64,000 bases of DNA from Sporopachydermia quercuum (lineage: Eukaryota). The stretch spans positions 1,675,676 to 1,739,675 of the forward strand of contig BCGN01000004.1 in NCBI GenBank assembly GCA_001599295.1, written 5' to 3'. Shown in pieces: positions 1-64,000 of this stretch. Both the position numbers and the translations under genes were made by a program. Within the stretch, counting starts at the first letter, position 1. The number at the start of each line of letters is the position of its first letter. The notes under the pieces are model-generated. The model was not told the DNA's origin. It did no database searches and worked only from the letters and a program-made list of their open reading frames with translations.

Positions 1-1
1 G

Positions 2-1030
2 CAAATTATCGATTTTATGTTCATGAATGTTGCTGTTGATGTCCAACTGCCTGACACCATTTTCCAGCCCAGTGGTACTTAATTCAGCATCAGCCACATG
101 TTTCTCAGGCAGTACTCTAGACTTTATTCCAGTATTCTCGCTACTACTAGCAAATTCAGTCTCATTGATCTCAGTAACAGCTGCAACAGGAGGCGAGAAA
201 TTAGTGCTCCTTTCTTTTAGCTGCTTCTTTTTCGATCCAAGCGTAATGATCTTCTTGGAGAATCCTGAAAGACTCAGCTTCTTCTTCTTTCTGACCTCTC
301 CAGCAGCAATTGTGCCTTTGCTGACAGCTCTACTGGTAGGAGCACTACCATTGGAACCATAATCACCACCAGACGTCTGGGCTTTCTTCAATGATCCACC
401 ATCAGCAACTGCATCCCTAATGGGAGAAGCATTATGGCCACCAAAATTCAAAGAGAACCTTCTATTTTTTGCAGGTTCACCGCGTAGGGTTACTTTGGAA
501 AACCCATGTGACTTCGAGTCCACTGTCAAGTTTGTAGGGCTGGAAGGACTGGGTTTTAGTTGGCTAGCAGGCTTAGATCTTGTTTTTGATATTTCCAAAG
601 ATTCCAATGGTCCTTTTCGCTCTGTCAAAGTGCCACGTGATGCTTTACTGAAGACTGGTTTCTTAGCAGTAGTGAAACNAGCTTTTGAATTACGCTTACT
701 GCTATCAGCACGAGCCATACTTCTGCTATCAAAGGAAGTAGAAGCAGCCAATAAAGCTGAAGCAATCGCAGTTTTACTCGATCTTCTAGACCTTGCTGAA
801 GGGTCCTTTCTCATCACAACAGTTTCATTTGGTAAGAACACCAAATCTGAGTCCTCTTTCGAGGTATCCTCGCGTGGTCTAGAAGCCACGGCAGCTGCAG
901 CCACAGCATCCTTTGGTTGAGATCCTGTCAGAGAAGCTGATAAATACACAGGATCGGTCAGAATGCTAGTAGCCAGCCTACTATCAGATCTTCGGAATAT
1001 CGATTGACTATGATTAATAGAGGAGTACAT
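2..1030 (-). CDS. 5' part of a Ser/Lys/Ala-rich protein of unknown function, running off the left edge of the window
   Basis: My translation from the ATG at 1030 on the minus strand gives MYSSINHSQSIFRRSDSRLATSILTDPVYL... with no stop through position 2 (343 codons). It is absent from the ORF track because its stop lies outside the window. The + strand ORFs 27-362 and 420-920 are its antisense shadows. Confidence 0.75.
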   Translation of the reverse strand, partial: MYSSINHSQSIFRRSDSRLATSILTDPVYLSASLTGSQPKDAVAAAAVASRPREDTSKEDSDLVFLPNETVVMRKDPSARSRRSSKTAIASALLAASTSFDSRSMARADSSKRNSKAXFTTAKKPVFSKASRGTLTERKGPLESLEISKTRSKPASQLKPSPSSPTNLTVDSKSHGFSKVTLRGEPAKNRRFSLNFGGHNASPIRDAVADGGSLKKAQTSGGDYGSNGSAPTSRAVSKGTIAAGEVRKKKKLSLSGFSKKIITLGSKKKQLKERSTNFSPPVAAVTEINETEFASSSENTGIKSRVLPEKHVADAELSTTGLENGVRQLDINSNIHEHKIDNL

Positions 1031-1896
1031 ATTGGAGAAACTGATTTAGGAACAATTGTAGGATTTTGTCCGTAGTTTCAAATTCAGGCCGGCAAGTACT
1101 ATTCGCCAACAGTTATCAGTAATCGGTTTNCCTTTCTCTTCCTCTTTCCCTTTCACTCAATATTTCTACCAGTCAAATGACACCTTTACGTGCCCCACAG
1201 TTTGAATTATAACCTAACGCCAGAACACGTTTACTANACGAAACAAGCTAAATTGACACGTTCTTTGAGCTCTTCTACTTGCATATTCTATCAACAGTTG
1301 ATTCTTTGATGTTTCTACTCCATGCAATTCTGTTTAACCAATGGCCTATACAGGAACCTNTTCTATCTACTTTATTATCTACTTGATCCAACACTTTACG
1401 TATCAGAAGATCATCAATTGTTCCAATACACGATCCAGACTGTCACTAAGCTTTTATCTAGTAATCTATCATCACTCTCACTGCATCTATGTAGCTTCCC
1501 TATTCATTACAAAAAAAAGTGTAGAAGATAATAAATGGGAGAGAGCCATTGTAATCACGAAGGTTTTGTCTCGTTATCATAAGATTTCCAACTTTAAATG
1601 TATGGTGATCTTATTATTTGGGGATGTTTTATTGGAGAAGATGATGAGCTATTTTTTCCGGAGTTTGATGATTACATGATAGGAAATTGAGAAAAGTTAT
1701 TGGTTTGATGATTATTACCAGAAATGGAATCTTCTACTGAAACCGGAAACTATATCCTGCAAAATGCACTTTACTACATATATACTCCAAAACAACTTTT
1801 CTCTTATTATCTCTCTTGTACTTGCCCGTTTTTACCGCCTGTGGAAACTATTATAAGCCAACAAGTAGATCAGCCCGCCAATAAGAACTGGAAAAG

Positions 1897-3613
1897 ATGG
1901 TGCAATTACCGGAAATTGCAGGTGTGGAATACGGATCAACACTGGGGAAAGGATCGTTTGGAATGTGAGTATGGGTCCGAGCAAATAAGCCGTTCATTGA
2001 GCCAATTGCGCAACAGTCATGATAGCTACCACCTTCTTCAAATACTAACTAACTTTAGTACCAAAGCTTGTAAATTAAAAGAGGGAAACCAAACCCATGT
2101 TATTGCAATAAAACTTCTATTCAAACAATCAAACGAGTTCAAAAAAGAAAATGTCAAAAGAGAAATAGTCACCCACGTGCACTGCAGTGCACATCCGAAT
2201 ATAATAGACATTCTAGGATCAGATGAGGACATCAAATGGTACTGGATAGCTCTTGAGCTTGCTCAAGGTGGCGATTTATTTGATAAAATTGACCCTGGTA
2301 GTGGAATAGATGAAGAAATTGCCCATTTTTACTTTTACCAGCTTATCCAAGCTGTTGGTTTCATGCATGATAAAGGGATAGCTCATAGAGATATAAAACC
2401 AGAGAATATTTTGCTAGATGAGCGAGGAAACTTGAAACTGTGTGATTTTGGTCTTGCCACTGTTTTTAAGGACAAGTCAGGGAAACAACGATTGTGCAGA
2501 TCCATGTGTGGAAGTCCTCCATATATTGCACCAGAAATAGTGAAAGAGGAATACTCTCCTGAACTTACAGATATTTGGAGCTGTGGTATAGTTTTAATGG
2601 TTCTAATCACTGGAGATCTACCGTGGGAATATCCTGGAAAGAGTGAACCGCAATTCAAATCATATCACGATAACAACGGTAGAGTATCATCAGGCATTTG
2701 GGCAAAGCTTCCAATGGCTGTTCTTTCTGTCCTACGAGGCGTTCTTAATTTAGATCCAACCCAAAGATTTACAGCTGAAAAAATCAAACAGTCATCCTGG
2801 TTTACCAGGCCAAATAATCTTCTTGATGAAAGTGGCCAAAGTGCAGATCCAATCGAATTAGGAGCTCGTTTGATGATGAATCTTTCTATTGACTTACAGA
2901 TTGACGAAGCCTTCACTCAAACACAATTTTCACAATATTCTCAAGTTCCTGATGATCCAATGGCCATGTCTCAACCAGCAGAAACTATTCACAATACTGC
3001 CAATAACGCTGGCGAAGGGTATGACTACGCTTTCAGCCAGAATGTACTTTATGACATGAGCAAGAACAGAAAGCTGACTCGCCATCATGATGATGTATTA
3101 CTAGAGTCCATGAGCAAGGATCCTACGGTACTGCAGTTCCTAGACCCTGAAATGAAGGCCAAGATCATGCCACGGTTAATGAGGTATCAGAAACGTGTCA
3201 GAAGTGAAAAATTCCTTTGTGCATTTTCATCCAATCTTACCGTATTCTACTCTTCTTGGCCTATTGACCAGTTCGCTATTCTGCTGAAAGAAGTGTTAAT
3301 GAAGAAGACCGAATTAGATGTTCGGCAGCATTTCAATACCAAAAATCGGATAGTGAATGTGAAATTGCTCGATGAGAAAAAGGAAAGCTTGAGAGGAGTC
3401 ATAAAGTATGGTTTCGTATCTAAACAGGTTATAGTACCAACAGAGGAACTCGATACTGGAGATCGTGATGGTCAAGTATGCACCCAGACAGTTCAAATGG
3501 TGAAAGTGGAGCTACAGAGAGAGAAAGGTGATCCCATTGAATGGAGAAAGCTCTTTAAAAAGATTGTTCTAGGCTGCAGAGAAGCCGTCTATGTCGAAAG
3601 ATCAGTCATATGA
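1897..3613 (+). CDS. CHK1: Checkpoint Ser/Thr kinase Chk1; exons 1897-1964 and 2059-3613
   Basis: Exon 1 encodes MVQLPEIAGVEYGSTLGKGSFG (Gly-rich loop). Intron 1965-2058 reads GTGAGT...TACTAAC...TAG. Exon 2 has AIK, GGDLFDKI, HRDIKPENILLD, DFG, CGSPPYIAPE and the Chk1 C-terminal motif KGDPIEWRKLFKKI. Confidence 0.93.
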
Positions 3614-5514
3614 TAATATGCCATGTCAGATAGATGACCAGATGGCGGAAATAATAGGAGAAGAAACAGTTGATTCTGGAGAAGATCGATATGATGATAC
3701 CACAACGGAAAGGAAAAACAATGTAATTGTTAGGGAAAATATGAGGCCTATCTGATACCGTTCAACAATCGACGAATACGATATGATACCATAGTTGAAA
3801 TAAAGAAGACAGTACCGCTGGGCTGGAAAAAATGCATTCAGTGTCTTAGAGCATCGCGGTATTATCATAGTCACTATAATAGCAAAGATTTACTAATCTA
3901 GATCGATGATGCTGCTGTGAGAAGGTACTAACAGCAGTTGAAGAAGAAGAACTATCATTGATGTTACACGTTAAGGCCTTAGAATTCAGGAGTAGAAATG
4001 AATGTAGGTCTCTCTGGTAATAAAACTTACGGAAAAATAAAACTAATACATAGCAATTGTACTATAAATGAAAGAAATAATATCTGAATCTTCTAATACC
4101 AGAACAGTCAGTAGGAATAGAAAACCTGGCGAGTACACCAATATACCACAGCATTATATTATACTGTGACCTATCTTCAGTACGTTTCTTCCTCTTAATT
4201 TGAGCTCACTATAAGCTAAGAAAAAACCAATTAATACAACAAGCATTTTAGTGTTCTATTTCTTATCATTTGATCCATTGGCATCTCTAATGTGCTCTTC
4301 ATTCTATTAATTCCTCTTCGCTCAGTGAAACTTCAGATCCTGGTAAAGCCTGTAATGAGACACAACCAAAGCTCTCAGTCCACAATAAACCCCCTGATTT
4401 GAGAAGTAAGCTTCAGTATTAGCATACAAATTCTTTTAAAGAGTACCTTTATTTTCAGAAGAATTATACTTCTATTTCTCAGATGTTGTTGATATTCAAT
4501 CAATTATTCTACTCATTCATTGCACTTGTTATCAAATTCCCATACAATTGCAACTACTTGCATTACTTTTTACATATACATGATTCACTATTTACATTCT
4601 CTCTCTTGCCAATGAGTAACAATCATGGAAAACCAGCCCCTATAATGAGACACTACTTTTTGTGCTATGGAATAGTTTTCCCGAAAATAGTAAACACTTT
4701 TCCGATAAGTCAAAGTCAATTGAAAAACCCCACAATTAATACATATGCAAACTATGAGCTGTGAACTGACGAACGATTGTTGATATTTATTAGAAAAGTA
4801 TCATAATGAATGGCGAAAATACTGTTTTTCAGTACATATAAGCCAACAAGTTTAAGAAGAATGAAGACCATATATTCCAACTAACCATACTTTACACTTA
4901 TCAGCCATAATCACAACCCTATATCCGATAATCATCGGAAGAGTGACATTTCGTCTCATCTGTACAGCACATAGCATAGAAAGCAATGATTACTTTTCGT
5001 ATTCCTTTATGAATCTAAAATATGTAGAATTCAACCGTTTTTACATAAATTCAACTATTTCAATCGTCATATAGCTGACTTTTCAACCGTTTCTCTTCCT
5101 CTTGTTTCACTCCTAGCTTTATTCATTACTAAACACCATTGGACTAATTAGGCATTCCCCACAGTAAACTTTAAGCTTACGCAAGTAATTTATGTTCGCT
5201 AAAGAGCTATCAGTATTAAACTCACTAAATTTCCAGTCTATGTGTATTCCTTGTTAGAGTATTAATAAGTGGGCATTTTGCCTGGTGATGATATTTTTAT
5301 ATTTTTATATTTTTATGCTTGTAAAGAAAAAGGTTAGAACAAACAAAAACGGTAGTATAATGTGCAGTTATTGATCTAGAAGTAGTAATAGAACCATAGG
5401 ATACACAATACTAAGAACAACAAATAGTTGATGATCTCTTTTACAAAACAACTAAATAGAAGGTTCGCTTATAACAAAGGATTCAGACTATCAAATAATA
5501 TAAATATAAGAAAA

Positions 5515-6624
5515 ATGACAAGCAACGGAAAAGATGTCAGATTTGGCCTTGAAGCTCAAGTCAAGAGAAATCCTCATGTAAGTAATAACTAGAATTTGGC
5601 AGATCANTAGCAGAGTGAATAGACAGAAGAGTTGCCAGAGCGAACATTAGTTTATGCCTGCTTTTACCCTATTGTGAGATACTTAGATTTCATTGTCAAT
5701 CACTAACAATAACAGCCTGATTTCAAAAAAGTAGAGTCCGCGAGACCAGCTTTTGAAAAGGAAGTGCAATGGCATTATACTCAAACTGTTGATACCAACT
5801 GGCAACCAGGCTCAGGAGCCAATGACGACTCATGGAAAGAACACAAGAAGGTAGAACTTGATCCCTTTGCTGAAGACAGAAATCCTATTGATAATTACAA
5901 GCTTTTGATCTCTGCTATCACTCCTAGACCAATTGGGTTCTGTTCTACTATTTCAAAGGATGGGGAAAGAAACTTGGCCCCCTTTTCATACTTTACAATG
6001 GTTAATCATGATCCACCTATTTTTGTTATTGGTTTCACCAGTGGAAGAAACAATCCAAAAGATTCTTGTAGGAACTTGATTGAGACCGGTGAGGCTACTA
6101 TCAATATTATTTCTGAATGGTTTATAGAGTAAGTTATTTCATGGAAGGAACAGGATGGGGAATTTGCCGATCCAGTAGCTGCAGTTGCAGTTTGAATTTT
6201 ATATTACCTGNATACTAACNGTTTCTATAGAGCTGCCAATTACTGCAGTATCAACACACCCCATGGTATCGATGAGTGGAAACTATCTGGTTTAACACCT
6301 TTACCTAGTAAGCATGTCAAGCCAGAACATGTTGCTGAATCAGCTTTTTCAGTTGAAGTGAAACTTATCCATACTCATGAATGGTTTTCTAAGAAAAANT
6401 CGGAACAACTGACAGGTAGACTATGCATCTTGGAAGGTGTCAACTTCCACGTTAGAGAAGATGTTATTAATGAGGATAAGAATATTTTAGATCCTCTTAA
6501 GTTCAAGTCTGTTAGTAGATTAGGTGGTATTACGTATGGAAGAACCACTGCGGCTTTTGAAATGCCTAGACCTGACTATAATTCGGAATCTGCTAAGGAG
6601 CCGTTCCAAGAGCTTTTGAAATAG
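5515..6624 (+). CDS. Flavin reductase-like FMN-binding protein (fungal flavoprotein oxygenase, DIM6/NTAB type); exons 5515-5577, 5716-6128, 6231-6624
   Basis: Introns 5578-5715 (GTAAGT/CACTAAC/CAG) and 6129-6230 (GTAAGT/TACTAAC/TAG) join the ORFs in frame. Motifs: KRNPHPDFKKVE, YKLLISAITPRPIGF, NLAPFSYF, EWKLSGLTP, SRLGGITYG. Confidence 0.88.
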
Positions 6625-7323
6625 AGAGAAGCATGGAGTAAATTAACAGAGATGTTAGTGAAACATCATCGGTAAAACATCAATTGGTAAAAAAGCAAGT
6701 AGATATAATATATAGCTAGATTTAGATGATAACTCGGGGGTATATGATTGTTCAATAAAAAACAATAGGAAAGTAACTGCTATTCGGAACGTGTAGTTGT
6801 AGAATACCGGCACCGGATCATGTGAGTGAAGGCCAAATCTGTGCAGCAAATGTCATTGTCTCTATTNTCACAATTCGTTACTTATGTTAGTATCCAAAAT
6901 GCTTAAAATTCTCCCATTTAAGTTGAATTTAAGAAAGAATGGCATTATTGTTATGCTTTAATAAATGGCTTGCGCTATCTTGTAATTAATGGTTCTCAAT
7001 GGTTTAGGCATACTAATACTATCACTTGCTTCCAGTCCTATCATGCAATTTTTTTTCCCCCATAATAGATCCACGTAGTAGATCACATGACCTACAACAG
7101 AAATTCTTCAAGCAGAGCTCCCNCATTTCCCCCTTCTCACCAACTTCCATCTATAACCCAACAATCTTCCCTTCTTGGCTCTGTGCTCTTTCATCCATCA
7201 CACATTCACCTGTAGCTAATCTTCGTCCTTCCCACATTGACAACCTCTCTATGATACTTTCCATGGATCATTAGACTTCGTCCTTTTTTCATCAGCTTTC
7301 TTCCAACAAAATTTCAGTAAAAA

Positions 7324-7803
7324 ATGGCTTCTAGAATCCTGTTAATCCATGGTCCTAATCTCAACCTACTTGGTACTAGGGAACCGGAAAAGTACGGTAC
7401 AACGACTTTATCAGATATAGAATCATCAGCTAAAGCTCAAGCAGAAACTCTTGGTNCTTCTTTAGATTATTTCCAATCCAATATAGAAGGAGAAATAATC
7501 AACAAAATCCATGAGACGAAAACTCAATTAATTGAAATTAAGGGTGAAAAACTCCCAAAATACGATTTCCTCATAATCAATGCGGGAGCATTTACTCATA
7601 CATCTATTGCAATTAGAGATGCCATCCTTGGTGTAGAGCTACCATTAGTAGAAGTTCATATTACAAATGTTCATGCTAGAGAAGCATTCAGACATGTAAG
7701 TTATCTCAGTGATATAGCCGTTGGTGTTATTGTCGGTCTTGGTGTTTATGGATATAAAGCAGCTATTGATTTTGCTGTTNCTTCATACAAGCCTAAGAAA
7801 TAG
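7324..7803 (+). CDS. DQD1: Type II (catabolic) 3-dehydroquinate dehydratase, QutE/Qa-2 family
   Basis: Signature motifs [33 protein letters not shown] and [15 protein letters not shown]. Confidence 0.95.
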
Positions 7804-8583
7804 GACATGGTAATGGTGAATGGTGAAGAGATACTAAGAATGTGGAAAGGAATCTCGACTTAAACCATAAAAATTAATAGAAATTATTTATTATATATTT
7901 GAAAACTGATTAAGGAATAACCATTTTGACGTATATTAGAATGAATAAATTATAACATTGTTATGATATGTAAAAAAGAAAATAATACGAGAGATAATGC
8001 TCTCATAACTATCAATTGACGGAAGTATTGATGAGCTGAGGAATTACTATTATAAAGGCGAAAAACTATATCTACATTTATGTTATTTTCTATTGTTTAT
8101 TCTGAAAGTTTTTTATTGATTCTTATCTGTCCGTCATATTTGGTGCATCGAGGTTGATCGAATAGTAATCATTCTTCTTATATCAGTATGGATAATGATT
8201 TGGTAGAGGAAACGAATGTACGAACTGATTACTAGTTTATAGGATAAATAGCATAGCAGCATTAAGAGAGCATCGTTATCTACTACTACCAATCGTTCAG
8301 CGTTCTTTATCAATTCTAATAAAGAGCAGATTATAATTCAAGCTCTTCAGAATCTCAGTATTCGATCATCAGAAATATATTACCTTCAAACGTATTTCCT
8401 ACAGCAAAATTCAGTTTACAGGATTTATTGAAATGCNTAATCACTTTCCGAGCTTGTAAGTTAATACTGGTCTGAATAAACACATATCTTCCAACATTAT
8501 GAAGCTTATAACTACTAACGAATTCATTAACTATTTCCTAGTGTATTCATATATATATATAAACTATCGTATAATTTCATATT

Positions 8584-11500
8584 CTATTCATCATTATCAG
8601 CAGCTTCTTCCTCTTTCTCCTCTTGCTCTTGAGCTTTCTCTTTCTTGTTCTCTTGCTTCTCCTCTTTCCTTATCTCTTTCTTGNTCTCTTCTTCTAACGC
8701 CATTACCTCATCAGAGAGCTTTTGAACAGACTTCTCTGCTCCCATTCCACCTTTCATTAATTTCAATCCGTTCTTCAACTTCTCTTCTTTCATTTGATGA
8801 TGTTCATCAATCGCCTTCTTATCAGAAAACGAAATAGACGAACTAGATCCTTGTTTTCCCTCTTTCTTTATTGAACCTGCTATTTTATCCTCCTGATCTA
8901 ATACTTTTCCCTTTGTATCTTCTATAAGCTCTTCTCTAGTATCTTCTCCTCCTAGAATTCCTTTCTTGCTACTAGCGGCACCAACCACTAATTCACTTTC
9001 CTTATTCTTATCAACCTTTCCCTTCTCGCTACTACTAAAAATACTATCAGAATCAGATTCTAATGCAATATCAAGCTGTTTAAACGGAGATTTAGCTCCT
9101 GGTACATAATTGACGTCTTTGAAAGATACATAGTTGCCATCCGCAGATGTATGATCTTTCCCTTTGGCAGCTGTTTTCTCAATTTGATCCTTCCTTTCCT
9201 TCAAACCAAATCTATAGAATGGATGAGCTTCAGTGTTAAACACGAATTTATCTAAACTCCAAACATCAGCATCTTCAAACAGAAGATAAAAGTATTTCAA
9301 TGTTTCTGCCAACCAAAAGCTTTCCATTTCATCACGCAGTGTTTTATCACCAGTAGCATCAACAGTAACGTCTTTAACAGAGCTATAGACACCATTGCTA
9401 GTTAAACATCTTTTCTCTATCTGCTCAAACATTTTCCAGCCTTTCTCTTGCCATTCCTTATCACCAGTGATACGATACATATAAAATATGCTCTCAATAG
9501 CTTCTGGCCGTAAAATGTATTTGGGTTCAATATTTCTCATCCAAACAGGTGTATCATCAGCTCCATCTGGCCATCTTGTAATCAAATCTCCATCAGGAGT
9601 CTCCTCTGTTATAATAGGAACTTGAGGAACTCTAGCATTCAGTTGGATTTTGCTCACTGAGTATAAAGAACGGTCAATAGAAGGCAAGGTGAAACCATCA
9701 GAAGCTCTTTTGGCTAACCTGGGCTCGATTTCATCAGCTGGAGGCTCATTAGCATTTTCTGCATTTCCAGTATTACTATCATCACCATTACCATAGTTAC
9801 TATCATCATTAGCACCNGCATTGGCACTATTTCCAGCAGAATCAACCTCATTATCTGCCTCAAAATGTTCTAGATTCATATCTAAGTTCAATTTATACGT
9901 CTTCTCCTTTTCGCCGCCTTTTCTACCTCCGTTAACATCCGTCACCCTTCTAATATATTCTCGGCCAGAATCAACATCAAAATCACAGTCTCCACCATCG
10001 GCTGAACACGTATCAACATTGAAAGCTTCTGCCATTATTCCAGAGTTCATGTTGTCATAAAACCATACACATCCGTCAGTGAATCTCTTCGCGTATTCCA
10101 AATCGTCAGGTCTATTCAACACCTTAGCTCCCATAGCCAAAGTTCCACCTAGAAAACAGGACAGATGCTCAACATTAAACTGTCTTGTCACCGGAAGCCT
10201 TCTCTTGTCTTTTTCCAACAATCTACCAGCAATTTCTGCTTGGCCAGATGCTAAGATATCAGGAGCTCCTGGCAATCGAGGTCTAAAAAATAGGAACTTT
10301 TTCGCTTGGTCTATTGCTCGTTTATACAACATGGAGTACTGTTTGCCATTATCTGTTCCAGCTAACAAATAAGACTCCTTGAGCAAATACTCATAGAAGG
10401 AATCCGCCAAACCACTCATGCCATATTTCTCACTAACAGAGGAAATGCCACCTTTCAAGCCGCCGGGCTTACAAAATCCATTTTTAACAGCTGAACGAAC
10501 AACTCCATTATATCCTACTAAGAAGGCGTCCTTCTCATTATCAGCTTCAGCTTTAGAAATCAAGTCGCATCCACTTAAATCCATAATATTCGGGAATAAA
10601 TAAGGAATTTGCATCTTAGGAGCTGCTTCTTCCATTAGGGCAGTAATTCGTTGAATGGCATCAAAATACGAACTGTCACCAGTCAATTGGGCCAATTTCG
10701 TGAATTCTAACGATAACGAACCAAACTCTGAGAGCGCAGCTTCAATAGATGCAAGCCTTTTCTTAGGGAAATCTTCATCTCGCCATCGGAAATAAAGAAG
10801 AGGCATTCTATTAGGTGTATCAAAGGCACCCATTAGAAAATCACCCAATTGTTGTGCTTTAGTTAACAGAATTGGATATTTACCATCTGTTAACTCATAG
10901 CTCGAAAGAAGACCACCTAGACATCTGATAGTAGTTTCAAATACTGGAACATAATCTCTATAGGTAGAAGAGAAATCTATAGTAGCTATTAAATCAACGA
11001 CTTCTTTCACATCATCGTCTAAGCCTAGTAAGATAAGGGAATCCAATGAATCAATAGCAGTGACTGCCCAGCCCATGAAAGGATCTCTTGCTTGTTTCGT
11101 AATAGGAGTTACCTCATCGTGGGTCCAAGCATTTTCTTTATAGAGGTTCCAGCTTGCTTTGAAAGCAGCANCAATTCTTTCTAGTTTTGAACCGTCTTTT
11201 GAATTTCTCAATAGATCTTTTTCAGCTTGAATCTTTGGTAGATCTTGTTCACTATACGTATCCTTTGGCAAGGGATATTTGATTTTCACGGGGTACTTTT
11301 CAGGTCGTCTGCCATGGAAAGAAACCTTGGAGCTTGCTTCACGCTTTTTCCCTTCATAACGGGAACTGCCGCTTTCTCCTCCCAGGAAAGGGTAGTCGTA
11401 GAACATTTTGAGTGCGCCGCCAATAGCAGGGGCTGTAACAGAGCCAGAGGCAGATCCAGGAGCCGACCCAGAACCCTTGGAGACATCAAGAGAATCTCTT

Positions 11501-12243
11501 TCTTGACCTGAAGCCAATTGGCTTCTCATTCCACCAGGCTTTAGCGTAAGGTCCTCTTTTCCTACACCATTTGGCATATTTATATTTGGCTTACCGTTAG
11601 GAACATTTTGCGCACTTTTGTCAGCAGGAATATTGACAGGCCTTGCTTCGAGCTTTTCCAGTTTCTGTTTCAATGAAATTGCATCATCCGCTTTCTGCAT
11701 TATTGATTTACCTTTCGTGTCCTTATTAATCTTATCATCTGCATATTTCACCTTCAGCAGCTCTAAATCCTCATTAGTAGCAAACGGCGGAATCTCCTTA
11801 TCTATTTCACTCTCATCTCTTCCAGTAGGTTTCAGGATTTTCCCATTTTGTATGATTTCATGATCTGAACCATCTCCTGAAGCATCTAGTATTTTTCGTT
11901 GTAGTAAACCGTGCTCATCCAAATCGGACAAAGGAGTCATTTTTGTGGTGTCACCTTTCTTTGACTTCTCATCGTTTTCTATTACTTGAAGGTTTTTTAA
12001 TGCTTGAATTGATTTGTCAACATTTCCATCGTGTTCTCCTAATGAATCATCGCTATTGGGCGTCTTGCTGATGTCATTATCCTTTGCTAGCAGCTCACTG
12101 CTTGATGAACTGTGGGATAGAAATGGAACATACCAGTTGTCACTGTGCAAATAAAACACTATCGTGACAAGAATTAAGGAAATCACCAGCAGTTGCCGAT
12201 GTTTTTTGCGATGAATGCCAACTAATCTCAGCTTTCGCAACAT
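8584..12243 (-). CDS. Glycoside hydrolase family 47 alpha-1,2-mannosidase, type II membrane protein (Mnl2-like)
   Basis: First ATG at 12243. Basic N-terminus plus TM segment ([15 protein letters not shown]). GH47 motifs [64 protein letters not shown]. Confidence 0.92.
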
Positions 12244-13441
12244 GATATTCAATGTACGAGAACTAATATATAAAATAGATTATTGCTGGAAAACCAATAT
12301 TTCAAGAAAAGTTATCCGAATAGTAAAAAAGAACAGACAATCTTATGAAGTATCTGACATACTTCTTCCGTGTTTCTTGAAAATCTGTTGTTTTCTTGTA
12401 TTCAAATACTGAGAATTTCCCACTCTGTCGCTTAATCAGAATAAAAAGGCATAAATTAGGCTACGAAAAGCGGTTGTCGTGTTAGTTGATTCTTTCTGTG
12501 AGGAGCGATACTTAGGGGTTTGGTTTGCTCTGTCCCAGTAAGTTTGCCTAAAAGCTGCGGATGAAGCGCTAACTACTGGTGCGGGTGTCTGCTGTGATTT
12601 GAGTACGAGAAAGCTGACACTCAATTCTGAAAAATATGATCAATATACAGCGATTCAGCTTCAGTTTCTACTTGTCCTAATACAGAGTTGTATATTCCTA
12701 TCTTGAGCATTTGAATCGCATTTAATCATTGCAAGGAAGCAGGCGGTCTGAAGAGCAGTGTAAAAATTGGTTTTAATCATATAGCTGTTTGAATAGTTAA
12801 AGAAAGATTAAGTTTTGTGACAACCCGCAAAAAAGAAACGTATACGGATTGAATCAGGCTTACTGGATTTAGCTGCGAATAAGATATCATTTTCTATTTG
12901 GGAAGCATTACGTAGTTAAAGTTAACTAAACAGATGAAAAGCATTGACCCTAAAGTAGTAGAAAGAAGCGAGAACGAAGAACTAAGAATGAAGCCTTACG
13001 AGGTAAACTGAGAAATGACTGAGAAAAAGTAAATGAAAGAAATAATTTAACAAGAAATTGATGATTATAATAGGGTCTTGTAAAGTTATGAGCCAAATTA
13101 AGAGGGAACCCGTAGAATAAAATCGACAGAAAATGGATAGAGTTTCTCTAGCTAACCNATTCTATTCATAATAAAGTTTTGATTTCATTTCATACATTAA
13201 GCATACATATAATTATCTTTTTTAAATACCAGTGACGCGTACAATGAAGGTACAATTCTTTTGTGGTTATATGATTGTGAAGGCTAAAATTGTAATGCTA
13301 TTGAATTATGAAGCAGCTTGATTCAGTACTGATTGAACTTCAACCTCAGATAACTATTTACTTGTCCATTGGAAGATCTGTTGTTGGGCTCAATAATTCT
13401 ACTTGTGTGAAGTTCACAGAAATTAAACTTTGGCATTTCTC

Positions 13442-13467
13442 TGCAGGAGATTGCAGGAGATTGCAGG
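13442..13467. repeat. Short tandem repeat (TGCAGGAGAT) x 2.6
   Basis: Directly visible in intergenic sequence. Confidence 0.8.
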
Positions 13468-14428
13468 NCATTTACTTTAGGTTTATATAGCGTANNAGCC
13501 ATTGATGGGATCGGGGCGAGCGAGTTATATTAATGAGACTGAAAACTGAATGAGTAAGTTAGTAAAAGGTCATATATTGAGGGATGTATAAATATACATA
13601 ATATTTGAAGTAGTAAATTGCTGTAGAGNCGACACTTTTCCTCTTGCAAAGATAGATTTTCCAAACAATTGTACCCTTATTGGTCTACCTCGAATCGAAC
13701 ACATCATAGCGTTCATCCACTTACAACATACAATTTCGTTTGGATTTATTATTTCACTTTTCCATAGTCTTAATTGATTTCAGTCTTACTATATAATGTA
13801 TCTCCAAGTAAATTCCGGGTATTGGCTCTTAAGGTAAGATCCAATTAGGAATCTATTTTTGGTGATAACCAATTCATTCGATTCGATAAACGAATGGGGG
13901 TATGAGATACGTGATCCTGGCCTTCTTCTAACAGTTAATTACATCGCTGTCTTACTCTTCCCTTCAAGAACAACAAGTGAATAAAAGAATATCAGCATTC
14001 AAGCATTGAACAATACATTCTTGTCCCGAGTCTACCAGTATTGCAGTCATCACCTTACGTATTCTTATTATTTATCCCTAGGCCCTTTCTTTGACAGGTA
14101 AGATCGATAAATCAATCACGTGCCATATTACAACATCAAGTCTCTCCTCATATTCCTCACTTATATTATAAAATGTTGTGCAATATCCCCTGATATTGGA
14201 CACAGATTTTGATGATCAATCAACAAAACCAAGCCAGTCGCTTTAGGGTTTCATATCACAATATGATATATACTATATGACCAGGTATATATTGTAAACA
14301 GTAGGCATTTCTTGCCTAATGCTATTATTATCTCAGTAACAAAGTAGACAGAATTTAATGGTGAAAAGAGCCTAATTTTGATATTGATTTTACTCATCAA
14401 TCGCTACTCATTAACAGTAATAAACAGT

Positions 14429-14932
14429 ATGTCAGACATTGAATTGTTTGTTCTACCAGCGAAGTTATCCCCTCAGGTATTGAGTAGATTACCTGAAGGT
14501 TATTCTATCAGACCATTGAGGCTCTCAGATTATCGCAAAGGTGTTCTAGATTGTCTCCGAGGCTTGACTACAGTTGGAGATATCTCCGAGGCAGAATATA
14601 CCAGTGTATTTGATTATTGGAGAAGTAAGAAAGATGTTTACCATACGATAGTGATTGTGGACGATAACGATGCAGTTGTTGCAGTGGGATCTGTTGTTAT
14701 TGAACGGAAGCTTATTCATCAATGTGGAAGTATTGGCCACATTGAAGATATAGCAGTTGCTGAATCCCAACGAGGTAGAAAATTGGGTGTCACGTTGATC
14801 AATGCTTTAACCGAGGTCGGAAAAGCTCTGAATGTGTATAAGATAATCTTGGATTGTAATGACAACAACGTTGCATTTTATGAGAAATGCGGGTATAAAA
14901 AAGAAGGAAACGAGATGGCTTGCCGTTTATAA
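14429..14932 (+). CDS. GNA1: Glucosamine-6-phosphate N-acetyltransferase
   Basis: First ATG at 14429. Motifs LPEGYSIRPL, ERKLIHQCGSIGHIEDIAV, QRGRKLG, YKIILDC, NVAFYEKCGY. Confidence 0.95.
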   Translation: MSDIELFVLPAKLSPQVLSRLPEGYSIRPLRLSDYRKGVLDCLRGLTTVGDISEAEYTSVFDYWRSKKDVYHTIVIVDDNDAVVAVGSVVIERKLIHQCGSIGHIEDIAVAESQRGRKLGVTLINALTEVGKALNVYKIILDCNDNNVAFYEKCGYKKEGNEMACRL

Positions 14933-15036
14933 TTCAGTGATCATGGCATGATGATTATTTAGTTTATTATAATACACTTATCGTTCTCGACTCTATGATA
15001 GATAAAAGTTGATATCACAAACATCGATTTGTTTGT

Positions 15037-15633
15037 TCAAATACGTTCTAGTGCCTAGTTATTATGTTAGTCTATAATCCAAAGTGAATAGAAGTCGTNT
15101 GTCATGTAATAGCAATAATAATACAAAAACTGCTTCTAGTATAACACCATAGTCACATACCTCCATCATAACAACTGAATTGCCTCTGATGACCTATAAA
15201 CATATTAGTATGATTTGCTCTTCCGAGACAAGTCGAATGTCTTCAAATTTTAAAAAATCTATCCAATAACTTACAGCTGTTCCAATTTTTACTTTATCTC
15301 CATTTTTCTGTTCTTCTACTGCTTCATCTAGCACCAAATTTAGAAATACCTATTCATATCGACGCGGTTAGCCCAAATACTCCTAACACTTACTATCTAC
15401 GCCAACAGATGTTGAACACTGAGAACAACAAATAGCAAATCAACATACATCATATCCTCGTAAAACTCCGGTAACCCTTCTAGATCCATTAAGCTGCACG
15501 AACAGCTTTTTGTCCATATACTGTAATCGTTAGTAATTGTGCTACTTCTAATCACTCTCACCATGGCATCACCATTACTAGATATATCTTCTCTTCATAC
15601 CTTCTTTAATTCTGGAGTACTATTTCGTCCCAT
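15037..15633 (-). CDS. SMX2: Sm protein G (snRNP core), five exons: 15633-15601, 15520-15449, 15349-15275, 15193-15161, 15054-15037
   Basis: Manual splicing gives 76 aa: MGRNSTPELKKYMDKKLFVQLNGSRRVTGVLRGYDVFLNLVLDEAVEEQKNGDKVKIGTAVIRGNSVVMMEALERI (Sm1 and Sm2 motifs, PELKKYMDK typical of SmG). All four introns have a GT donor, a CTAAY branch site and a YAG acceptor. Confidence 0.95.
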
Positions 15634-15980
15634 TTTTCTCTATTGCTAAATCTTCGACTCCTTGTACTGTAAGATTCAATATCAATGCAGTCATTATCAT
15701 AACTAACTATCAACTATCAAACCACTAGAACTAAGATCTCCAATGTGGACTATCAAAGAGCTATGCCTTTCTCTCTTAATGATCTTTACTGACGACAAAA
15801 CGGATATCTTAAAAAAAAACTCTGATGAGAATTATCTCCGATATTTTAAGCTTTGAGAGACGAGACTTGAGGTTACGCTAAGGGAACCACTACATCTCAT
15901 CTCATAATCCACAAACACGTCTACTTACTTTCCTACGATATGTCCCATTTAGGGTACTATTAACTCACCCAACATCAATT

Positions 15981-15986
15981 ACGCGT
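15981..15986. promoter_or_regulatory. Single MCB element in the SmG / 16203-gene divergent promoter
   Basis: ACGCGT about 220 bp upstream of the ATG at 16203. Confidence 0.4.
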
Positions 15987-16202
15987 TTCAAGGACCTTCT
16001 TTTAAGGTCCCTTTTAGCCCTTTCAAGGAATAGGGAGTTCGAATCGAACGAATTAAACGAATTAAAGTATGATTTATATGCTGATACTAGTATGATAGAG
16101 AGAACAAGGATTTGCTGGTAGAGCTGATATTCTGAGCTAGTGTCAGACAGTTGTAACATGGTTCAAATTGCATATTCAACTGAATGTTAAATAGACCTTA
16201 GT

Positions 16203-18338
16203 ATGTCATCAGAAATATCTAGTGATGCTAAGGAGGTAACCNGCAGGTCGTCTGGGAGCAAAAGAAGGAAAATCAGGGCATCAGCCGTTGAAGTAGATGA
16301 ATCGAAACTACACCATCTGAGAACTATAAAAAATGCAAGAGGCTTACCTATTTCGTCTCCCNATAAGGAGCTCATGATACCAGTAGCATCCGAGCGAAGG
16401 TCAGCATCCTCTCCGTTGAAAAACAATAATAGGAGGAATCAGAGAAACCTAAGAAGTCAGAAGAAAAGTCCAGTAAAGGATGAACTGACGTTATTTGTTT
16501 CTCAAAAGTTTGAATCAGAAAGTATTGAACCCAGAAATCAAAATAATAATGAACCAGAGACATCACCCAAAGAATCAACTAAGAAGAAAGAAGAAATCTT
16601 CATAAGAGAAACTACAGCTATAACAGAGAACGTATCTGAAAAAATAATGAAACCCTCAGTTGAAGATAACGATGAAACTAGAATGAAAGAAAATTCTAAT
16701 AAGAACCTCCTACCACCTTCAACCGTTAAAGTAAAAAAAGACCTGCAGGTAAGACCAGACATTCTTGGAAGCGATCCTNCAATGCNCAGTATGAGTTCTA
16801 TGCGAAGTGAAGACGAGCTAGCCTTGAATGTATCCCAAACGCAAATTACTACCATAGAGGCCAGAAAATTATCTGAAATTGATAGTTTAGTGAACCAGAT
16901 CAACGAAAGAGGTTTACTAACAGTAGAAAATGACAAAGTTGGAGTTTCCAGTACTTCAACTAGACAATCCGATTTCACAAGTGAGAAGCAAAATGATGCA
17001 CTAATAAACTCAGAACAATCAGTAGATACAAATGCTTCGGCACCTTCGAATGAAATACAAAATAGGACTCCACCTTTGCCTTCGTCAGCACCATCAGAAC
17101 ATCATAAAACTGCACAGAAGGACTCTTCCACTAAANACGAATCAACAGTATCAGCAAACAACAATATGATCAAAGAACTAGACCCTGAAGTTCAAAAGGC
17201 TCTTTTACTGGAAGAAAGGAAGATGGGTCTACTTCAACAAGTAGCAATTCTAAGGAAGGAAGTTGAAGCATGGGAACAACGTATCAAGGATTTGAAACAA
17301 GTAAAACAACAGGAAAGAGAAGAATTTGCAGCAAGACTAGAACACTCAAAACATATAACTCCTGAAGATCTAGTGAATGATAATATTTCCCAAGTACCAG
17401 TTGTTCCAGAGCTGATAGAAAAACTCATAGTTCATAACTCTGAGAGAAACAAAGACCTTGATAACGTTCTGCAAACCAATAATATTGAAAGACAGTTTGT
17501 AGTAGATGATGATGATTTGCATAGATTGAGATATTTCTGTCAGGATGTTAAAATTGAGCATTTAACTACTGATATCAAAATCAATAAGCGAACAAGAGAA
17601 AGGATCCAATGCTATTCAGTCAGACTTTGGGTAATGAATAGAAAACTAGATGATAATTCGATCAACCAGCAACTAAAACAGAGCAGTATTGTGGTTGATG
17701 CAATTGTTTATTTTGAAGTCATCACCAGTCAAAAGAAACTAAATAANCTACAAGTAGATCTAAATAACAGTAGATGGTGTGAAAATGATATTCAATCATT
17801 TTTACGCTCATGTTCAAATGATTTGGATATAACGAGATGNTTCTATGGATTGATTCAATATGGAAGACTTCTTTGCACCAGGATATCTACTTGGAAACAA
17901 ATTTTCGCTACTCATAACAAACAGTTGGAGATTCATTTCTCAGAATGGAATAATATAGGAACAGTTGATAAATCAACGTTGGACCTCTTAGGTTCGTTTA
18001 ATCAGGATTACCTTAATGTATTTTTACGCGAGAAGCGGACAATAACCTTATTTTTACCACCTTCTTCTAATAATCTCCGACAATTGGTCTTATCTATCAA
18101 CTGGGATATCCAATTCATAGATCAAGGCTTTATAACCGGTGAACCCACATCCAACATNAAGTGCGAAGCAGAAGTTGTCAACCCTACAAGCAAACAAACC
18201 AAAAAATGCTCAAATGAACAGATATCAAAGTTATCATCTCTTCAGAAGGCTTTTTCAACGTTACTTGTCAAGCAGAATGTTATTCAGAGTATTGAAAGCA
18301 TACTTACACCACTACTTGGGAAGCGGAGGTGGACTTAG
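16203..18338 (+). CDS. 711-aa protein with disordered N-terminus, central coiled coil and C-terminal globular region; tentatively a kinetochore CENP-P/Ctf19-like subunit
   Basis: Long ORF. Coiled coil at LEERKMGLLQQVAILRKEVEAWEQRIKDLK. The segment WCENDIQSFLRSC...DITRXFYGLIQYGRLLCTRISTW resembles my recollection of the CENP-P double-RWD core. The family call is inference. Confidence 0.6.
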   Translation: MSSEISSDAKEVTXRSSGSKRRKIRASAVEVDESKLHHLRTIKNARGLPISSPXKELMIPVASERRSASSPLKNNNRRNQRNLRSQKKSPVKDELTLFVSQKFESESIEPRNQNNNEPETSPKESTKKKEEIFIRETTAITENVSEKIMKPSVEDNDETRMKENSNKNLLPPSTVKVKKDLQVRPDILGSDPXMXSMSSMRSEDELALNVSQTQITTIEARKLSEIDSLVNQINERGLLTVENDKVGVSSTSTRQSDFTSEKQNDALINSEQSVDTNASAPSNEIQNRTPPLPSSAPSEHHKTAQKDSSTKXESTVSANNNMIKELDPEVQKALLLEERKMGLLQQVAILRKEVEAWEQRIKDLKQVKQQEREEFAARLEHSKHITPEDLVNDNISQVPVVPELIEKLIVHNSERNKDLDNVLQTNNIERQFVVDDDDLHRLRYFCQDVKIEHLTTDIKINKRTRERIQCYSVRLWVMNRKLDDNSINQQLKQSSIVVDAIVYFEVITSQKKLNXLQVDLNNSRWCENDIQSFLRSCSNDLDITRXFYGLIQYGRLLCTRISTWKQIFATHNKQLEIHFSEWNNIGTVDKSTLDLLGSFNQDYLNVFLREKRTITLFLPPSSNNLRQLVLSINWDIQFIDQGFITGEPTSNXKCEAEVVNPTSKQTKKCSNEQISKLSSLQKAFSTLLVKQNVIQSIESILTPLLGKRRWT

Positions 18339-18602
18339 TTGTTTTATCCCACAACGAGCAACTTTACCGTCCCTACCATAAATCCACTGTACTATTACAC
18401 TTATATCTTATATTTTAATTAGACTTCTTTTCACATCTAAATACATAGTAATAAATATATAATTCCTATCATGTATAAGCTGATAAGCCAGTCCTAAGTC
18501 TCTTTAATTAATTACTCTATCAAAAACACTTGTCCCTAATCAGGTATTTACAGAACTTTACATAACTTCTAATAAAGAAAGTCACGGGATCTTNTTTACC
18601 CA

Positions 18603-18613
18603 ACGCGTCGCGT
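18603..18613. promoter_or_regulatory. Tandem MCB-like elements (ACGCGT-CGCGT) upstream of the Pif1/Rrm3 helicase
   Basis: ACGCGTCGCGT about 180 bp upstream of the ATG of a DNA-replication gene. Confidence 0.6.
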
Positions 18614-18792
18614 TTGCTTTCTTACTGTATAAGAAACTCATTAATAAACAAAAGAGTATCAATAAGTTTGAGAGACATTTTATTGCCATTACTTACGAAA
18701 GATAATAATTATATAATTAACTAACAGCAAATTATTCTTATATAGCTATAAATCAACCATTGTTTCAGCGTATCGTACATAATGCTAACAAA

Positions 18793-21183
18793 ATGTTCCA
18801 TAGAGCTATTGAAAGATCCAGCAGCTCTTCAGAGCAAAAGAGTTCTGTCTCGAGTCAAAAGGCTAGAAAGACACCATCAGGTAATCAGAAGCAAATGCTG
18901 CTTCCTTTCCAATCAACTAACCCAGAAGACAAAGCTTCTGCAAGCCCTTCATTATCATTAGCTCCAAGAAGTGTATCAGGAGCCTTCAAGCATCATAATC
19001 CAAGTATCAGTCTTAACAGAGCTTCATCATTCGCCTCAGGAACTAATATCACAACTACACAAGCAAGAATATCAACAGGAATATTTCATAGACCAACCAT
19101 AGAAAGAGCAAACGATTGGTCTAATAAGACTTCAATCGAGCTTATTAATTCATCTAAACAATCAACGCTGTTCTCAACCACTTCAGACAAATACTATTCT
19201 CGTTCAGCCAATGCTATTTCTCTAGATGACGATAGCCGGCTATTCAGAAATAAATCCAGTAATGAAGTAAATAAACAACAAACTTATATTGCAGGTGTGA
19301 GTGAAAAGAAAAGGTCTTTTCCNTGGACAAATGAGTCTTTGAATAAACAACGACTTGACCGGAAAAAACTGTTCCGCAACAATGATCGTAATCAGAAGAC
19401 AAGTTTGAATTTGAAAGAACTGGAAACGTCGAAATCTGATATATCATTAAGCGCTGAACAACAGAAGGTAATAAAACTAGTATGCAAAGATCACCGTAAC
19501 GTATTTTTCACAGGAAGTGCAGGTACTGGTAAATCTGTCGTTTTACGAGAGATCATACGTAGGCTTCAGCTTCAGTATGGCCCTGAAGCAGTTGCTGTGA
19601 CAGCTCCTACAGGTATTGCTGCCGTTAACATCGGGGGAACAACAATTCATCGTTGGGCAGGCATTGGCATAGGGAACTCACCTGTTTCAGCATTGATTTC
19701 TAAGATTAAACATCGAAAAGAGGCAGCTAATAGATGGTTGGGTACTAAAGTTCTGATTATTGATGAAATCTCAATGTTGGATAGTAATCTTCTATCGACA
19801 GTGGACCAGATAGGTAGATATATATTTGAGAAACATAATAAACCATTTGGAGGTATGCAGTTAGTTCTAACTGGCGATTTTTTTCAATTACCACCGGTGA
19901 AAAGTAAACAACTATGCTTCAATTCTGATTGTTTCCGAAATGCTATTCATACAACTGTTTTACTGAACCAAGTATTTCGTCAAAAGGGTGATATGGAGTT
20001 CATTGAAATGCTTAATGCTTTACGATATGGTAAAATGGACAACGATACAGTATCAAAATTTAGAGCTTTGGAAAGGACCGTTGAGTATAAAGATGGATTT
20101 GAACCAACTGAACTGTATCCAACTCGTGAAGAGGTTCAACGAGCCAATGAAGCTCGTCTGCATTCGTTGAAAGGTGATGTACATATTTTTAATGCTTTCG
20201 ATCAAGGTCCAGATTACAATAGAAATATGCTAGAGCATATTTTGGCACCAGCAAGACTTGTATTGAAACGTGGTTCTCAAGTAATGATGATTAAGAATAA
20301 AGATGCGACGTTAGTTAATGGTACATTAGGTAAAGTGCTATTTTTTATGACAGAACAAATGTTCACTATCCTTGAATCACGAGCTGGAGTAGCATTTGAT
20401 TATGATGATCCAGAATTTCTAGAAGACTATGAATTATTGTATCAATCGGTAAGACATGGCGAAGAATCTATAGAGCTTAANCAGAAGTTTCAATTGATGG
20501 ATTCTAAACGAAGAAACCTATTTAACAAGCTACTACAGGTGGGCAATAGAGTTCAGGAGTCTGATTTACTACCATTAGTAAGATTCTCAACTCCTGTTGG
20601 ATCTAGAGATGAACTTGTAGTGAGAGAAGAGTTCGAAGTCAGTGGTGGCACTCAGAACAGTAACGCTAAAGTNACTCGTACCCAATTGCCGTTAATTCTT
20701 TCCTGGGCACTCTCTATTCACAAATCGCAGGGTCAAACACTGGAAAGAGTGCGTGTTGATTTAGGCCGTATTTTTGAAATAGGCCAAGTATATGTAGCTT
20801 TAAGTCGTGCTGTTAGTAAAGACACGTTAGAAATTAAAAATTTTGATCCTAGAGTATGCAAGGCTTCAAAAGAAGTCATTAATTTCTATGAGAAGCTGAA
20901 AACTGGGGAACTGAATAGAGAATTACGCGATTGGAAACGTCAAGCAATCGAAAATCAGTATGTGAAAGAAAAGGAGACAGAAAAGATAATGAGTAAACAA
21001 GTTGAAGATTTCTTGAGCCTTTCAAAGGACAATAAAGAACTGCTATCACACCCGCATGGGATTTCTATCTCTCAAATCAATAGTTTTGGTTCCATAGCAT
21101 CTTCTGATTCAATTGGTGATGTGAAACCTACTGTGAAACTCGAGAAGAAAAACAAAGTGATTGATCTTTCACATTCGGATTAG
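18793..21183 (+). CDS. RRM3: Pif1-family 5'-3' DNA helicase, closer to Rrm3
   Basis: First ATG at 18793. Walker [30 protein letters not shown], Pif1 signature [36 protein letters not shown]. The stretches [10 protein letters not shown] and TKVLIIDE look more Rrm3-like than Pif1-like; the paralog assignment is less certain than the family. Confidence 0.85.
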
Positions 21184-22118
21184 ATTAGTGAATACGTATG
21201 TAATTAAAGCAATTGAAGACCTCAAATGAAAGAAAACCATCATGTTGCATCAAATGGTGATTTTTCCAATTTATGTCCTCGGATGTTTGTGTGATGTGCA
21301 CCTACAACAATAGACGCAGTTCTAACGAGCTACTCGTGTGACGTTGAATCATCCTTCAGTTACAATATAATATTATATAACACCCCATATTAAGTTATTA
21401 GGTTAGGGTGTATAATATAAACTATAATAAACTATAATCTAAACTCATATATTACCTCTTATATATATAAATAAATATAATTAAATAAGTATAAAAACTT
21501 ATTGCCATCACTGGTGCTTTAGGATTGTGAGGATCATTTTATTTAATATAAAATGACCGGGGACATCTATTAAATGGTTTTGAGTTAACTATCTTTGATA
21601 TAATAATATTNGAAGCAATAAAATTAATATAAAAAAAACAAAGGAACTATTGAATATAATAATGATATGGTATTTTTGTACTACAATAACCTAAACTTCC
21701 TACTAAATAATGTAGATATAATAGATATTCAGAATGTATAGATTCTTGATAAAACAAAATGCGAGTTCCTTTGTATCTTTTTTCTGCTTGACCATCAACA
21801 TATTAATAGTGTACCTTGTTCTACTCGTTGTTCCAGCTCTATCAATAGAAAATATATAGCCGAGTCATAGCTTTCAACGTTCAAAATTCTTTCAAATGCC
21901 TGAACCTACATTCCATGTATTGATTGATCGTATTCTTAGTCAAATCAACTACTATCGTACCTACATTCATTTACCATCATGAAATAAACATAATCCATAT
22001 AAGTATTACCATATCAAGCTTATTCAAAGATTATACCGAATGGCTTTCATTATTCCGGTTAAACATCATAGAATTATTTACCATACCTACATTACCATGC
22101 ATATAACATACATGAATT

Positions 22119-22127
22119 ATGACTCAT
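22119..22127. promoter_or_regulatory. Gcn4 site ATGACTCAT upstream of ODC
   Basis: Perfect 9-bp consensus about 510 bp upstream of the ODC ATG. ODC carriers serve lysine and glutamate biosynthesis. Confidence 0.6.
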
Positions 22128-22636
22128 GTACACAATTGCATAATTGTAAATATCATAATTACTTTCCCTATACGGTATCTATCCTTCAAAAACTATATAG
22201 TAAACAGTTTTAACCAAAAAAAAGAACCTTAAGAGATATAAACAAACCCATATACCGATATTTCTTAATATTTCCATATATANACCATTGCAAAGGCAAC
22301 TCTTACATACCTATCCAGCTTCGTAATAGTCCGTACTCCAGCTATCTTATCTCTTTATTTCTCCTTTCGGTATACTCTGTATNTCCATGCAGCTCAATGC
22401 ATAAGGCACCTAATGTACAGTTACCCCTCCATTTGTAGTAATACGCAAACCTTTGTCCAAAATTTCCAACATATATTTCATTCCTTCGCTGTTATAGACA
22501 TTTTTCTTACTGCTCTTCTAGAAAGAATAGATCAGGATGAACAGGAACAGGGAGTAACTATAGTTGAGTTTTGGCTATACATCTTGTTAGCGTAATTGGT
22601 TTATAATTAACAGAAACCTTTCAAAAGATCCGCAAA

Positions 22637-24069
22637 ATGTCTTCTGACCCTAAATGTATGTTCAAATAGGTGATCAATGGTAACTGAATACCTGGGAAGA
22701 ATTTGTAGGTGGAAAATCAAGCAAAGAAACTAACCAAGAAAAACGGAACGGAATCTTTCGGGGGGTGAAAGCGGATTTGATGTGGAAATATAAGAAGCGT
22801 GTTCGTGTGCTTTGTTGATATGTTGATGATACTGCTTATTCAATGNTCTTGTTAGCTGGTTCAGCTGCTGTATGTATTACCGGGAACTTTGTGGTGATTT
22901 TTCTTGTCACTTATCCGACATGTTTTCCGGTTTGTTTCGTTGAAGCAGTATAGACATATCAATTTGCGTAACAGATATCCGCTTGGCCACACATCCAGCT
23001 TTTATTTCCTGGAAGACCTTCGGTACGTTGTTTTCATGTTGTAGCTCTTCCATTTATTTACCAGTTTGCTGCTGGTGCNGTCGCCGGTATTTCTGAAGTA
23101 AGTATACGATGAAGAAATGAGTGATGTACAGTTAATTGTTGCTGTTGCTGTCGCTGTTATTTACTGTTGTAATATTATAACGTTGAATAGTTGAATATTG
23201 AGTTCAACTACGGAATATGATCATTTACTAATAATACACCATAGATCCTGGTGATGTACCCTCTAGATGTAGTCAAAACCAGAATTCAATTGCAAGTGGG
23301 CGGTGGCAGTGGTGCCAATTCTTACAACGGGATGCTTGATTGTATCGTGAAAATCGTTAAGAATGAAGGGTTTGCTACTTTATATAGAGGTATCACTGCT
23401 CCTATCCTTATGGAAGCTCCAAAAAGAGCCACCAAATTTGCTGCCAATGATGAATGGGGAAAATTTTACAAGGAAGCATTTGGCGTTAAGGAAATGACTC
23501 AATCTCTGTCAGTTCTAACTGGTGCTACTGCTGGTGCCACTGAATCGTTTATTGTTGTTCCTTTTGAATTAGTTAAGATTCGTCTTCAAGATAAAGCATC
23601 CGCAGGTAAATATANCGGTATGGCTGATGTGTTACGTAAAACGATTCAAGCTGAAGGTCTCTTGGGTCTCTACAATGGTTTAGAAGCTACCCTCTGGAGG
23701 CATATTTCCTGGAATGCTGGTTATTTTGGATCTATTTTCAAAATTAGGGAAATCATCAAGGGTGGATATTCAACCGGCAACAAAACCGCCGATGACTTGA
23801 TTTCTGGTGCTGTTGGTGGTACTATTGGTACTACTTTCAATACACCCTTTGATGTTGTTAAGTCAAGAATCCAAAACACTGTCAAGAAAGCCGGTGAGAC
23901 TCCTAAATACAACTGGACTTTCCCTAGTATTTTCACCATTGCCAAGGAAGAAGGGTTTGGTGCTTTATACAAAGGATTTACTCCTAAGGTCCTTAGACTT
24001 GGACCTGGTGGTGGTATTCTGTTAGTTGTGTTTACTGCTTGCATGGATTTCTTCCGTACATTACAGTAG
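22637..24069 (+). CDS. ODC2: Mitochondrial 2-oxodicarboxylate carrier (ODC1/ODC2 family); exons 22637-22655, 23045-23097, 23245-24069
   Basis: The spliced N-terminus MSSDPKSLPFIYQFAAGAVAGISEILVMYPLDVVKTRIQLQ matches the ODC family. Three PxD/ExxK carrier motifs and EAPKRATKF. Introns 22656-23044 (GTATGT..TAG) and 23098-23244 (GTAAGT/TACTAAT/TAG). Confidence 0.93.
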
Positions 24070-24499
24070 ATGGTTTACTACTTTGGTAGTATTAATGCTT
24101 TGCAATATAGTAGAACAATAATCGCATTTTAAATCAGGGCTATGAACGNAGGTGAGAAAAGGTTGCGTATAAGGAGACTGAAAGTCTGATGGTAGCAGCT
24201 TTACGAGATAAAAGTTCTAAGTGCATTGTCATTTGAGCTATCAGTAATCAAACAACATTGAAAACTACATACAAATGACCAGTTGAATTTACAGTAGAAC
24301 TCACAGTAGTGACAATAGTACTACGATTATTAATATGAAAACACTGTGTTTTTATACTGTGTTAATGCTATAAGTTTTCTAAATAGTAACCATAACCATA
24401 ACCATAAAAACCATTCTTCTCCTTACCTTTATGCTTATAATCATTAATGCTATAATTCTATTCTCTTTTTCATCATCATAATCAATATCATATCATTCT

Positions 24500-27400
24500 C
24501 TACCTTCTTCTATCACTTTTTAGTCTCTTNGAATATATTCTCATGACTGAATCATTATGTCTACGGTTATTGAAAATACCACTTTGAGTAGCTTTCATGA
24601 CTTTTAATCTTTCAAACCATTGCTTGAAACTATCCTCGGAAGCATCCCAGTGTTTAGCAATATTCAACGCCCAAAAAAACCTTTGCCTAGACCCTTGGTT
24701 TTGCCGTTCGCTTCGGTCTAGAAGTCCTTCAACTACTGCAACCGACATCCGCGAAGTTATCGGAAGACCCCGCTCCCGACACTCTTGTAGTAAAGTTCGG
24801 CATCGCAGCATCATTTGATTGGAATTCAGCACGGGAGATCTACTGAAACCAACAATTAGAGCCTCAATAGCCTTTCGGCTCAGTCTCGGAGTTCGAAACT
24901 CTTCAGACATTTCCGCCAACTGTCTAAACATATGCCGAGCAAGTTTTGGATAATTTATTGCACATTGAAATATAACTCGGATATATAGCTTTTTCTTCCA
25001 TGAATACTCCGGTAACTGAACAAGTAACTGATAAGCCGTAACTATCTGTCCTTTGGCTAGTAATTCCCCCACTGTCAGACCAATAATCGTTTGAACAGCC
25101 GGGGAAGATTCAAATGTCGATACAAACATGAAAATCGGTCTCAGGATTGGTAAATTGGCTTTCTTAGCTATCGCTGGGATTACGTAATCAAAAGACTTAT
25201 CACCGCCATCAGCAGGAAGATCACCATGATAATGACTGTTGGACTGTTTGCTGAATACTGTTGATTGCCGATTAGTAGTCTTTTTGTTGATTACTTTGTC
25301 TATGACGTTTGATAGTTGTTTAATGATTGTTCGTGATGAATATGCTATTTTNTTTTTTCTATCAGGACTAGTATTAGGATCAGTATGCTCAGCAGAATCA
25401 TCGATANTACTATTAACCGTATCTATCTTTGATTTATCATACAGTAGCTTTAATCCACCAACAAGGATCTTCATTGAAGATTGATTTATCCATATTTCAG
25501 AAGANTGAAAATAGCTATTATTGTCGTTATCAACTAAAGGCCTTTGTAGAATGTCGACCTCCTGCAGCACTAATAATTCTAGGTCCTTTGGTGTTAGCTT
25601 TTTATTACTAATAATTAGAAGTCTTTCCAATGGATTGAGTGTTCCAATCGTTGGAACTATATTCTCTATCACATCATTAGGAAACTCTTTAAAGCAAGGT
25701 GAACGATCAACTGTATTAATGATAATCCATAGAATATGCTTTGGGAGTATTGTANGAACNGTGCCAGTACTAGTAGTATGATTATCATCAATGTTGCTAA
25801 TATAGTTCATGTTACTTNTCTTATTCTTATTNATGCTCTTACTCTCTTCTTCTTGCATTCTTAATAGCTCCGTCGTAACTGTTCGTAATAAATGGTACCT
25901 CCATCCTGATGGTAATGCTGTCAGATAGGCTGTCAATCCTGAAGTATCTAGCATTGTTTGATATATTTGATAAGAAAAGCTCATTGCCTGGGAATGACTA
26001 GTACTATTTTCATGATTGGTACTGGTTTCATGAGAACTCTGAGAGATCAGCTTTGGTTCGGCTGTGTTNTAATTGGCTTTCTGTTGTATTAGCTTGGATG
26101 CGTTTTCAGAAAATTCACCACCCAGCTCAAGAATTCCGTTGACGAGAATTTTAGTTGCCAAAGAGAAGCTTATGTTGGAGATAGCGTTGACAACGTATTT
26201 TATTACTTGGGGTTTTTTTGATTTCAATGCCCGTTGAAGTAATCTTCTTGCCGATGAGGATGATGAGCTTGACAAATCACCGACAAGTAAATTAATTGGA
26301 GAAGGAGTAGAATTGCTGTTAGGGCTTGNGATAGTGTTGCTCGTATTNGTAGAGACTTCAATGATGTCAATACTATTAGTATTTATACTACCACAATTAT
26401 TTGCATTTATATTGTTACTAGTACTATTAACACTTTTAATATTGCTGACACTAATATAATTATTAGTATCATTGTCATTAGTAATAATTTCACTAGTATT
26501 ATTTTCCCTAACCTTCTTCTTACTAGTAGCATCAACATCATCACCGATATTTCCAACAATACTCTCCAGATCCAGNAGAGTAGAAACAGCCAGTTTGTCA
26601 CTGTCAGATAAATTCAATACACCATCTGACATAATTCTCACTGCTGCATTATTTCTCTCGGAAACAGCTTTTTCATGTGGTACGCCCATTGGTAAAGCTA
26701 CTCTCACTAATCGTAATAATACATCACGCGTATCTTCATCAGGGCTTACTTTNATATTCTTCACACTTTCTATTACTTTAGAATATTCTCCTAAAGCCAT
26801 GAGCCTTTCTAATACACATAGCCTTAAAGATAAGGCAAAAGAAGGATCAGCGCACAATTTATTCGGAGGATTCTGAAATGCCAGATCNATTGCAGGAAAA
26901 CGGCTTTTCAGCCTCCCGTTGGTATCAAGTTCATGAGAACCTCCCGAATGATCATTATAATGCGATTGNATTAATTCATTGAGGGTTTTTCGATCCCGAG
27001 ATCTCATGATTTCATTCAACAAGGTACCATGAGTAATAATGCTACTGAAATGAGCTTTTATGCGGGTGTTGCCATGTGATAGATCTGCTTCGTTAAGCAA
27101 TTGTAGGACCACTCGAGCATCTGTGAACCTGAGGAAAGAGCGAATAATTTCATAAAATGCAATATTGTAGTTATCGTGCTGTTCGATCCAAGGTAGAATC
27201 TTTTTATTGAATGCAATCAAAATATCAGCAAATGATCCTGTTTCTATCATGCAAATGACAGCTTCTGCATATAAACGCTTAGATAAAAGAGCGTCCATCA
27301 GCTTTTCTCGGTAATAATCTGGGATCTCGGATGCTTCGGGTTCTAATGTTTTCTTGATCCATCGGAAATAATCAAATAGAACTCGTACTGGAGTTCTAAC

Positions 27401-27907
27401 TTGGGTTTCCGGATCAAGCAGATATAATAGTTTTTCTCTATGAGATTGAAATTTGGCTGCTGCTCTCGCCGATTCTCTGGGCAGTTGAAATGTTTCTTCT
27501 GTATTCATAATGTTCGTGATTGTACTGAGGGCTTTATTTCTTAGACTAATGAGATCATTTTTCGTGGCATTGAGGAAAGGAAGTAGTTCGAAAGGAACCC
27601 TACGCTTTCGTGCTTCTTTTTGTTGCATTTCCAATGTGCCTGAGTTATTGAAAAACGTGCCTAAACTAACTTCAGCTTGCGCTAGAGGTGTAGATAGTTT
27701 TCCTGATGTGATTACTTGCGATTTTGACTNAGGTTCTGTCTCTGACTGTGAATGTGACGGGAACAACGAGCTGGNGTTGATATTGCTTTTATTGTGATCT
27801 TTAGTATACAATAGTCTGAACTGGNGTCTGTTAAACCAGCTTTCGCATGTAACATGATAGCCAGGGAGCAGCCGTGCCGGTTTTATACTGCTATAGCGTA
27901 CAATCAT
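24500..27907 (-). CDS. 1135-aa protein of unknown function, probably mitochondrial and alpha-helical, with Asn/Ser-rich insertions
   Basis: Long uninterrupted ORF. Arg-rich, acid-poor N-terminus resembling a presequence. No family recognised. Confidence 0.75.
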   Translation of the reverse strand: MIVRYSSIKPARLLPGYHVTCESWFNRXQFRLLYTKDHNKSNINXSSLFPSHSQSETEPXSKSQVITSGKLSTPLAQAEVSLGTFFNNSGTLEMQQKEARKRRVPFELLPFLNATKNDLISLRNKALSTITNIMNTEETFQLPRESARAAAKFQSHREKLLYLLDPETQVRTPVRVLFDYFRWIKKTLEPEASEIPDYYREKLMDALLSKRLYAEAVICMIETGSFADILIAFNKKILPWIEQHDNYNIAFYEIIRSFLRFTDARVVLQLLNEADLSHGNTRIKAHFSSIITHGTLLNEIMRSRDRKTLNELXQSHYNDHSGGSHELDTNGRLKSRFPAXDLAFQNPPNKLCADPSFALSLRLCVLERLMALGEYSKVIESVKNXKVSPDEDTRDVLLRLVRVALPMGVPHEKAVSERNNAAVRIMSDGVLNLSDSDKLAVSTXLDLESIVGNIGDDVDATSKKKVRENNTSEIITNDNDTNNYISVSNIKSVNSTSNNINANNCGSINTNSIDIIEVSXNTSNTIXSPNSNSTPSPINLLVGDLSSSSSSSARRLLQRALKSKKPQVIKYVVNAISNISFSLATKILVNGILELGGEFSENASKLIQQKANXNTAEPKLISQSSHETSTNHENSTSHSQAMSFSYQIYQTMLDTSGLTAYLTALPSGWRYHLLRTVTTELLRMQEEESKSXNKNKXSNMNYISNIDDNHTTSTGXVXTILPKHILWIIINTVDRSPCFKEFPNDVIENIVPTIGTLNPLERLLIISNKKLTPKDLELLVLQEVDILQRPLVDNDNNSYFXSSEIWINQSSMKILVGGLKLLYDKSKIDTVNSXIDDSAEHTDPNTSPDRKXKIAYSSRTIIKQLSNVIDKVINKKTTNRQSTVFSKQSNSHYHGDLPADGGDKSFDYVIPAIAKKANLPILRPIFMFVSTFESSPAVQTIIGLTVGELLAKGQIVTAYQLLVQLPEYSWKKKLYIRVIFQCAINYPKLARHMFRQLAEMSEEFRTPRLSRKAIEALIVGFSRSPVLNSNQMMLRCRTLLQECRERGLPITSRMSVAVVEGLLDRSERQNQGSRQRFFWALNIAKHWDASEDSFKQWFERLKVMKATQSGIFNNRRHNDSVMRIYXKRLKSDRRR

Positions 27908-29396
27908 GTTTCAGGGTGTCGACGCTTGAGCTCTGAGAAGAAAAAATATAGAAATGCGACATGTGGACTGCTTGAAATGTATATGACTGTATAGATAGAT
28001 AAATATGCCTATTGGAGCAATTTGTAACTGATGTTCTATCAGAGAAACGGTTGAAAGTCAAAATCAAACTTTGATATTGACTGTAGTAAGTGCATGAGTT
28101 GGTGAACAAAACTTGAAAGCCAAATGTAAAAAAATATATGAGCTATTATGCAGATCTAAGATCGTTTATGCTATAATTCACTCAAAAAGATATGACGGAG
28201 CATGTCCAGTTCAACTTCTCAACTACACATAGTTGAATATCCCAAATCTGTCAAAACAGTCACAGTCTCTTTTCTCATATATAGCCAAAAAATACTCATT
28301 TGTATTTCATTAACAAACTGCTGATATATAATGTTGATTTGATGGTTATAGCGGTTAGAACACAACAGGAGTGAAATTTCTTCAGATGATAGGGAAGCAG
28401 GGATATAATGATTAGATAATCAGAAATTAAGAGTGCGCTTACGGTATTACGTGAACAGTTAAGAGATGAAACGTATTTGGAAATTATGGATATGATAGGA
28501 AAATATTGTCTCCGATATTTGAGTACATATTATTCAAGTTCTTCTATTGGGCGGCCTGGAGAGAAGATTTATGGCGTGAGAATCAAATAGGACATTAATT
28601 TGTCAGGAAAGTGATATAATAAACTAGAGACAGCGAAGGTAGGGAATTGAGTGAAGCGGAAACTTATAAATTTGAGTTTGATACTACTGATTTATTAAAT
28701 AGTCTATAGACAATTAAAGTGAAGATGGGTGAAATACTTGTGAAAGCTATATATATTCTACTCAAGTAACAGAGCGAATCTTGCCGACATCAAGATCGAT
28801 CCAAGGGGCACTCAGGAGATAAATACAAAGAGCCAATCAAGTCAGGGTGGTAAATGATTATATAGACAATGTCACATCAGAAGGAGGAACTACCTATGGT
28901 AGACGTTGAGCATATGCTCGAGAAAGAAACAATATTCTTTCTTCGTAATGAGTACAGCCTCAATAAAAACATTGTCAAAAGAGTAATCTATATTTTTCAT
29001 ACCCCCAGTCGTTTATATAGTAGATTTTCCATCCATAAGAAGATCAAAATGTCACTACTTCCACTACGAAATGTAAAGTTTGGGACAAATGTATAAACCT
29101 GCAAAATCCGCATATGCATGGAAATCGTCGGAAACGTTAAATGTATGGCTTTGTTTGCCTTTTCTATGCTTCTCCATCGAGAAGGCATCTTTTCCTTTCA
29201 GACAACGAGACAGAAAATGGTTAAAAAGTATTAATGATTACTCATTGTCTATCAAATTCGAGTGGGAAATTGTTTTTTTTTGATCTTTGACACTTTCTTT
29301 TGAAGATTTCCGTAGTTGAAATTAATCGACGTGAGCTTCTTCGACTTTTCATCGGTATAGTACCAACCGTAATCGACAAGTTTTTTCATAGGCACA

Positions 29397-30011
29397 ATGG
29401 TTATCGCAACAATCATTAGATCTGCTTCAAGAGTAGCCCCAAAAGCTGCTACTTTTAGAGCCGCCGCTGCCGTCAGACCTGTTTTGGCTCCTATGAAGAT
29501 CAACCAAAATTTTGTTAGAAACTACTCTGACCACGAAGAAACCTTCGAAGAATTCACCACTAGGTATGTTTTGGGGTGAAGCGACACAACAAGGGAAAGA
29601 ACAAATGATTGAACAAAGGAGAAGCGGTTAGATATACTAACATATATTTACTAGATTTGAGAAGGAGTTTGATGAAGCTTATGACTTGTTTGAAGTTCAA
29701 GTATGTATTATAAATTCGAGAATATGATAATTGATCTAATAACTATGGTATCTAGATACTAACTATCAATTCAGCGTGTTTTGAATAACTGTTTTTCTTA
29801 TGACCTTGTTCCAGCTCCCTCTGTAATCGAAAAGGCTTTAGTTGCCTGCAGAAGAGTTAACGACTACGCTACTGCCGTCAGAGTTTTCGAAGGATTGAAG
29901 TTCAAAGTTGAAAATGCTTCTCAATATCAAGCCTACCTTGATGAACTCGCCAGCATCAGAGAAGAACTAGGAATCACTTTGAAGGAAGAACTGTTCCCCG
30001 AGAAAAAGTAA
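29397..30011 (+). CDS. COX6: Cytochrome c oxidase subunit VI (Va family); exons 29397-29563, 29655-29700, 29775-30011
   Basis: Presequence followed by HEETFEEFTTRFEKEFDEAYDLFEVQRVLNNCFSYDLVPAPSVIEKAL. Both introns read GTATGT/TACTAAC/YAG. Confidence 0.96.
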
Positions 30012-30548
30012 ATAGATAGGTTTCATGCTTACTTCTATGCATTCATGAAGTTTTTATATCCTTTTGTTACATTAGTTTTGTCATGTGACCTGATCCGTTT
30101 CAATTTTACTTGTTGGAGAATCAATGTTCAAGATAGATACATCATTAATCAGTTGAACGGATTTCGATGTTGTTAATACGATGTTTATTGTTGTTTTGGG
30201 CTGTTCAAGCCTGTTTGCATATTTATGTAACTTTAAGATGAAAATGTTACATTAAGCAATTCAGATCTTATAAAACAGCATTTTAATTCACAGTGAGTAG
30301 ATTTGAAGCATTTCAAGGTGAATCAAATTCTTTTTTCTTGTTACCTGGTTCGTTTATTTCATATTTGTTCCTTTGAATTTCTACGACATCATATAGGGAG
30401 TTCCTCTATATGATACTCAAATTTATATTCTAAATAATGTACATCCAAATAAATGGGATCTACGTATACATTCGAAACATACAATAATAATTGGTGGTAG
30501 ATAAATCCTTTTCATTTATTAGTTAAATACATGCGTTAGTTCAGTCAA

Positions 30549-31051
30549 TCAGTCATCATAATCACCTTCATCATCGTCATCTTCATCATGCTCAATAAAA
30601 CTACCTCTCCGACTAGTTCCTTCGTCATTATCATAATCATCTTTATCACCACTTCGGACTCTACCTTCTTGTTCCTCTTGCGCTACTGATTCACATGCAT
30701 CGATCCAATCAGAATAGACATCTACAGCCGCTGAAAGAGCATTGATGGGTGTTTGGAAACTTTGCCCACAAATCTTACAATGTAGTAGTCCCACTCCTAA
30801 CCGTTTTTCTAATGTACAGCTAACGGCTTTCTCGTGGTTACAGAATAAACACGTAAACTGTGTGTCCAATTTCCTTGCAACCCTCTTCACGGGCTTTCTG
30901 CTTGACTTCTTCTTTTTACCCTGGAGAAATATAGTTAGCAATATGTTCTCATATCATAATTACTCATATAATAGAAGCTTCTCCCAAGTACTACCTAGTC
31001 CAAATAGAAACGTCTGTTTCTCGGCTTCAGTATTAATTCTCAACTTACCAT
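30549..31051 (-). CDS. ELF1: Transcription elongation factor Elf1; exon 1 is the ATG only (31051-31049), exon 2 is 30920-30549
   Basis: ATG|GTAAGT donor, TGCTAAC branch site, CAG acceptor at 30921. Protein [11 protein letters not shown]...[10 protein letters not shown]...[10 protein letters not shown]...[11 protein letters not shown] with an acidic tail. Confidence 0.95.
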
Positions 31052-31515
31052 CTTGCAAATGTCAATTCCAAAAGTATATACTTCTAATCTGTTAACATAT
31101 GCCAGATGTTCAATGTTCAATATGCAATTATCTTTCTTTTTCTCTACTCTGCTTCTCCTGTTATACATAGAAGGCTCTGTTCAACATCACTACATACATA
31201 TATACAGAGATCAGCTGGCTCTACAAATTTCAATTGTAAGAAATCAGGGGGGTATGCGTACTACTAGAATGTATGGGTGTACTTCTCATCATAGTCTTGT
31301 CTCATCTCAGGTACGCTCATGTTTCTGAATTATTATTTGGAGATTGAATAGGAGGAGATTGTGTAAGTAATATAAATGATTGTTAAAGGAGAGGACAGTT
31401 GATTCGAACAGATTATTGTTATTTTATTGTCTCTGCTTTGCTTTAATCCCTTCAATTTATTTAACAGTATCTAATTGGATAGGGACATTGGTTTACTGAT
31501 GGAATTTATACCACA

Positions 31516-32952
31516 ATGTTAGGAAGGGGATTTGGATTGGGCCTTGGTAAACCATTGGCACNATACTCGTTAAGAAAAGGCATTCTATCAAATGAGAGAC
31601 AAACAAGTGGAAAATTGATACAGAACTTTAATTGTGGGGCATTAAGGCCCTCGATGTTTCAAAACAGACCTCTCTCCACCAGGTACACCATTGGAGCTGC
31701 TTCTAGACCTGTTCTATCGTCAACGATAGTAGCTGCCCGCAATTGTTCTCTGTCTATCGTGACGCCTCATCGGTACATCAATAACAGTAAGATTAGGGTG
31801 CAATCACCCCTAGCTAGAAGACTACTAGGATTTTTGGTTCTGTTAATTAAGGCTATTTTGATTTTCTATTTTTCAGTCGTTTTGTTGTATCTATCAACTC
31901 TTGGTTACATGTGGTATCAATCGGAGAAGCTACAGTTTGTTTATCCATCTTACATTATGATTGTTAAGATTTTAGTAAGAGTTGGAGCTTATTTAGAAGA
32001 TGAACAGGGAAAACTACTTGAGCCAAGTGTCTGCTTTAAATCTGCTCTTGATGCCCTAGAAAACAGAAAGGATAAGCTTGATACTACTTATGATGCAGTT
32101 TCCTTCAAGCAGGAACTGATAAATTCTCATTCTAATGATATTGCATGGTTGGCAGGTTACAGCGATATCTTATGCAGAAACGGATTGTTATATCTAAAAT
32201 CAGCTGAAGAGGAAGAAAGGAAAAAGGGGTTTGAACTTCTAACATTAGCTCGTGCTATTCCTTATGGTGATGTTAGACTTAAAAGCAAAGCATCCATTGC
32301 TATAGCTGATGAAGCACTAGCCGGTGGAGATAAAGCCCAAGCAGAACGGCTATACAGGACAGCAGTTGGATATTTCATTCAAGTAAATGACTTCTTATCA
32401 GTTACTGGCAAGGGCAATAGAAAACTCACCAAGAATGACGGCTACTTTCCTGCGGAAGATTTTGCTCCTGAATTTGCCGATTTAGTTTTGCCAGATGGTT
32501 CCAATATCAATGCTGGATCTTTTAATGCTCTTAAGAAAATGGCTAGATTCTATGCAATTCAAAGGGATTTTACAAAATCTCTTCCCATATATCTATCTCT
32601 CTTACGTTTTGTTGAGAATTATAAGGACAATGAGCACGCTAAGTTTGAGATCAAACCATTCGATGAAGGCATGCTCCGATCTGACATAGCAGAGGTTTTA
32701 TGGGCTATGGGTAAACAAACAGAAGCTACAGCTTGGGCTCAAAGAGGATACAACATTTGCTATAATAACTCACGAAATAATATCGAGTGTGCTAAGTGTG
32801 CAATGGTTGCCGCAAATAATGCAAAAAATATGTTTAAAGCCATGGGATTGCTCAATCAGGCCGAACGCTGTGAAAAACTTAAGAGTCAAGTGATCATTCC
32901 TGCTGTGGAGTTATCTCCTTTTGATTTCTGGAGCTATCTTCTCAGAAACTAG
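31516..32952 (+). CDS. Putative mitochondrial membrane protein with one TM segment and TPR-like helical repeats (possibly Mgr3-like)
   Basis: Arg-rich presequence-like N-terminus, hydrophobic span LLGFLVLLIKAILIFYFSVVLLYL, TPR-like helices (AQAERLYRTAV, IAEVLWAMGKQTEATAWAQRG). The Mgr3 similarity is architectural inference only. Confidence 0.7.
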   Translation: MLGRGFGLGLGKPLAXYSLRKGILSNERQTSGKLIQNFNCGALRPSMFQNRPLSTRYTIGAASRPVLSSTIVAARNCSLSIVTPHRYINNSKIRVQSPLARRLLGFLVLLIKAILIFYFSVVLLYLSTLGYMWYQSEKLQFVYPSYIMIVKILVRVGAYLEDEQGKLLEPSVCFKSALDALENRKDKLDTTYDAVSFKQELINSHSNDIAWLAGYSDILCRNGLLYLKSAEEEERKKGFELLTLARAIPYGDVRLKSKASIAIADEALAGGDKAQAERLYRTAVGYFIQVNDFLSVTGKGNRKLTKNDGYFPAEDFAPEFADLVLPDGSNINAGSFNALKKMARFYAIQRDFTKSLPIYLSLLRFVENYKDNEHAKFEIKPFDEGMLRSDIAEVLWAMGKQTEATAWAQRGYNICYNNSRNNIECAKCAMVAANNAKNMFKAMGLLNQAERCEKLKSQVIIPAVELSPFDFWSYLLRN

Positions 32953-33397
32953 TTTGTAAATAGATGAATACTAAATAATTTGGTAGGAAAGCAAATAAAT
33001 GAATGAATGAATTGAGCTTGTTCACGTATGACTGCTTTTGCTTTTCTTTATTATGGATGATCGCATTATAGAAAACGCATTACCATTGTATCATATTAAT
33101 TTGTATATACCGTGTATACTGTGTTTTATCCTAATATCTAATCCTAATGCTCCTTTTATATAATTATATCCTTTTGACTACCTGCCAAACCATACCAAGG
33201 GAATTGAAACTGATAACTCTAGTTTCCCATTCCGTTGCACTTCGTTTCATTTTCATTTTCATAATTTAGATTTCTTTTTTGTTTCACTATACAATTGCTT
33301 TAGTTTTTCATTTCATATTGATTCATATTTTTTCTTCTCTTTTGATCATCATCCTAACAATTCAATGATATTAGTGAGAACTGCACACCATAACTTA

Positions 33398-34870
33398 TTA
33401 TCTGTTGAAACCAAACCAATGAGATTGCTCCGTCTTGTTCGAATCTGAAAACATCTTCTTACAGATTGGCTTGTCGGAAGAATTTAAAGATGGAACAAAA
33501 CTCAGACTCTTTGGGGAAGAACCGGTAACGGTTTTCGAACGTACAATTCTGGTAACATCTTGATCATGCTCTATATGCTTATCTAACGAGCCAAGAGATA
33601 TCGAAGAATTACGGAAAGAAAGAACTGGACTTTGATCTTCAGACGGGGTACTTGAGAGCAGGGGGAAAGCCTCTGATTTAGATGACGTTTGTTTGTTGAC
33701 GGTAGAATAGGCGAAAGAGTTGATTTCATTGTTTTGATATGTGTTATCTGTAGAGGCGGTCTTCTGAGAGGTGAAATGCTTACTGAATGCACCCTTGTTT
33801 TGCAATGGCTTAGGAGAATCAGGTAACAACAACACATCAGGTATTGATGAAGAAGAAGAAAATGGTGATGATAGAGCTGTCGATGCATTGGAAAATGTAG
33901 GAGCATATGAAGAAGTAGGCGATGGAATATCTGTTGATATTAGTGCATGATCAATTAATTTGATGCTATTATCTGTGATAGACATTTTGGTGCTGCTGGA
34001 GGCCTTATTACCCCAATTTCCTTCAGCAGACTTTAATTGGAACTTTGGAATATCTAAATGTGTTCTCGTTAATGAGTTTGATACGGATGAAGGAATACTT
34101 TGACGTTGCCATTCACCAAAAACACTATAATCCTTAGACTTTGTTAGAACTTCATTGTTTGGTTTTCGCACAAATAAGAAATTACTAGCAACAGGAATCT
34201 CAGAATAGAAAGGTTTCTGTTCGATAGCTCCAACAATAGCATTAACACCAGCTCCATGAGTGAGAACAATAACTGCATTTTCATTAACTTCCGAACCACT
34301 TGCCCTATTGAAATATTCCAGCAACTTCAAAATGCCAGAACTAAATCGACCGTGCAATTCATCCCAAGTTTCTCCTAATTTATTAGTCTCTCCAAATTCG
34401 TGAAGGTTCCAACTTGAGTCTATCCTTAAACCTTTTGATATATATCCTAAGTTATCTATTGACAAAAGCCATTTTATCGCTGATAGTAATAAAGAAGAAC
34501 AGTTATCATCAGGAGGTGAACTTCTGGACACGTAGTAATCAGGATTTGCCCATTCACTAAAAACAGCATCAAGCTTAATTGTAAGATTGATACCTGATCT
34601 CTTTTCTCCAGGTATTGTAAATATATCCATTAGCTTAATAGCGCAATAGAAAGCTGTCTGAACGCATCTCAGGAAAGGAGACGAATGAATAACAACATGT
34701 CTTATTCCTTTCTCTTTCAAAACAATTGCAATATTTTCTGCCAGTCTAAAACTCTCATTTTTACCTTTTTCCGATATTGGTGTATCGTATGGTGTAGGTG
34801 ATTGATAAACCCAGTCTGGATCATCGGTGTCCAGCCTTGATGCATGCCTAGCAACAAAAAGGGTATTCAT
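33398..34870 (-). CDS. Histidine phosphatase (phosphoglycerate mutase-like) family protein with a Ser-rich tail
   Basis: FVARHASRLD, SPTPYDTP, HSSPFLRCVQTA and VLTHGAG motifs. Confidence 0.88.
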   Translation of the reverse strand: MNTLFVARHASRLDTDDPDWVYQSPTPYDTPISEKGKNESFRLAENIAIVLKEKGIRHVVIHSSPFLRCVQTAFYCAIKLMDIFTIPGEKRSGINLTIKLDAVFSEWANPDYYVSRSSPPDDNCSSLLLSAIKWLLSIDNLGYISKGLRIDSSWNLHEFGETNKLGETWDELHGRFSSGILKLLEYFNRASGSEVNENAVIVLTHGAGVNAIVGAIEQKPFYSEIPVASNFLFVRKPNNEVLTKSKDYSVFGEWQRQSIPSSVSNSLTRTHLDIPKFQLKSAEGNWGNKASSSTKMSITDNSIKLIDHALISTDIPSPTSSYAPTFSNASTALSSPFSSSSSIPDVLLLPDSPKPLQNKGAFSKHFTSQKTASTDNTYQNNEINSFAYSTVNKQTSSKSEAFPLLSSTPSEDQSPVLSFRNSSISLGSLDKHIEHDQDVTRIVRSKTVTGSSPKSLSFVPSLNSSDKPICKKMFSDSNKTEQSHWFGFNR

Positions 34871-36039
34871 TGTTACGAATTAATCATTAAAAAAATCACC
34901 GATTTGAAATTCCTACTGTAATATATACATACTCTGAAAACAGAATAAATACAATAAACAGAATGCCCTGATTGTTAATTCTTTAATATTACCAGTAAAT
35001 ACAATAAAGACAGTCAGCGGAATTTGGCAAGGAAACAAGCAAACTAAACAATTTCTCTTTTATCTTCACTAGGCCAGTGACTATTTCCTCATTATCATAC
35101 TAGAAGTTTGTAACCATTCTACCTACAGAGAAGTCCTATCCTGTTTTATAGTAATTGTAGATCCATTAAAATCCTTTTCGTTAATACACAAATTATTATC
35201 ATCAGTTATTTTTTTAAACAGAAAGAGGAATAAACGTGAACTATTAAAACATGAAAGTCGATTCTACGGTTTTATTTTTAGTGGGATTATCTAGAACCTT
35301 AAATTGGGTAATAGCACATGAAAGTCTAAAGTCCGATGCAGGAACATGCAAGAATCTGTAAAAGTATGCATAGTAGTCTTTTTGGCCCAAGAAAGGGAAG
35401 AAAAGGGTTAGAATGCTCGTAAGTCAAGTTACATTAGTAGTTCTCTAGAGGAGGAGTAGAGGTGGAAAGTTTGATGGACCAAAAAATATAATAAAATACA
35501 ATAGCAGAATAGTTTTATTCATTCATTTTATGCTCACTTGTTGGATTGCTTGTTCGTTCTTATTACGTCTATATCTAACACGCCAATTTTGTGAGTCCAG
35601 ATCTTCAATCCCAATAAACACGCATGCATGCATAGAGTCGTGCATGAGAAAGACAGATTAGTAGTCAATGTCTTTCACCTTCCCGAAATCTAAGTTTAGG
35701 ATTATGAAAGATTTAGAGCCGATTGATCAATCGGATAACTGTACAAGAACTTTCACATGCTATTCTGTTGAGATGAGAATTGTCTACTTTCTGGGGCTTG
35801 CAGAGTAATTTAATCTGACAGAAAAGTCAAGTGTTGCGAAATGTGATATGGTTGATGAATAAAATAATGTAGAGAATATTATTTCTGATCGATAACTGTT
35901 TGTTTATCAAGGTGCCAACAAGATTTTTTGCTGATATAATTAACATCAGCTATCAAATGGTGAATTCGGTTAAACAATCTATTAGTGGTATCAGTGGCAG
36001 TAGAGGTTGATTACCTTTTTCTTAACTGTTACAAGTAGA

Positions 36040-37041
36040 CTAACTGCTTATAGTTGTTGTCACAGTAATAGCTGGAGCTGTATATCTAACAGTTTTCGTG
36101 ATTATTGTTGGTGGTGTCCACCAAGTATTCTTCCAAGGGCTTGAGGATGATGAGAGAGAATCAGAAGTTGATTCCGCTTTTGTTGAGTGAAGTTTGGTGG
36201 TCGTGGTGTTGGTATACTTAGTCTTAGTCAGAGAAAATGATTGGTAAGTACTAGTTATCCTTGGAGGTATCATTGTGAAAGTTTTCGTCTCACTGATGAT
36301 ACTCGAGGATTTTGTATGGTTTTGGGTAAGCACTGTAGTATAAATATTAGTCAAAGTACTTATAGTTGCATTATACTCCTTCGTTTGAGTCCCAAACCGC
36401 GTTTTAGTCACAGTCTTGGTATTAGGCTCAGTCACAGTTACTGTTTTAATGGTTGTAACAGTTGGTTCTGCATATGGCGTACAACCACCACCACCTCCAC
36501 CACCTCCTCCAGCATAGTCTGTTACGTCTCTCTTATTCAATCTTTTCTCACCGAAAAAGAAACTAATTCGATACCCAAAGAGTTCTATCTTTTTCGATCT
36601 GCGAGTTTTAACAAATTCATGCACACTTGCTTCTTCGTTATAATGTCTTCTCATATGAATTCTTTCATTATCAACTAATTGATACTCTTTATATTGCCCT
36701 GGTTTTGAAAAAGCACTTTCGCTATTTCCGCCACCAGATCCTCCACCGCCACAATTCTGTGAACCATCACCGATCCCACCTCCAACTCCACCACCGACTG
36801 AACCACTGATACCCCAATCAAAGTCTCCAAAATGTCCGCTCAAAGAAGCACTTCCACCTCCACCAAAACCACCACCAAACCCGTCGCTTAGTATTTTTTG
36901 TATTCGAATACCATAGCTTGACTTTTTTTCATCTGATACATCTGATGAGTCATTATCTAATATTGGAACCGCATTCACTAATTGTAACCAAAACAAAATT
37001 ATCAACAGAGCAGCCTTTTCCCATACTACAATTTCAACCAT
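36040..37041 (-). CDS. Secreted Gly-rich/Thr-rich protein of unknown function
   Basis: Signal peptide (AALLIILFWLQLVNA-VP), poly-Gly tracts, LNKR dibasic site, Thr/Ser-rich C-terminal half. Confidence 0.75.
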   Translation of the reverse strand: MVEIVVWEKAALLIILFWLQLVNAVPILDNDSSDVSDEKKSSYGIRIQKILSDGFGGGFGGGGSASLSGHFGDFDWGISGSVGGGVGGGIGDGSQNCGGGGSGGGNSESAFSKPGQYKEYQLVDNERIHMRRHYNEEASVHEFVKTRRSKKIELFGYRISFFFGEKRLNKRDVTDYAGGGGGGGGGCTPYAEPTVTTIKTVTVTEPNTKTVTKTRFGTQTKEYNATISTLTNIYTTVLTQNHTKSSSIISETKTFTMIPPRITSTYQSFSLTKTKYTNTTTTKLHSTKAESTSDSLSSSSSPWKNTWWTPPTIITKTVRYTAPAITVTTTISS

Positions 37042-37792
37042 GATTAACAGAGTTTAGCAAGCGAGAAAGCAAAGTTTGCTAATGAACCAGTACCTGCTTT
37101 GTCCTTCGCAGTGGATTTTAAAGAAGGTAAAGTAATCTTCTAGGGAGAGTCAAACAAAATAAAGAAGAAAAGATGAACGTCTTTCAAAACAAAATCAGGG
37201 TGACGGTAATGTTATGATTGTCATAGAGNTATGTAATTATCTGATGTCACCTATGTGTCTGTACAGTAATGAATTATTACGCTATTAGTAAGGATGAACA
37301 ATAAATACCGACTCATTACGATACAGTAACACATTATCCCTTGGCTTCTATCTCTTCTGCTCTACTTTAATTGCTCCTTAGCTTTTTAATTCAACTTTTG
37401 TATTTGAACAATAGAATAGTCGATACCAATTGAGTATTGTTTTTCTATACCTTTTAGGAGTAATACTCAGACAAACTTTGAGTTGGCTGCAGGGAACACA
37501 AACTTAACATCAAAAGCAGTAGCCGTTTTGAATTGCCCGGTTTTATCGCTGGACAACAAATTCTTTATTGATTAAATCATCAAATATTCCTTTCTCAGTG
37601 AATACTATGTTGGTCAAACAACTGAATCATCAGTGACAAAGTAACAAGGAAAGAACGATTCTAAATGGATCACAACAAACATGACAAATTTCCTTAAGCA
37701 GTAAGAGAAATAATAAAATCTATTTTAGCCGAAAATTTATCCTTCATTATTCTTTCCTAAAATTCCTTTTGTATCATTTCCTATCATCTCTC

Positions 37793-37832
37793 GAAATAAC
37801 GGCCAAATTAGTAATAATTTGGCTGTTATTTC
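37793..37832. repeat. 18-bp inverted repeat with a 4-nt loop
   Basis: GAAATAACGGCCAAATTA-GTAA-TAATTTGGCTGTTATTTC; 17 of 18 positions complementary. Confidence 0.9.
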
Positions 37833-38902
37833 TTTCGCAAATATAGTGTCCGGTTTCTATCACATGATATATAAGGACACCCTTCAACGGCCAAATTAAT
37901 AATTACCTCATCTCTTCACCATAGCGTCTCCTTTCAGCGTACCGGCTTTTGTGGGGTGATAGACTTAAAGTTGAATAAGAAGGGTACCAATGAAACAATA
38001 TCCATTAATGTTTGAAGGGTCTAAGAAAATCGGATCCTTCATTATTAAGTTATCAAGCGATGAATCAAAAGAAGGAAATCAGTAATTTGAACATTCATTT
38101 CAACTTGCTTCTGGTACCAGTTTACCTCTATATGTCATATCACGTAGATCATAATAATCCAATTGGATTTAATAAACCAACGAAAATTCTCAAGTATTTA
38201 TCATTATTCTCAATTCATGAGTCCCAAAATAGGGTGATGACCCAATCATCTTATCGAATGACATAATCACTTGAGTGCATTCAGTTTCGGTGGAAAAAAC
38301 GTCAAAGGACCTGCTATAGGATTATTCCACGCGAAAAGTGGAAAACAAGAGTTATTTATCATCAATTCTTTTCTTGTTGTTCTATCCCTTCTTTCATAGA
38401 TCTACTTGCTTCTCTCAAATTCTCAAGTATTCCTCGGCTCGGTCTTCCCGGCTTATGGCTGGTAGAGGTGTACTTAATGAACAGAGTATTGCGTCTCAGC
38501 CTAAAGGTATACACAATAGCTATGAGCGACATTTAAGGACTGAGAAAAGGAATAAATGCCTAACAAGAGGCTTAAATAAGTCGTATATAAAATGTATCTA
38601 GTTGTAAGGGATATAGATAAGAGATTAAGTCGATTGACCATATCTTTTGGGCTATCTGTATAACAAAGTCAGATGCCAATCGATCGTCTCTAATTCAGTA
38701 GACCCGTTAAGTTGGACCCTTGATATCTCCAATACAAATATCTGATTTTGCTTACTTCTTTCAAAAAACTATGTTTATTGAAATCGAACGCCAAATCAGC
38801 CTTGTTCCCCATGAAATTCTTAACTCTCAGAAAGCCAAATCCATTAACTTTCTTGCTTATTTCATTCTAAAACAAGCTTATTGATGACATCTTGTCCATG
38901 CA

Positions 38903-38958
38903 GTAAGTATGTAATGTAACCCCTAGCGAGTCTTACTATACTAACCGTCCAATTACAG
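38903..38958 (+). other. Spliceosomal intron with no flanking annotated CDS
   Basis: Overlapping donors GTAAGT (38903) and GTATGT (38907), TACTAAC at 38939-38945, CAG ending at 38958. Confidence 0.7.
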
Positions 38959-39954
38959 GTTTAGGTTTTTTTTTATCACTACTGGCTCACTTTATTGAAT
39001 TTTTTGTTTTACCCACAATAATATGACACACTTTCAAACAATATACTTGACTATGACTTTAAATACCTTGAAATCCTACACATTGTTTAGTCAATACACA
39101 CTATCCAATCAGTCTCATTGCTACCTACTCTTCTCCCTTATCTCATATTATCTCATCTCATCTCAACACACAACAGCACATCTCACCCCAACCCTAACTA
39201 CTACTCATTCCGTACATTCAACCAGACCCTTCTTCAAATTTTCCGTATGCCCTTCACACGCACCGTTGCTTGTCTGTTTATTGTGCAAGGTTCAAGGTAT
39301 TTCTACATCTTTTTTGTTTAAGCCAAATGGAAAGTGATGATAAGTAGAAAGATCTTTGAAGTGTGCAAGACGTAGTGCAAATTTTATATTTTATAGAAAC
39401 AAAGGTCTTGAAGACATCAAAAGAATAGCTAGGGTATTGAATGAAGCATTAAACGTGGCAGAGTAGGAAACGGAGCCATATTATTACAACTAGNCCCAAC
39501 CTGAACATATACATACTCTCAGAGCAAACCACATATTGTTGATGTCTGTCTTTATTATCTGTACTATGTTTTGATTAGGCTATATATAAACTCTCATTCT
39601 ACTATATTGTACGTTTATATTAATCAGCTGAGCTTTCATTAGATTGGCTTATTGATTGGTCGTTTGACTGTTATTTGATTGCTTGCTTGGTATAGAACAG
39701 CAATAGCATTCATCAATCTATCTATTCTATTCCAACATAGCATAGACAACTACAACTAGAGTTACGTTGGAGGCGCATGGGACACGAATAACTAATCACT
39801 AAGAACTATTTAATATAAACAAATAGCATAGTAGCATCAGTTTCCATTTGCATTATACTTACCATCTGCTCATTATCAGCTAGTCAGTTAGCTAGTCTTC
39901 TAATCAACTAATCAGTGCTACAATTAATATCACATCATCATAATAATCACCAAC

Positions 39955-42900
39955 ATGTTAGAAGAATCGCCAAAAGGCTCTCCAAAGGCCAAAGAATGGG
40001 TTTCTCCACCTTTAGAACCGATTTCAAAAGTGAAATCAGAAATTCCAATGTCCACCCATAATTCTGCTTATAACAGTTGGAAAGGACAACCATTGGGCTC
40101 CGTGAATGTTGATTGGATCTTTCGTGCCGATTCTGTTTCGTCGGCAAGACGTAGAAACTCGTCTCTAGCAAGCATTCCGTCCTACAGTTTGGACTCTAAG
40201 GCTAAATCGGACTCTGGTAGTAAATCCAACTCTGACACTAATAAATCATCCGCTGCTAGCTCGGTAAACTCTTCGGCTAATAATTCGTCATCACAGTTAG
40301 GCTCAATACATGAAGATGATATCGGAGAAGATATACACAGTACAGTTCCTCCCTCAATTTCGGCTAATCGGAGATCTAATATATCGGTTGGATCCCCTAT
40401 GGGAGCTCGGCTTACGAGAACCATTTCAACCCCGCAACCAGTTTCAAGTCGAACAATGGAGAAGCTGACCCGGGAGTCCTCAATATCTACAGCCACGCTC
40501 CCATCAACAAAAGCAAAAAAAGGCGGGTTTTTTCATTCTTTGCATGCCAAAATCTCTGGGTCAAGGAATAGTGGAAGTAGTTCCCCTAAAGGATCGTCGT
40601 CATCATCGGCAGAACCTGGAAATAGTGCTGGATCTGGCCTTGGTTTATTCCGAACAAAATCACATGACATAGAGAGTCGTCTCCAGCGAACCTTGTCTAA
40701 TTCTGCGCTTCCTGAGAGTAAACTAGAAACAGGTTTCGGATCTGTACCGAACAAATCCAAGTCGAAGCCGATATCCATTCCAAGCTCGGTTCCGGCAACT
40801 CAAACTTTGTCTTCAAGTAATGCCACCGCCACAATGTCTCCGCCACATTGCGGCTCAGCAGGTACCGAACTTCGGAAAACGACGTCACAAGACTCAGCCG
40901 GATCTTTGGATAGCTCGAACACTTCGGGAGGAATATTTTCCTCTTTTAGAAAGAAAACCCTTAGTTCAAACTCTGTCTCCCATTATAAGGCAGCAAACAC
41001 CCGAATAATCCTTAATCAAAACAAATCCAGAACTGAAATTACCATTCCCGAGCTGAGAGACGTGAAACCACTCCGAAGAGTTCATTTCTCGATATCTACT
41101 TTCGATGATGATCCTCCGCAGTTGATTCCCGCCCGGAAACCTCGGAAGGGTAACGTTGAAATCACCGAAAACGGTCCCGTTATCCATAAGATGGATCCCG
41201 AGGATGAGTTGAAAATGCGGCAAGCGGCTCTTCCGAGAGCTCATTTGATTTCTTCAGTCCAACGAGATGCCCGAGCTAAAGCGGAAGCCCAAGCGGAAAT
41301 GGAAAGAAATTCTCCTCCATCTGCTGCCTCTGAAGACGGCTGTTGTCTTGACAAATCCAGTTCTGAAACAGGACCCAAGAAACCATCGGATAGGCTTCAC
41401 CATCCCGACGGTGAAATTGATAAAGAAGAACGGAAGAAAATGGGTATATCTGTACAAGATGACGACGTAGCTAGGTCTATTTCCGTAGCTGCCTCAGCTG
41501 CAGCTGCCGGAGCACGTGCTCGGTCTATCCCGGGCGAAGGTTCAGTGTCCGGAAGTAATGAGCCGGATGAGATTGAAATAGCGGAAAAGATGGCGGATCT
41601 CAAGATCGATAAGCCGATGATAAGTCGAAATAAGCTGAAATCGGCTACAACTGGAGCCGGAATAGATTCAGTGAAAATTGGAAAAGATAAAGCAACATCG
41701 GGTGAGACCGCTTCCGTTGGTACGTCATCCGTCGACGAAACCGAAAGCAGTACATCTAAACCGGAGAAGTCATCAGAAGTTGAAACTGAAACTGGAACTG
41801 AACTAGAAAGGGACCCCGATTCTTCCCAAAACCAAAATCATGCACAGCACGCAAAATCGTTACCCCCACACGTCATTTACACTCGTGTTTGTCATCTTCG
41901 GGAAATCTTGCCTATCCCAGCTATTCTAAAACAGGTGAAATCATACAAACACGCTCCGCTTTTCTCTTTACGGCTAGTCAACCCGAGACCAACCTTAATC
42001 GAAGTATTAACTTTTGCTGATTTCATTTCTATTGTACCGGTGTCTAACCTTGTTTTAGACAACTGCTCATTGACTTCCGAAATGTTCCGCATAATTTTAG
42101 CCTCATTAGTAAGTGCCTCGGGATTAGAAAAACTCTCCCTCCGAAATATGCTTATTGATTACGAAGGTTGGAAGTGTTTATGCTGGTTCATTACTATGAA
42201 CAAATGGTTATCTCGGCTAGATATTACTCAGTGTCCAACAGATGACGAGATCGCCCGAAGAGAAGCGAAGGAAAAAGCAGCAATTGAGAAAGATAAGGAT
42301 AAAGACGGACCACCTCGGATGAAGTCGGAAATTTCTAGCCGACATGATTGTGATTGGGTATTATTTACCGAAGCATTGGAAGCTCGGAACGGAATGGAAG
42401 AAATTATTCTCGGAGGCTGCAACGTGCCAACATTACAACAGTTTAAGGATTTACTATTCCTCGGATGTCTTCCGAATACCCGAAGGCTCGGTTTGGCTTA
42501 TAATAATTTAACTTTAGAGCAAGTGGAAGTAATATCGGAAATGATCTGTCATAGGAATTCTCTTTGTGAAGGTTTAGATCTAGGATTTAATAATTTACAT
42601 GGTAAATTAAAGCCGTTAATAATTGGCTTATCCCAATTAACGGAAATGCTACTATCTACGAATTACACTGGAAGTGATGCACCCACAGTTTTTAAGGATT
42701 CAGGAAATCAGACCCAAGGATTAGGTTTAAAGTTTCTATCTTTCAATTCCACAATTTTAGAACCGAGTGACGGAATAATTGAATTATTAGTTCAACTATC
42801 AAAGCTGCCACAATTAAAATACCTTGACTTCTCCTGTAATCCGGCATTATTTCCAGAATCCATATCATCTTTTACCTCATTGCTTCCTCTTTTCCCCCAA

Positions 42901-44556
42901 ATGACTAGAATCGATCTTGATTACAACGATTTAAGCTCAACTTCTATTATCGCCATATGCGAAGTGGTTCCCTCTTGTCCGAGATTATGTCATCTATCTC
43001 TGCTAGGTACCAATCAGTTGGATTTTGCTTGCTATGCTGCATTTTTAGCTGCAGTCAAGCGATCTAAAACGTTGGCAACATTGGATTTGGACTATGAGAA
43101 CGTTCCAGCTAAATTCAAGTCTGCTATTGCCTTATTGTCCATGAGGAATGCGGAGCATATCGTTGAAAGAATGACTGAAACTCCTGTGGCTAAGGAAGAT
43201 CCAGATGTTGAATCAGAGGAGTATTTATTGCGTCAAATGGGCTCTTTGATGTCTATGGGCTATAAAAAGCCTAACGAAGAGAACGCTACAAAAGTACGCT
43301 CACTTGCAATCCTCCATAGAGCTCAGAAGGCTCGAACAAGAATACATAACAGTATGGACGCTTTACTGAAGCTCCATATTAAAGGACAGCTATCACGGGA
43401 TGGTAAGGAAGCCTTGATTAGGTTTAGTTTCTTAGATGATACGCTGGAAAAGGCATTGGCGTTGATTCATGATAGACTTCCGTCTAATCTGAAGAGTGAA
43501 GATTCCGGCAGTGATGACTCGGAGCTTTCGAAGCGTTCCGAACATTCGGGAAATAAAGAGGGGCAAAACCCCCAAAGCACCGAAAGCTGCCCTTTGAAAT
43601 CGGTTATTGGTGCTCCGTTTATGAGTAAGACCGACAGTAAAGGCTCAGCCAAGGACTTCCAACAACGAGATATACTTATGGGACAGTCTCTTGGTCGGTT
43701 CCGCAACACTCAAGCGGCAGCGGAAGCTAAAAATTTTGGCAACTCTGGCTCTGAAGCTGGCACCGGCTCGTCAACTGATTCAAGACCGCGATTACATGGA
43801 TCATATGGAGGCATTTCGGACGGAACAGATTCATATTCCGATTTCCATGAATCCCAGCATGTAAACCATCATGAAGTACCAGTTTCATTAACTGGAGATG
43901 AATCATCTGAAGTCCGAGAGTTGGATTACCAATCTTCCGGTCCAGCATTATCTATTCCGAGAACTCCAAGCTCTACATCTCTAAAGGCAAAGAAACAACA
44001 AATAGAAGAAGGAAAAGTGTTGAAAATGGGCCAAATAGTTAAATCAATTGCTAATAATGCAGACAGTGATCAGAAACAGCATTTATCTTCAGTTTTTAAG
44101 AAAACGGAATCATTTGATGGTGAGCAAATAAAGGATTTGCTTCTGCACTCAAAAGGGGTTGCTGGTATTACTAAGAACTTGGATATATTAGATGATATTG
44201 GAATGAATATTGAAACATTGTTTAAAGTCGATAATCGCTCAAATGATAACTCTACAGGTAGCTCCGGAGATTTATCAATGGAATCCTTACACTCAGTCGG
44301 TAAAGGTAGTAATGGTGAAGCTGATAGTGGTAGTTCTGGTGATGGAAGTAATAATGGAGTTGGTGATTACGTGAACAATAATAATACTCGTGATGGATCA
44401 TTATCATCTGCAACGGTAAACGGGACACTAGCAAGTAAAGATACTGCCGATGATGAGTCATTATCGGATTTTGAGAACGATTCAGCTGTTGAAGAAGCGT
44501 ATGATTTGTTACTTAACGATATCGTTAGAGTGAAATCGAAGTTGAATACTGATTAG
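39955..44556 (+). CDS. MHP1: MHP1/GIP3/HER1-family LRR protein, putative Glc7 (PP1) interactor
   Basis: VDWIFR motif, RVxF-type site RRVHFS followed by DDPPQLIPARKPRKGNV, IYTRVCHLREILPIP, RNI-like LRRs (LGLAYNNL, LDLGFNNL, IDLDYNDL). The choice among paralogs is uncertain. Confidence 0.8.
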   Translation: MLEESPKGSPKAKEWVSPPLEPISKVKSEIPMSTHNSAYNSWKGQPLGSVNVDWIFRADSVSSARRRNSSLASIPSYSLDSKAKSDSGSKSNSDTNKSSAASSVNSSANNSSSQLGSIHEDDIGEDIHSTVPPSISANRRSNISVGSPMGARLTRTISTPQPVSSRTMEKLTRESSISTATLPSTKAKKGGFFHSLHAKISGSRNSGSSSPKGSSSSSAEPGNSAGSGLGLFRTKSHDIESRLQRTLSNSALPESKLETGFGSVPNKSKSKPISIPSSVPATQTLSSSNATATMSPPHCGSAGTELRKTTSQDSAGSLDSSNTSGGIFSSFRKKTLSSNSVSHYKAANTRIILNQNKSRTEITIPELRDVKPLRRVHFSISTFDDDPPQLIPARKPRKGNVEITENGPVIHKMDPEDELKMRQAALPRAHLISSVQRDARAKAEAQAEMERNSPPSAASEDGCCLDKSSSETGPKKPSDRLHHPDGEIDKEERKKMGISVQDDDVARSISVAASAAAAGARARSIPGEGSVSGSNEPDEIEIAEKMADLKIDKPMISRNKLKSATTGAGIDSVKIGKDKATSGETASVGTSSVDETESSTSKPEKSSEVETETGTELERDPDSSQNQNHAQHAKSLPPHVIYTRVCHLREILPIPAILKQVKSYKHAPLFSLRLVNPRPTLIEVLTFADFISIVPVSNLVLDNCSLTSEMFRIILASLVSASGLEKLSLRNMLIDYEGWKCLCWFITMNKWLSRLDITQCPTDDEIARREAKEKAAIEKDKDKDGPPRMKSEISSRHDCDWVLFTEALEARNGMEEIILGGCNVPTLQQFKDLLFLGCLPNTRRLGLAYNNLTLEQVEVISEMICHRNSLCEGLDLGFNNLHGKLKPLIIGLSQLTEMLLSTNYTGSDAPTVFKDSGNQTQGLGLKFLSFNSTILEPSDGIIELLVQLSKLPQLKYLDFSCNPALFPESISSFTSLLPLFPQMTRIDLDYNDLSSTSIIAICEVVPSCPRLCHLSLLGTNQLDFACYAAFLAAVKRSKTLATLDLDYENVPAKFKSAIALLSMRNAEHIVERMTETPVAKEDPDVESEEYLLRQMGSLMSMGYKKPNEENATKVRSLAILHRAQKARTRIHNSMDALLKLHIKGQLSRDGKEALIRFSFLDDTLEKALALIHDRLPSNLKSEDSGSDDSELSKRSEHSGNKEGQNPQSTESCPLKSVIGAPFMSKTDSKGSAKDFQQRDILMGQSLGRFRNTQAAAEAKNFGNSGSEAGTGSSTDSRPRLHGSYGGISDGTDSYSDFHESQHVNHHEVPVSLTGDESSEVRELDYQSSGPALSIPRTPSSTSLKAKKQQIEEGKVLKMGQIVKSIANNADSDQKQHLSSVFKKTESFDGEQIKDLLLHSKGVAGITKNLDILDDIGMNIETLFKVDNRSNDNSTGSSGDLSMESLHSVGKGSNGEADSGSSGDGSNNGVGDYVNNNNTRDGSLSSATVNGTLASKDTADDESLSDFENDSAVEEAYDLLLNDIVRVKSKLNTD

Positions 44557-45101
44557 GTGATTAAANAAAGAAACTTACCAGAGTATTTTTGACAATAATA
44601 ATGGTGATGTTGGTAGGGAATCTGCAACAAATAATTGGAGTTGCAATTGGAGTTGTTTCAGACAGAAAGTTTCAATTAACTATTAATATTATTGAAGGTG
44701 TCATGAATCCCAAGTGCCATTGATTAACAACAGGGACTATATATCGAAACGTTCCTTTATTGATTTTGCTGTGCCTTGGATCATATTAAATTTTGTCATT
44801 ATTGTTTATGGTATACTTATTTACCTACGTATTTATTCATTAATTCAACCCTTTATTTATTTACTCCTATATTCATTTATTGATCTAATTATTCACTTAG
44901 TTAATTAATGATGTATAGATTTATCTTATAAGTAAGATAAATAATAATTCATATAATGTTAAACTGCTTTAATGCATTATTGATAGCAACATCAGTTACA
45001 GTAAATTGAATCTCTTATCAAGTTCTACTACTTTATTCACTCCTTTCCTCTTCTTCCCATATGATCAATGCTATTACCTAATAGCATATTCTCATTACCA
45101 G

Positions 45102-45869
45102 CTATAAATCATCATTTGCTAAAAACTGAACAATCAGTGCTCCTATCGTCTCCCCATCATTTCCTTTATTAATTGTATTTTTCTCAGCATTATCAACTTC
45201 CTCGCTACTCACTAATCCTGCTTTCTTCTTCACTTGCAATAAGCTAACAGCGTAGTCACTGCTGAACTCTGGATGTCCTTGGAAACTAAGAACTGCATGT
45301 CGCTTATAGAATCCTTGAGTAGAACATAGTGGTGATACTGCTAAATTTGTAACACCATCAGGAACATTTGCTACATTGTCTTGGTGAAACATGACCACAT
45401 CAAGTGCATTCTTGTCACTTGATATTGCGTGCTTAAATACCTTTTTACCTTCTGGTGTGAGATCCAATGAACAAGTGCCCAATTCCCATCCTTTGGTATT
45501 TCTTCCCACTCTAGCTCCAAGGCATCTTCCTACTATTTGGTGGCCAAAACAAACACCAGCCACTTTAATTGAGTTCTCTATACATTTTCTTGTAAACTCT
45601 ACTAAATTCTCTACCCAAATCTCCGAACTAAAAGCATCACTTCTTGATCCTGTTATCAAGACACCAGCTAAATCAGCGATATCAGCAGGATANTCCATAT
45701 TGGTGATTACATCGTAACGCTCTATTGCGCTCTTTGACAACTCTGATGTCAAAATTCCACCTTTTACAAGCAGTTCTTTTGCTTGGTCTCCAAAATCTCC
45801 ATAGTGATCATAAAGACCTGGAATAGGTGTATCAGCCACGAGAATTGCTACCTGTTTGAGTACAGTCAT
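45102..45869 (-). CDS. Class I glutamine amidotransferase-like protein (YLR126C-type)
   Basis: First ATG at 45869. Motifs LITGSRSDA, GVCFGHQI (nucleophile Cys), GWELG, FQGHPEF (His-Glu). Confidence 0.92.
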   Translation of the reverse strand: MTVLKQVAILVADTPIPGLYDHYGDFGDQAKELLVKGGILTSELSKSAIERYDVITNMXYPADIADLAGVLITGSRSDAFSSEIWVENLVEFTRKCIENSIKVAGVCFGHQIVGRCLGARVGRNTKGWELGTCSLDLTPEGKKVFKHAISSDKNALDVVMFHQDNVANVPDGVTNLAVSPLCSTQGFYKRHAVLSFQGHPEFSSDYAVSLLQVKKKAGLVSSEEVDNAEKNTINKGNDGETIGALIVQFLANDDL

Positions 45870-46944
45870 TGGGTAAATCAGTATTAGCGTGTACAACTTC
45901 AAATGCTTGACTACACTTTTGGAAACTTTGAAAGTCCTGTTNAATGTATTATGAATACAGTGAAACAACAATTATGGNATTCTTTCTTTACTAAGCGTTC
46001 TTGATGTTCATAGGAAGGAAGAGAAGTGATAATCATGTTTATTAGAGTTTTGAGTGTGTTGATTTTGGATGAGATAAGATAGGTTAATTTCCTTATTGGG
46101 AGAGTTTTCCAAAATTTGGACTAATCACTTAGAGATTAAACATAAATAGAGACAGCCAAATTACGGAAATTATCTTCTATAAGGGATTGAGAATGTGTAT
46201 TGACACATCAAGAGCATTCGATAGAAGGATGTAGGTAAATTATAAGTAAATGAGAGAGTTATAAATTTTTTATACAAAGCAATGTTCTTCTCAGAGATTT
46301 TTAAATTTCTGATATTTCTTGGAAAGATGTTTGCTATGTTGTATAGATAACCTGATATTGAAAGAACTCCGGTTTTCCTTCGCTTCTTGCAACACCGGAG
46401 AACATAGTCTCCATCACGAGTCTCTCATGCATTAACCCTGAACTGAGACACATAAAGAACAGATTCAGAATGCATTATTTCTTTGACTTCGATCGACGAG
46501 ATATAGTAATTATAGGTGCCTTATNGCATTGAAAAATGAGGATGGCCTGTTGCTATTTGTATGAATCTAGCATTCTATTGTTGTATATTGTTAGATGAAA
46601 TATTCTACAGTTTGATTAACATTTAATTTCTCATAGAAACGAAGTACCACCAAACTTGCAACCCTATTTAACCACCTATCGTCATTGCCTAGGCCCTCGA
46701 ACACAGCCTTCATAGTGCAATCTCAAAACTGCTATCATTCACTACCCAATATTGACTGAGAGTTGATAGAAATAATCTCATCAGAACACTCGTATATAGA
46801 AGAGTTTCGATCTTTCTTTTGCTGAACAAAGAAAAACAGGTGAAAGCAAATCTTGTGTGAAACGTTTCATGGTTCTCTATATGCACAATACAGTCATAAT
46901 TACAAGAAATAGTATTAATCACAGCGTTTTGACTTGTATTGAAA

Positions 46945-47817
46945 ATGGAATCTGGTATCGAAGAATGTCGTGTGATTATAACAGGTCTAAGAGGTGAAGA
47001 TTTCATCAAGCAGAATAGCAAGAATGATACTACGTCCACTGCCAGTTCTATACCTACGTCTACTACTAAACAACATGTCACGGAAGCATTAAAACAAGCA
47101 TTAAGTAGCATCAACAGCACTAGAACAAAGGCAAAACTACTACCATTACCCGCTTTTGGTAGAATTGTTATTATTTGTGAAAATGAAACCGATGGTGAAT
47201 TTATTGTCAATTCTTTGAAAACGGCACGTCTTCGGTCAGATATCAAAGCAACATTAATGACGGGGAAACAGCTATCAGTGCTGAAAAACGGATATTTACT
47301 CCAAAAAAATCAATTTAATACTCACCAAACAGATACTCATCAGAATGCATTTGACGATGCCTCAATCTCCAGNAATGAGTCAAATCATCTTCTTGAATCT
47401 CAATGTGATCAATATGGTTACTTAAAAAAACCGGAACCTAGAAAATTTCTATTGGTTTCACCGCCACCTTCACCACCACCAGGATTCGACTATTCCCAGC
47501 TGGAAGAGGGACCCAATCCCTATCCAGTGACATTTCCTGATGAATTCACCAATATTCTTTTTCAGAGGCTTGGTGATCGTATAGAGCATTTCGATCCTGC
47601 ACCAGTACCGCATAGTTATACACCAAAAGTTCAGCCGTTCTATAATGTCAATGAGTTTGAAGAAAAAGTGAAATCTGAAGGGTTTCAGCATCCCATATTT
47701 GTTGTTGAGTCTTGGAATGACAAGGAAAAGAAATTAGAAAAAGCTGATCCTGATGAGAATCAGGATCAAACGAAGGTTCAGTATGTAAAGACTGCTTTAC
47801 CATCAACAAAAGGCTGA
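46945..47817 (+). CDS. RCN1: Calcipressin / regulator of calcineurin (RCAN family)
   Basis: First ATG at 46945. RRM-like LPAFGRIVI, LxxP motif YLKKP, FLLVSPPPSPP, PxIxIT-like HPIFVVE, C-terminal KTALP. RCN1 versus RCN2 is not resolved. Confidence 0.85.
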   Translation: MESGIEECRVIITGLRGEDFIKQNSKNDTTSTASSIPTSTTKQHVTEALKQALSSINSTRTKAKLLPLPAFGRIVIICENETDGEFIVNSLKTARLRSDIKATLMTGKQLSVLKNGYLLQKNQFNTHQTDTHQNAFDDASISXNESNHLLESQCDQYGYLKKPEPRKFLLVSPPPSPPPGFDYSQLEEGPNPYPVTFPDEFTNILFQRLGDRIEHFDPAPVPHSYTPKVQPFYNVNEFEEKVKSEGFQHPIFVVESWNDKEKKLEKADPDENQDQTKVQYVKTALPSTKG

Positions 47818-48601
47818 GATATGTCTTTTACTGGGAGAATGAAGTTAGATGAAAAAGGGTATATTCAGAGTCGGGATGAGTATTTATCTTGGTTCTGGGA
47901 GAAAGGAAAGAATTATATTTTTGTACATTATGAATAGTTGCATGTTTTATTGATAAGCTATGATTATGAATGACTAATGATAGCTTAATCAATAAAGAAA
48001 CGATGATTTATTTTACAGTAGTAAGAATAATAGCTATAGCAGTCAGAGTAAATAACATTACGATGTAATTATGAAATGTTAAAATGAATATCCGGCATTA
48101 TTTAAAGGTCTGCTATACCGTTTGATCTATTTTGAAGGATTTNCAGAGCAACTGAATAAATGGTTGGTCAATCTATTTCAGAGATAATTCAAACTAAGTT
48201 AAATGGTGTTTTATGTTTCTAATACTCTACTTGTATTTATGTACGTTTTACTTAGTAAATATTAATAAAATAATCGTCCAAGGTATTTGGAATCTTCACT
48301 ACTTATTGGACAGGATAGTAGTTAATCCAACGGAGCTTATCTAAATAACATATACTACATATTTCTAGTAAAGTAGTTAAATGATGAAATAGTATATAGA
48401 ACATTCCAATACATCAGAATCAATTATCTTTACTGTATGCAAACCNAGAAATCGTATTATTCAATCTGATTAAATTATAAATATATGCNATGATAAAACG
48501 ACTCAATCCTCAATCCCTATTTAAAACCATGCTTTCCATCATCTATCTTTATTTTTCACTTATTATTCTGATTCACTTAATGTTGCCAAAACGACAACTA
48601 T

Positions 48602-49810
48602 TCAACTCTTTTCATCAGCAACAGGAATTTGGGCCTTTTGCTTCAACTTCTTAGGAAGAACGTCTTCGTCTATAACCTCCAAAAGTGCTTTTTCAAGCTT
48701 TGTTAAATGTTCGCTCGATTCCTCCTCTTTTCTCTTCCGTTTCTTATCATTGTTATCACTTGAAGTCTCGTCATCGTTCTCGGTATCTGTAGCAACATCC
48801 TCTTCGTTGAACAATAAATTGATAGGAGCATAGAACAAAGGAATAGCAGGAGAATCAGGTGTCTTCACCATAATAGATTTCAATAGCTGCCCTTCATTAT
48901 TCTCAGCATTGACAAATGTGGCTTTGAAATACTCAACAACTGAATTCAAGTTATTATAGATTTCTTTAGCTTTCATTTCAACGGTAGCAATAGGAACATT
49001 TACATTAGAACTTGAATTAACTGGAAAAGGAACAGAATTTTGAACTTGCTTGATGAACTCATTGACACCAGATAAATTTATACTATCGCGTAAATCTTCT
49101 AGTTCTTCCTGGGTCAATTCTCTCTTCTCTTTGCCAACAATTGATTGGATAGACTTGCTCGGTATCCTTACCTTCAATGGTGTCTTTGATTTGGTTCCTT
49201 GATAAAACACTTTACCCAAGAACTGAGGTAATGCTGATACAATAGACTTATCAACAAGGAACAAATCGTATAAATCTGATAATCGTCTTCTTGATTCAAA
49301 TGATTTGAATTCAGATTTTAGTCTGGTGAAAGAAATAATTTCTTCAATGAGGCAATCATTATTCTTAGCCTTAAACTGCTCTAATGCACTTCTATAAGCA
49401 TATTCTGGGTCTCTAACGATCAAACACACTTTAGTTTTATCATCACGAAGTTCAGCCATTTTATAATAAAAAGGACTTGTCACTTCAACTAGTCTAACAT
49501 CTCCAAGGCCTTTGGAAGTAAGAAACTTCTTTGCTTGTAAAGAAACAGTGATGATATCTTTATCAGAGACATCATCTTCGATTAGCTGAGCTTTCTTTTG
49601 GTTTGCCTTCGCTTCGCTCTTTTTATCTTTCACAAACTTCAATAAAGCCTCAATAGACCTCAATGCAACCTCCTCATCAATTACATCTGGGTTATTCACT
49701 TTGATGCTGTTATTGTTCTTCTTATTACTTTTATTCGTAGTTTTCCCAGTTTTACTCCCTTTTGTTACCGTTTGCCCAGTAGAGCTTCCACTCTTCTTAC
49801 CCTTCGCCAT
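48602..49810 (-). CDS. CIC1: Ribosomal L1-domain nucleolar protein (Cic1/Utp30 family)
   Basis: VCLIVRDP, LKSEFKSFESRRRLSDLYDLFLVD, LPQFLGKVFY...KTP, VKTPDSPAIPLF. Confidence 0.85.
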   Translation of the reverse strand: MAKGKKSGSSTGQTVTKGSKTGKTTNKSNKKNNNSIKVNNPDVIDEEVALRSIEALLKFVKDKKSEAKANQKKAQLIEDDVSDKDIITVSLQAKKFLTSKGLGDVRLVEVTSPFYYKMAELRDDKTKVCLIVRDPEYAYRSALEQFKAKNNDCLIEEIISFTRLKSEFKSFESRRRLSDLYDLFLVDKSIVSALPQFLGKVFYQGTKSKTPLKVRIPSKSIQSIVGKEKRELTQEELEDLRDSINLSGVNEFIKQVQNSVPFPVNSSSNVNVPIATVEMKAKEIYNNLNSVVEYFKATFVNAENNEGQLLKSIMVKTPDSPAIPLFYAPINLLFNEEDVATDTENDDETSSDNNDKKRKRKEEESSEHLTKLEKALLEVIDEDVLPKKLKQKAQIPVADEKS

Positions 49811-49950
49811 TTTCCGCTATTTACTTCTTGGAAAACTGCAATTAATATTTAACCAAATTCAATTACTGTGTTTATAATCAACTGATAAAATCAATGATTT
49901 GACGGTGGTTTCCCCTATGATATTTAATCTTTCTTCTTCTCACAGCATAA

Positions 49951-49962
49951 GAAAAAATTTTT
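49951..49962. promoter_or_regulatory. RRPE-like element upstream of CIC1
   Basis: GAAAAAATTTTT about 140 bp upstream of a ribosome-biogenesis gene. Confidence 0.45.
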
Positions 49963-51213
49963 ATAAAGGAAGAAGAAAGTGAAATATTTACAAAAACGGA
50001 AATAGTGGTATTGAGAATAAGGTTTGGCAGGATTAGGAGGAGATGTGATGTGATCTCAAATTCTGAGAAGAAATCTGAAGTTAGGAAAAAGGATCTGATT
50101 GACGGATTGGTTTAGATGGGGGATTAAGCAAGCGCTCTAAAGGAGAGTATTATTTGGTAGTTCTGGAAATAATGGTGCTTTATTCTTGTTTTAGTGGTAG
50201 TTATTATTAATTTGAACTTCAGGACTGAGAACTGTGAGTTGAAAAAATAGCCATNTAGGTTCAGGGGCACGATGCCAGTATTGATTTGCAACGACAACAG
50301 TTTGATCAGGTTCAGGTCAATAAGACAATAGCAATTGTAGAATGTATGCCGTATAGTAGTATTAAAGGATAATTCAAGTGTAAAACACTTTTTCTGAAAA
50401 GCTTTCGAAATATATTTGAAAGAGAGCAATCATTTGTATTTACCAGCTTAAACCAAAGATTAAGTTCAGGAATGTGTGCANTAAATACGAGTCCACATTG
50501 AGCTTATTTGAAACTGAAAGATTGGTTGTACTACCATTCAAACTTACAGTTTCCCTTTGAATTAAATCTGAATTTGCTCAAAAATCTTGAGATACCAGTT
50601 CAACACTTATATAAAAGCTTTATAATGTTTCCTTTTCGCTGTCTTAACAAATAAGTGCTAGTGACAAATGATAATACATAAGCATTGATTTATTGCAAAT
50701 AAAGTTCAAACATTTTTCCTCTTTTGGAAACTAATTAGTTTATCTTCCACCGATTTTACTTTAATACTTACCTCATAGCTTATCATCTAGACATTTGCGA
50801 TCGTTCCTTGCTGTACAACTTCTTAGTGCTTTGCAATTTATACTTCCATTCTAAGCTTGCAATAGGATACTCAATTTTCCAAAATCCCAAATACGAAAAT
50901 ACATTGTTCCCATACCCTAACGACCTTTGCAGAACCTTATTTTAAACATCCAACTTAAAGTTGTTTGTTAGACTTTTAGTGCGTCGACATTACAGGCGTT
51001 ATGTTCTGTTCCTTTTCGCTCATCAAGTAATCATTTCAATCCACACATTTCATATCATTAGTTTTCTTCATCTCCAATAACCAGTTTTCTTCCAATCTTC
51101 CCTTTAAATATGTGATTCTTTTTACCACCAAGTATGTGAATTTTTCACCTTTATGATTTTAATCTATCAGCTAAAATTGCTATTTCTTTTTGCTATCGTC
51201 TAGTTGCTATGAA

Positions 51214-52449
51214 ATGAGCACACAATCAATAGGGCTAGCCATACGCAAGGCAAGCTTATGGCTTTATATGAGTCCTAAGAAAACTTCCGAAGCGGAACAG
51301 ATATATGGAATAGAGAATCTCCGGAACTATCAGAAAACATTGGGACCCGTTTATTTGTTCGGTGGGAGCTTTCTTTCTGCTTATGCGAGACCTGTCCAGT
51401 TTATAATAACCATGGTGGGAATGATTCCTGGGGCATTATTCTTAGGTTTTGAGTAAGTATTAAGATAACGATCTAATGAGTTGAGGCTGATTTATCATGT
51501 TTAATATTGTTCTAAATAATATTATTGTATTATAGGTTACTGTTTTCTAGCAACGTTACTATTAATATTACTATCAGTAACCACTATTTTACCTGCTCTT
51601 ACGTTCATGCTAACATCTACTAGATCTTCTTGGCTATGGTATAATGTTTCTCCTGCTATACCAATAATATTTGCATATATCTTTGTTCTCCTCATTTCAT
51701 CTTTCATCAGAGCTGCATTCTCTGATCCTGGAGTAAGTGTTCTTTACCCTTTGTTGCCTGTTAATAACTACCAATTACCAACTTTTGTCTGTCTAATTTA
51801 TCATACTAATGGTGCTTAGACCCTTCCTAGGAATATTCATCTAATAGACAAAGGAATTGACCTACCGAGAGACCTGAATTCTTGGCCCGAAATTCCTGGG
51901 TATGAAAATAGTCGCGTAGTATTAAAATACTGCGAAACGTGCAAAATTTGGAGGCCTCCAAGAGCAAGTCATTGTTCTATTTGTCAAAGTTGTATTTCAA
52001 TTCACGATCATCACTGCTTATGGCTTAACAACTGTGTTGGTGGAAGAAATTATCGTTATTTCTTCAACTTCCTGCTATGGGCTGTTTTAGCATGTATTTA
52101 TTTAAGTGCATTTTCATATTATCATGTATTTCGGCATCTTAGAAATTATTACGGCTCGGTATCGGACTCCTTGAGAAAGACATCTCGGAGCCTTTTTCTA
52201 GGTATATATGGGAATTTAGCTATGATATATCCCCTCTTGTTATTAGGGCTGCATATATTTTTATCACTTCGAGGACAAACCACACATGAGTTTCTTCGGA
52301 ATTCTCGGATGGAGAAATCAGAGCGGGAACGACCTTATTCTGATATGAACGTCATATCGACATGTTTCCACGTTTTGTTCAGAAAGAGAGGAGTATCATC
52401 TATACGCGCGAGAGAGAGATATGTGGTAGGAGATCGGAGGTTTAGTTAG
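51214..52449 (+). CDS. ERF2: DHHC palmitoyltransferase Erf2; exons 51214-51452, 51624-51732, 51820-52449
   Basis: Introns GTAAGT/TGCTAAC/TAG and GTAAGT/TACTAAT/TAG. The spliced product has RNYQ, SDPGTLPRNIH, KYCETCKIWRPPRASHCSICQSCISIHDHHCLWLNNCVGGRNYRYF and GQTTHEFL. Confidence 0.92.
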
Positions 52450-52617
52450 ATCTGAGCTGAATTCGGAGAGAGCGGGCAAGATAATCAAGTATAATGGCAG
52501 TAACTGAAGGTAGAAGATGGTCTTCTGGGAAAAGTATTAAAAGTCTTTTGAGCTTTTCGGATATGGTTGCCGAAGTAGGGGGATGGTGCAATACCGAAAA
52601 TAATAATAAAGCATTTT

Positions 52618-52701
52618 TCGGATAGGGTCTCGGATAAGGTCTCGGATAAGGTCTCGGATAAGGTCTCGGATAAGGTCTCGGATAAGGTCTCGGATAAGAT
52701 C
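52618..52701. repeat. Minisatellite, 7 x 12 bp (TCGGATAAGGTC)
   Basis: Five perfect internal units. The first (TCGGATAGGGTC) and last (TCGGATAAGATC) units each have one mismatch. Confidence 0.97.
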
Positions 52702-53054
52702 TTAGGATAACACATAATACTACACTGTATTATTAGTATTAATCATTGTGTAACAGGATAAATAAATTAATTGCACTATCAAAATGAATAAGTAATATAC
52801 ATAAAACTGTCATAGACATCATTAACTGTAGTTAAGCATAGTATAATCATTATTAATCTACTATTCAAATCGAAACATTTCTCATAACTGTAAATAATAA
52901 AAATACAGAACTAGCTGTGAGTTTACTATGCATATATTAGCTTATTGTCATATTGTCATATCGTTATATTACCATATTACTATACTGCCATATGAAATTA
53001 TTATCAGGTTATCAATAATCATGTTATCCTTCCTATCCTTCCCTATCCCACATA

Positions 53055-56000
53055 TCACATTAACCCAAATCCATCCTTATTCTCAATTATTCTATCAAGC
53101 ATAAACTTCAACTTCTCCTTATTCTCATATCTCGGTAAATGTAATGAACTAAAACAAGTCTGAGCTGTGGGTAAATGATTTGTCGATGTCATCGCTAAAT
53201 TTATCTTAAACCCTAAGGGTCGACCGCATCTATGAACTCTTGAACTGCCGGTAATGAACTTCAGCACTGATTGAAGCTCTTCCTGTGAATATTCATTTAG
53301 AATCTCCCAAAAGTTCTTGATCAGAGAGCAATTAGGATCCAAGTTGTAATAGGATGCTGATTCTTTTAATTTTGCAACGTTAATTACTTTCTCTCCTTCA
53401 AATAAAGATTTGAGCTCTAATGGTGAAAATAGGGAGATTTGGTGATCGGAGATGTAATAACGGAAGCCCTTAAGGAACGCCTTAATGCGGGTGATTTTTG
53501 ATCCGATAACTGCTGAATATGTGTATTGGTTAATGTACTGTAGGAACATTTCTAATTTATCGGATCCGTTTAAATTGTTCCAGTTTAAGGTTGAAGTTTC
53601 CTTTCGGCTCGGAAGGTCAATTGTGACTATTTCTGGGCTTTTGGCTTTGGAGGCTTTGGCCAAAAGCGTTTGGGAGGTGTCTTCTGATGGTATCAATTCT
53701 GTTTCTTCCACTTCCCGAGTTATTATTTCCGGTTGTTCTCTATACGTATACTGGAAAGAGAAATCTTGGTTCAAAACCAGGCTTAGATCAGGTTTAAGAT
53801 TTTCCTGTTTGGTCAAAAAATTTTCCCCTTTCTGTTCTTTGATTAAATCCTGCCAGTATTTTGCCTCTTTTGAATACTTTACCGAGAACGCATTAGGCAA
53901 ATTGACAAAATACGTATGGAAGTTGCCATTCCGGTCAGTAAATGTATCGGAAACAGCATTTGTTCCGATAACTTTAATCCAAGAATAAAACAGTTCCGGA
54001 AACAATTCCAAAGCCAACAATCCATTTAGTCCATTTTTCGGATTATCCAGCAAAGAGATCTCTTCATTTAGGAGAAGATAAAAACAAAGTGGAAATGATA
54101 TCGGAAAGGTACATCCGTTATATGCCGCCATTCCGTACATCATCCCGCATATTTCATACTCTTTCAGCATCTTTTCCGAACATTCTCCAGATGGAAACCA
54201 ATAAAAATCTTTCTCATCACTTGCTTCAAACAATTTCGAGCTCGGATCTAACATATGATCCGCTAATAATCCGAATAACTCTAATTTTAATCCTCCGTCA
54301 TCCATGCCGAGTTCTCCCTCGGCAAACTTTATCTGTAAAGGGTTCCGAGGTTTCACTAACCTGGATTTCTTACAGGCTTCCGGATCTTCAGCTCCGATCT
54401 TAAGTATCTCACTAACTTCTGCAAATGCTTTACTCCTAGACACCTCAAAACTGAAATACTGAACCGATTCGGAGAATTGTTCCGGTTGATAAGGAATCTT
54501 AGTAATCGGCTGGAATATGGAAATAATGCTGGTTAAGTACTCTCCGAGCTGATTGTCTTGAAGCATGGATCTTATGGAAATATATCTGAAAAGATGATAC
54601 CTAGACTCAATAGTATAAGCATGCCTAAAGTTGATAATGGAAGTAATACTCCTGGAGTTAGAAGGTCTCGTAATTTTTATTGAAATATTGCCTTCGTTTC
54701 CAATTAGCCGATGAAAAGTCTTCGGATCAATAGTATCTAACTCATAAAATGAATCGATATCTGATTCCGCTTCCGCTTGCCCGCTTGTATCCGGTGCCGA
54801 ATTTCGGTCCGGTATATACGGAAGCATATAGTACAAACCTCGGAAGGAAACATCGGAAGTATGGTTATTGGCAGCTAGATGCAATAGATATTTGAAGGTT
54901 TCCGGTTTTAATGAATCATCGGAAATCTGTAATGCCAATTGAATGATAACTGAATCCAAATACGCATAAGATGCCAATGGTGATGTGAACGCTTTTTCTA
55001 AGACAATAGCTACTTGTCGGAATAGACCAGGATGATTTTGAATGTTCTCCGTTGTTATTCTTGTACTTTTGATCAATCCAAGCAAATCGGAATATTTAAC
55101 CATTGGATCATTCAACATGCGGAATTGATTATCGGCGAGAAATTGAAGCAAATGTTGAATCGGCAGCGGAATTCCTGATTTCTCTGTAGAAATATTCTTA
55201 TCTCTTCCGACTTTTCCCGCCTGCCAACAGTCTAAATATTCCCTAAGAAGAGGATAATATGACCGTGAAAACTCTAAAAGCCGTTCCGGCTTCTTTGCTG
55301 GTTCATCTAAATAAACAGGGGAAAGCACAAATGAAAGCATCCAAAGCATACATAACAAGAAAGACATTTTGTTCGGATCGGAAGAAACAGGATGTTTCGG
55401 CTCGTTAGGTTTCGGAAGCTGAGTAGATGCTTGATCTTGTAAAGTACTCACAAGCATTGATGATGTTAACTGATGGTATCGGAATAGGTCAAACAACGGA
55501 ACTATAATTGATGGATCAAGGTTCATCTGACCCGAAGAATTTAGAAACCATATCCATCGGAACACAAAATGTTTCATTTTATCTGCTGCCGAAATTTGCC
55601 GAGTTCCTGCGCCTAGAAAGAAGAACTGTGAAGCTGCTAGATGATCAGTGAAAGTGCTTCTGGAAGGAAAAGTTGGATGTTGTGATGGAACCCCATATGA
55701 ATTAAAGTTTATGGGCAATTCGGAGGAACCCGGGGATTTTGTGCGACGGCTCGTAATTGTATTAGTTATCTTTGCCGAAGAGACCGAGCCCGAAGTTACA
55801 TGAGTTCCGTGTTCTGATACCGTCCCCGTTCCTGTTCCTGTTCTTGATCCCAGGCCGGTACCGGCTCCGTCAGGATTCCTCGGTTGTCCATTAGAAGATA
55901 CTATTCTTTTACCAAGTTCAAATTCTTGTCCCGACCGGCTCGTCTGACGGGATCTTGAATGGGGATTTCGGAATACAGCAGGGCATACTCCGGCTTTGCC

Positions 56001-56198
56001 TCTGACAGATGCTAACCGATAACTAAGATATTTTGCCGACCCTGGTGAAAATTCTCGGTTTTTCTTTCTCGAGAGAAGACCTTTTGTATGGGGATTAGAT
56101 CGGCAATAAGGTGCCGAACATGTAGGTCTTCCGCATCCGACGGTTATCTGTTGATAGTAATCGTTAATGATGACTTGTATATCAGACATCATTGGCAT
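53055..56198 (-). CDS. HECT E3 ubiquitin ligase with an N-terminal AZUL-like zinc finger
   Basis: N-terminal YYQQITVGCGRPTCSAPYC...GVCP. HECT motifs GELGMDDGGLKLELF, FSPLELKSLFEG, LKFITGSSRV, LPTAQTCF (catalytic Cys) and terminal GFGLM. Confidence 0.92.
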   Translation of the reverse strand: MPMMSDIQVIINDYYQQITVGCGRPTCSAPYCRSNPHTKGLLSRKKNREFSPGSAKYLSYRLASVRGKAGVCPAVFRNPHSRSRQTSRSGQEFELGKRIVSSNGQPRNPDGAGTGLGSRTGTGTGTVSEHGTHVTSGSVSSAKITNTITSRRTKSPGSSELPINFNSYGVPSQHPTFPSRSTFTDHLAASQFFFLGAGTRQISAADKMKHFVFRWIWFLNSSGQMNLDPSIIVPLFDLFRYHQLTSSMLVSTLQDQASTQLPKPNEPKHPVSSDPNKMSFLLCMLWMLSFVLSPVYLDEPAKKPERLLEFSRSYYPLLREYLDCWQAGKVGRDKNISTEKSGIPLPIQHLLQFLADNQFRMLNDPMVKYSDLLGLIKSTRITTENIQNHPGLFRQVAIVLEKAFTSPLASYAYLDSVIIQLALQISDDSLKPETFKYLLHLAANNHTSDVSFRGLYYMLPYIPDRNSAPDTSGQAEAESDIDSFYELDTIDPKTFHRLIGNEGNISIKITRPSNSRSITSIINFRHAYTIESRYHLFRYISIRSMLQDNQLGEYLTSIISIFQPITKIPYQPEQFSESVQYFSFEVSRSKAFAEVSEILKIGAEDPEACKKSRLVKPRNPLQIKFAEGELGMDDGGLKLELFGLLADHMLDPSSKLFEASDEKDFYWFPSGECSEKMLKEYEICGMMYGMAAYNGCTFPISFPLCFYLLLNEEISLLDNPKNGLNGLLALELFPELFYSWIKVIGTNAVSDTFTDRNGNFHTYFVNLPNAFSVKYSKEAKYWQDLIKEQKGENFLTKQENLKPDLSLVLNQDFSFQYTYREQPEIITREVEETELIPSEDTSQTLLAKASKAKSPEIVTIDLPSRKETSTLNWNNLNGSDKLEMFLQYINQYTYSAVIGSKITRIKAFLKGFRYYISDHQISLFSPLELKSLFEGEKVINVAKLKESASYYNLDPNCSLIKNFWEILNEYSQEELQSVLKFITGSSRVHRCGRPLGFKINLAMTSTNHLPTAQTCFSSLHLPRYENKEKLKFMLDRIIENKDGFGLM

Positions 56199-57894
56199 TT
56201 AGTCGTGGATGAGAAAAGCAGATAATAGAGTTTCCTTGGGGAAACTCAGCGCAATTGTAGATTCACTTCCAAGATTTTCGGCATACTAACTGTCTTTCGA
56301 TATAGTATTCCCGAGATTTATCAAAATAACGGAAAAATATCCGAAAGATCAATCAGACGTTGATGTTGAAATAAGCATAGGGTAAACAAAGAATCGGAGA
56401 AAATACATGACCTTGGGTGAAAGCGGAGAATATTCCTCATAATAAATCGGATATTATGTCATTTGTACGAAAGATGAAAGGTAAGGAACGGATCGGGAGA
56501 GATGTTTCATATTCTTGCATGTGAGAATGGAGGTAGAGACAACGATTGTAGATACAGAACAGTGTAGTATGAGATTGAGAAGAAAAACTGGTTCAATTAA
56601 ACACTTCTGGGAGTTAAGAGATTATTTTATTATTGGTTCAGTGATAAACCGTGGTATATTTTTTATCAATTTCTGTCAATTCTTGAAGAGTGATGAAGCT
56701 CATTAGAGTGCAGAAACTTGAAAGCTAGAGAATATTCCGGATTCGGCTTTGATATGTAGAGAAAAGCTATGCAGGATTATGCAAGTATACCACCAAAAGC
56801 AGTAGCTAACTGTTCTTAAAGGCACAGCAATTAACATATGAAAGATTAAGGTTTAACATCGGAAGAAACGGTTTAAAGTTTTAGCAGTCTCACGACCAAG
56901 CAAATATAATTGAAAGTCATCTCTAGAGGCGATTTTATATTTCCTTGCAATCACTTAAAAAAAGCCGGGTTTCAAGTCAGTCAAAATTTTATGTAGACTA
57001 AACTAAAATATCAACAGTACAATTATATATGATAGTAGTTCCAATTGTAAGACTGCATATTTTCTCAATTAAATATCCCAGTTTTCCAACTAACTAGTAA
57101 TTATCTGGGGAAAATTTTCGGCTAGTAAGTTGTAGAAAGTTTACATTGCATCTGCCTGCAGCTATGAAACTTTAAATCGATAGAAATTTTCACAGGAAAC
57201 AGGTAACTGAAGAAACTCATCATTTTTCGACCAAAGGCATTTTTTCTGAAGCTGTGCAGAAATTTTATCTTACTACTCTATTCTTTCAATATGCAATGAC
57301 ACTCGTCAAACACTTGGTCAATCATTCATATACCTCCATAACTTACCTTCATTTCCTCTCTAACACCCTTATCATCTCATTAAGTATACTCTCATTTATA
57401 CGCAGCCAACAACAGGAGCACGCAAAGCTTAAAAAAATTGCAAAAGTTTAACCCAATATTGGTTTCCAGTTCAGCCAATAAATTCACTGATTGTTCTATA
57501 AAAAAGAAGCTTCATTTGTAGAATAATTTTAACTGATCAAACTGGGATAATTTCTTTTTGTATTTTCTTGGTTTGATTTCGAACCGAATCAACTATACTT
57601 CAATTCATTGTTGGGGAAACTAGAAGTCTTCGGATTGTGCTACTTGACCTATTGGTACAATAGACGATATATGCTATAAGAAATTGTATTACATTTTGGA
57701 GCATATAGGAGGATTCTCAGCAAGCAAGATCAAGAGTCAAGTGATAAAAAAACCAAGGATCGATTAGATTATTAGGTGATTAATCAGCTACTTAAATGAT
57801 AAGGACAAAGTGGCCATTCAGCATAAGACTATAGAAGAGTAATTCTACTTTTTATAACTATCAATTCACGCAATACACATACATATACTTCAGG

Positions 57895-58506
57895 ATGAAG
57901 ATTTTTGAGTCACAACATACATTCAACTACTCTTGGGAGCACGTCTCAGCAGCTAACTGGAAGAAATATCCTAATGAGATGTCAACCCATGTGGTGGCAG
58001 TTGATTACCTTAGAAGAGAATATAACGCAGATACAAAAGTTTTAAAAACAGAAAGGCTTATTACGTGTAAGCAAGCAATCCCCAAATGGATTTTAGCATT
58101 AGTTGGTGGTTCGGATGTTAGTTATGTTAGAGAAGTGTCTGAAGTTGACCCCGTAAAGAAAACAGTTGTGATGAGATCGTGCAATCTCACAATGAATAAT
58201 GTATTATCAGTTTATGAAACTGTTGTTTATAGACCTCATCCAAAAGATCCTGGTTACACACTATTTGAACAGGAAGCACAGATTACTGCATATGCATCAT
58301 TTAGAAAGCTTTGTAATAAAATTGAAGATTGGAGTGTGGAAAGATTCGGACAGAATGCAAAGTTAGGAAAAGCTGGTTTCGAAACCGTCTTGAACAAGTT
58401 AAGCGAAAAATATAAAGAAACTGAAGCAGATGTTAGCAATTTACTACAAATTGCCCACGAAAAAGTTCACGAAGGAGTTTTTAGAGATATGGATTTGCGA
58501 AAGTAA
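57895..58506 (+). CDS. UPS2: PRELI/MSF1-domain mitochondrial intermembrane lipid-transfer protein Ups2
   Basis: SWEHVSAANWKKYPNEMSTHVVAVD, TERLITCKQ, SYVREVSEVDP, RFGQNAKLGKAGF. Confidence 0.93.
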   Translation: MKIFESQHTFNYSWEHVSAANWKKYPNEMSTHVVAVDYLRREYNADTKVLKTERLITCKQAIPKWILALVGGSDVSYVREVSEVDPVKKTVVMRSCNLTMNNVLSVYETVVYRPHPKDPGYTLFEQEAQITAYASFRKLCNKIEDWSVERFGQNAKLGKAGFETVLNKLSEKYKETEADVSNLLQIAHEKVHEGVFRDMDLRK

Positions 58507-59350
58507 GCAATAAACTGGTTTGTTATTTTCCTCAATCCAGCTTTGAAATCATTGTACAGCAGAGGCCCAACAAAAAGAAACTAACGGTTGGGGCAATTTC
58601 ATTCAACCTTTTGATTATATTATTTATTTATCATGCATATACCTGCGATTCCACTCGCTGGATACTTACAACTTAGAATGGGTTTGATTGTGATTTTTTT
58701 TATTTTATTTTATTACCACGGGTGTTTTTTCTCCGAAAGAACATGAAGATTCAGTTATATCGCGAAGGCGAAGATTGGAGATGAGATAAGGAAATAGTTC
58801 AAGTATGTTTCCATGGGTACTTATAGGAGATTCTAATGATCATTAGCATCATCAATTCTCTTACCTGGTTACTGGTTCTTTTATTCGTGTTATAGAGCAT
58901 AGGTGTTGTTTATTTGGGGATTTGATTTTTTTGATCGTTTATGAATTGGGTAGTGTGTTGAATCGTTCACTGGAAAGTGTTTTATTTTGCTAGTGTTTTT
59001 CTTTTCCAGTAAATTGCATAGGAATCTGTTGTGTGCATGGTTTATAGGTTATTATAGAAAGTTATTTGTTGGCTCAACTTGTATATATTTGCGATAAGTC
59101 AATAGAAATATAAACACATTTGTAAAACATAAATGCAGTAGATAAATTAGATCAAGAGGCCATATCAGAATGATTGAGAAGGACCTTTGTTGATTGAACC
59201 ATCAAGTAGCTTTCCTGCAGCGCATAAATAACAACATATCTACGGTATTCAAGAGTATTGATCAGAAGATATTCAATTAATTAATTCTATATAAATAAAG
59301 CATACCCTCTTAACCACAATGATAAAGCAGCTACAACCTTTTTTGCACAT

Positions 59351-59905
<555 letters not shown>

Positions 59906-60134
59906 CTTCTTTCTCGCAGAGTAACTATGCTAATTAAAGCCTTTCAAGACCTTCGCGTGTATTGTATTATATCAACGTTACAATAAGAAAGAGTGAAGTT
60001 ATGTGTTACTTTTCATACAATACAATACATTGCGAAGTGTGCTGCATTGTTGGAGCTGAGTTGGATAGCGAGTGATGAGTTCAATTAAAGAAAATATTAC
60101 CTATGTGACCTTCAAACGTTAAGCCCGCTGTCTT

Positions 60135-60142
60135 GTCACGTG
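60135..60142. promoter_or_regulatory. Cbf1-type site GTCACGTG in the RPS31/AIM2 divergent promoter
   Basis: Exact RTCACGTG match about 330 bp upstream of the RPS31 ATG. Confidence 0.55.
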
Positions 60143-60921
60143 CTTAATATCAGGACTAGCTGGTTAGCAGATTTGGGCTACTTAATAAAGATCATGTAAT
60201 CTAAAATAGAAGTTATAGAAACTATTGTCCGAGTCGGCGAGCGGTAATTTGTAAGACCGTTGATTCCCATATCAAAGAGAATGATAAAGGGCAACCATTA
60301 CAGTTATGCGGTGACCGTTGAATTGAATTTCATTATATACATCGGTTCATATATTTCAGATGTTCTTTCCATTTGGAAGGATAATTTGTTTTCTATATCA
60401 ACTGAACATGTGTATTCATCTTTTACAACAATAGCCACAGCTACACCACTTTGAATCTGATCTCGGATATTTGTTACCCATACTCATCTATCCGGACACT
60501 TATGCCAATTGTTCGAAGGATTGTGTCATATATGATCAAATCTTTCTTTTCTTGATTCTTGGCTATCCAAAAGTTGAATGGTAGTGGTGGTATCATAATT
60601 GAGCGTCAATTCTCGATTTATAAACCTTTGTTTGTCTGAAATGAAAATTATGTACTATAATTTCTGATTTAGAGTAGACCCCCATTCCTAATTGTCCGAT
60701 GATCTGGTTTCTTTCTCAGCTCATACCTATGGGACAATTTCTACCCTGGATAACGGCAGCTCTGAATTGCTATTTATTTCTAGTTCTTTCCTCAATTGCG
60801 AATTAACAAGTTATATCTGATTATAAGAGTAATAGAACAAGAGAGTGGTCAATTACTGCTGATAATATTGTATATGTTAGTCAATGTTGAGAAAGGAAAA
60901 GTCGTAACTAGAAAGAACAAT

Positions 60922-61647
60922 ATGGCATCAAAGACTCCAGGACTTTGTTGTTTAGCTGGTGTTCTCCATAATGGGGAACCCAAAGGAAAGTATATTGATT
61001 TCCACGGTGTGAATTCATATGTTACTGGTACCGATACATCAAGAATTATCGTTATTTTGACAGATATTTATGGATATGAATTTATCAACGTCCAATTGAT
61101 TGCTGATACATTCGCTGCTGCTGGATATTATGTGATCATTCCTGATCTATTTAAAGGTACGTCTGCTATCTTTGAAGAAGTTCAAAAGGATGTTTCATAT
61201 CTATACAAATGGTTAGATGATCATCCTCCTGAGAAGATCTGGCCTATTGTTGAAAAGGTTGTTGATGACATTATTGCTGATTACAAGCCTAAGTTCTTTG
61301 GAAGTATTGGTCATTGTTTTGGTGGTAAATATGTAGTTAGATTATTGGCTACTGATAAGATTACCACTGGTGCTATTGCTCATCCTTCACTCGTCACTGA
61401 AGAGGAAGTTCAAGCTATTAAGTCTCCTATCATTATCAATGCTGCTGAGGTTGATTCTATCTTTACTGATGAACTGAGAGAAAAAACGAAGCAAATCTTA
61501 CAAGCTAATAAGATCAGATACTTTTTGACAATCACTAGTGGAGTCTCGCACGGATTTGCAGTTCGTGCTGATATTTCTGATCCTATCGAAAAGTGGGCCA
61601 AAGAAAAGGCCACTCGTGATCAAATTGAATGGTTTGATCTTTTTTAG
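60922..61647 (+). CDS. AIM2: Dienelactone hydrolase family protein (Aim2-like)
   Basis: Likely start MASKTPGLCCLAGVLHNGEPKG. Motifs ILTDIYG, NVQLIAD, GHCFGG nucleophile elbow, AEVDSIF, SGVSHGFAVR. Confidence 0.9.
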   Translation: MASKTPGLCCLAGVLHNGEPKGKYIDFHGVNSYVTGTDTSRIIVILTDIYGYEFINVQLIADTFAAAGYYVIIPDLFKGTSAIFEEVQKDVSYLYKWLDDHPPEKIWPIVEKVVDDIIADYKPKFFGSIGHCFGGKYVVRLLATDKITTGAIAHPSLVTEEEVQAIKSPIIINAAEVDSIFTDELREKTKQILQANKIRYFLTITSGVSHGFAVRADISDPIEKWAKEKATRDQIEWFDLF

Positions 61648-62660
61648 AGTGTGCAAATTAGGTCTGCACAACATGATTACTAGATATTAGCATCGATAGA
61701 CGAACCGTTTGCTGGAGGTAAGCATCTTTTCCCCCGAGCACATTGGATTCACAAGAAAATCTATTAGATTTTAGTACACTCATAATATTCTGGAGCAAAA
61801 ACCCGTAGTAGTTCTTTTTCCCACTTACTAACAAGAAGACAATTTCCCTCAATGTAGGATACCTTATTCCCTAAATCTGTAGAATATAATATCCAATAGT
61901 CAACTGATAACTATTTGTGAGTACTGAGTTCCAAGAACAATTGGATCTTTTGGCTCCTTATCTGACACATATCACTCTGCCTCATGACATATATTTGTCC
62001 AGACCACAACTCCCCTCTTGTCCCAGTCACATGAACATCTACATAGTTCAACAGACGTCATTATGCGTATATCCTTTCAAAGTTTTACATGTCTTATCGC
62101 TTACCTGATCAAAATTGGTCCTCTATCATAATTTTTTTTATTCATACAATCATCAAAAGGTTTTTGTAACATCGGAACTTTTTCATATCTTTGTTACCTT
62201 CTTTGGAGTGAACAATCAAAGGTTTTATTAAATAATGTGGCTGATAGTGTATAATTCAAAACATTTGCTATAAATTGCTATTAACAATTCAGAGGAAGAA
62301 GCATAAGTTAAGAAAAGAAGTGATTAACTAGGTATTGCCTGACTGTTCAGTGATTGTAGTCAGCACAATCCACGGCTTTTGCAGTCAGCAATTCTGTATA
62401 GAATCTGAGTGATATCAAGTATCAATCACTATCATAAACAGCTAGTGTGTTTGTTGAGCTCTTTCCTAAGAGTTATCAAGAAGTAGACAGCCAATCATCT
62501 TAATATGGCTGTTCTGAGTATATCAAGGCAAACTAATGAAAACAGAGATGTGATCGTTCCCGGAATCTCTGGGAATATGTTTTGCAGAGATGAGATGAGA
62601 GGTAAACAAAGCATCGGAACATTCAGCAAAGATTTGCCATCAACGAGTACAACCAAAACA

Positions 62661-63401
62661 ATGGCGTATTCGAAATTTGATGAACTGGTAGAAAACATTG
62701 GAGAAATATTCGAACAAACAGATAAAGAAGGACCATTGACATTTGATGATGTTGATTTGGAGTCTTTGAAAAGGTTATTGGATGCGTATAAGTCCAATGA
62801 AGAAGAATGGGGTAAATATGCTCTTTCAGATCCAACAAGACACTACACCAGAAATGGTGTTGAAAAATACGCTGATAAAGCTGATTTGCTTATATTGGTA
62901 TGGAATCCAGGCAGATCTTCGTTAATTCATGACCACTCAGGTGCTCATTGTATAATGAAGATTCTGAAAGGAAACTTGCTTGAAACACAGTACGATTATC
63001 CATTAAATGATGATAGTGAGAAAATTGACATCAAGGTTAAAAAGCGAACCATATTACATGAAGGAGCACTTGCATATATAAGTGATCATATTGGATTGCA
63101 TAAAATGAGTAACTTATCCACAGGAAATAAAACACTAAACAAGGAATTATTGTCATGCATATCGTCAAATGAGATAGGCATCTTAGATCAAGAAGGTATG
63201 ACAGATCAGTTTTTAACTAAACATTTTGTCAATGTTTCTGATGAACCTGCAGTTTCTTTGCATTTGTATACCCCACCTTATGCTTCAAAATATGGGTGTC
63301 ATACTTTTGAAAATGACGGAACAAAGCGTAAAGTATTAATGTCCAACTTGTATAGTTTCAAGGGAGTACATGAAAATACTGCTGCTCACAATACTTGTTA
63401 A
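62661..63401 (+). CDS. CDG1: Cysteine dioxygenase type I (an in-frame upstream ATG exists at 62505)
   Basis: YTRNGV, LILVWNPG, HDHSGAHCIMKILKG, YISDHIGLHKM, AVSLHLYTPPY. The ATG at 62661 has an A-rich context (AAAACAATG); the start choice is inference. Confidence 0.92.
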   Translation: MAYSKFDELVENIGEIFEQTDKEGPLTFDDVDLESLKRLLDAYKSNEEEWGKYALSDPTRHYTRNGVEKYADKADLLILVWNPGRSSLIHDHSGAHCIMKILKGNLLETQYDYPLNDDSEKIDIKVKKRTILHEGALAYISDHIGLHKMSNLSTGNKTLNKELLSCISSNEIGILDQEGMTDQFLTKHFVNVSDEPAVSLHLYTPPYASKYGCHTFENDGTKRKVLMSNLYSFKGVHENTAAHNTC

Positions 63402-64000
63402 GCTGTTTGTTCTAAGTCATAAAGGAGAGCTCCTTCTCTTCTTTATTGTATCTCTAATTTTGAATATATTGGGTTGGTTGAGTTCTATGTCTTTTGCTAT
63501 TGGTATTGTTTTCTCATTGATGGCTATTCATAATGTCTCAGGAATTTTAAGTGATTTAGACCATGAGTTTTCCTTACTCAGCTACGGAGGTTTCATCCCA
63601 AAATCAGTTATTAGTTCCTGGTGTTTTTACTTCGCTCTCTCTCTCTCTATTTTCTCATCTTATAATGAATTATCTAAATAGCATTGGAATTATCTTTTTT
63701 TTATGGCGTTGGTTGGTTTTCATATTCATATTGCATTGTCCTAGGATAACTGGAGTCTTTCTTTACAAATGTTTCAAACAGAGCAAAAAAATAAAAAATA
63801 AAAATTGATGAAATAAACAAAAATATTTAATATAACATATTTGATGTTCACTTGTAGAATTATTATTTATTATACGGTGAAAATCAATCAAGCAAACGAT
63901 TAGACAATGAAATCAGCAAGTATTTTATCAGCTGATTAACATTCCATCGGTTACTGATAACTGATTCAAATAATCCTGAACCTTTCTACATTTTCATCCA

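Follow-up and report, generated by a model that had tools for sequence, protein, structure and literature searches.

[quoted passage not shown] 2011, PMC3239191). As set out in the parts of that report cited here, such a stem shortens the distance from the branch point to the 3′ splice site (BP-3′ss) and masks AG dinucleotides. The same parts of the report predict stems in nearly all Saccharomyces cerevisiae introns with distant branch points and add examples from other Saccharomycotina; they note no homology to transposons in the stem arms that were examined. In S. cerevisiae, the median BP-3′ss distance is near 31 nt, 22 introns exceed 60 nt, and the 155-nt gap of UBC13 is the second longest BP-3′ss sequence of that species, again according to the cited parts of PMC3239191. 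Maxima quoted there are 166 nt for Saccharomyces, 471 nt for C. glabrata and 185 nt for K. lactis, and “constrained” species such as D. hansenii are placed at 7-8 nt. A link between short spacing and U2AF1 is among the matters discussed by Hooks et al. (2014, PMC4202332) and Schirman et al. (2021, PMC8496845). More recently, Rangan et al. (2025, PMC12350175) probed 88 S. cerevisiae introns by DMS mapping and located downstream stems in 21 of them.

The gene studied here, at 22637-24069 (+), encodes a mitochondrial 2-oxodicarboxylate carrier (ODC) of Sporopachydermia quercuum and lies in a 64-kb stretch of DNA that was analyzed as a whole (the window). The window is AT-rich, with ~37% G+C, and contains 73 scattered single Ns. 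We consider it probable, at about 0.58, that intron 1 of this gene belongs with the structured distant-branch-point introns typified by COF1 and UBC13 (Gahura et al. 2011), an assignment made here from predicted structure. The features on which the comparison is built are collected in Table 1.

Table 1. Exons, introns, branch site and predicted RNA helices of the ODC gene, in window coordinates.
Feature	Position	Strand	Description
Exon 1	22637-22655	+	ATG + five codons (MSSDPK) + first base of split codon; from translation
Intron 1	22656-23044	+	389 nt, phase 1; 5′ splice site GTATGT 22656-22661, 3′ splice site TAG 23042-23044
Outer helix strand GTAGGTGGAA	22705-22714	+	10 bp with exon 2 23048-23057; mean P 0.86, duplex -8.9 kcal/mol; predicted
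AACTAAC	22728-22734	+	sole CTAAY/CTRAY of intron 1; presumed branch A 22733
Hairpin	22738-23035	+	298 nt; ~100 bp in 17 helices, three-way apex; predicted fold
Core helix 5′ strand	22754-22775	+	pairs with 22994-23016; 19 bp + 3 bp; P ~1.0 (predicted)
Core helix 3′ strand	22994-23016	+	A 22997 bulged; predicted fold
Exon 2	23045-23097	+	two split-codon bases, then LPFIYQFAAG(A)VAGISE; from translation and homologues
Intron 2	23098-23244	+	147 nt; GTAAGT, TACTAAT 23226-23232 (branch A 23231), TAG 13 nt further; ordinary reference intron, same gene
Exon 3	23245-24069	+	274 codons + stop; three Mito_carr repeats (PF00153, E 8.3e-64)

The limits of intron 1 follow from the protein. Exons 2 and 3 are intact, and the 274 residues of exon 3 are 70-76% identical to fungal 2-oxodicarboxylate carriers in a protein search; the closest named yeast match is Komagataella phaffii (76%), and no protein more than 76% identical to the carrier was found in the protein database searched. 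Translation of 23047-23097 gives LPFIYQFAAGXVAGISE, and a TAA at 22969-22971 closes the frame of exon 2 on its upstream side. The open stretch that begins at 22972 (ORF 22972..23112) has no ATG, and an upstream exon and an intron are thus required. Exon 1 supplies the start codon in the context AAAATGTCT, and its reading frame (22637-22654, MSSDPK) is followed by a single base and then, at 22656, by the canonical GTATGT. Splicing to 23045 in phase 1 yields a product that begins MSSDPK-S-LPFIYQF, in agreement with how the homologous proteins of K. phaffii (MSDPKPLPFVYQF) and Lipomyces (MSSDKKPLPFIYQF and MSNEKSLPFIYQF) begin. The choice of acceptor is equally narrow. Among the 13 AGs between the branch site and 23044, only the one at 23044 leads into the LPFIYQF frame, and the remaining 12 run into stop codons after 6-53 codons. 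The donor at 22656 and the acceptor at 23044 are thus well supported by homology and frame, the two lines of evidence used for the gene model.

The original prediction had named this TAG as the acceptor and AACTAAC as the single canonical branch site, and both identifications proved right. The motif CTAAY, and also the looser CTRAY, occurs once in intron 1 (at 22730). On a position weight matrix (PWM) built from 12 reference sites, AACTAAC at 22728 scores 6.1, and the training sites themselves score 8.6-11.5. These sites belong to 12 introns elsewhere in the window that were kept from a list of motif candidates on the basis of recognizable coding continuity; candidates regarded as uncertain were left out, for example 8456-8541 (d 23), 33544-33354 (d 17), 34932-34606 (d 24), 15160-15055 and 13731-13546. 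CTAAY is present in all 12 reference introns, and the distance from the branch A to the G of the AG is 9-18 nt (median 11.5), compared with 311 nt between A22733 and G23044 in ODC intron 1, 17 times the maximum of the reference set. The long gap announced earlier is thus borne out, at 311 rather than 310 nt, as is the short spacing elsewhere in the window, although the 15 introns at 8-17 nt then counted became 12 at 9-18 nt. Intron 1 is also longer than its neighbors (389 nt versus 66-171 nt, median 96.5, in the 12 reference introns), and the 77 nt that separate its 5′ splice site from the presumed branch A are typical (54-160 nt in the reference set). When 22738-23035 is subtracted, 91 nt are left, with 13 nt from branch to AG and 77 nt from 5′ splice site to branch; removal of the hairpin would restore an ordinary intron with the spacing usual for this genome.

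The fold of the intervening sequence was predicted with ViennaRNA on 22735-23040, with A in place of the N at 22846; the other three bases were tried as well. This N lies inside the hairpin, and the minimum free energy (MFE) ranged from -97.7 to -99.9 kcal/mol over the four bases, a change of at most 2.2 kcal/mol. The core of the predicted hairpin pairs 22754-22772 with 22998-23016 in 19 bp, six of them G-U, at a probability of ~1.0, and 3 bp more follow beyond the bulged A 22997. Further helices of the MFE structure join 22781-85 to 22987-91, 22795-99 to 22980-84, 22814-24 to 22953-63, 22829-36 to 22944-51 and 22879-86 to 22924-31, and the terminal loops are GUU (22859-61) and UUUUCUU (22899-905). 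Every helix of the original prediction was recovered in the MFE fold; its 23-bp core is better described as 19 + 3 bp, with the six G-U pairs and one bulge. Folding of the region in isolation also gives the basal GAAAA/TTTTC helix. In a longer sequence context, the basal helices, on which a branch-to-acceptor span of 13-15 nt depends, have a probability of only 0.3-0.8. The robust core by itself would leave ~50 nt between branch and acceptor in the predicted fold. A separate outer helix, also predicted, pairs 22705-14 with 23048-57 in exon 2; the branch site and the acceptor would both lie within it, and it contributes part of the short distance obtained in full context (see below).

The predicted hairpin is stronger than chance would provide. 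On the sense strand, the MFE of -99.9 kcal/mol compares with -75.9 ± 4.5 kcal/mol in 200 dinucleotide shuffles (z -5.3), none of which folded as low; this comparison, named at the outset as a way to check the structure, came out clearly in its favor. The ensemble diversity was 33.9 against 79.1 ± 20.9 in the shuffles, with 1 of 200 as low, and none of the 200 reached the longest native helix of 19 bp (shuffle maximum 17). Among 306-nt sliding frames on both strands of the window (n=1018), taken on a grid phased on 22735 that favors the hairpin region, the region had the second lowest MFE and the most long-range pairs, and ranked eighth after adjustment for composition, so that seven other frames in the window fold relatively better. 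The strand matters as well. The reverse complement folded to only -63.0 kcal/mol (z -2.7), and a DNA alignment of one arm to the other contained nine transition differences compatible with G-U pairs on the sense RNA against one of the A-C type (binomial p 0.011). One helix accounts for six of the nine G-U-compatible differences, and a C-to-T bias linked to transcription could have contributed to them. The proposal that the G-U pairs mark a structure of the sense RNA is consistent with both observations, sense versus antisense folding (z -5.3 and -2.7) and the nine-to-one ratio of transitions. Stability, definition and strand bias of the predicted hairpin are beyond chance, and the structure points to the sense transcript.

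Two properties that make the hairpin attractive as a splicing device turned out to be less telling. The effective distance was calculated on the graph of the predicted structure, as the fewest steps that lead from the branch A to the acceptor G; in the controls, only the hairpin segment was shuffled. The native value was 18 when flanks were included and 9 for the BP-3′ss segment alone, and the medians of the shuffles were 24 and 13, respectively. A distance no longer than the native one occurred in 68 of 300 shuffles and, in a second set, in 67 of 250 by MFE and 16 of 250 by the ensemble mean. The branch A was within 20 graph steps of the acceptor in 99-100% of structures sampled at 25, 30, 37 and 42 °C (300 Boltzmann samples each). 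Similarly, one of the 11 internal AGs located at least 7 nt from the branch A was predicted to be fully unpaired (22793-94), compared with a mean of 1.6 exposed AGs in the shuffles, and 124 of 250 shuffles exposed no more than the native sequence. Since shuffled sequences reproduce both the short distance and the masking of AGs, these are generic properties of an RNA of ~300 nt and like composition and carry no weight on their own. The original prediction had put forward both as support, with a collapse to about 12 nt and internal AGs hidden in the stem, and they are not distinctive; its acceptor, its branch site, its hairpin and the match to the COF1 class hold in silico. The result carries a methodological caution, in that effective distances and masked AGs taken from predicted folds are not usable alone as evidence of mechanism. 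The original prediction also suggested that temperature, helicases or enzymes acting on dsRNA could regulate the intron, and a temperature-dependent variant was considered. The APE2 intron is reportedly a thermosensor, for which Meyer et al. are said to have given an effective-distance model in Mol Cell in 2011. A thermosensor reading of ODC intron 1 is unsupported: its predicted pairing is essentially constant, hardly altered between 25 and 42 °C.

Related loci offer a glimpse of how the intron may have looked before. Contigs from two studies of one organism, both possibly the source of this DNA, carry the region identically. Contigs of two other organisms align to exon 3 only, at less than 90% identity, and nothing in them matched intron 1; in one of the two, the end that overhangs the alignment has the sequence of exon 2 running straight into exon 3, so that intron 2 is lacking. 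A scan of metagenomes for ODC gave 80 loci, none above 76% identity; by the pattern used, 49 of them have a genuine LPF-type motif, 29 have none and 2 are spurious matches. The ATG is contiguous with the motif in 46 of the 49 LPF-type loci, and an upstream exon is needed in three. One of these three, a yeast-like ODC (L034, 64% identity), carries its intron at the corresponding position and in the same phase, one codon further from LPF. This intron is 68 nt long, reads GTATGT...GGCTAAC with 15 nt to the TAG, and is without a hairpin. As a single comparison, it fits an older short intron that may have gained a foldback in the lineage of the window. Two other loci (L044 and L045) lack an in-frame ATG, which implies an intron ahead of LPF, but a model made by eye gives just 31 nt, and the comparison does not draw on them.

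In distant-branch-point introns, more than ~50-60 nt separate the branch point from the 3′ splice site in use, and with AACTAAC as the branch site ODC intron 1 would have 311 nt. A non-canonical branch near the acceptor, such as A 23036 (within UUUUCAU, 8 nt before the G), would make AACTAAC an unused site or a relic and the hairpin a passenger in an ordinary segment between 5′ splice site and branch. The sequence leaves some room for this: TTCAT at 23033-37 fits a loose, degenerate yUnAy motif at a distance near the local 9-18 nt, a U-rich tract stands ahead of the acceptor, and long segments between 5′ splice site and branch are common in yeasts according to the cited parts of PMC3239191. 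We nevertheless regard a proximal branch as unlikely. All 12 confidently placed introns of the window use CTAAY, the top PWM score across the last 60 nt of intron 1 is -3.5 as against at least 8.6 for real sites, and it would be an odd coincidence for an idle AACTAAC to sit at a typical 77 nt and for the removal of the hairpin to recreate a typical intron. In a nested arrangement, an internal intron within 22738-23035 would be removed first, and AACTAAC would thereby be brought beside the acceptor for a second reaction. Complex introns in Lipomyces, a related yeast genus, offer a parallel (in the portion of PMC7138796 cited here), and hexamers resembling 5′ splice sites are present in the hairpin (GTATGT 22870, GTACGT 23023) and upstream of the branch site (GTAGGT 22705). 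Such two-step splicing is nonetheless very improbable here, as a second CTAAY or CTRAY is absent from the whole of intron 1 and the internal sites found with the PWM are weak (TGCTTAT 2.9, CACTTAT 1.3). From the branch A of CACTTAT (22913), the first AG ends at 22945, 32 nt away and beyond the local 9-18 nt, and no internal pair of donor and acceptor leaves the outer signals properly spaced.

Other readings question the hairpin or the gene. The hairpin may primarily be a mobile element of the foldback or MITE-like kind, or else the intron may give rise to a processed, structured RNA (a substrate of a dsRNA nuclease or an unclassified ncRNA), with any effect on splicing being secondary. It is a discrete inverted-repeat unit of 298 nt with a long 19 + 3 bp helix, it leaves a normal intron on removal, and it is missing from the equivalent intron of the yeast-like metagenome locus. 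There is, however, no second copy in the 64-kb window, where other matches are at most 14 nt long, and no target-site duplication was seen by eye in the local sequence; the diverged arms and the much poorer antisense fold are unlike a young DNA palindrome. As for structured RNAs, an Rfam search of 22000-24500 gave no match at E values up to 5, and ARAGORN found no tRNA in the window. An intron-hosted snoRNA, whether of the box C/D or the H/ACA kind, is not indicated: Rfam is silent, and UGAUGA at 22824 has no CUGA downstream in the intron. Rnt1, the yeast RNase III, acts on stems capped by an AGNN tetraloop, and an Rnt1 substrate is not indicated in view of the terminal loops, neither of which is of the AGNN type. 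We hold this reading to be quite unlikely on balance, and because an inserted element would still need bridging for splicing to occur, it is mainly a question of origin. A final doubt concerns the gene itself, which could be decaying, with intron 1 poorly spliced or not spliced, or could have a different first exon. On paper, an alternative exon from ATG 22843 to GTATGT 22870 joins in frame to exon 3, but it loses the conserved LPFIYQF segment. A wrong model or an impaired locus is improbable in the face of intact exons 2 and 3 at 70-76% identity to functional carriers (274 residues), a start context and canonical GTATGT at exon 1, and an N-terminus that reproduces the MS(S)DPK of the homologues.

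The combined results suggest a model of intron 1 as a structured distant-branch-point intron. We infer that AACTAAC serves as the branch site and that the hairpin, formed in vivo, is required for splicing. In this model, U2 would pair with the canonical AACTAAC and A 22733 would be the branch nucleotide, while the 298 nt that follow the branch site would form a single long and well-defined hairpin in the sense RNA. With its base 5 nt past the branch A and 9 nt ahead of the acceptor, the hairpin would set the UAG at 23044 at ~13-15 nt, a span usual for the spliceosome of this organism, and internal AGs would be held up the stem, off the catalytic center. The structure may have arisen as a lineage-specific foldback insertion or inverted duplication in an older short intron of ~91 nt whose spacing was 13 nt. 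As a mechanism this is plausible and not without precedent, and it is predicted throughout. If it is correct, the locus may show the reach of RNA structure in the selection of 3′ splice sites where the spliceosome normally tolerates ~9-18 nt, and it may offer a snapshot of the birth of such introns, with a foldback inserted into a short intron.

A further, speculative extension would give the hairpin a regulatory role. It starts from the acceptors otherwise placed 9-18 nt from the branch point in this yeast, a geometry tied in the literature to recognition of the U2AF1 type. The foldback may have been kept under RNA-level selection, as the sense-strand G-U bias could indicate, and become an obligatory bridge whose opening diverts splicing. 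Since all 12 internal AGs lead to early stops, a condition or factor that opens the stem would send splicing to dead-end products. The hairpin would then act as a switch on a carrier that links the mitochondrial export of 2-oxoadipate and 2-oxoglutarate to the synthesis of lysine and glutamate. We rate this extension as rather unlikely.

S. cerevisiae COF1 and UBC13 are the closest counterparts of ODC intron 1. As described in the cited parts of PMC3239191, they share with it a distant canonical branch site and a stem-loop that fills the gap; the shorter structural distance and the silent AGs inside would be further parallels, although in ODC intron 1 shuffled sequences reproduce both. The scale is different: the ODC gap is 311 nt and that of UBC13 155 nt, and the ODC gap is occupied by a single hairpin of 298 nt. 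The setting also differs, with the other 12 introns of the window at 9-18 nt and the S. cerevisiae median near 31 nt, and the dependence on structure that was shown for COF1 and UBC13 is a prediction for ODC intron 1 (PMC3239191, parts cited). The introns of C. glabrata and K. lactis, including the K. lactis ACT intron, are alike in that a budding-yeast spacing of several hundred nucleotides is predicted to be structured. Those species belong to the “unconstrained” spacing group, whereas the introns of the window look “constrained” like those of D. hansenii (same source, parts cited). The stems mapped by Rangan et al. start from 6 bp and were probed in vivo, in contrast to the purely predicted composite ODC hairpin of ~100 bp (PMC12350175, sections used here). 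The description of the ODC stem as unusually long therefore needs qualifying, given the spacings of up to 471 nt in C. glabrata that appear in the cited parts of PMC3239191. If A22733 is the branch nucleotide, the intron would offer a natural test case, with a spacing among the largest reported yet short of that C. glabrata value. It introduces no new principle, and its distance is no record among budding yeasts; what sets it apart is the size of the hairpin amid introns that are otherwise tightly spaced.

Upstream of its branch site, intron 1 of the 2-oxodicarboxylate carrier (ODC) gene holds a segment (GTAGGTGGAA) that is complementary to the start of exon 2 (TTCCATTTAT), the two strands forming a 10-bp outer helix that includes three G-U pairs and has a pairing probability of ~0.86 by structure prediction. 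As modeled, the branch site and the acceptor of intron 1 would both sit in one loop enclosed by this helix. A part of the predicted hairpin within the intron (22843-22875) also carries an ATG (22843) followed 27 nt downstream by GTATGT (22870, in the apex), a mini-exon that is on paper in frame with exon 3 and gives M?LLAGSAA/ILVMYPLD. This alternative start is probably a chance occurrence, because the conserved LPFIYQF segment encoded by exon 2 would be skipped.

When the window was scanned in sliding 306-nt frames, the lowest composition-adjusted energy (residual -29.0, frame from 26360) fell within 26235-26665 (-), a stretch contained in a 1136-codon ORF at 24500-27910 (-). Together with 40610-41540 (-), which is among the lowest in absolute energy (e.g., -103.0 kcal/mol for the frame from 41110), this stretch holds several of the lowest absolute energies of the scan.

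Coordinates of features within the window
Feature	Position	Strand	Description
Outer helix, intron strand	22705-22714		Intron 1, 5' of branch site
Outer helix, exon strand	23048-23057		First codons of exon 2
Open frame	18721-21183	+	820 codons, 5' of carrier gene
Canonical intron	59905-59840	-	66 nt; GTATGT, TACTAAC, 11 nt to CAG
Example Ns	22846, 23079, 23615

A P-loop (GSAGTGKS) lies within the open frame 5' of the carrier gene; judged by eye, the product of this frame looks like a candidate PIF1-type helicase. The canonical minus-strand intron is directly followed downstream by an ORF that opens with ubiquitin sequence. The window also contains 73 single Ns, isolated and scattered over the first 50 kb (679 to 50481). 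Contigs from a sequencing run of organism A (X2) stop at 23614 and resume at 23616, a break that suggests variable or heterozygous sites behind the Ns.

The position of intron 2 can be compared among ODC loci. A metagenomic yeast-like locus (L034, 2921-3000) has an intron at this place, with TACTAAC, an AG ~7 nt on and, as read by eye, a frame-keeping AG ~38 nt from the branch A; spacing is therefore looser in this organism. At the loose end of the diverged ODC contig of organism B (run X4), before window position 23245, exon 2-like sequence (...GCCGGTGTCTCCGAA) abuts exon 3, and the ODC gene of organism B therefore lacks intron 2. An intron after the ...GVSE codon is retained in many other fungal ODC loci.
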